A stretch of DNA of 32,000 nt, taken from assembly GCA_048882505.1 (NCBI GenBank), contig JBHLRO010000013.1, positions 1-32,000 on the forward strand, given 5' to 3'. Below, one piece after another: positions 1 through 32,000 of the stretch (the first letter of the stretch is position 1; each line of letters begins with the position of its first letter). Source of the DNA: Candidatus Thorarchaeota archaeon (GTDB taxonomy: Archaea > Asgardarchaeota > Heimdallarchaeia > Hodarchaeales > Hodarchaeaceae). The notes under the pieces are model-generated. The model was given only the letters and a program-made list of their open reading frames with translations, was not told where the DNA came from and made no database searches. A program made the translations under genes and the position numbers.

Positions 1-918
1 ATTTCACGGGAGGAGTATATGGAGCAATATGGACACCGAGATCCGAATGAGAATTATCTGATTTATCCGCGGCCGGCGGAAGAGTCAGATTGGCTCGATA
101 AAAAACTTCTCGAATATCAAAGTTCCCCCATCGACTTCGAGAGTATTTTAACCAAACGTCAGGTAGAATTTGACGCGGCTACGGAGGTTTTAAGAAAAAC
201 GGTGAAACCCAGGAAGTTCAAATCCTATATGAAGCAGATCAGTAAACTAACTGAAGAGATGCACACGCGCGAAGAAGTACGATCAGAGCTCACACGCATT
301 ATTTGGATAATACGCCTCTATTTACTAAAGGTTGGAGAAATCACTGATCTTAGCGACGGAGTTTTTTATTTAGAGGAAGAAGAACTGTTAGATGTATTAT
401 CAGGAAATGAAGAAGTCCTCTCTCTGATTCCTCAAAGAAAAAAAATGTATAAGAGACTCATAAGTATTCCCCCAATACCTGGACTAATTAATGGAAGGTT
501 TACCGACCCATTCCAGTGGGCCAATGATCCCGAGAAACGAGTCGATTTTTTTGATTCTCATGCGACTTTGGATGTAAAAATTAATCGTAATCTAGTTGTC
601 GGAGTTCCTGGATCTTCTGGCCGTGTGGAAGGAATAGTCCGGATTATTAGTGACCCTGATGAGGGAGTAAATCTTCAACCGGGGGAAATCCTTGTCACTC
701 GAACCACGAATGTTGGCTGGACACCTCTTTTCACGAAAACTAGTGCCATTATCACGGATATTGGTGCACCCTTGTCCCACGCTGCAATAGTTGCACGTGA
801 ATTAGGAATTCCCGCAGTTGTTGGCTGTGTCGACGCGACCTCTCGATTACGGACTGGAGATAGAGTCCTATTAGATGGGGGAAATGGAACGGTAAGAATT
901 CTAGCCAAAGCCAGCTGA
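1..918 (+). CDS. 5'-truncated PEP-utilising enzyme with C-terminal phospho-His swivel domain (rifampicin phosphotransferase-like architecture)
   Basis: Frame is open from base 1 (ISREEY precedes the ORF-track Met at 19). Carries GEILVTRTTNVGWTPLF...TDIGAPLSHAAIVARELGIPAVVG, the mobile His-domain motif. The protein ends right after this domain, unlike PpsA/PPDK. Confidence 0.8.
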   Translation: MSREEYMEQYGHRDPNENYLIYPRPAEESDWLDKKLLEYQSSPIDFESILTKRQVEFDAATEVLRKTVKPRKFKSYMKQISKLTEEMHTREEVRSELTRIIWIIRLYLLKVGEITDLSDGVFYLEEEELLDVLSGNEEVLSLIPQRKKMYKRLISIPPIPGLINGRFTDPFQWANDPEKRVDFFDSHATLDVKINRNLVVGVPGSSGRVEGIVRIISDPDEGVNLQPGEILVTRTTNVGWTPLFTKTSAIITDIGAPLSHAAIVARELGIPAVVGCVDATSRLRTGDRVLLDGGNGTVRILAKAS

Positions 919-928
919 GGATATCTCG

Positions 929-2326
929 ATGATGAATAAAGCCGAGGTTCGAAGCCAGGATTTCAATCCAAAATGGAATTTGATTTCGCTTTACCTAGCT
1001 AGCTTTATTATTGTCACAGGGTTCTCGGTAATCATCCCATTTTTCCCCATCTATGCGAATGATGTTCTGTATGAATTCGAAGTTATAGGTTTCATTGTGG
1101 GCGTGGCACTCCAAATTGGCTTGATTACTGCCGCTTCCAAATTCGTCCAGATCTTCCTTACCCCAGCATTTGGAGATCTCTCAGATGAGGTTGGTCGGAA
1201 ACCGCTGATCTTGGTTGGAATGTCCCTCTATACCATTTTAATGGTGGGATACGGACTTGCTTACGATTTTTTTACCCTGTTCGTTCTTAGAATGTGTCAA
1301 GGTATCGGTTCGGCTTCAGTGTGGCCTATTGGTGAAGCACTAGTGGTAGATACTTCCAAAGAAGAGGATCGTGGAAAGAATCTAGGGTACTACATGTTTT
1401 CCATGCTTATAGGATTAACTTTAGGCCCCTTCCTTGGATATGGCATCTTTACTGTTTTTGATACTTTAAGTTTCTCCATTCTCGATTCCTATAGGTTGAC
1501 TTTCCTTTCTGTAGGCATATTTGGAATAATCGCAACCATCATGGTCATTGTATTTGTCAAAGATCCTCGTCAGCTGGGTGTAGAGCCAGAATCGATTCTT
1601 TCCCTCTATGGTTCCTCCATTCGTGCTATGTTTGTCAAAATCGTTCAAAGCCCCAGAATCCTGATCCAAAGCTTATCTTCAGAGGACGGTTATCGAACTC
1701 GCAGTATCTACACTCTTTATGTGGTTGCACTAGTAAATGGACTTGGAATGGCACTCCTTCTACCGATTGGTGCCCTGTTTCTAGAAGATTATTATAGATT
1801 GGATGCAGGGAGCATTGCCCTTGTATTAGGAGTTATTGGTGCTCTTGCTCTGATTGGAGCACCTCTAGGAGGGTACATAAGCGATAAGTATGGACAAAAA
1901 AGAACGGTTTGGATCACAGGTATATTTGGTGGAGGGATGATGTTCTTATTAGGTATCCAAACAACGATTTGGATGTTAGTGCTCCTCTTTACGTTAAGAC
2001 GCTTCCTCTTCAGCATTCTTTCGCCCTCGTTTAGGTCCCTGCAAAGTAGCTTGACTCCGGAAGCAGTTAGGGGAAAAGAGTTTGGTGTAGTACAATCAGC
2101 TAATAACCTAGGATCCGTAATCGGCCCAATTCTTGGAGGTTATCTATATGATCTATTTTTCGGCCTTAATATCGATCTAGGAGGTGGTTTGGTTTTCATT
2201 GGCGCTGGTGTTACATTTACTGTTTCCGGATTCTTCGCTATAATTGCTATGATCCTTGTTGTTCTTTATGTTAAACCTAACGAATTGGAACCAGAATCTT
2301 CGTTGATTTTGAGCACTCCTGCTTAA
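929..2326 (+). CDS. MFS transporter, DHA1/TetA-like
   Basis: About 12 hydrophobic segments; MFS motif A twice (GDLSDEVGRKP, GYISDKYGQKR); GxxLGPxxG motif C-like segments; 10 bp after the upstream gene. Confidence 0.9.
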   Translation: MMNKAEVRSQDFNPKWNLISLYLASFIIVTGFSVIIPFFPIYANDVLYEFEVIGFIVGVALQIGLITAASKFVQIFLTPAFGDLSDEVGRKPLILVGMSLYTILMVGYGLAYDFFTLFVLRMCQGIGSASVWPIGEALVVDTSKEEDRGKNLGYYMFSMLIGLTLGPFLGYGIFTVFDTLSFSILDSYRLTFLSVGIFGIIATIMVIVFVKDPRQLGVEPESILSLYGSSIRAMFVKIVQSPRILIQSLSSEDGYRTRSIYTLYVVALVNGLGMALLLPIGALFLEDYYRLDAGSIALVLGVIGALALIGAPLGGYISDKYGQKRTVWITGIFGGGMMFLLGIQTTIWMLVLLFTLRRFLFSILSPSFRSLQSSLTPEAVRGKEFGVVQSANNLGSVIGPILGGYLYDLFFGLNIDLGGGLVFIGAGVTFTVSGFFAIIAMILVVLYVKPNELEPESSLILSTPA

Positions 2327-2484
2327 ACTACTATTGAAGAATTGTTTTTACCGTAAATGGGCTTACACATTTGTTGCTCAATTTGAATTCACTAAATGCA
2401 TTTTGAGCTATAAAACAAAAGATGCGGCAACTTCCAGCCCGTTACCTCAATCGAGGATACAAAACTCAGGCGGTGAAAAACCGA

Positions 2485-3015
2485 ATGAAAAATCAAAAAA
2501 AGGGTATTCTCCTGGGAGTAACCTTCCTTCTAACAATACTCCTCCTTGGAATTGGACACGTGCAAGCAAAGGCTACAACGACATCCTTTGAGACCTTAGA
2601 GTTTCTTACAGGTCCACCAGGCGCTCCTGAAAAAGTTTGGGTTGAAGATGGTACACTGTACATACGTAACCAATTGTTTGTTTTCGCTGTTGTTGAAGGT
2701 GATCTCAGCGGAATAGTGGAATACTGTGGAAATTGGAATATTGATCTGGCCACCATGTCAGGTGTTGGTTGGGGATCTAATTCTTTTATTGGTGAATGGG
2801 TAACTGAGAGCCCATATACTGGGCCTGTAGGTTGGCTTGGCCATTCTGTGATCAAAGTTACAGGTTTTGGTGGTCCCGACATGTTCGTATCAGGAAAATA
2901 TCTTGGCCACGGAACAGCAGGTTTCGAAGGAATGCTTATTAAGGGAATCTTTGAAACAGATCCAGTGACGGGTGGAACCTTTCTCTCAGGGACAGTTCTC
3001 AATCCACAGGGATAA
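2485..3015 (+). CDS. Secreted Gly-rich all-beta protein (176 aa), possibly AOC-barrel/DUF3224-like
   Basis: ATG 2485 preceded by GGCGGTGA (2469-2476). N-terminal signal peptide MKNQKKGILLGVTFLLTILLLGIGHVQA. Alternating beta pattern and GHGTAGFEG motif. Fold call is by eye only. Confidence 0.7.
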   Translation: MKNQKKGILLGVTFLLTILLLGIGHVQAKATTTSFETLEFLTGPPGAPEKVWVEDGTLYIRNQLFVFAVVEGDLSGIVEYCGNWNIDLATMSGVGWGSNSFIGEWVTESPYTGPVGWLGHSVIKVTGFGGPDMFVSGKYLGHGTAGFEGMLIKGIFETDPVTGGTFLSGTVLNPQG

Positions 3016-3024
3016 TAAATTAGG

Positions 3025-3058
3025 AGGCTCAAAAGGGAAATTGAGCCTTTTTTTTTTT
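3025..3058 (+). terminator. Stem-loop plus poly-T intrinsic terminator
   Basis: AGGCTCAA (3025-3032), 8-nt loop, TTGAGCCT (3041-3048), then a T run to 3058; starts 9 nt after the stop at 3015. Confidence 0.75.
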
Positions 3059-3262
3059 CATTTCAACTTATTTGATGAAAAATTACGCTTCCAGGTTCAA
3101 AGAAAAGAACAAAACTTGGATTTTGTCTCCTCTATTGATCCAAATCGCTGAAATCTTAAAACCTTCATTCTTACCTCTCAAAAACTTTTTAAATGTCGAG
3201 ATCGGGACAAAAAAGTATTCTCAAAGGGAATTTTATGATTAAAGTTAAGAGGAAGATCCAAA

Positions 3263-4108
3263 ATGGAGTCTTTGGCGATACTAAGTCATAAGGGAGGTGT
3301 GGGTAAAACCAGCATTGCGGTGAATCTCGCTGTATATTTGACGAGGTGTGGGAAAAACGTCTGTTTGATGGATAGCGATTTTCACGGTCCATCCATCTTA
3401 ACGTTTTTTGAACCAAATCCAGCGACCAGCTGGATCAATGCTTACTTGAAAGGAGAATCACCATTAGAATCATGTCTACAAGAAGTAGGATCTGATTTAG
3501 GATTATCTAGCAAATTATTCGTAGCATTTGCCGACCCAACATCCGAAGCGATCAGAGATGTACTCCAGTTAGATGAGAATATGGCTATCAAAATGTTGCA
3601 TTTTCTAATGACAATGAAAAATGCTCTGAAAGGGCCTCCATATGAAGTTGATTATCTGATTATCGATAGTTCTCCGGGAGTAGGATTGTTTACGGTTAAT
3701 TTAATGGTTGCAAGTGAAGTAATCCTCTTTGTTGTAAAATTAAACAATGCAGATTTAGTTGGAGCGTCGTATATGATTGCTGGCCTGCAAAAACAGCTAA
3801 CAAATCGTGCCTTGCTTATAGCTAATCAGATTCCCCTGAAATTCTTCAACAACCAACAGAAAAAGAAAGATTTTCAATATTTAATAGAAACACTCTTTGA
3901 AAAGCGACTAGGAAATAAAATCGTAGAATTCCTAGGTTGGATTCCTAATGATACCGATCTGATGATTGATGAATTCGAAATAGCTATCAAGAACTTGAAG
4001 GGAAGTCCCATTAAAAGGACGATTCATAGTTTAGAGAAGCCAAATCATATTATTTCCGAAATAATAGAGGAAATTACCGGTCAAATCTTTGGAGATCCAA
4101 TTAAATGA
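3263..4108 (+). CDS. MinD/ParA-family ATPase
   Basis: Deviant Walker A HKGGVGKTS, switch I DSDFHGPS, Walker B/switch II IIDSSPG. Confidence 0.88.
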   Translation: MESLAILSHKGGVGKTSIAVNLAVYLTRCGKNVCLMDSDFHGPSILTFFEPNPATSWINAYLKGESPLESCLQEVGSDLGLSSKLFVAFADPTSEAIRDVLQLDENMAIKMLHFLMTMKNALKGPPYEVDYLIIDSSPGVGLFTVNLMVASEVILFVVKLNNADLVGASYMIAGLQKQLTNRALLIANQIPLKFFNNQQKKKDFQYLIETLFEKRLGNKIVEFLGWIPNDTDLMIDEFEIAIKNLKGSPIKRTIHSLEKPNHIISEIIEEITGQIFGDPIK

Positions 4109-4740
4109 TTATTTATGCTGTTTACGTTATATCTATCACTGGAAAGCCTATAGTATCAGAGAAATTCCAATCTGCATCTTCTATCCCGCGCGAAGCTTTA
4201 CTTGCAGGATTGTTGACGGCAATTCAAGGCGCTACCACAGAAATTACAGTGAATAAATCAGAATTAAACACAATTGTGGTTGATAATCTCTCATACCACT
4301 TTAAAACATTCGGACGCTACCAGATAGTATTGGTCTCAGATATCTCTAAATCACCTGAAAATGTTCTGAAGAGAATTGGACTCCGTTTTATGAAAGAATA
4401 CGGGGAAAAACTACTAGAAGGGGATTTAAATAATCAAACATTCACCCCTTTTATCAAAACTATTCGTGAAGTTGTTCAAGAAGAATCTTACATAGATAAT
4501 TTGAAAATGATAGATCCTACTGAAAAATTCAGTCCCAAAGTGCTATATGAACTTCCTAATTCTCTGCGTACTGTTGCTGTCACTATGATCACGCTAAAAG
4601 AAGGGAATCTCGATCAAATTGCCGAGGAAAGCGGGAAAGACGTGGATGAAACAAAAAACCTACTATTTTCCCTTCAAGAACTGGGTTTGATTGGGAAAAG
4701 AATAACGAATGGGAACGCCATCTATTTTTGTTCATTTTAA
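4105..4740 (+). CDS. Longin-like domain fused to a C-terminal winged HTH
   Basis: N-terminal beta-beta-alpha-beta-beta-beta-alpha pattern (YAVYVISITGKPIV...LLAGLLTAIQ...SYHFKTFGRYQIVLVSD). C-terminal HTH (NLDQIAEESGKDVDETKNLLFSLQELGLI). ATGA overlap with the ATPase stop at 4105-4108. Confidence 0.7.
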   Translation: MIIYAVYVISITGKPIVSEKFQSASSIPREALLAGLLTAIQGATTEITVNKSELNTIVVDNLSYHFKTFGRYQIVLVSDISKSPENVLKRIGLRFMKEYGEKLLEGDLNNQTFTPFIKTIREVVQEESYIDNLKMIDPTEKFSPKVLYELPNSLRTVAVTMITLKEGNLDQIAEESGKDVDETKNLLFSLQELGLIGKRITNGNAIYFCSF

Positions 4741-4778
4741 CCAATCATTAGCAAATCGAAACGCGAACTCCTCCTCAT

Positions 4779-6707
4779 TCAACCATAAACCTGATGTTTT
4801 GACAGTACTCGTTTTATAAACGTCCAGTTCAATAGTTGAACCTGATTGAGACTGCTTAGTTTGGTTTCATCTAACGTCCATTCACCTAAACGTTTGAGTT
4901 CCTCAATGGGTATGTTTAACTGTACCAAAGATAACTGACCAACTTTATTTAATTCAAATCGGGCGTTTTTTCTTAACCAGTCAAGGAATTCGGTTAGAGG
5001 AGGTAATTTATCATCAGAGAATTTACTCCAAAACGAGTATATTGTCGGAAGACAGGTTCTGAAAATATCTAAAGTTGTGTTTAAGATATCTTCAGATTGG
5101 GGGGATAACATCGAATTGCATACTTCTTGGGCCCATTCAACATGGTAACACGAGATTTCCGGTTCCCGTACCAAGCTTCCTGATATACTTCTATATCTAA
5201 TGGGAGGAAGTAATCTACTTGTTGGATTTGTCCAAGTACTTAACAAATACAGGGTTTCTTCCTCCCAGTTCTGATATAATTCCATCAATTTCTTTCCCAG
5301 TGCCTTATCTAGAAATGCAAAAAGGTCAGACTTCAGAATATTTGTTTCTCCTCGTATAATATATAGATAAGAGATTAAAGTGTAGAGTAACAGAGGAAAA
5401 AAATCCTTAACTGCTGATTTTTGGAAGTTTGTCAAAGCTGATCTAAGAAATCCTAGTGAAACGACCATAGACCAAGGTGAAGTATATTTAATTTCGGAAT
5501 CAAGCTCCTCTGGTTTCTTAAACCACGGGATCAGATCTACTAAGACATCAAGAGCAACCCATTTTATCCATTCAGAAAAATAGGGTTTCCAATCATTCCA
5601 AACTGAGTTTAAATCTAGATTTAGTGATATGTCTAGCGGTTGCAATTCCTTTTTCAAATACTCGACTGAAGACTTATATTCACGCCCTTCTGAAGTAATT
5701 TGAGTTGAAGATGGGAAGAGAGAGTTCGTAAATGCAATCAGAATTGACCAAGATTGACTTCCGGCATCAGCGATCAACTTTTTGATATAATTCAGTGTTT
5801 TTAAGGAAGCCAAATGGAGATCTTCTATAATAACCAACCAGGAGGATTCGGTACCTATTTGGGGAATGTTCTCTTTTAAAATCTCATAAAGGGATTCCCA
5901 CTCATTTTTTTTCATATCACTGGGGTTTTCAACAAACAAAACTGGGGTTCGGTATGAACGCGCCCACCAACTCGCGAAATACAACAAAATTCGACTCTTA
6001 CCCATTCCCGTTGTAGCAAATAATCCGCCCTTACCTCGTGGAAGCAATGTATGCAATAGAGCAGAAAAAACGCTCTCTAGGGGAGGGACAGTGATCGAGG
6101 CATCCATCAATCCAAAGTCTTGGAGACCTCTTGTACCATAAGCGAGTTTCAACAATCGTTCTTCCAACCATTCCCTAGATCGTTCATCTTTAGTGATTGG
6201 ATTAAATTCACTGATGAATGTCTTAATCCAATCTTTGGGGTGTTGAGCTAGCGAAATGGGGTTAGGTAAGGAGAGAACGTAATTATCTGTCATAAATTCA
6301 GAATTTTTTCCGTAATATAACGGAAATGTCCTGACACTCGGAGGGAGGCCTTCGGGTCTAGTATAAATTGCTAATGGATACTTAGTTGGCTTGAGGACTG
6401 AACTATTATCCTCAAAGCTCCTCTCCTCATCCTCGGGTAGAAAATAATCCTTTTGATCCGATTCGTAAGCTTCAATAAATCTTAGCGTATTTAATCCGAA
6501 CTCCGTCAGTTCGTAATTGCTCTCGTGTTTGATTATCAATTTTGCCTCTACTAATTTCTTCAAGTGAAAAGCGAATTTACTACCGCTAGTTCCCTTGAAG
6601 TTGGCTAATAATTCTGTATATGACAATCTACGGAAATTTAGCTGAGTGACAATGTTAAACCTAATCTGATGACTGAGAACTTCGAAGATTCTTGTGGTTT
6701 TTTTCAT
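4779..6707 (-). CDS. ArsR-like winged HTH fused to a P-loop NTPase (STAND-like), 642 aa from ATG 6707
   Basis: N-terminal FEVLSHQIRFNIV...YTELL...SKFAFHLKKLVEAKLI; Walker A variant ATTGMGKS; Walker B-like WLVIIEDLH. The ORF track starts 7 codons earlier, at 6728. Confidence 0.72.
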   Translation of the reverse strand: MKKTTRIFEVLSHQIRFNIVTQLNFRRLSYTELLANFKGTSGSKFAFHLKKLVEAKLIIKHESNYELTEFGLNTLRFIEAYESDQKDYFLPEDEERSFEDNSSVLKPTKYPLAIYTRPEGLPPSVRTFPLYYGKNSEFMTDNYVLSLPNPISLAQHPKDWIKTFISEFNPITKDERSREWLEERLLKLAYGTRGLQDFGLMDASITVPPLESVFSALLHTLLPRGKGGLFATTGMGKSRILLYFASWWARSYRTPVLFVENPSDMKKNEWESLYEILKENIPQIGTESSWLVIIEDLHLASLKTLNYIKKLIADAGSQSWSILIAFTNSLFPSSTQITSEGREYKSSVEYLKKELQPLDISLNLDLNSVWNDWKPYFSEWIKWVALDVLVDLIPWFKKPEELDSEIKYTSPWSMVVSLGFLRSALTNFQKSAVKDFFPLLLYTLISYLYIIRGETNILKSDLFAFLDKALGKKLMELYQNWEEETLYLLSTWTNPTSRLLPPIRYRSISGSLVREPEISCYHVEWAQEVCNSMLSPQSEDILNTTLDIFRTCLPTIYSFWSKFSDDKLPPLTEFLDWLRKNARFELNKVGQLSLVQLNIPIEELKRLGEWTLDETKLSSLNQVQLLNWTFIKRVLSKHQVYG

Positions 6708-6901
6708 TTTCCAGTTGATTGTAACCAACCAATTAAAATCCTTCCAATCTTAACTAGGTATCCCATTAGCACTCTCAGGTCTATTTTGTTATCCAAAATC
6801 CAAATCATTGTCATTAGATTTAACTTGAGTAACCCAAAAGTAGGAGAGTCGATTACTTGGCAAAAAAAATGAAATTTCGCTTTGAAATGCTAAAAGAACC
6901 T

Positions 6902-7341
6902 TTAGGTATCTTTTTTTCCGATCGTTTTTAGCAACCAGTAAGTTCCCTTATATTAGACCCAACCCTCATAATAACGGAGAATCTGGTTGTGATTAAATGC
7001 TAAATCGATCTTGAGGGCCTCTGATAGCGTACATTTCCATATTTCTTTAGCATCAGTTCCTGCTTGGGGACTCCCCTATACTCACAGATGAATACCGTGG
7101 ATATAATCCTTCTCCGTGGATCTCGCGCTGGATCAGAAAACACTCCCAGAATCCCTAATGGAACTACTTTGACTCCGACCTCTTCATTCGTCTCTCCCAG
7201 TAGAGTTTCTCTACTGATTCAGCCTCATCAACAATCCCCCCAGAGAAGTGCCAAATACCTTTGAAATGGAGAACCAAGCCATTTAATCAAATTTAACTTG
7301 TACGTTTTGTTCTTTAGAATTCCATCAACCACACGTAACAT
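6902..7341 (-). pseudogene. Degraded Nudix hydrolase, paralogue of 9942-10391
   Basis: Manual translation gives MLRVVDGILKNK...GIWHFSGGIVDEAESVE..LLGETNEEVGV...FSDPARDPRRRIISTVFICEY...AGTDAKE...LAFNH...GTYWLLK. It needs a +1 shift (~7260-7262) and two -1 shifts (~7206-7211, ~7066-7069), and has an in-frame TAA at 6953-6955. About 78/146 residues are identical to the intact copy by hand alignment. Confidence 0.9.
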
Positions 7342-7431
7342 TTTTTAAACCATTGAACGAAAGAGACATTGATGAGGGACTATTAGGGGAGTAAACATCT
7401 CGAAAAGAGAAATCTTTGATTGACGGTTCAC

Positions 7432-9597
7432 TTATTTTATCTGTACGTTAGATATCTCTTCCTTATTTAGGTCAGACGTCGTTTCAAGTACGATTTTTCG
7501 TGCCTTCGAGAAATAGCTTTCCACTTTCAACCGTTTCATCTTTTCAATGATGGGTAGATTTTGAGCCAGTAATTTTTCTAAATTGCCCAAATTTTCATGG
7601 AAATGGTCATACTCCTCTTGAATCTTCAGTTTTAGAATAGTTACGTTACTAGAGTTGGCCAAATCCATTGCTTTTCCAATGAACAATTCTGCGTCCATAA
7701 AGTTAGAATTAATAAGGGAAATTTTAGATTGTAATATAAGTGAATCGATTCTAAGTGTTACTGAATGCTGTTCCTCGGCTATCCCATCTAGATTTTTAGT
7801 GAGAACCATCAGTTCATCGATTACTTCCTGTTCTCCAAAGGATTTTGCTTCTAAAATTAATAAATCACATAAATTTAGCATAGCATTGACTTTTAACTCG
7901 AAGTTCGTTGTTTGAGCCTCTGCTACTTCTTTAAATAATTCCAAAGCCTTCGCTTTTTGGGACATACGAGGACTTTGCTTTGATATCAACCCTTCAGCGA
8001 ATTTACTACGTAAAACAACTTGCGGATTCGGAATAACTTCAACTAGCTTTTGCAAATTTTCTAGATACATTTGTGCGTCTTCTAAATCCTTCATTTCAAC
8101 CTTTAATGAGATTATATAGAAAGTTACAAGAGAATTGAACAATTTGTCATCAATTTTCCTGTAATATTGCATGCTTGCGTTGTAATTTTGATTATATTTC
8201 AGACTTCTTTGAAAAAATAAGAATGCCTTCTCATGATCCCCTTGTGCTTGATGAATTAAGCCCAAATTCACAAGAGCTGCGGCTAAATGGTGAGACGCAG
8301 CTCCACCTACTTCTAAAACATTAACGCATTTATTATAATAGCTTAGCGCAGAGGAAAAATCGCCAATTGCCTTGTAAATATCACCAGTGATATTATAGGC
8401 GAGCCCCATATTAATGGGGTTCCCAATTTGCTCCACATATGTAGTACATTCTTCAAGATTTTCCAATGCAACTTGATAATCTCCGGACCATAGATGAGCT
8501 AAACCCTGATGTAGCAAAACTGTGGCATAGATATCTTTGCGTTTTTCTTTGATCGATAGATTGATAGCATCGTTATATTGGTCAAATGCTGTTTGAAATT
8601 CTCCTTTATCCCTATAAACATTTCCAATTAACGTTTTTGTCCATGCTCGATCAAGTTTGTGTCCTATGGTTTCTTCTAATGATAATTTATTCTGATATAT
8701 TTCCAGCGCTCTATTCAGATCCCCTCTACTTCGATAATAGTCGGCCAAAATATTTGCTGTTGTTATAACTCCCCAATGATAATGCATCTCTTCATACTTA
8801 CGTTTTTTTTCCTCAAAAAAAGCAATTGCACCCTCGTAATCTTCTTTCTTAGCAAATAGCTCCTGAAATAGTACAAATGACAGTTGAAGGTTAATGGTCC
8901 ATTGTTCCGTTTCAATTTCGTCTTGTATACTCTTTATCGCATACTCAAAAGCCTGTTCTAACTCTCCCACTTGAGATAGAACATTCCCCAATGACCAATT
9001 TGTAACTCCTATCCAGGAAGGATTTCCAACATGTTTGAAAATGTCCAAAGTAGTTAGGAACGATTCCATTGCGGGCTCAATTTCTCCACTCATAACATGT
9101 AGCCAGGACCGAATATAATGCGAAAATCCGATTAGCCACCCTATTTTGCTCTCTTCTGCCTTCTCAATACCTTGCAAAGCACATGTCATTGCTACCTCGC
9201 TCTGACCAAGCAAAAAACTATTGAACCCTTTTATGCTAAATAAAAAACCCTCCCAGTTTTGAAATCCCTTTAATTGCTCTCTATAATTACTCTGTACAAT
9301 TCTTTCAGCTTCTTCGATATATTTCATCGTTTCCCCTACATTTCTCCAGGTCCAAAGGGCAAAAACTAGGAGGGCATTCGCTATAAAAATAAGAGGTTGA
9401 TTATTGGTGGCTTTAGCTTCTTCATGGATGCTATCCATTATTTCCAAACCCAAATTATAAGATTCTTTCATCGTGAAACATATACCTTGAATCAGCTGCC
9501 CAATAGATTTATCTTCATCATCAAGCTTGTTCGCTTCTTCCATAACTTCAGAGATTTGGCCAGCATAGTATAACTCCAAAATTTCCTCAATTTTCAT
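7432..9597 (-). CDS. Long tetratricopeptide-repeat (TPR) protein, 721 aa from ATG 9597
   Basis: Repeated TPR consensus (e.g. LIGNVYRDKGEFQTAFDQY, ITGDIYKAIGDFSSALSYY, NLGLIHQAQGDHEKAFLFF). No HTH or enzymatic domain recognised. The ORF track uses TTG at 9612. Confidence 0.9.
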   Translation of the reverse strand: MKIEEILELYYAGQISEVMEEANKLDDEDKSIGQLIQGICFTMKESYNLGLEIMDSIHEEAKATNNQPLIFIANALLVFALWTWRNVGETMKYIEEAERIVQSNYREQLKGFQNWEGFLFSIKGFNSFLLGQSEVAMTCALQGIEKAEESKIGWLIGFSHYIRSWLHVMSGEIEPAMESFLTTLDIFKHVGNPSWIGVTNWSLGNVLSQVGELEQAFEYAIKSIQDEIETEQWTINLQLSFVLFQELFAKKEDYEGAIAFFEEKKRKYEEMHYHWGVITTANILADYYRSRGDLNRALEIYQNKLSLEETIGHKLDRAWTKTLIGNVYRDKGEFQTAFDQYNDAINLSIKEKRKDIYATVLLHQGLAHLWSGDYQVALENLEECTTYVEQIGNPINMGLAYNITGDIYKAIGDFSSALSYYNKCVNVLEVGGAASHHLAAALVNLGLIHQAQGDHEKAFLFFQRSLKYNQNYNASMQYYRKIDDKLFNSLVTFYIISLKVEMKDLEDAQMYLENLQKLVEVIPNPQVVLRSKFAEGLISKQSPRMSQKAKALELFKEVAEAQTTNFELKVNAMLNLCDLLILEAKSFGEQEVIDELMVLTKNLDGIAEEQHSVTLRIDSLILQSKISLINSNFMDAELFIGKAMDLANSSNVTILKLKIQEEYDHFHENLGNLEKLLAQNLPIIEKMKRLKVESYFSKARKIVLETTSDLNKEEISNVQIK

Positions 9598-9708
9598 AAG
9601 CCTTATTTTCAATGTGTGGACTTAAATATTTTATGTACAACTAGCATTAGATCAAGGATCTTCATATATCTATCTTTCCAATCCTCTTGCTCAACAAGAG
9701 TTATTGAA

Positions 9709-9886
9709 TTATTCAACATTCACACTTCCTCTTCTTAAGGATTCAAGGATTTGGGGAAGGTTGTCAATTTTAAAGGATTTAGAAAGAAATGTAATGGTGT
9801 TCAAATTTGCGGGAATAGAAGACTTGTCTATAATTTCCACCAGCGAAAACAATATTCTGGAGTGGAATCTTTGTTCTCTTTGCCAT
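9709..9886 (-). pseudogene. C-terminal relic of a response-regulator receiver domain, paralogue of 10586-11044
   Basis: PLQNIVFAGG/(+1 shift at ~9834-9836)/IIDKSSIPANLNTITFLSKSFKIDNLPQILESLRRGS* aligns to PSQKIVFVSG-MIEKYSVPEDLAHLPFISKPFQTENLLQVLDSVRGS (about 21/44 identical by hand). The phosphoacceptor half is missing. Confidence 0.72.
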
Positions 9887-9941
9887 GATCTTAGTTGTTA
9901 TATACGTTGAAACTGCTGAAATCGAACCAGGATCCCCAGTT

Positions 9942-10391
9942 CTATCCAATTCTCCTACTTATCTCCCCTATCTTTTTCAGCGACCAATATGTTCCTCTGT
10001 TTTGTTGCCATGCTTCATAACATTTGAGGATATGATGGTGGTCAAATGCAAGCTCCATCGTTAAGGCCTTAGATACTGTACACTTGCGAAGTTCAGCCGC
10101 ATCCGAGCCTACTCGCAATTTTCCTATATAATCACAAATGAACACGGTAGAAATAACCCGTCCTCTAGGATCGCGTCCTGGATCGGAGAAAAGGCCCAAA
10201 ATTTCAAAAGGTATTACTTCCACTCCAACCTCTTCTTTCATTTCTCTTACTAAAGCCTCCTCGACCCTCTCATCCTTCTCGACCATTCCACCTGGAAGTG
10301 CCCATGATCCTTGATATGGTGTATTAAGTCGTTTTATCAAAACAATTTCTCCATCTTTGTCTTTCAATATTCCATCAGCTGCATGTATCAT
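9942..10391 (-). CDS. Nudix hydrolase, ADP-ribose pyrophosphatase-like
   Basis: Complete Nudix box GGMVEKDERVEEALVREMKEEVGV, plus RDPRGRVIS and LAFDH motifs typical of the COG1051-type subfamily. Confidence 0.93.
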   Translation of the reverse strand: MIHAADGILKDKDGEIVLIKRLNTPYQGSWALPGGMVEKDERVEEALVREMKEEVGVEVIPFEILGLFSDPGRDPRGRVISTVFICDYIGKLRVGSDAAELRKCTVSKALTMELAFDHHHILKCYEAWQQNRGTYWSLKKIGEISRRIG

Positions 10392-10585
10392 TTTCTGAAC
10401 CGTACGCTATCAACCTTCATTCTGATCTCAATAGAGCGGCCTCTTGTTAATTATTCTATTATAATGATTCCCAAATCCCCTTTTGATCTCATTTCTTGTT
10501 GTTGTATTACATGATGCCTTCAATGGATTGGCACCTGATCGTTCCCAGTATTGAGAGCGCATGATGAATCGAAAACCTGCCATCG

Positions 10586-11044
10586 CTACTGGGCAGGATA
10601 ACATTGTTTCAAACTCCCTCTCACAGAATCAAGTACCTGGAGTAAGTTTTCTGTCTGAAACGGTTTGGAAATAAATGGAAGATGCGCCAGGTCTTCTGGA
10701 ACAGAATATTTTTCAATCATCCCACTTACGAAGACTATTTTCTGCGACGGATTGTTGGTTAAGATTTCTTGAGCGACTTGAAACCCTGAACACCCTGGTA
10801 AATCAATATCGAGAATAATTATAGCGGGTTTGCGATACAGATCTTCGTAATACCTGATTGCTGTTAACCCGTCGCTGACCAATCCAATAACATTCCACGG
10901 GGTCATTGTAAAGAGGATTTGATAATAATCCTGGAGATCAACATTATCTTCCACAATGAGGAGGTCATTTCCCGCATTCCTCCTTGGCAAGCCAGCTGGT
11001 TCTGTTCCTGGATTGCGCAAATAATTTACTTCACGAAACTGCAT
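10586..11044 (-). CDS. Stand-alone response regulator (CheY/Spo0F-like receiver)
   Basis: LIVEDN acidic pocket, ILDIDLPG phosphoacceptor Asp, FVSG, ISKPF lysine; no output domain; GGGTGG SD upstream. Confidence 0.9.
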   Translation of the reverse strand: MQFREVNYLRNPGTEPAGLPRRNAGNDLLIVEDNVDLQDYYQILFTMTPWNVIGLVSDGLTAIRYYEDLYRKPAIIILDIDLPGCSGFQVAQEILTNNPSQKIVFVSGMIEKYSVPEDLAHLPFISKPFQTENLLQVLDSVRGSLKQCYPAQ

Positions 11045-11059
11045 TTTTAAATACCACCC

Positions 11060-11392
11060 TTAGATTACACGATACTTCTTTTTTTGACTTATTCTGTATT
11101 TGGCTACGTTTTCCTGAATTCTTGTCTCGGCATCAGGGGGAATAAGAATAGGTTCTGGAGCTATTCGATCTACTACACCAGATTCCTCAATATGAATTAC
11201 TTTAATTTCACTCAAGTACGCCAATCCGCAGAGGAAGAGACTCCATGACACATTAGCGTTAACTAAGGCCTTCAGCTCTTGAACGGTTATGGCCGCTTCT
11301 TCTCGCAGCGCCTCCAGTTTTTTCAGGATCTGGGCCACAACACCAAATTTCTGGCTAGATTCGGATTCACAAGGCATGGGGAGTCTCTTCAT
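11060..11392 (-). CDS. Hypothetical protein, possible winged helix
   Basis: 110-aa ORF overlapping the upstream gene end and 15 bp from the receiver start; ITVQELKAL...GLAYLSEIKVIHI resembles a wH pattern. Confidence 0.6.
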   Translation of the reverse strand: MKRLPMPCESESSQKFGVVAQILKKLEALREEAAITVQELKALVNANVSWSLFLCGLAYLSEIKVIHIEESGVVDRIAPEPILIPPDAETRIQENVAKYRISQKKKYRVI

Positions 11393-11786
11393 TGTTCTTT
11401 TTTTCCAATTCCTCTCTCACCTCATTGACCTGCCGCTGGATCTCCCCAATGATCTTATCGTATGGTTGAAGGAGACGTATATCGATATTGTCGAATTCTT
11501 GGACATTCGAGAGCCGATTCTGAATCAGGTTTGGCAGGCCCATGTCAGGGATGTATACAATCCCTTCTCGAATCAAACGAAATATCTCATCCAAAATTTT
11601 AGACTTTTCTTCGATGGTTTGGATCCCTAATGCTTTCAGGATGAAAGATAGGTTCTGAACAGGTGCATCCTTAAAGGAAAGAAGAATCAAGACGCGATCG
11701 GCCAACTGGGCCATCTGTCCTGCTTGAATCTCTTCCTTGGTTTTGACGACTTGCTTAAGGCGATCGTTCATTCTCCTAGTCTCCAT
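11367..11786 (-). CDS. Hypothetical protein, possible winged helix plus C-terminal coiled coil (139 aa)
   Basis: ATG at 11786 (or 11771); LSFILKALGI...ILDEIFRLIREGIVYI, then a heptad-rich tail IQRQVNEVREELEKK. The ORF track extends to 11846. Confidence 0.62.
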   Translation of the reverse strand: METRRMNDRLKQVVKTKEEIQAGQMAQLADRVLILLSFKDAPVQNLSFILKALGIQTIEEKSKILDEIFRLIREGIVYIPDMGLPNLIQNRLSNVQEFDNIDIRLLQPYDKIIGEIQRQVNEVREELEKKNNEETPHAL

Positions 11787-11809
11787 GTAATCAATACTGA
11801 TGTACAACC

Positions 11810-12088
11810 TCACGGGCCCCCTGAGAATCCAATGAGTGAAAAGCACTGAGCCTCCTTTGGATCTTGAATGACGTTTAAACGCTCGCTGGTTAGGTTTTCG
11901 ATGAGATCGAGGAAGTAACGAAGGATTATCGTGAGCTCATGGGTAGCATAACGGTGAGGATCCTGCAATCTAATCTGTGCGAGCTGATCCTGCACTTCAA
12001 ATGAAGAAAAAAGGTTGGCACTAAGGTATATCAGTTGGAACACACGTTCTAACGGATATTCCGTCCCAAATTGTTTTGTAACAAGCAC
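11810..12088 (-). CDS. Hypothetical helical protein (92 aa, GTG start)
   Basis: Co-oriented and 23 bp from the next gene, protein-like composition; no family recognised. Confidence 0.5.
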   Translation of the reverse strand: MLVTKQFGTEYPLERVFQLIYLSANLFSSFEVQDQLAQIRLQDPHRYATHELTIILRYFLDLIENLTSERLNVIQDPKEAQCFSLIGFSGGP

Positions 12089-12404
12089 TTAGTTAACATC
12101 CTGCCTAGATCGCCTTGTATCTGTGCAGGATATATTCTAATGCAAAAAAGCAATAAAATAGAAGGTTCCCTAAAATTGACATATTCCAATTCTGGATGTC
12201 AACAATGGGGTAGGAATATAATGATGAAAGATAAAGAAGCCGTCTTAATTCATATAATTAAACATTGTAAACTATGACAAATCAAAACTCAGTGTACACT
12301 ACCCTAGATTTAAGAAGGGACTGATACACCTATCTAACTTCTTCGAACTCTCACGGAGTAGTGGAGGAATAAAGGGTTAGAAAAAAATAATTTCCCTAAT
12401 TTCC

Positions 12405-12554
12405 TCAATCTACTCCAGATCTAACAGCACCCGCTGCGACTTCTGTCATGGAAGCACCTAGGAAAAGGAGGATAAGAAGCAACCATGGTAGGAGTTTTAT
12501 TAGGAGCAATTTTGGATCTATGGATTCGATTCGGTTTCGTAATTTTTTCTGCAT
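12405..12554 (-). CDS. 49-aa signal-peptide-like precursor (MQKKLRNRIESIDPKLLLIKLLPWLLLILLFLGASMTEVAAGAVRSGVD)
   Basis: Below the ORF-track cutoff. SD GAGGTG (12561-12566) lies 6 nt before the ATG. Basic n-region, Leu-rich h-region and V-A-A / A-G-A cleavage-like sites. A T-rich tract and an imperfect hairpin follow the stop. Confidence 0.65.
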   Translation of the reverse strand: MQKKLRNRIESIDPKLLLIKLLPWLLLILLFLGASMTEVAAGAVRSGVD

Positions 12555-12649
12555 TCATTACACCTCATTTTACTTGTATATGATTTTTGTTTTCGAGATA
12601 CCAATCATTTTTACCTGATCGGTAATGCTGACATTTTCTCTAGGAACCC

Positions 12650-12657
12650 TTATAAAT
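12650..12657 (+). promoter_or_regulatory. TATA-box-like element for the double-HTH regulator
   Basis: TTATAAAT ending 22 nt before the GTG start at 12680. Confidence 0.4.
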
Positions 12658-12679
12658 CTGGTGGTGGTCGTACTAGGTT

Positions 12680-14128
12680 GTGCAATCCGCAAAATCCAAT
12701 TCTGTTACTAATTGCCTGGAAACAATCCAACAAAAATCAGAAATTTACCAGCTTGATCCATTCGTTGCGGATTTTTTACAGATCTGGTCGGAAGTTCATG
12801 AGAATGCAGTAGGAGCATCCTTGGACGATTTGATGCCGATAACGAAAAAGATCTTGCATAATAATGTACTTCCCTTTTTTGAGAAATTCAAATCAGATAC
12901 CTGCATAAAAAAAGTGGACCCATGGCTGGATACACATTCATCAATTGTCCTAGCATGGAAAAATCGTGGGAATTATTTTCTCCCTCTACACCTAGTAACC
13001 TACGAGATTTGTTATCATCAAAAGAATATGCTTCTGTTCTTCCTGCGCCGCTTAGAAACAAAGGAGATACTCGGAACCAAAGAAGATCTATTTGATTTCC
13101 TTCTCCCCATTTTGACGAACTTCGTTGTTCCCTTGGATGACATCGACATTGGGATCCTGAAGACTTCTATTCTCTTGGAGCAGGGGCCCCAACAGTTTTC
13201 CCGCGCATTCTCTCACGATGCCTATACTCCGTTTATTGAAATGTCCGCACGGAACATCATCCGAAGGCTTAATAGACTTAGGCTTTTGGACGTGATTGGG
13301 GCAGTCTATTTTGTTGATATGGGGCAAATTGGCTATGAAACATCGCTTTTATTCCATACCAATGACTTCCCTCAGCAATTCCAAGATTATCTCCTTTTTT
13401 CGGGGGCAACTCCCCTAGGCAATTTCAGTATTGTTCAGATTCCTTATCGGAAAACACAGACAATTCATCGGCTTCAGGAATCGTTAGAATCAGTTCTCCT
13501 CTATCCGTTAAGCCGACGGGTCATGAGCTGGAATTTATCAGGACTAATTCCAGGAGAAGATCCGTGGCAAAAGCCGCCCACCCTTCTTTACGGGATTCCT
13601 AAGAAAGATCTTATCAGTCCGTCCCCGAGAATAGATCTATCCTTAGAACCATTTGGAAATCCATTTGAATTATCCCCTGCAGACATTAAGATTCTGGATT
13701 TTTTAAGCAGCCAAGGAGATGCCGCCAACCTAAAGAGTTTGAGTAATGCAGTTAAAGTCTCTGTTAAAACCATATCAAAATCCTTTCAACGGTATAAGGA
13801 TCATAATTTAATTAACCGAATGGCCCAGTTCTTTAGCCTTGGATTGGATCTTTCCATCTTCTTTTTCATGTCTATCGAAGAGGACTCAATACCCTGGGTT
13901 GACCATTTTTTGACCTTCCCAAAGGTGGATGTCTTTATCCACAAAGAAAACTCGGTTTCAACCTATGTAGGCTATCTAAAAATCCCCAATAAATGGATTA
14001 AACCGTTTTCTCGTAACATGGATAAGATAGTAAGGGCCCTCCGGAATACAAATATCAAATTCTACCATAAAATTATCAGTTCTATCGATCACTTTAAATG
14101 GGGAATTTCTCTTCGGAAGACCTTCTAA
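12680..14128 (+). CDS. Transcriptional regulator with two Lrp/AsnC-type HTH modules and an unknown N-terminal domain (482 aa)
   Basis: HTH1 at aa ~152-218 (LDDIDIGIL...SARNIIRRLNRLRLLDVI...VDMGQIG) and HTH2 at aa ~331-389 (LSPADIKILDFL...LKSLSNAVKVSVKTISKSFQRYKDHNLI...LGL), each followed by an alpha/beta segment. Confidence 0.78.
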   Translation: MQSAKSNSVTNCLETIQQKSEIYQLDPFVADFLQIWSEVHENAVGASLDDLMPITKKILHNNVLPFFEKFKSDTCIKKVDPWLDTHSSIVLAWKNRGNYFLPLHLVTYEICYHQKNMLLFFLRRLETKEILGTKEDLFDFLLPILTNFVVPLDDIDIGILKTSILLEQGPQQFSRAFSHDAYTPFIEMSARNIIRRLNRLRLLDVIGAVYFVDMGQIGYETSLLFHTNDFPQQFQDYLLFSGATPLGNFSIVQIPYRKTQTIHRLQESLESVLLYPLSRRVMSWNLSGLIPGEDPWQKPPTLLYGIPKKDLISPSPRIDLSLEPFGNPFELSPADIKILDFLSSQGDAANLKSLSNAVKVSVKTISKSFQRYKDHNLINRMAQFFSLGLDLSIFFFMSIEEDSIPWVDHFLTFPKVDVFIHKENSVSTYVGYLKIPNKWIKPFSRNMDKIVRALRNTNIKFYHKIISSIDHFKWGISLRKTF

Positions 14129-14391
14129 GTCAAACGATTGCAGGGATAGGTTCCCATATACGACCTAGGGTTAAAACTCTTGCCATTATACAGTGATTGA
14201 CAGCACGGTCGGTCGTAGGAAGGTCTAAATGAATTCCGACTTGAATTTCCTTTCAGAATCAGCAACAATAATGGATGGAATTCACGGGACAATAGCGATC
14301 TGACTGAAAACGCATAATTTAAGGTATTACTGGTGTAATGGTATACTTCTTTCTGATTATCAAGGAGAAGAGCTTGGATTTAACATGAGAA

Positions 14392-15750
14392 CTACATCTT
14401 ATCCATGCTTTCTAGCAATCGTGCAATGCAAAGTTGGCCCATTTTAAAATCCTCAAGAATAAGGTTCTCATTGGGGGAATGGCCATTACTACCTTGGTAA
14501 GCGACACCAATTGAGAGCATTGGCACATATTCAGTAAAGAGATAAAGGGGCCCCGAACCTGGGCTCCAGGGATGAACCAAGGGCTCGTGTCCGTACACTT
14601 CGGCCATGGTGTTTGCAAGATGTTGGACGAATGGATGGGATATATCAGTATATGCAGGATTATAACCATCCCACCACTCGATTTCAATATTGAATCCATG
14701 AGCTTCGAAGTGACGTTTTAGATTTTGTATTATCGTGTCTGGGGTTTGATTAGGAACCAAGCGAAAGTCAATTTTAGCTTGTGCCACAGCAGGAAGCACT
14801 GTTTTACTTCCAGCTCCTTGCCACCCTGACCAAATTCCGCATATTGTGCATGTGGGTTCCAAGTAATATTTTTGCAACAGTTTGTTTCCCGTAAGGTCAT
14901 TTATAAACTGAGAGATTCCAAACTCCTCCTTCATTTTTGTTTCATCGAAATGGGGAACCAAACGTTCAATGGCATGAAGAAGTTCTTGCGATGGGGGTAC
15001 TACCTGGTCATAATGACCTTTTATGCTAATCTGGTCCGTTTGATCGTCCCTCAGCGATGCCAAAGCGGCTACCAGATGATTGGCTGGATTCTGAACGATC
15101 GTTCCGTTTGCGGAATGCAGATCCTTTTTGGGGCCCGTTGTTTTCAATTGAACATAACAAATCCCCTTGACGCCGCCCCATATTTGCTGAATGCCATTCA
15201 CATTAGTACCGCCAAATTCCCAGACTCCTGCGTCAGCTTGAAGAAATTCAGAATGTTCTCGGGCAAAATCTCCAAGATTTGGGCTTGAGGTTTCCTCCTC
15301 ACCTTCTATCACAAACCTGATATTCACAGGAATCTCCCCCTTTAGATCTAATAGCATTTTAATTGCTGAAGCTCGTACTGTAATTTCTCCTTTGTTATCT
15401 GCCACCCCTCTCCCATATATTTTTCCATCACGGACTTCAGGCTCAAATGGAGGGCTATCCCATAAGTCAAAGGGCTCTGCTGGCTGGACATCATAATGAT
15501 CATAGAACAGGATCGTCCGAGGATGCCCTTGATCGAGGTGGGCTGTAAAGACTGGTTGTCCCTTTGTTGGGAAAACTTTGGTTTTAAAGCCTAGTCCCCC
15601 AAATATTCTAGCTAGCTCTTTGATAGCTTGATTAGAGTATTCCCCTCCCTTTGCCGTCACTGTGGGCAATCTAATCAGTCGAAAAAGGTTATCAAGCGTT
15701 TCTTCGATATGTTTGTCTACATATTCTTTCATTTCATGCATACTACTCAT
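14392..15750 (-). CDS. M20/M25/M40 family metallopeptidase (dipeptidase/ArgE-DapE-like)
   Basis: FYDHYDVQP, GRGVADNKG, EGEEE and HSPNEN metal-binding motifs. Confidence 0.92.
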   Translation of the reverse strand: MSSMHEMKEYVDKHIEETLDNLFRLIRLPTVTAKGGEYSNQAIKELARIFGGLGFKTKVFPTKGQPVFTAHLDQGHPRTILFYDHYDVQPAEPFDLWDSPPFEPEVRDGKIYGRGVADNKGEITVRASAIKMLLDLKGEIPVNIRFVIEGEEETSSPNLGDFAREHSEFLQADAGVWEFGGTNVNGIQQIWGGVKGICYVQLKTTGPKKDLHSANGTIVQNPANHLVAALASLRDDQTDQISIKGHYDQVVPPSQELLHAIERLVPHFDETKMKEEFGISQFINDLTGNKLLQKYYLEPTCTICGIWSGWQGAGSKTVLPAVAQAKIDFRLVPNQTPDTIIQNLKRHFEAHGFNIEIEWWDGYNPAYTDISHPFVQHLANTMAEVYGHEPLVHPWSPGSGPLYLFTEYVPMLSIGVAYQGSNGHSPNENLILEDFKMGQLCIARLLESMDKM

Positions 15751-15822
15751 AAAATCTACCTAATCCTTGTACTTCTGACGAAACCTTAAATCAGGGCATT
15801 TTCATTATATTAATGGAATACC

Positions 15823-17214
15823 TCATGGGTGAGCAATCGGTTTAAACTTTGCCGTGAAGTGTCTGAGAATCCCAGGATCATAAACGATTTTCATTCCAGA
15901 AATCTCGAATCTATGCACATAAAGGTCTACCAACGATTCGATTACATAATCGAGATGTTCTCGTGAATATACTCTTCGAGGTATTGCCAGTCTCACCTGT
16001 TCTAATTCAGGATAAACCCAAGTTCCATCCTCTTTCTTTTGTCCAAAAGCTACGGATCCTAGTTCAGCGGCACGAATGCCATACCTCTCGTAAATAGCAA
16101 TTGTGAGTGCCCAACCTGGGAATTCAGATCGGGGAATATGATCCAGAAAACTTTCGGCATCAATATTTATCGAATGGCCTCCGACTGGTTTTAGGAATGG
16201 TACACCTCCTTTTTCCAATCCTTGTCCTAAATACTCCAGCTGTTGATGACGATATCGTAGGTACTCCTCCTGTAAAACCTCTCTTAATCCTCTCGCAATA
16301 GCTTCCAAATCACGGCCAGCTAAACCGCCGTAAGTGGGAAAACCTTCAATAACAGTCATCCGCTGCTTAATTTTACGATATATCTCTTCGTCATTAAGCG
16401 CGATGAAGCCGCCGATATTCACTAGACCGTCTTTTTTTGCACTAACAAGACATCCATCGGTATAAGAGAACATCTGTTGGACGATTTCTTTTGGTGTAAA
16501 ATGGCTGTAACCTTCTTCTCGCAGTTTTATAAAATAAGCATTTTCTGCAAAACGAGCGGCATCTAGGAAAAACGGGATGGCATTCTCTTTAGCGATTTTT
16601 GATACTTCTTGAATATTCTTCATTGATACAGGTTGCCCTCCTCCGGCATTATTTGTCACCGTAACGATTATCAGCGAAACAGTATTGCCTCTTTGCAACA
16701 GGTCTAGCAAAGCGTCAATGTCCACGTTACCTTTGAAATCATGAATCAATGATGGTTGATAGGCTTCTTTGATGACAAGATCACGAGTTTTCCCCCCCGA
16801 TGTTTCTATGTTTGCACGCGTTGTATCGAAAAACTGATTAGAAACAACTAGTGTATCATCATCAATGTTCATTGCGTGACATATCAGGTTTTCCGCACTA
16901 CGCCCTTGATGTGTAGGAATGAAATACTTGAATCCAGTAATATCTTGGACAACCTGCTCCAGATTGAAGAAATTCTTACATTGAGCATACGACTCGTCTC
17001 CTAACATCATTCCCGCCCATTGATAATCAGACATTGCGGAAGTCCCTGAATCTGTTAACAGATCAATGTAAATATTCTCTGCAGCAATATTGAAGATATT
17101 ATAACCTGCTTCTTCAAGCCACTTCTTGCGATCTTCAACTGTGGTAATCTTAATAGGTTCAACAACTTTCGTCTTATATGGCGGGGGACTTAATTTAAAA
17201 TTAGGTTCTGTCAT
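15823..17214 (-). CDS. tnaA: Tryptophanase (beta-eliminating lyase), 463 aa from ATG 17214
   Basis: IDLLTDSGT, GDESYA, PTHQGR, DAARFAEN and PLP-lysine motif SAKKDGLVNIGG. C-terminal LRHFTA has His as in tryptophanases, where tyrosine phenol-lyases have LRFFTA. Confidence 0.85.
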   Translation of the reverse strand: MTEPNFKLSPPPYKTKVVEPIKITTVEDRKKWLEEAGYNIFNIAAENIYIDLLTDSGTSAMSDYQWAGMMLGDESYAQCKNFFNLEQVVQDITGFKYFIPTHQGRSAENLICHAMNIDDDTLVVSNQFFDTTRANIETSGGKTRDLVIKEAYQPSLIHDFKGNVDIDALLDLLQRGNTVSLIIVTVTNNAGGGQPVSMKNIQEVSKIAKENAIPFFLDAARFAENAYFIKLREEGYSHFTPKEIVQQMFSYTDGCLVSAKKDGLVNIGGFIALNDEEIYRKIKQRMTVIEGFPTYGGLAGRDLEAIARGLREVLQEEYLRYRHQQLEYLGQGLEKGGVPFLKPVGGHSINIDAESFLDHIPRSEFPGWALTIAIYERYGIRAAELGSVAFGQKKEDGTWVYPELEQVRLAIPRRVYSREHLDYVIESLVDLYVHRFEISGMKIVYDPGILRHFTAKFKPIAHP

Positions 17215-17480
17215 CGTACCAAATTCCTGAGGAGAACATAGATAGCTAATAAACATCAGACGGGAAAGTCGTATAATATTGATTGTCCTGGGATATCTAA
17301 CATTGAGAATAGGATGGAGCAAACATGATGTGTAAAAGACACTTGTAACCCTTTCAGTTAATTCAAACCTTGTGGTATCAAGAAACACCATATCAGTGAG
17401 ATTTTCTTTTTTGAGTACTTGACCTGAATGTCTTATCGTGAGAAAACTAAATATTTCATGCTTTATGTCTAGTAATGGAT

Positions 17481-17506
17481 GAAAAACGCATACTTAAGCG
17501 TTTTTC
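17481..17506. promoter_or_regulatory. Perfect 9-8-9 inverted repeat between divergent tnaA and SCP2 genes (candidate operator)
   Basis: GAAAAACGC-ATACTTAA-GCGTTTTTC. Confidence 0.4.
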
Positions 17507-17586
17507 CCTGGATTACAAATAACACGTGATAGGTATCTGACTAAATTTGGAAGGAAAAACCAGTTTCATCGAAAGGAGAACGAATC

Positions 17587-17928
17587 ATGTCTGAGACAGA
17601 TGTCATCAACGGAATTCATAAGGTTCTGGGCAAATTGAGCCAAGAAAAACACAGGAAACGGTTCAAAAAGTGGAATCGAAAGATTGGGTTCACGTTTGAG
17701 GAATTTGGAAAAACCTGGACGACCACTCTCACCGCAGGCATACCCGATGACTTAGTAGAAGGCCCTATTGATAAAAGCACCAAGTATGACATCCTCGTTA
17801 AGACCAATTCAACAACGTGGTTGGGCGTTCTTAATAAGGAAATTGATCCGATTAAGGCCTATGGTAAGGGGGATTTGAAAATTAAGGGAAGTGTAACTGA
17901 TCTTCTAAAGTTAAGACGAGTTTTATAA
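17587..17928 (+). CDS. SCP2 sterol/lipid-binding domain protein
   Basis: C-terminal WLGVLNKEIDPIKAYGKGDLKIKGSVTDLLKL matches the SCP2 pattern; AAGGAG SD upstream. Confidence 0.82.
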   Translation: MSETDVINGIHKVLGKLSQEKHRKRFKKWNRKIGFTFEEFGKTWTTTLTAGIPDDLVEGPIDKSTKYDILVKTNSTTWLGVLNKEIDPIKAYGKGDLKIKGSVTDLLKLRRVL

Positions 17929-17951
17929 AAAACTCATCATCTGAGGCGAGT

Positions 17952-19661
17952 TCAGATTACTAAAAAGAATAATGAGAAAGTAGAATAAGCTACAAGCCCA
18001 GATATTACATTAAACACAATAACCGCAGATAGTCCCCAATGTAATCTTACGAGAGGGCTGATAAAAGCAAGAACGCCGAAAACAATTAAACCATAGAAGA
18101 TCAAGGTAATTTCGAGCATCCATAAGTACAGAATAAACATTAAACCAAAAAAAACCACTATTTTGGTAAACAGGTATGTCAAAACCTGAAAAGTATACAT
18201 CTGGCGTCTCGACCAAGAGGGTCGGTACCTACGGATAGACGTATATAGTATCTCCCAAAAAAATATGGCGTCAAAGCTTAAAACTAGTCCTATTGTTACT
18301 AAAACGCTCCATAGAGCCAATGCTGTTGAGGAATTGACAAATGGAACCCAAGGATGGTCCAAAAAAAGGAGAAAGGTAGTGTAAAGAGTGAAGATTACTG
18401 CGAATATTAGGATGCCATGAATTACCAATTTTTGAACATAATTTGAATTCCAAAATCTGTCTGCGATCAAAGAGGGAGTATGGGTTGCTATAAGACCCGC
18501 AATAATTATTCCCCCTGTTAACGTTGTACCCATAAAAATCGCAATGATAGTGGAATAATAAGTTGGAATCATTAAGGACACCAATACGGAACCTCCCCGA
18601 CCTATGACATATGTACCTAATAATACTAAGAGCAGCCTAATCGTTCCATTGAATTGAGGTTTCACGATACTTAATTTTATACGACTTGCAATGTAGTCAT
18701 CAATATAGGGAAAAAATGATAGGATTCCCATAGTTATACTTAGACCGCCGCTCAGCAGCAGGACCCATGCAAAAACAATCAGATAATAAGGCAGAGAAGA
18801 TCCAAGAACCCTGGTTCCACCATTTTTGAAAACGGACTTGAGAAAAAGTGTCGTCTCTAGTTTAACTGCATCCGCTGCCAAATTATGCCCTTGACCTGAA
18901 AAGATCACTAGGCTCTTGTTATTAGTTGGGGTTCTCGCGTAAAGATCCATTGCGTGTTGGACGGGTACAATGGCATCGCTTTCCCCATGAAGAACCAATA
19001 GACTAGATATGTTGTCCAAGTATGACATTGGGTTACGGATTGCGATTTCAGTGGCATTTTCGGGATCAATTAGAACATGGGGCCTAAAATTTACGCGTTC
19101 TTGCCATCTAAAATCCCGTTTTAAGAGCCAGGCCGAGATATTCGCAGGTGTAGAAGAAGCTACGGTGGCCCTAATTCGATTATCAGTTTCTGCCACAAGC
19201 AAACTAATTACGCCTCCAAACGAGGATCCCCAAGTCGCTAAAGCACTGGAATTCACCAAAATCGTTCTGGATTCCAAGTAATCGATAGCGACTCTACCAT
19301 CCTGCTGATCCAAAAGTCCCAGATCTGCAATCCCCTGGGATTCGCCATGTCCCCGAAGATCTGGAGCTAGGACAACAAATCCTGCCTCTGCAAATCCCAA
19401 ACAAATAGGAATTAGATTTTCCTTTGAACCTCCCCAGCCATGGTATGCCAGGATTGCAGGTCTCGGTCGGGGTTCCTGGGTGTGACTCGGAGTAAACAAT
19501 AGAGCTGAGAGTTTTATCTTCCCGCTAACTAATTCTAATTTTTCGATATTGACCTGAACTAAATTAAAGGTACCATAACTGCTTAAGATGCTGCTTCCTA
19601 TAAGAATAAAGCCCAGGATGAAAAAAATATAAGGCGCACTATTTTTCGGAAGCTTTCTCAT
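17952..19661 (-). CDS. Membrane-anchored alpha/beta hydrolase with a polytopic C-terminal membrane domain
   Basis: N-terminal TM, HGWGG, DLRGHGES, nucleophile elbow WGSSFGG, HGESDAIVP, GHNL; about 8 hydrophobic segments after the catalytic domain. Confidence 0.85.
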   Translation of the reverse strand: MRKLPKNSAPYIFFILGFILIGSSILSSYGTFNLVQVNIEKLELVSGKIKLSALLFTPSHTQEPRPRPAILAYHGWGGSKENLIPICLGFAEAGFVVLAPDLRGHGESQGIADLGLLDQQDGRVAIDYLESRTILVNSSALATWGSSFGGVISLLVAETDNRIRATVASSTPANISAWLLKRDFRWQERVNFRPHVLIDPENATEIAIRNPMSYLDNISSLLVLHGESDAIVPVQHAMDLYARTPTNNKSLVIFSGQGHNLAADAVKLETTLFLKSVFKNGGTRVLGSSLPYYLIVFAWVLLLSGGLSITMGILSFFPYIDDYIASRIKLSIVKPQFNGTIRLLLVLLGTYVIGRGGSVLVSLMIPTYYSTIIAIFMGTTLTGGIIIAGLIATHTPSLIADRFWNSNYVQKLVIHGILIFAVIFTLYTTFLLFLDHPWVPFVNSSTALALWSVLVTIGLVLSFDAIFFWEILYTSIRRYRPSWSRRQMYTFQVLTYLFTKIVVFFGLMFILYLWMLEITLIFYGLIVFGVLAFISPLVRLHWGLSAVIVFNVISGLVAYSTFSLFFLVI

Positions 19662-19777
19662 TTCTGATTACTCTTCCAAAGCCAAATCTTTGATGGTTTC
19701 ATCATATTGTATCAAGGGACTTTTCGTATTTATGATAGGTGTCTCTGCTCCAGAATTTTCAGGAAGCGAAATCCAGA

Positions 19778-20761
19778 TCAGAGTTGTTCATCTAGCCAAT
19801 CTAGAAATGCTTTGGAAACTTCCCCTTGTGAATGAACCTGCGGTGGCTGAAATTCGGAGTCAGTGTCACGCGGTTTCTGGATCGATTGCGGAACTGTTAC
19901 CAACCATTCATCAAATGATTTAGCTAATCCCTTTCGATGCTTACGTTTCTCCCATTCATCGACAATTTTCTTCTTCTGCAATAGCCACCGCGGAGGTGTC
20001 AGAATCTCCCTGATACCCTCCATAGTACGGAGCTTGGGGACATCCTGGGGAGGAATTCCATATCCTTTTGACAATCGTCTTATCGAGTTCATGATAACAT
20101 CTGTTGCTGATCGTAAAGCGTAGGGATCATATACGTCCTTACGGTCATACATATGTAGAAAGATGGGATCACCGACAATAAGATCGACTCTCTTTCCTGG
20201 ACGAGGCCAATTACCTCCATATGGGAGTAATCCATCTGTACCAATGATACCAACGGGAACCACGGGAGATTCAGTTTCAAATGCAAAACGCGCAACGCCC
20301 ACTTTCCCATCCAATGCTTTCCTTGAATAGCGGATGTGACCTTCGGGGAAGATACCGAGAACCTGACCATGAGCTAGTATTTGAATACCTTTTTCAATCG
20401 CTAGACGGTTCTTTCCCCTGCTTCCCTTCTCTAAAACGGGGATAACGCCAAAATAATCCATCATACGGCCCCAAAAGCGATTCCGCCACAATGCACTTTT
20501 TTTTCCCAAAAAATAGATTCGATTTTTTAATTCAGGGGGAACTGCCAATCCAAGCAGAAATGCGTCAATCACGGATTCATGATTACCTGCGAAAATAACA
20601 CCACCCCGCAATTCGTCAAGCCTATCCGTGAGCTTATATTGTCCTTCTATCCCCAATCGATAGCCAAATCTTGCAGAAAACTTTACAAAATTACGGATCA
20701 ACCCATATTGCAGATCGGGAATTTCCGTTGGAAGATCGTCTTGGGGGGCATTGGGAACCAT
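19778..20761 (-). CDS. Lysophospholipid/1-acyl-glycerol-3-phosphate acyltransferase (PlsC family)
   Basis: NHESVID (HX4D) block I, FPEG block III, PVVPVGI block IV. ATG 20761 preferred; the ORF track starts at TTG 20866. Confidence 0.87.
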   Translation of the reverse strand: MVPNAPQDDLPTEIPDLQYGLIRNFVKFSARFGYRLGIEGQYKLTDRLDELRGGVIFAGNHESVIDAFLLGLAVPPELKNRIYFLGKKSALWRNRFWGRMMDYFGVIPVLEKGSRGKNRLAIEKGIQILAHGQVLGIFPEGHIRYSRKALDGKVGVARFAFETESPVVPVGIIGTDGLLPYGGNWPRPGKRVDLIVGDPIFLHMYDRKDVYDPYALRSATDVIMNSIRRLSKGYGIPPQDVPKLRTMEGIREILTPPRWLLQKKKIVDEWEKRKHRKGLAKSFDEWLVTVPQSIQKPRDTDSEFQPPQVHSQGEVSKAFLDWLDEQL

Positions 20762-20893
20762 TGGGGATACTCCCGAGGTAGATAAAATGTTACAACGGAG
20801 AATGTTAAAAGTATTTCTTTTATGCCACTTGTATCTGGGGAGACGTCTATATGTTATTTCGGCCAAAGCATGGAATTTATGACAACTTCTTGA

Positions 20894-21463
20894 TTATTCC
20901 TTAGTTTTTATACCTTTGACCGTAGTTATATCTTCATACACAGGTCCTTTTGGAGTTAAAGTACTCTTTTTTAATATTACGGCATCTATTATTTGATTTC
21001 CAAACGATGTACCTTGGTTGTCCTGAATTAGGGTATGAATGGTTTGTTTCTCAGAGGAACCAAGTTTCTTCACACGTGCTAGCGTTAGGTGCGGAGAGAA
21101 AGGCCTCTTCTCTCGTGGGAAACCTAACGTATCAATCGCTGCTCGAACTTGGTTAGCAAGATTCGTTAGATCAGACTGACCTACTTGGATCCCTATCCAC
21201 ACAACACGGATATAGTTTAAATTCGGAAAGCAACCCAATCCGTTTAACGAAATGGAAAATGGAGTAAATTCAACTTTGCCAAGTCCAGATTTTATTGAAG
21301 ATATTGACTCATCCGGGGTCTCACCTATGAATTTTAGGGTGATGTGAAGTTGATTCGGTTTAACGGGCTTAACTCCCGGTAACGACAATTGGCGAAGGAT
21401 CTGACCAACCTCTTTTAGGATAGATAGTTCGGTAACTTCGACGCAGATAAATAATCTAGGCAA
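20894..21463 (-). CDS. thpR: RNA 2',3'-cyclic phosphodiesterase (2H phosphoesterase, LigT-like)
   Basis: MPRLFICVEV start, two HxT motifs (LHITLKFIG, PHLTLAR), terminal TPKGPVYE; TTG start with GGTGGTG SD. Confidence 0.9.
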   Translation of the reverse strand: MPRLFICVEVTELSILKEVGQILRQLSLPGVKPVKPNQLHITLKFIGETPDESISSIKSGLGKVEFTPFSISLNGLGCFPNLNYIRVVWIGIQVGQSDLTNLANQVRAAIDTLGFPREKRPFSPHLTLARVKKLGSSEKQTIHTLIQDNQGTSFGNQIIDAVILKKSTLTPKGPVYEDITTVKGIKTKE

Positions 21464-21583
21464 TTTAGATACACCACCTGTGATTTCTAAGAGCCAACAC
21501 CGAGTTAATCTTCCAAGTGTGCCATTCTATTCCTGATTCTTGGCCGAAATATCCTGCATTCTCTCGATTAATGCTTTGATGAT

Positions 21584-21599
21584 TAACTTTATAAAGTTA
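21584..21599. promoter_or_regulatory. 16-bp perfect palindrome containing TTTATAAA (candidate bidirectional TATA box)
   Basis: TAACTTTATAAAGTTA lies between divergent thpR and padR. Confidence 0.45.
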
Positions 21600-21609
21600 G
21601 TATGCTGCA

Positions 21610-21634
21610 CTATATATAGGCATACCATATATAG
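21610..21634. promoter_or_regulatory. 8-9-8 inverted repeat upstream of padR (candidate autoregulatory operator)
   Basis: CTATATAT-AGGCATACC-ATATATAG, overlapped by GTATGC-N14-GCATAC (21600-21625). Confidence 0.4.
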
Positions 21635-21677
21635 CCACATTGACATCTAAGCCCAAAGAGTCGAGATTGGACTTCTG

Positions 21678-22085
21678 ATGCGAGACACAGAAAAAGGCAG
21701 AGAATCCAACCAACCAAGGAAAAAATCAACGCTAATGTCGCATTGGGAACGTGATTTCCGTCGAGGGGTTTTGCAACTAATGATATTACTGTTGGTTAGG
21801 CTTAATACAGAAGAAGCCCATGGTTACGGCCTTATCAAGATTATTCGAGATACGGGTGTTCCGTTGAAGGCGGGCACAATCTATCCATTATTAAAACGGT
21901 TAGAAAACGATGGTTTGATCCAATCAATACTGGCAGATGATTTGGAACATCCTGGACAACCACGTCGTATCTATACAATGACTCAGCTTGGTGAGGAAGT
22001 GATATACGACATGATGGAAATATATAGGGATTATAACAATTCAATCAAGATATGGTTTGATGAAATTAAAAAATCTGAAAGATAA
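21678..22085 (+). CDS. PadR-family transcriptional regulator
   Basis: RRGVLQLMILLLV...HGYGLIK...AGTIYPLLKRLENDGLI...PRRIYTMTQLG. Alternative start at ATG 21735. Confidence 0.92.
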   Translation: MRDTEKGRESNQPRKKSTLMSHWERDFRRGVLQLMILLLVRLNTEEAHGYGLIKIIRDTGVPLKAGTIYPLLKRLENDGLIQSILADDLEHPGQPRRIYTMTQLGEEVIYDMMEIYRDYNNSIKIWFDEIKKSER

Positions 22086-22095
22086 GAGGAGATAA

Positions 22096-24204
22096 TTGGA
22101 TTTGAAATCGTTCAATCGGGACGCTAAACAGCTAATAAGGAGTTATATCGATAGCGTCGAAGAATATCTTACCTCAAAAACACGCCTTCATCCCAATGAA
22201 GTTGATAGTCTTCTAAGTGAGATAAATGATTTTCTTTACCTTAGGAGTAGTGAAATCGCAACAGATCCAGATGATAGGGTATTTTTCACGGACGCGATCA
22301 AAGCGATCGAGGAATGCGGGTCTCCCTCTGAAATTGGTGATTTCCTGAGCTCCGATGATCGTGAACCATCCCAAATAGAATCAGAATTTCTGAAGTCGCG
22401 TCAATCATCCGAGCGTACATATGAAAAAGCCAAAGAATTCGAATCCGCAACCATGAAGGAATCCGCAGATAATATTAAATCAGAAGATAGAACCCAAATT
22501 GAAGGTGACTTTTTTGAAGGATTTGTAGGATCGTATTCGCGTTTTAAGGTTTTCGGAGTCTATCGTGTCTTTACTTTATTTCTGGCCTTTTTCTTAGTTG
22601 TGGGACTACTTTCCTACTATTATTATCAGTTAGGTCATGTTTCACCCTTTGCAATCAATTACCTTGTGTTTTTTGCGCCTATATCTCTTATTTGGGAAGC
22701 GGTGGTCATCAACGGTTGGAAGGACAGACTCGTTATGAAAGGATTTGAACGTAAAAACGATGATTTTGTTGTCCTGTGGTTGTTTAGACTAACTCTCCTT
22801 GCTGCCCTCCTTAAGGTCTCCTATTTCTTTCATATCATATATATCTGGCTTATTCCTATAACTATTATGCTTTTTGCGTTTATTGAAAGACAGCTCCGAT
22901 CTGATCTATGGAAAACGAAATTATCCCCATTCTTCGGTTACTTAGCTAATAAAATTTCGCAGGAAGACTCGGGTGACGAAAGAGTTCAAGATTGGCAGTC
23001 TTGGGCAGCCAATATCCTCCCCAAAACTTTACTTGGGAGAATTGTCATAGGGATTCTTTCTCTAATCCTTTTATTGGATTTCATGGGTTTAGGTATAGTG
23101 AATTACAATATTAATTCCTTTTTCGGAATAAACGGAGGACGAACTATTGCTAGTGGGTTTGGTATCTTAATAGGTGTATTCTCGCTGGGAACTCACAGGT
23201 TTCGAAATGTTATTACTGGTCAGATTGAAGCAATTACCATCGTAGAGAAGAATTTCGTAATTTGGCTGATGAGATTGATATTGATGCGTCAATTGGTTAC
23301 TAGGATTATGGATCCTGGAATAAGCTATCTTTTACTTTTCGTCATGGCTGGGGAGATATTGGCAGAAACATATGGTGGAACTCTTTTCCGGTTATTCCTA
23401 ATCTCGCTATTCACGCGGTTAGCCTTTGGCAGACCGGAGACCACCTCGGTACCTTTGTTAGAATCTCGAATATTAACTGAAGCCCCGTCAGCTAACGATA
23501 ATCAAAATCAAGGATTTTCCAGGAACCAGATCCAAAGTACATCAGCGGTAAGATCCCCAGTGAAAGATATCCAAGATCAGAGTTCTTCTTTGCCCAGTCA
23601 ACCCAATGAAGCGGATTTTGTGGAGAAGAGGAGGTCTAGATCAAGAAACAGCTTATCCCTTTTTGTAAGCGCCATAATAACAACGCTTTTCATTCTTCTC
23701 GCATCGTTCTATGAGGTTATTCTAGCTACCATCATTATCTTGACGAATTTTAACCCAGATGGTGCTTATACCATAAACGAGCTAGAATTTGGAATTCCTC
23801 TGTCTTCACCACCCAGGACCATCGTAATAGATGGCATAACGATTTGGATATGGTACGGACTCTTTTTATTGGGTTTACAGCTCTTTCTTCAAACGTTGTT
23901 GGACTCCTATGGGGCCGTAAGGGGCCAGCAAGAGGGGTTTATTGTAAAAGCAAGCAGGAATTTTAGTCGATTCTGGCTATTGTTGGTATTTGCTGGAGTA
24001 GGATATCGTGCATTATTCTTTTTCAATTCCTACACCCTTATTCAGGGGCTTGTTGCTTGTGTTCTCTTTATATTTTCCGAAATCACAGCGTGGAGGAGTC
24101 GAGTAGAACGACGGAAGCTCTTTTTTGATCCTCCCGTCTCGCAATCAACAGGAGAACCCCCTCACAACAAATCACTGTTAAACCAGCCAGGTCGAATGAA
24201 CTAG
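22096..24204 (+). CDS. Polytopic membrane protein with N-terminal HAAS (DUF1700-like) domain
   Basis: N-terminal IRSYIDSVEEYL...EVDSLLSEINDFL...AIEECGSPSEI; about 12 TM segments in blocks; TTG start with AGGAG SD, 10 bp after padR. Confidence 0.75.
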   Translation: MDLKSFNRDAKQLIRSYIDSVEEYLTSKTRLHPNEVDSLLSEINDFLYLRSSEIATDPDDRVFFTDAIKAIEECGSPSEIGDFLSSDDREPSQIESEFLKSRQSSERTYEKAKEFESATMKESADNIKSEDRTQIEGDFFEGFVGSYSRFKVFGVYRVFTLFLAFFLVVGLLSYYYYQLGHVSPFAINYLVFFAPISLIWEAVVINGWKDRLVMKGFERKNDDFVVLWLFRLTLLAALLKVSYFFHIIYIWLIPITIMLFAFIERQLRSDLWKTKLSPFFGYLANKISQEDSGDERVQDWQSWAANILPKTLLGRIVIGILSLILLLDFMGLGIVNYNINSFFGINGGRTIASGFGILIGVFSLGTHRFRNVITGQIEAITIVEKNFVIWLMRLILMRQLVTRIMDPGISYLLLFVMAGEILAETYGGTLFRLFLISLFTRLAFGRPETTSVPLLESRILTEAPSANDNQNQGFSRNQIQSTSAVRSPVKDIQDQSSSLPSQPNEADFVEKRRSRSRNSLSLFVSAIITTLFILLASFYEVILATIIILTNFNPDGAYTINELEFGIPLSSPPRTIVIDGITIWIWYGLFLLGLQLFLQTLLDSYGAVRGQQEGFIVKASRNFSRFWLLLVFAGVGYRALFFFNSYTLIQGLVACVLFIFSEITAWRSRVERRKLFFDPPVSQSTGEPPHNKSLLNQPGRMN

Positions 24205-24220
24205 GGTAATCATGTGATAT

Positions 24221-25039
24221 TTAGGCCTTTGTGTCAAGAATTCCTCTTATTGTCATCCAAAACTGCGTAGGATTCTCTAGATGCATGAAATGTCCAGTTT
24301 CTGGAACATAATATATCGGGAACCCCGACTCTTGAACTCGCTGCTCCGAGGTAAAGCGGCCTTTGCTCCTTTCACCATATACAAACCTAATCTTGACTTT
24401 TGTTGCTTGAATTCTCGAAAGAAGGGTTCCCTCTTTTGATACAGATGCTAAATCGCGACTGGAGGCCCATAACACAAAAGGCCCCACAGCCTGCATATTT
24501 GCAGGATCTAATGGAGGATATTTTTTTAGGAAGTCATCGAATCCGGCCTCGAATTCCGAAAGAGAATAATTTGCTATTTTTGAAGACACAAAAGCATCAT
24601 TGTAGTCTAAGTTACCTTCCACATAAAGAAGGAGCCGGGGAACCCCTGGAAATGATCTGTATAATAGGAGTTCCAGTAATGAAACAGCAATAGGTCCCCC
24701 CATAGAATGAGCCATGATCACAAGCTTTGAAACATCAATATTTTCCGCTAGAAGTAGGCGTTCGAGATTAGCGGCTTGTTGATCCATTCTATAGGCCTGT
24801 GAATCTCGGGGTTTTGAGGAGGTTCCGTACCCCATTAGATCAGGAACCAACCACCTATATTGGGCTAGATTAAATTGCTCATATTGACGTAATAGCCATT
24901 TCTTGTTTTGTCCAAGCCCATGAATGAAAAGAATTGTAAAATCACTACTTCTGTGTAGATCGGTTTTCATCTTTTCCGCCAGGTAATACGAGAGAGACCC
25001 ACCTCTAGTTTTTAGTGATTTCTCTTTAATAGCTGACAT
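24221..25039 (-). CDS. Alpha/beta fold hydrolase
   Basis: FIHGLG, PDLMGYGTS, AHSMGG nucleophile elbow, GHFMH. Confidence 0.88.
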   Translation of the reverse strand: MSAIKEKSLKTRGGSLSYYLAEKMKTDLHRSSDFTILFIHGLGQNKKWLLRQYEQFNLAQYRWLVPDLMGYGTSSKPRDSQAYRMDQQAANLERLLLAENIDVSKLVIMAHSMGGPIAVSLLELLLYRSFPGVPRLLLYVEGNLDYNDAFVSSKIANYSLSEFEAGFDDFLKKYPPLDPANMQAVGPFVLWASSRDLASVSKEGTLLSRIQATKVKIRFVYGERSKGRFTSEQRVQESGFPIYYVPETGHFMHLENPTQFWMTIRGILDTKA

Positions 25040-25353
25040 TACCCGCCGCAGCCAAATAAGCCACAGTGTATTTAAATCCTACCCAAGGGGACTTATGTTA
25101 AGTTGGAATTAACAATGACGAGTCTTTTTATGAATTTTTACGTTTCTCTTTTTGCACTCGTCACCGTGATCTTCTAATCTCATGTGGAGATTTGCCAGAA
25201 ATTCCAACTGATCGTTCCTGCTCGTCATTTTGCTGTCAAATCTTCACTAACCACACTTTGCTGTAACAGAGCTATCTATTGTAGCTATCCCCCATTTTTT
25301 TAGGTTTTGTACCATAATTTGGTGATTGAGAATGTTAGGTAAGAGCGAACGGT

Positions 25354-26613
25354 GTGAATGCCATGTTTGATCCTAAAAAAAACCATCAACGGAGTTATGA
25401 CTTCACATCAAAACAAATCCAAAGGAACATACGTATCTTTGAAATTACGGGAATTGATTTCACCGTTCTATTGGTTCCTGTGATTGTTCTCGTATGGACG
25501 GATGCCAGTCTCGAGTTTCATGAGATGTTGTTGCTCCAAGGAATCTTTGCCCTCCCTATATTGCTATTGGAGGTGTTTAGTGGATCTATTGCAGATTATT
25601 GGAGTCGAAAGAATAGCGTAACCCTCTTTCACGTTCTCTTTGGACTTGGGATATTTCTCTATGCCATCGGGGATAATTTCCTGATGTTTGCATTAGCAGA
25701 ACTACTTGCTGGTATCGGCGTCACGTTTCAAACGGGAAGTGCTACCGCCCTGCTATATGATTCCCTCAAGGTCCATCATCCTGAGCCAAACGGTGTTTTC
25801 GGGAAACTGGTTGCAAAAAGGATGACCATAATGTTCTTTTTCAGTGCCTTCGGCGCAATTGCAAGCGGTTTTGTTGGATCTTTCTTCATGATCCGCCTCC
25901 CCATCTATTTGGCGGTTCTGGGGCACTTTTTCTTTGCAGGATTAGTACTCTGGGGCTACACGGAACCTCCACGGTCGAAACCCTCCACTCCCAAGGCAGC
26001 TATTTCCTCTGCAATCACTTCATTGAAAAAAGCTAGCCTGCAACCGATTGTGCTTTTCTGGTTGTTATACATTGTGTTTGGGCGCGTCGGATTCTGGGCA
26101 GTTCAACACATACTAATAGAGGAATTCCTAATTGATGCGTTCGCAATGGGTCTGCTTCTAGCGCTATGGAATGGTATCGCGGCGCTAAGTTCGCTTTTTG
26201 TACGTTCTCGAGTTGAAGAGCTCGCCAATGGGACTGTATTCACGCTTGTGCTGGCAATAGAAACAGGATATTTTTCAGTACTGATCTTTCAGCCAATAGG
26301 CCTTGGAGGAATACTCCTAGCAAGCTGTCTTACTCAAATAACACGCGGTATACGCATGCCATTAATCCAATCGGTTGTGCAGCAAAATCTACAATCCGAA
26401 GAACGGGCAACCTTCAGTTCCCTAATGTCCTTTCTTGGCTCATTCCTATACTTCAGCTTCAGTGTGATAAATGATGCGATTGGGCTGTCTCGAACCTTAA
26501 CGCTTTGGAGCGGTTTCGCGTGCAGTGCAATATTGGTTCTTTGTTTCGTAATGTTGACAGCTAGGAATAATCAAAAGACCAAAGCATCTCATCCTGAGCC
26601 CGCTCTGGCATAG
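25354..26613 (+). CDS. MFS transporter
   Basis: LEVFSGSIADYWSRK motif A variant, GSATALLYDSL, RATFSSL; about 12 TM segments. Confidence 0.88.
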   Translation: MNAMFDPKKNHQRSYDFTSKQIQRNIRIFEITGIDFTVLLVPVIVLVWTDASLEFHEMLLLQGIFALPILLLEVFSGSIADYWSRKNSVTLFHVLFGLGIFLYAIGDNFLMFALAELLAGIGVTFQTGSATALLYDSLKVHHPEPNGVFGKLVAKRMTIMFFFSAFGAIASGFVGSFFMIRLPIYLAVLGHFFFAGLVLWGYTEPPRSKPSTPKAAISSAITSLKKASLQPIVLFWLLYIVFGRVGFWAVQHILIEEFLIDAFAMGLLLALWNGIAALSSLFVRSRVEELANGTVFTLVLAIETGYFSVLIFQPIGLGGILLASCLTQITRGIRMPLIQSVVQQNLQSEERATFSSLMSFLGSFLYFSFSVINDAIGLSRTLTLWSGFACSAILVLCFVMLTARNNQKTKASHPEPALA

Positions 26614-26706
26614 TAGACGCCTTTCACTTTCTCCATCCCCTTTTCCTTTTTTCCGTTCATCTCCAGATGGGATCGAACCTGAATCTAATATATCGCTCCC
26701 GAGAAT

Positions 26707-26946
26707 TTATAGCCCCAGTTCCTTTTTGATAAGTGTCTTAAGAATTTCTTTTTGGATTTTCTGCTGGTTTGGAATGTTTTTGTCACCGAGGATTTTCTTA
26801 CCAGCCTCAAGAACTTGTTGACGTGCGATATCCTTTACACCCGTTTCGTCAATAACTTCCTTCACCGCTACATTCAGCGTAGTACGCAATGCTTCTTTTG
26901 CTGTCCCTTTTACGGCACCTTTTGCTAGATCTCCGATTTTTTTCAT
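26707..26946 (-). CDS. Small Lys-rich amphipathic helical protein (79 aa)
   Basis: AGGAG SD upstream; no Cys or aromatic residues; helical K/A/E-rich pattern; family not recognised. Confidence 0.6.
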   Translation of the reverse strand: MKKIGDLAKGAVKGTAKEALRTTLNVAVKEVIDETGVKDIARQQVLEAGKKILGDKNIPNQQKIQKEILKTLIKKELGL

Positions 26947-27104
26947 TTTCCATTTCTCCTACATAACACAGAATGTCTTTATTATTCTAGTTTTGATTTT
27001 TCGTATTTGAGGTTTGCTATCGGCGCCCTGAGTGTAAATTTGGTGAATCTGGATCCCATCCCGTCCGAATTCTCGGCACCAAGGAATGAAAAATGATCCG
27101 AGTT

Positions 27105-27638
27105 TTAAATATACGTAAGTTCGCTATCACGATGACGGAGAAGAATATATTCAGGATTATAAACATCCTCGGGAGAGGGTACGTATCTATCTTCATGGAA
27201 GCCATAAGGAAAGAGGGCATTAAGCCCCTGAACAACCAAACGGCCAACTGGGTGACGAGTATCGAACATGGCAAGGGATATCGAACGGGTCAATTGCCTA
27301 GTCTTAGACTCGTTATATACCCCTGTTGCGTGAATGTATTCATGTAAGAGAAGGTGGAAAAGGTAGGCCTTGTAAAAATCGTCAGGAGATTCGCCCTTCA
27401 TCACACGTAAAGCCGATTTATTTAGATAAATTTCATTCGTCCCCACCTTGTGGAATCCGCCCACAAAACGCCCCCGGTCATAACCTAATTCGAGAAGTCC
27501 TAACATAATGCCCGCTCTTGATTTCTTTAGAACGGTAGCAACAATGTCCGTTACTAATCTGAATAGACTTGAATAATCGTTAGAGGACAGATCATCGTAT
27601 CTACGCCGAAAAACTAGGAGCTCTTGTTCGAATTTCAT
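27105..27638 (-). CDS. Small HEXXH zinc-metalloprotease-like protein
   Basis: LLHEYIHATGVYNE motif preceded by FVGGFH...IYLN strands; no signal peptide. Confidence 0.72.
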   Translation of the reverse strand: MKFEQELLVFRRRYDDLSSNDYSSLFRLVTDIVATVLKKSRAGIMLGLLELGYDRGRFVGGFHKVGTNEIYLNKSALRVMKGESPDDFYKAYLFHLLLHEYIHATGVYNESKTRQLTRSISLAMFDTRHPVGRLVVQGLNALFPYGFHEDRYVPSPEDVYNPEYILLRHRDSELTYI

Positions 27639-27867
27639 TGGCTATCCCGAGAAACAGGAGTAGTTCCACCTTTATTAATGACTATGTTTCGGGAATCGCT
27701 TCTGAAAAGGAAGTTACATAGAATTGCCTATTTTGGTTCCCGTCCAATCAGATTGTTGCTACCCATAGTCGAATTTGAAAAAATATCTCCGTGTGTTCCG
27801 GTGATCCCCCTCATTTAAAAAAGGGTGAAAAATTGGATGAAATACTTGATATGTGAATTGAGTTTTC

Positions 27868-28347
27868 TTAGGAATCCCGCCACAACAGGTACATGAAAAA
27901 TGCGGTGAATCCCCCGCCTAGAAGGCCACCAAAGAAACCAACATCCAGCCACCAATTATATGCTTCCTCAACCGTATAGATCAGAATAGCTAGAATCCCT
28001 CCAAGCAAACTAACAACAAATGCAACTCCAGATAATACCAAACCATAAAATAAAAGTTGTTTTGTTGGAGAATAATCTGGATTCATTAGCTTATAGCCCG
28101 AAATTGCTGCACAATAGAAGAGCCCTCCAGCAAGAACCAAAAAGATTGGGAGTAATAATAGGGCCATTGGATTACCTAGATTTTCTAAAAGGGACGGAAA
28201 ACCAACATATTCGTAGACTTCCACTTGACCTCCCCAATATGCACCTGAAAAGTCATCTATGAGGAATAATAGTCCACCAAGAACTCCAGTTATAACAACT
28301 AATCCGTAGAGGTTCCTTTTCTCCTCTAGAACGTTTTGTAAGCTCAT
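27868..28347 (-). CDS. Four-TM membrane protein (159 aa from ATG 28347)
   Basis: Four Gly-rich hydrophobic segments; the ORF track starts at 28389. Confidence 0.7.
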   Translation of the reverse strand: MSLQNVLEEKRNLYGLVVITGVLGGLLFLIDDFSGAYWGGQVEVYEYVGFPSLLENLGNPMALLLLPIFLVLAGGLFYCAAISGYKLMNPDYSPTKQLLFYGLVLSGVAFVVSLLGGILAILIYTVEEAYNWWLDVGFFGGLLGGGFTAFFMYLLWRDS

Positions 28348-28629
28348 AGACCAAGTTGAATGGTTATTTCTAATAAACCTTCTCATCACACATCGTGGTA
28401 GCAGGCCGTCTATTTCGTTGTAAAAGCTATATGGATGGATTCAGGATATCAAATCGTGAAGTAATCCTGCTCGTATACAATTCAAAATTCGGTACCATTA
28501 TGTGTTTGGAGGATGACAAATTGAGCATGACCACGACACCGCTTGAGATTCATAATTGAGCAGTTTACAAAATCCGCCTTCACTAGGTTGACCAATCAGA
28601 TGATCCTGTTCTATCGATGTAAGGAAAGG

Positions 28630-28837
28630 TTAGAAAATATAGCTTACAAAGTTAACATCTTTTATACCTGCATTCGCTTCATAGGTCTCTTTGATTGCCT
28701 CCACAGCGGCTCCGACGGAAGGAGGGGTAATCAAGGAGGTCCCCACTATTACTGCAGATGGTCCATTTTTCAACCATTTAGACCATTCTTGTGTCTCCGT
28801 CTTGAAAATCCGATCGCGGGATATTAACCCTTTTCAT
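28630..28837 (-). pseudogene. Possible degraded gene fragment of unknown family
   Basis: ATG at 28837 followed by a one-base shift gives MK/GLISRDRIFKTETQEWSKWLKNGPSAVIVGTSLITPPSVGAAVEAIKETYEANAGIKDVNFVSYIF*. Protein-like, but no homologue recognised. Confidence 0.2.
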
Positions 28838-28876
28838 GCTCTTTTCCGCAGATTCTCTGTTTTCTTGACGTATTTT

Positions 28877-30433
28877 TTATTCAACCTTTTCATAAATTGC
28901 TCCTTTAGCGTGTGGAGTAAATTCTGCAGTTACTGAACCCCAATTTTTGATTACTCCTGCCGTTGCAGATTTGTCTCGCAGATATTCTATGTTCTTAAGG
29001 TGTGAATTTTGAAGATAATCGATTGCCAGCACCGAAACGCTCACAATGCTCGCCCCCACCAATAGGAAAAACAGGCCCACAGTCCACAAAATCAAAAGCG
29101 CCAGGCCGTAAATGTCAAGGGTGAATCCGGCTACCTGGATTTCTGCCCCAGTTGTTTCGGGCCTGAAATCCTCTGTGACCTCAACTGCCAATGCTCCCAA
29201 TGATAAGATACCAGAAAATCCTATAATGATGCCTAAACCGTCCCTCAGGATTTTTCCCAACGGTTTTACGGCGACTATATCGCCTTGTTCGCTTGTCACC
29301 ACTCGTTTTACACCTCCATCATTGAAAGCCCAAATGCGCGGAAAATACGGAAGGAAAAGCAATAATACGATGGGGGTGACTAATGGGGTGAGAACTAATG
29401 CAACCCGTTGATCTTGACCCGGGAAATTTTGGACAAAAAACACTGCGAGAATTGAGGCCAATGCGGTCGGAAAAACCAATACATCATACCATCGTTGTTT
29501 GTAAAGCTCTTTTATGGTTGATCGAAGACCAGACAGATCTATGACGTTCACAAACCTTTCTTCAACAAAAAAGTCGCCTTGAAAATCAAAGATAGGTATA
29601 TAACCAACTAGCCTCCCCAATTTGCCATTCAAGAGTTTAAGCATATAGTATGTGACTCTTTTACCTCCAATCAGCCTTGAAATCCTCGTAAGCATGAGAA
29701 TAAACGCGGTAATTATGCCAATCCCTCCTCCAATGGCAACCGCATATATGAAATTCTGAGCTATAAAGATGAAATGGTTTGCAAGATTGAACCAGATGGA
29801 TCGAGCGATGTCTTGAAACCAAAAGCCAATTCCCCCTTCTTGAAATTGGAAATAAGTTCCAATGACTTGTCCTTTCCTTTCTGCAAGATCTATTGCTCCC
29901 GTTGTCGCATTGTACTTCCGTTTTGTGATCGTGTAATCGTTTCCAATAAAAGGCTCCAGCCTAAGAACTCTGTCTTGCACATCAAACCAGAGGCTCCATT
30001 GAGGTGCTCTTACGGTCACTATCGTATCATTCCAATAATCAAAGGCAAGCTCCTCTCCGTCTATGAAATAAGAAACGGTGCCATTACGATGGTGTTCTTG
30101 GATCCTGTGGATTTCTTGTGGTTCAAAGAATTTCGTTTCCCCACTTAGAACAGTTACCGCTAAATTATCCTCCTCAAATGTTATTGTTACGTCATCTAAA
30201 GGGTCGCCAGATGTTGGATCCCAAAAAGTTAGGGACTCAAGTGGACCCAAATCCTCGCGAAGATTTACAGCTGTTGGAGTAACTACCGAATAAAATCCAG
30301 GGCTATCTGGCAGAACTTCTGCTGTCGCGATAAAAACTGCTCCCAGAATGGCAAAAAAGGCGGAGAACACCCATATAATTATGAAAAAAACCAGTTTTGT
30401 TTTCCTTGACATAGGAGTTAATCGATATACCAT
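28877..30433 (-). CDS. Hypothetical membrane protein with extracellular beta-rich domain (518 aa)
   Basis: N-terminal TM, about 170-aa Thr/Asp-rich beta region, then 5-6 TM segments including a PRIWAFNDGGVKRV loop. Alternative start at 30412. Confidence 0.78.
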   Translation of the reverse strand: MVYRLTPMSRKTKLVFFIIIWVFSAFFAILGAVFIATAEVLPDSPGFYSVVTPTAVNLREDLGPLESLTFWDPTSGDPLDDVTITFEEDNLAVTVLSGETKFFEPQEIHRIQEHHRNGTVSYFIDGEELAFDYWNDTIVTVRAPQWSLWFDVQDRVLRLEPFIGNDYTITKRKYNATTGAIDLAERKGQVIGTYFQFQEGGIGFWFQDIARSIWFNLANHFIFIAQNFIYAVAIGGGIGIITAFILMLTRISRLIGGKRVTYYMLKLLNGKLGRLVGYIPIFDFQGDFFVEERFVNVIDLSGLRSTIKELYKQRWYDVLVFPTALASILAVFFVQNFPGQDQRVALVLTPLVTPIVLLLFLPYFPRIWAFNDGGVKRVVTSEQGDIVAVKPLGKILRDGLGIIIGFSGILSLGALAVEVTEDFRPETTGAEIQVAGFTLDIYGLALLILWTVGLFFLLVGASIVSVSVLAIDYLQNSHLKNIEYLRDKSATAGVIKNWGSVTAEFTPHAKGAIYEKVE

Positions 30434-30484
30434 CTGATTGACCTTCTTCTCATCATTAGCGACAATATTCGCTAAAATAATAGA

Positions 30485-30521
30485 ATAGGTATGATCCAGA
30501 ATATTGGATTTTTTAACCTAT
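30485..30521. other. Imperfect hairpin downstream of dinB (possible terminator)
   Basis: ATAGGT...ATCCA-GAATAT-TGGAT...ACCTAT; a second inverted repeat TTAGCGA-CAATAT-TCGCTAA lies at 30456-30475. Confidence 0.3.
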
Positions 30522-30561
30522 GCTTAAGATACCAGAAAAGAAATCCCTTACTCTAATGCGG

Positions 30562-31680
30562 TTAACTAAAGAAGCTCTCTAGCGAGGTTTTTCCAGCACT
30601 ACTCTTGAGAGAAGAAACCTTTACTCCAACAAGCCGGACAGGTTTTGCAAATTCCGCGCCTTGTTCGGTAGTGAATTCTTGGAGCAGGTTTAAGGCAGTT
30701 TCATAAATTGTTTTCTCGTCCGCAATGTGGGTTCTTAGTGAATGACTCCGCGTGAAGGTTTGAAATCCCTGGAACCTAATTTTGATGGAAATTGTCTTCG
30801 ATACCAGCTTCCTGTCTGTTAATCGCTTTGACAGATTTGTTGTTATCTGAGCCACTTTTTCCCTGATAATATCCCATTCATCTTGGTCTGTTCCAAAAGT
30901 TCGTTCAGAGCTTATAGATTTGCGTTGTACTCTGGAATTGCCCACCTCTTTGAAATTTTTTCCTTCCACAACTTTTTTCAGGTGCAATCCCCATTCTCCT
31001 ATCAGAAGAAAAACCCTCTCTCGCGATAGTTCCGCTATATCACCGATACTTCTTAATCCTTTATTATGTAGGTGTACCTCGGTCTTTTTTCCTACGCCAA
31101 CGATCTTGCGCACAGGGAGATGATATAGTTTTCGAGGGATTTCGGAATTCGGAATTAAGGTAATTCCGCCTGGTTTATCGAGGTCAGACGCGATTTTAGC
31201 AATGGATTTGGATTCTGCGACACCTAATGAGACTGAAAGGCCAACTTCCTCCTTAATGGTTGTTTGTATTTGTTCGGCGATATCACGAGGGGATTCTCCA
31301 AATTCACGCCAAATCCTGGTTACATCAAGGTAAGCTTCGTCCATACCTGCATATTGAAAAATCGATGAGAATTCACGAACGATGTCCATTACTTTTTGTG
31401 ATTCCGTCACGTATTCCGGGAATGAAATCTGTTCCCGAGAGCAGATATATACTCCATCTGGACATAACTGATATGCTTTTGATATTGGCATTCCAGAGTG
31501 CAGCCCAAACCTTCGTGCTTCATATGAGCAGGTCGAAATGACTCCGCGTCCTGTTCCGCCCCGAGGATCCGACCCTATGATGACAGGACGCCCCATCAAA
31601 AAGGGGTTGTGTTTAATATGCACCGCTGCAAAAAAGCAGTCTAAATCGATGTGAATTATTACATGATGCCAATCTTTCAT
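30562..31680 (-). CDS. dinB: DNA polymerase IV (Y-family)
   Basis: IIHIDLDCFFAAV, CSYEARRFGLHSGMP, MDEAYLD, AKIASDLDKPGG, GVGKKT, little-finger KSISSERTF. Confidence 0.95.
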   Translation of the reverse strand: MKDWHHVIIHIDLDCFFAAVHIKHNPFLMGRPVIIGSDPRGGTGRGVISTCSYEARRFGLHSGMPISKAYQLCPDGVYICSREQISFPEYVTESQKVMDIVREFSSIFQYAGMDEAYLDVTRIWREFGESPRDIAEQIQTTIKEEVGLSVSLGVAESKSIAKIASDLDKPGGITLIPNSEIPRKLYHLPVRKIVGVGKKTEVHLHNKGLRSIGDIAELSRERVFLLIGEWGLHLKKVVEGKNFKEVGNSRVQRKSISSERTFGTDQDEWDIIREKVAQITTNLSKRLTDRKLVSKTISIKIRFQGFQTFTRSHSLRTHIADEKTIYETALNLLQEFTTEQGAEFAKPVRLVGVKVSSLKSSAGKTSLESFFS

Positions 31681-31843
31681 GTAACTTCAAAAATCATGTA
31701 ACTCCAGGTAAATAAAAAGTCTTGGTTTACCTAATTCCAAACTTAACTACTCCTGGAGCGGTGAGTTACAAATCTCTCAAACTAATTAAACCGAGAGGGA
31801 AATTTCTGTGTATGAGAATCTCAATCCTAAACAGATAAGGCAA

Positions 31844-31999
31844 TTAAGATTCCTTGGGAGCTTGAAAGGGAACTAAATCCAAAACATTAAGCTCAAATCT
31901 CTCTATCGGATCAAAATGGCACCGTACTGGGTACACCCTTACTCCAGCACGAATAGCGCTAAGTAATGCAGTAGAGAATCTTGGATCCATTGAATTGTT
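31844..31999 (-). CDS. sfsA: C-terminal end of an SfsA-like (sugar fermentation stimulation) nuclease; runs off the window
   Basis: Open minus-strand frame ...MDPRFSTALLSAIRAGVRVYPVRCHFD...* resembles the SfsA C-terminal DPxFAxALxxAxxxGVxV motif; not in the ORF track. Confidence 0.6.
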   Translation of the reverse strand, partial: NNSMDPRFSTALLSAIRAGVRVYPVRCHFDPIERFELNVLDLVPFQAPKES

Positions 32000-32000
32000 G

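Follow-up and report, generated by a model that had tools for sequence, protein, structure and literature searches.

The 32,000-nucleotide stretch of archaeal DNA analysed here (the window) raises the question of whether a very short gene encodes a peptide that is read by the regulator encoded next to it. In the ORF listing of the window, a 49-aa ORF and a 482-aa ORF are divergent and lie 125 bp apart; this spacing had been given in the original prediction and agrees with the coordinates of the intervening region (12555-12679). We regard the pair as a credible candidate for peptide signalling in archaea. The reading that we favour, at a probability of about one half, is that the 49-mer is a Sec-type pre-peptide whose short C-terminal product serves as the ligand of its cognate regulator.

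The small gene occupies positions 12405-12554 on the minus strand, with its ATG at 12552-12554, and was defined as a pre-peptide or membrane-microprotein gene from the ORF list, the family alignment, dN/dS values and profile matches. The well-spaced GAGGTG motif noted earlier is present: this Shine-Dalgarno-like sequence (complement, 12561-12566) lies 6 nt before the ATG, and its GGTG core, seen as plus-strand CACC in the intergenic alignment, recurs at most orthologous loci. We considered whether the ORF might be open by chance in a promoter-rich spacer, given that it is short, that small ORFs are numerous in AT-rich intergenic DNA, and that a 45-aa ORF (12421-12558) overlaps it in another frame. 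The results revealed frame-specific purifying selection on the 49-aa ORF (dN/dS 0.22 in frame vs 0.65 and 1.75 in shifted frames), a 3-nt in-frame indel between it and its closest orthologue, and about 40 homologues in the equivalent position, and a profile of the 49-mer gave matches down to E 1e-21 among 5.8 billion proteins. The positional homologues, the in-frame selection and the profile matches refute a chance frame, for which we see virtually no probability left, and the same frame-specific selection, positional homologues and profile matches establish that the 49-codon ORF is a real gene. The frame-shift dN/dS control also ruled out the 45-aa ORF as a coding frame. The small ORF had been described as unannotated, which does not hold in general: in GCA_048881705.1 the 50-aa orthologue has been called as a gene, many family members are listed by NCBI or JGI as 'hypothetical proteins', and the window's own 49-mer is present in the protein collection as P0053.

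Inspection of the 49-mer reproduced the signal-peptide-like build that had been described, with a basic n-region, an h-region and V-A-A and A-G-A sites. The N-region (residues 1-19) carries the basic residues K3, K4, R6, R8 and K15, followed by K20, and R6 and R8 are invariant in the family alignment. The hydrophobic core LLPWLLLILLFLGA covers roughly residues 20-35 and includes K20 and the invariant P23, and the hydrophobic stretch reaches about 20 residues when counted from L16; the tail (residues 36-49) reads MTEVAAGAVRSGVD. Two small-residue sites, V-A-A↓G and A-G-A↓V, were recognised by inspection, the former being placed by the (-3,-1) rule on inspection only. Cleavage at V-A-A↓G would leave residues 42-49 (GAVRSGVD) as the putative mature peptide, the codons of which, together with the stop codon, occupy 12405-12431 on the minus strand; the candidate tail peptides are GAVRSGVD, AAGAVRSGVD and TEVAAGAVRSGVD. 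Orthologues show G-x-A↓ and V-x-A↓ columns in the family alignment, and where the family has its G-x-A column the window's 49-mer reads T-E-V, so there is no single cleavage position for the whole family.

The tripartite n-h-c build resembles, as judged by eye, the signal peptides of the genome's own Opp-type binding proteins, which are 27-40 aa long and end in V.A↓ or A.A↓. In the alignment, family members have an N side with a charge of about +3 or higher and a tail whose net charge is negative. This distribution of positive charges predicts that the tail lies outside the cell (N-in, C-out), and contact with a cytoplasmic regulator would consequently require release and uptake. Other export signals were rejected on the alignment: the invariant arginines are arranged as R-x-R and lie 8-10 residues ahead of the core, unlike the consecutive RR abutting the h-region of a Tat signal, and the segment ..D.EL.LLK-LLPW.. 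has no G/A after a basic residue, as a class III (type IV pilin-like) signal would. Selection differed along the 49-mer, with dN/dS of 0.14 in the N-region, 0.14-0.15 in the leader (0.15 in its hydrophobic part) and 0.45 in the tail. Such conservation of a cytoplasmic N-region appears to exceed the needs of export and does not fit a plain signal-peptide picture; judged on sequence features, the long hydrophobic stretch and the long conserved N-region would fit a permanent membrane anchor as well as a signal peptide.

The 482-aa regulator ORF (12680-14128, plus strand) begins with GTG. Its AF2 model (pLDDT 82, pTM 0.80) contains the wHTH+RAM (beta-alpha-beta-beta-alpha-beta) unit twice. The N-terminal domain (approximately residues 1-150; 12680-13129, plus strand), delimited by the AF2 model and the co-fold interface, is mostly helical in the model with a beta-hairpin at residues 89-101; no recognised fold was found for it, as the Atlas search returned no usable feature match and structural rows all with TM <0.5. 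Lrp/AsnC-like module 1 (approximately residues 152-300; 13133-13579, plus strand) comprises a wHTH and a RAM-type alpha/beta domain according to AF2 and fold searches, and module 2 (approximately residues 330-482; 13667-14128, plus strand) comprises a wHTH (333-374) and a RAM-type domain. The Lrp-type pattern S..(T/I)..RR..L is found in both recognition helices, where basic residues are invariant; in the helix of module 1 (residues 189-202), S189, R191 and R195 are invariant and R196 nearly so.

Foldseek searches with the model matched dozens of solved Lrp/AsnC proteins (probability 0.97-1.00) and archaeal 'Lrp/AsnC' clusters in AFDB (E down to 1e-18), and the best solved match was NirDL (4czc, E 5e-7; 4ch7, E 1e-6). 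Among sequence profiles, Pfam returned no AsnC-type HTH (HTH_AsnC-type / HTH_24), its sole match at E 0.1 being the RuvB_C winged helix (0.078), and the NCBIfam models Lrs14, Sta1 and Lrp matched residues 329-408 only, weakly and far below their cut-offs. The modelling thus shows a helical N-domain followed by a double Lrp/AsnC fold, which bears out the two Lrp-type HTH modules and the ~150-aa N-domain expected from the letters and missed by Pfam. No TPR fold was found in the regulator by Pfam or fold searches, in keeping with the earlier proposal of an Lrp scaffold rather than an RRNPP-type TPR receptor. The modelled fold alone does not prove that the regulator binds DNA, as its best PDB match is an enzyme, siroheme decarboxylase.

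The 125-bp spacer between the two ORFs (12555-12679) forms the divergent control region, and orthologues have a spacer of similar length (111-173 bp, mostly 140-142). An alignment of 20 such regions identified a conserved 24-nt operator-like element, AATGCTGACATTTTCTCTAGGAAC (12624-12647, plus strand), with the family consensus.AT.CGGA.A..TT.TCTAGA.A, which contains the small palindromes ATCCGGAT and TCTAGA. The PWM of this element carries about 20 bits, and the element sits just upstream of the TATA-like box of the regulator, TTATAAAT (12650-12657, plus strand), which lies about 26 bp before the GTG in a conserved TT(T/A)TAAAT column. The element may act as an operator. With the start site placed by the usual archaeal TATA-to-start spacing, the distance to the GTG suggests that the regulator mRNA is leaderless or near-leaderless. 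The PWM also matched C43:5633, C37:5446, C37:2591 and C4:159825, and no coherent regulon was found among the genes flanking these extra matches. An Rfam search of 11800-12900 gave chance-level matches only, which leaves no known RNA to account for the conserved spacer.

The original prediction had expected short divergent ORFs to recur beside regulator homologues, and they do, their leaders being conserved and their C-terminal tails more variable. A type-1 regulator orthologue (37-77% identity) with a divergent homologue of about 50 aa 111-173 bp upstream was present in 18/18 other genomes, the count being limited to those in which a type-1 orthologue was found and its upstream region could be read; the contigs of P0002 and P0114 were left out of the upstream inspection. 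In a regulator subfamily at 25-30% identity, 17 of 20 loci carried an equivalent small gene, the tail of which is Pro-rich (G[IV]A-DP-T.PPP), and the far relative P0108 (L072) also has one. A genome-wide hmmsearch of 31,884 small ORFs returned five best matches that all adjoin regulator paralogues. This genome contains at least five peptide-regulator pairs, in addition to orphan receptors and peptides. The two genes have stayed together over repeated paralogue duplication, and the type of tail varies from subfamily to subfamily; the pair is conserved and co-duplicated. It constitutes a cassette specific to one Hodarchaeales-type Asgard lineage and recurs throughout that group. No divergent TM mini-gene was found upstream of the far relatives P0111, P0122, P0143 and P0119, so the pair belongs to part of the regulator family and not to all of it. 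Beside the regulator of one far relative there is only a 13-aa ORF, MTLVDGPSEPPGN, which may be a chance occurrence.

Co-folding of the 49-mer with the regulator, a check that had been proposed with the original prediction, placed the tail and not the leader in a pocket of the regulator. The three runs gave ipSAE values of 0.80, 0.80 and 0.78, compared with 0.00 for the best control; the 0.80 mark was reached by 58/80 solved complexes and 2/110 mismatched pairs, counts that apply only roughly here, as the co-fold used our own row-matched alignments, and the score is the model's own confidence. The runs shared at least 82% of contacts, with a partner pLDDT of 62-65. The interface comprised peptide residues 31-33 and 35-49, with the lowest-error contacts all at 42-49, while the leader and TM segment were left free. 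In the co-fold, the pocket is built from all three parts of the regulator, namely the N-domain (residues 79-104 and 142-147), the end of the HTH1 recognition helix and the second RAM domain, module 2 contributing residues 345-353, 382-392, 432-434 and 466-474. The tail of the 49-mer is thus predicted to dock in this pocket, with residues 42-49 deepest.

W82, P143, L145, G346 and K434 in the pocket are invariant, and pocket residues evolve at a dN/dS of 0.06 vs 0.10 for the rest of the regulator. Faster evolution of the predicted pocket was looked for by dN/dS and was not found; the pocket gives no sign of fast pherotype-style co-diversification, and its slow evolution does not fit a pherotype picture. 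The proposed peptide-sensing or quorum circuit is upheld in part: the computational checks suggested with it that were run all came out in its favour, so that the recurring pairs, the Lrp fold and the co-folded tail speak for it, whereas the pocket without fast evolution and the over-conserved N-region speak against it.

Under the reading that we favour, the locus would be a two-gene peptide-ligand/regulator cassette. The 49-mer would act as a Sec-type pre-peptide, with its basic n-region, K-LLP-W hydrophobic core and small-residue c-region, and would insert with its N-terminus inside. Signal peptidase I may then cut near V-A-A↓G and yield a C-terminal peptide of about 8-12 residues (...GAVRSGVD), which could re-enter the cytoplasm, for example through an Opp-type transporter of the genome, and dock in the regulator pocket, probably by beta-strand addition. 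Occupancy by the peptide would alter the binding of the regulator to the conserved element beside its own TATA box and so tune the pair, possibly together with the linked p92/p159 genes. Export, the cleavage position, release, import, DNA binding and the sign of regulation are steps that we infer. In favour of the ligand model, the genome carries one archaeal SPase I and at least eight Opp-type binding-protein genes (PF00496); it counts against the model that Opp transporters and SPase I are generic genes without linkage to the locus.

The same locus can be read without any contact between the two proteins. The 49-mer could be an uncleaved single-pass membrane microprotein (N-in, C-out), acting perhaps as an effector in the membrane, as a small membrane-active toxin or as an accessory subunit, with an Lrp-like neighbour that only controls its expression, which would make the co-fold a false positive. 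A hydrophobic stretch of about 20-22 residues with a snorkelling K20 and the invariant P23 is consistent with such a protein, as are the long conserved cytoplasmic N-region (dN/dS 0.14, invariant R6 and R8), the pocket without accelerated evolution and the fact that divergent regulator-target pairs are common. We nevertheless consider it unlikely, though deserving serious weight, since the co-fold scored 0.80 against 0.00 for controls with the tail used and the leader/TM segment free, the pair is kept through paralogue duplications with subfamily-specific tail types, beyond the usual regulator-target link, and the small residues after the hydrophobic core match the cleavage sites of the genome's own signal peptides. 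Even as a membrane microprotein, the 49-mer would still be a clean example of a conserved, selected gene of about 50 aa labelled only 'hypothetical protein'.

Binding might also take place entirely inside the cell, either with the not-yet-exported precursor serving as an anti-regulator (feedback or titration) or with an N-out/C-in fraction anchoring the regulator at the membrane. Binding of the tail as such finds support in the co-fold, the conserved N-region hints at a cytoplasmic role, and the far relative with only the 13-aa ORF, possibly a chance one, would point the same way. We judge this improbable, as the charge pattern predicts N-in, C-out throughout the 49-mer family and a ligand confined to the cytoplasm would have no use for a hydrophobic leader conserved at dN/dS 0.15. 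Still further from expectation is a 482-aa protein that is no transcription factor but an enzyme or chaperone of double AsnC fold, which would modify or process the mini-protein's tail as in a RiPP-like pair. NirDL as the best solved-structure match (4czc and 4ch7; E 5e-7 and 1e-6) and the tail predicted in a deep, conserved pocket would suit this role, but identity to NirDL is only 8-9%, the Lrp-type pattern and its invariant basic residues are present in both recognition helices, a palindrome-containing element is conserved in the shared promoter region, and no tetrapyrrole (haem) genes or RiPP maturases were found near the locus; we regard it as very improbable.

The preferred reading, a peptide ligand with its cognate regulator, has a parallel in the RRNPP pairs of Bacillota and their phages (PlcR-PapR, NprR-NprX, Rap-Phr, Rgg-SHP, PrgX-PrgQ and AimR-AimP). 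There, as here, a precursor gene of about 20-50 codons adjoins the gene of its cognate cytoplasmic regulator (PapR has 48 aa and AimP 43 aa), divergently in Rgg-SHP and PrgX-PrgQ; an export signal would make up most of the precursor here too, with the activity residing at the very C-terminus. Further likenesses are the multiplication of pairs with different tails in one genome, together with orphan receptors and peptides, and the presence of Opp-type importers. In contrast, the receptor at this locus has no TPR and consists of an N-terminal helical domain and two Lrp/AsnC (wHTH+RAM) modules, the host is an Asgard archaeon, and the N-region of the leader is unusually conserved.

The regulator shares with Lrp/AsnC (FFRP) proteins, such as Pyrococcus FL11/PH1519, M. 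tuberculosis LrpA/Rv3291c and E. coli AsnC, a wHTH followed by a RAM alpha/beta domain (here twice), the recognition-helix pattern and the involvement of RAM in the predicted ligand site. It differs from the typical single module of about 150 aa that binds free amino acids in fusing two modules within 482 aa, with an extra 150-aa N-domain, in scoring below the thresholds of Pfam models, in having a gene-encoded peptide tail as predicted ligand, and in sharing its pocket with the N-domain and HTH1 instead of using a RAM-RAM interface between dimers. NirDL/AhbAB (4czc, 4ch7) likewise combine two AsnC-like modules, in a single chain or a heterodimer; they are enzymes of haem d1 or alternative haem synthesis, show 8-9% identity, lack the extra N-domain of the regulator and have no counterpart to their tetrapyrrole gene context at this locus.

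We know of no peptide-based cell-cell signalling described in archaea, and to our knowledge all cytoplasmic peptide receptors of RRNPP/AimR logic are TPR proteins of Bacillota and their phages. The literature searched contained neither an archaeal RRNPP or peptide quorum system nor a prior description of this peptide-regulator pair. Here, it seems, a gene-encoded peptide has come to be read by an unrelated scaffold, two fused Lrp/AsnC modules with a new N-domain. We tentatively extend this to a first gene-encoded peptide communication in Archaea, somewhat doubtful as it stands, in which the secreted C-termini, in Hodarchaeales-type Asgard archaea, of precursors of about 50 aa are read by receptors with a lineage-specific N-domain and a double Lrp/AsnC fold, independently of TPR-based RRNPP and over several orthogonal channels per genome. 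If confirmed, peptides would be a new ligand class for the Lrp/RAM family, propeptide/receptor cassettes would have evolved convergently across domains of life, and there would be a testable handle on social or developmental behaviour of Asgard archaea, the archaeal group placed closest to eukaryotes.

The surroundings of the pair were also assessed. Neighbours of the locus include small winged-helix proteins, a receiver, a Nudix protein and an M20 peptidase. Downstream of the small gene, a frequently linked minus-strand module (11060-12088) comprises p92 (11810-12088), p159 (11367-11846) and p110 (11060-11392). Pfam and NCBIfam searches of the 49-mer, p92, p159 and p110 gave nothing above cut-off. 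The AF2 model of p159 shows a winged-helix fold with weak matches to MarR/PadR/AspA-type folds, and its Atlas search scored 0.90-0.91 only to clusters of unknown function. The p92/p159/p110 module is possibly the regulated output: homologues of p92 and p159 types adjoin the pair in 11/16 other loci, and p110 turned up next to the closest orthologue (L009) and next to the C14 paralogue only. On the P0002 contig there are genes of 97, 139 and 110 aa, which were likened to the module by size only.

The window lies on a contig of an Asgard MAG of 4.3 Mb (completeness 94.6%), whose relatives carry the labels Heimdallarchaeota, Hodarchaeota or Hodarchaeales. The small gene, a 49-aa ORF at 12405-12554 (-) with the sequence MQKKLRNRIESIDPKLLLIKLLPWLLLILLFLGASMTEVAAGAVRSGVD, is preceded by GAGGTG 6 nt 5' of its ATG, and is divergent from the 482-aa regulator gene at 12680-14128 (+), which starts with GTG; the spacer is 125 bp. 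Both ORFs, the GAGGTG and the divergent layout were found where the original prediction had placed them. The 49-aa ORF is a real gene. In the closest relative (L009/L011, regulator 77% identical), a 50-aa homologue occupies the same position; conservative substitutions and a single in-frame 3-nt indel separate the two, and conservation ends just beyond the stop codon of the small gene. In an alignment of seven moderately related genomes, dN/dS was 0.22 in the proposed frame; the two shifted frames gave 0.65 and 1.75, so an overlapping 45-aa ORF was ruled out as the coding frame. A profile built from 20 family members and searched against 5.8 billion proteins matched 27 clusters with E-values down to 1e-21, all of 48-68 aa and all from Hodarchaeota-type archaea. 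A chance open frame is excluded. Where named, these clusters are called 'hypothetical protein', and the gene is called in several public records, so its earlier description as unannotated does not hold generally. In the same seven genomes, pS was lower in the small gene (0.43) than in the regulator (0.64-0.71), a hint that the small gene is under additional constraint at the nucleotide level. A seven-T run on the minus strand (12381-12387), 18-24 nt past the stop codon and not conserved in the closest orthologue, may be an oligo-T terminator of archaeal type.

The regulator belongs to a small family: a profile run against 1.84 billion representatives recovered 91 clusters. Within its class the family is restricted to one GTDB genus-level group, where all 21 genomes carry it. 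Among the other genomes with a type-1 orthologue (37-77% identical) and a readable upstream region, 18/18 have a ~50-aa ORF on the opposite strand, 111-173 bp upstream (mostly 140-142 bp). These small proteins have the leader M.K.[LIV]R.R....[DN].EL.LLK[LI][LI]P[WL], a hydrophobic core and the tail [AST][ST]S.G.A...G[PG]....[IVLWF][DE]-stop. In a second subfamily, whose regulators are only 25-30% identical to that of the window, an equivalent divergent gene was present in 17/20 loci, with the same leader logic and a different tail, G[IV]A-DP-T.PPP... The proposed recurrence of short divergent signal-peptide-like ORFs upstream of regulator homologues was thus borne out in both groups. A more distant relative, P0108, also has a divergent small gene, which is absent from four other far relatives. 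The P0108 locus (L072:1034-2371 (-), GCA_016839955.1) encodes a 49-aa peptide, followed by genes for a 103-aa unknown protein, an Arf-family small GTPase and a TrmB-type HTH protein.

The window's genome carries nine regulator paralogues, including a cluster of four on contig C14. When its 31,884 small ORFs were searched with two peptide profiles, the five best matches adjoined five of the nine paralogues, and two further matches were orphans with the common tail NPAGGPIPPRT. Tandem extra regulator copies mostly lack a peptide gene. Alongside the pairs, the family thus includes orphan receptors and orphan peptides, and the pair has been retained across repeated duplication. The orphan genes (C7:21278-21433 (+) and C14:81884-82045 (-)) have no detectable regulator paralogue nearby, and their products also have the same TM end. 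On contig C1, a family member at 460406-460549 (+), with the tail ALAPPPNPPAGGH, lies ~320 bp downstream of a regulator paralogue on the same strand, not divergently upstream. The C14 cluster (65750-75463) holds four full paralogues, a C-terminal fragment at 68455-68529 and one peptide gene at 68963-69157 (-).

No Pfam match was obtained for the regulator, and NCBIfam gave only sub-threshold Lrs14, Sta1 and Lrp matches, all on the second HTH. The AlphaFold2 model (29 homologues in the alignment; pLDDT 82, pTM 0.80) showed an N-domain (residues ~1-150) that is mostly helical and has a single beta-hairpin, followed by two units of winged HTH plus RAM-type alpha/beta domain (residues ~152-300 and ~330-482). 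The top Foldseek PDB match was the fused double-AsnC enzyme NirDL (E 5e-7), followed by dozens of classical Lrp/AsnC regulators (probability 0.97-1.00). AFDB cluster matches, with E-values down to 1e-18, were archaeal proteins of ~190-1,210 aa, many of which bear the name of an Lrp/AsnC or ArsR regulator. The N-domain had no recognisable match. The regulator was therefore correctly predicted, at the level of fold, as a double-Lrp protein with an unknown N-domain; by the classical criteria of sequence profile and single module, it falls outside Lrp/AsnC. An enzymatic or modification role, as the NirDL match might suggest, is very improbable; invariant basic residues occur in both recognition helices, which carry the Lrp pattern S..[TI]..RR..L.

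Co-folding of the small protein and the regulator with row-matched alignments of 20 pairs gave scores of 0.80, 0.80 and 0.78, and all three controls gave 0.00. The mark was reached by 58/80 solved complexes and 2/110 mismatched pairs, a calibration that is only approximate because our own alignments were used. We know of no solved Lrp/AsnC protein-peptide complex, so this pass is unlikely to be memorised. At least 82% of contacts were common to the runs, with a partner pLDDT of 62-65. On the small protein, the predicted interface is limited to residues 31-33 and 35-49, in its C-terminal part, and the lowest-error contacts all fall on residues 42-49, the octapeptide GAVRSGVD, which is exactly what the proposed cleavage between V-A-A and G would leave. 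The predicted pocket is formed by the N-domain hairpin and following loop (residues 79-104 and 142-147), the C-terminal end of the HTH1 recognition helix with the next strand (197-209) and the second module (345-353, 382-392, 432-434 and 466-474); invariant W82, P143, L145, G346 and K434 are mixed with positions that vary between subgroups. Co-folding, proposed earlier as a check, thus places the tail in a pocket of the regulator as a predicted contact, whose scores express the confidence of the model and are not a measurement.

We give a propeptide/receptor cassette as a whole, from export to altered promoter binding, about an even chance (roughly 0.5). The small protein would be exported and cut near V-A-A/G, an 8-12-aa C-terminal peptide would be released and later re-imported, and this peptide would dock in the tripartite pocket, altering regulator binding at the shared promoter. 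The weakest link of this reading is the putative cleavable signal peptide. Lys and Arg lie almost all on the N side, therefore the tail should face outward, and with this N-in/C-out topology a tail that really binds a cytoplasmic protein would require release and re-uptake; the hydrophobic core runs ~14 residues past K20, then S/T/G/A follow, and small residues recur at plausible -3/-1 positions in both subfamilies. The genome has an archaeal signal peptidase I and at least eight Opp-type binding-protein genes, which are generic, and whose products have similarly built signal peptides of 27-40 aa, ending in V.A or A.A at the cut. Tat and class III pilin signals were rejected on the family alignment. 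If counted from L16, the hydrophobic stretch reaches ~20 residues, and the long N-region (invariant R6 and R8; dN/dS 0.14) is conserved beyond the needs of export; both points favour an uncleaved membrane microprotein that is merely regulated by the Lrp-like protein, which we consider rather unlikely. Still less probable is binding of the precursor tail by the regulator inside the cell, as titration or tethering.

On the propeptide/receptor reading, the pair resembles the RRNPP/arbitrium systems of Bacillota and their phages in logic: the precursor is of like size and would be active in its C-terminal part, the receptor gene lies divergent from it or adjacent to it, and one genome holds several pairs as well as orphans. 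The pair is not an RRNPP member, because its host is an archaeon and its receptor no TPR protein; the proposed Lrp scaffold in place of a TPR receptor stands, by fold. Lrp/AsnC proteins are likewise similar by fold only and bind amino acids, whereas here a double module is fused to a new N-domain and the ligand would be a peptide if the model is right. As anticipated, no description of such a peptide/double-Lrp system was found in the literature searched.

The spacer shows good conservation and contains a 24-nt element with short palindromes (12624-12647; family consensus.AT.CGGA.A..TT.TCTAGA.A). This element is directly followed by a TATA-like box (12650-12657), ~26 bp before the regulator GTG, and is a natural candidate autoregulatory operator. 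A PWM of this element also gave a few strong matches at other places in the genome, which had no clear theme in common, and no known RNA family matched the control region. The element occurs twice in tandem in the C14 cluster (69157 and 69183). Two copies of a spacer-like motif, TCTCCGGATAATGCCATCCG.., at C37:2591 and C37:5446 (-), share ~70 nt of extended similarity, possibly as a repeated element of the promoter or small-RNA kind.

On the 3' side of the small gene, the same strand carries p92 (11810-12088), p159 (11367-11846), p110 (11060-11392) and a stand-alone receiver, which may be regulated output. Homologues of p92 and p159 adjoin the pair in 11/16 other loci, after either the small gene or the regulator, and the P0002 contig has genes matching them in size only; p110 was seen only next to the closest orthologue and the C14 paralogue. 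The C14 cluster has its own p92/p159/p110/receiver set at 70987-72460. The p159 fold is a winged helix with a long C-terminal helix and weak MarR/PadR/AspA-type matches, and many loci have p159 in two tandem copies. Weak DUF6432 and ABC-3C MC6 matches were found for p110. The ~90-aa p92 family (homologues in L039-L050) always ends in GG plus one residue (..TGGF, ..SGGY, ..GGGI, ..SGGP), resembling the C-terminus of a ubiquitin-like or SAMP precursor, though the sequence looks helical.
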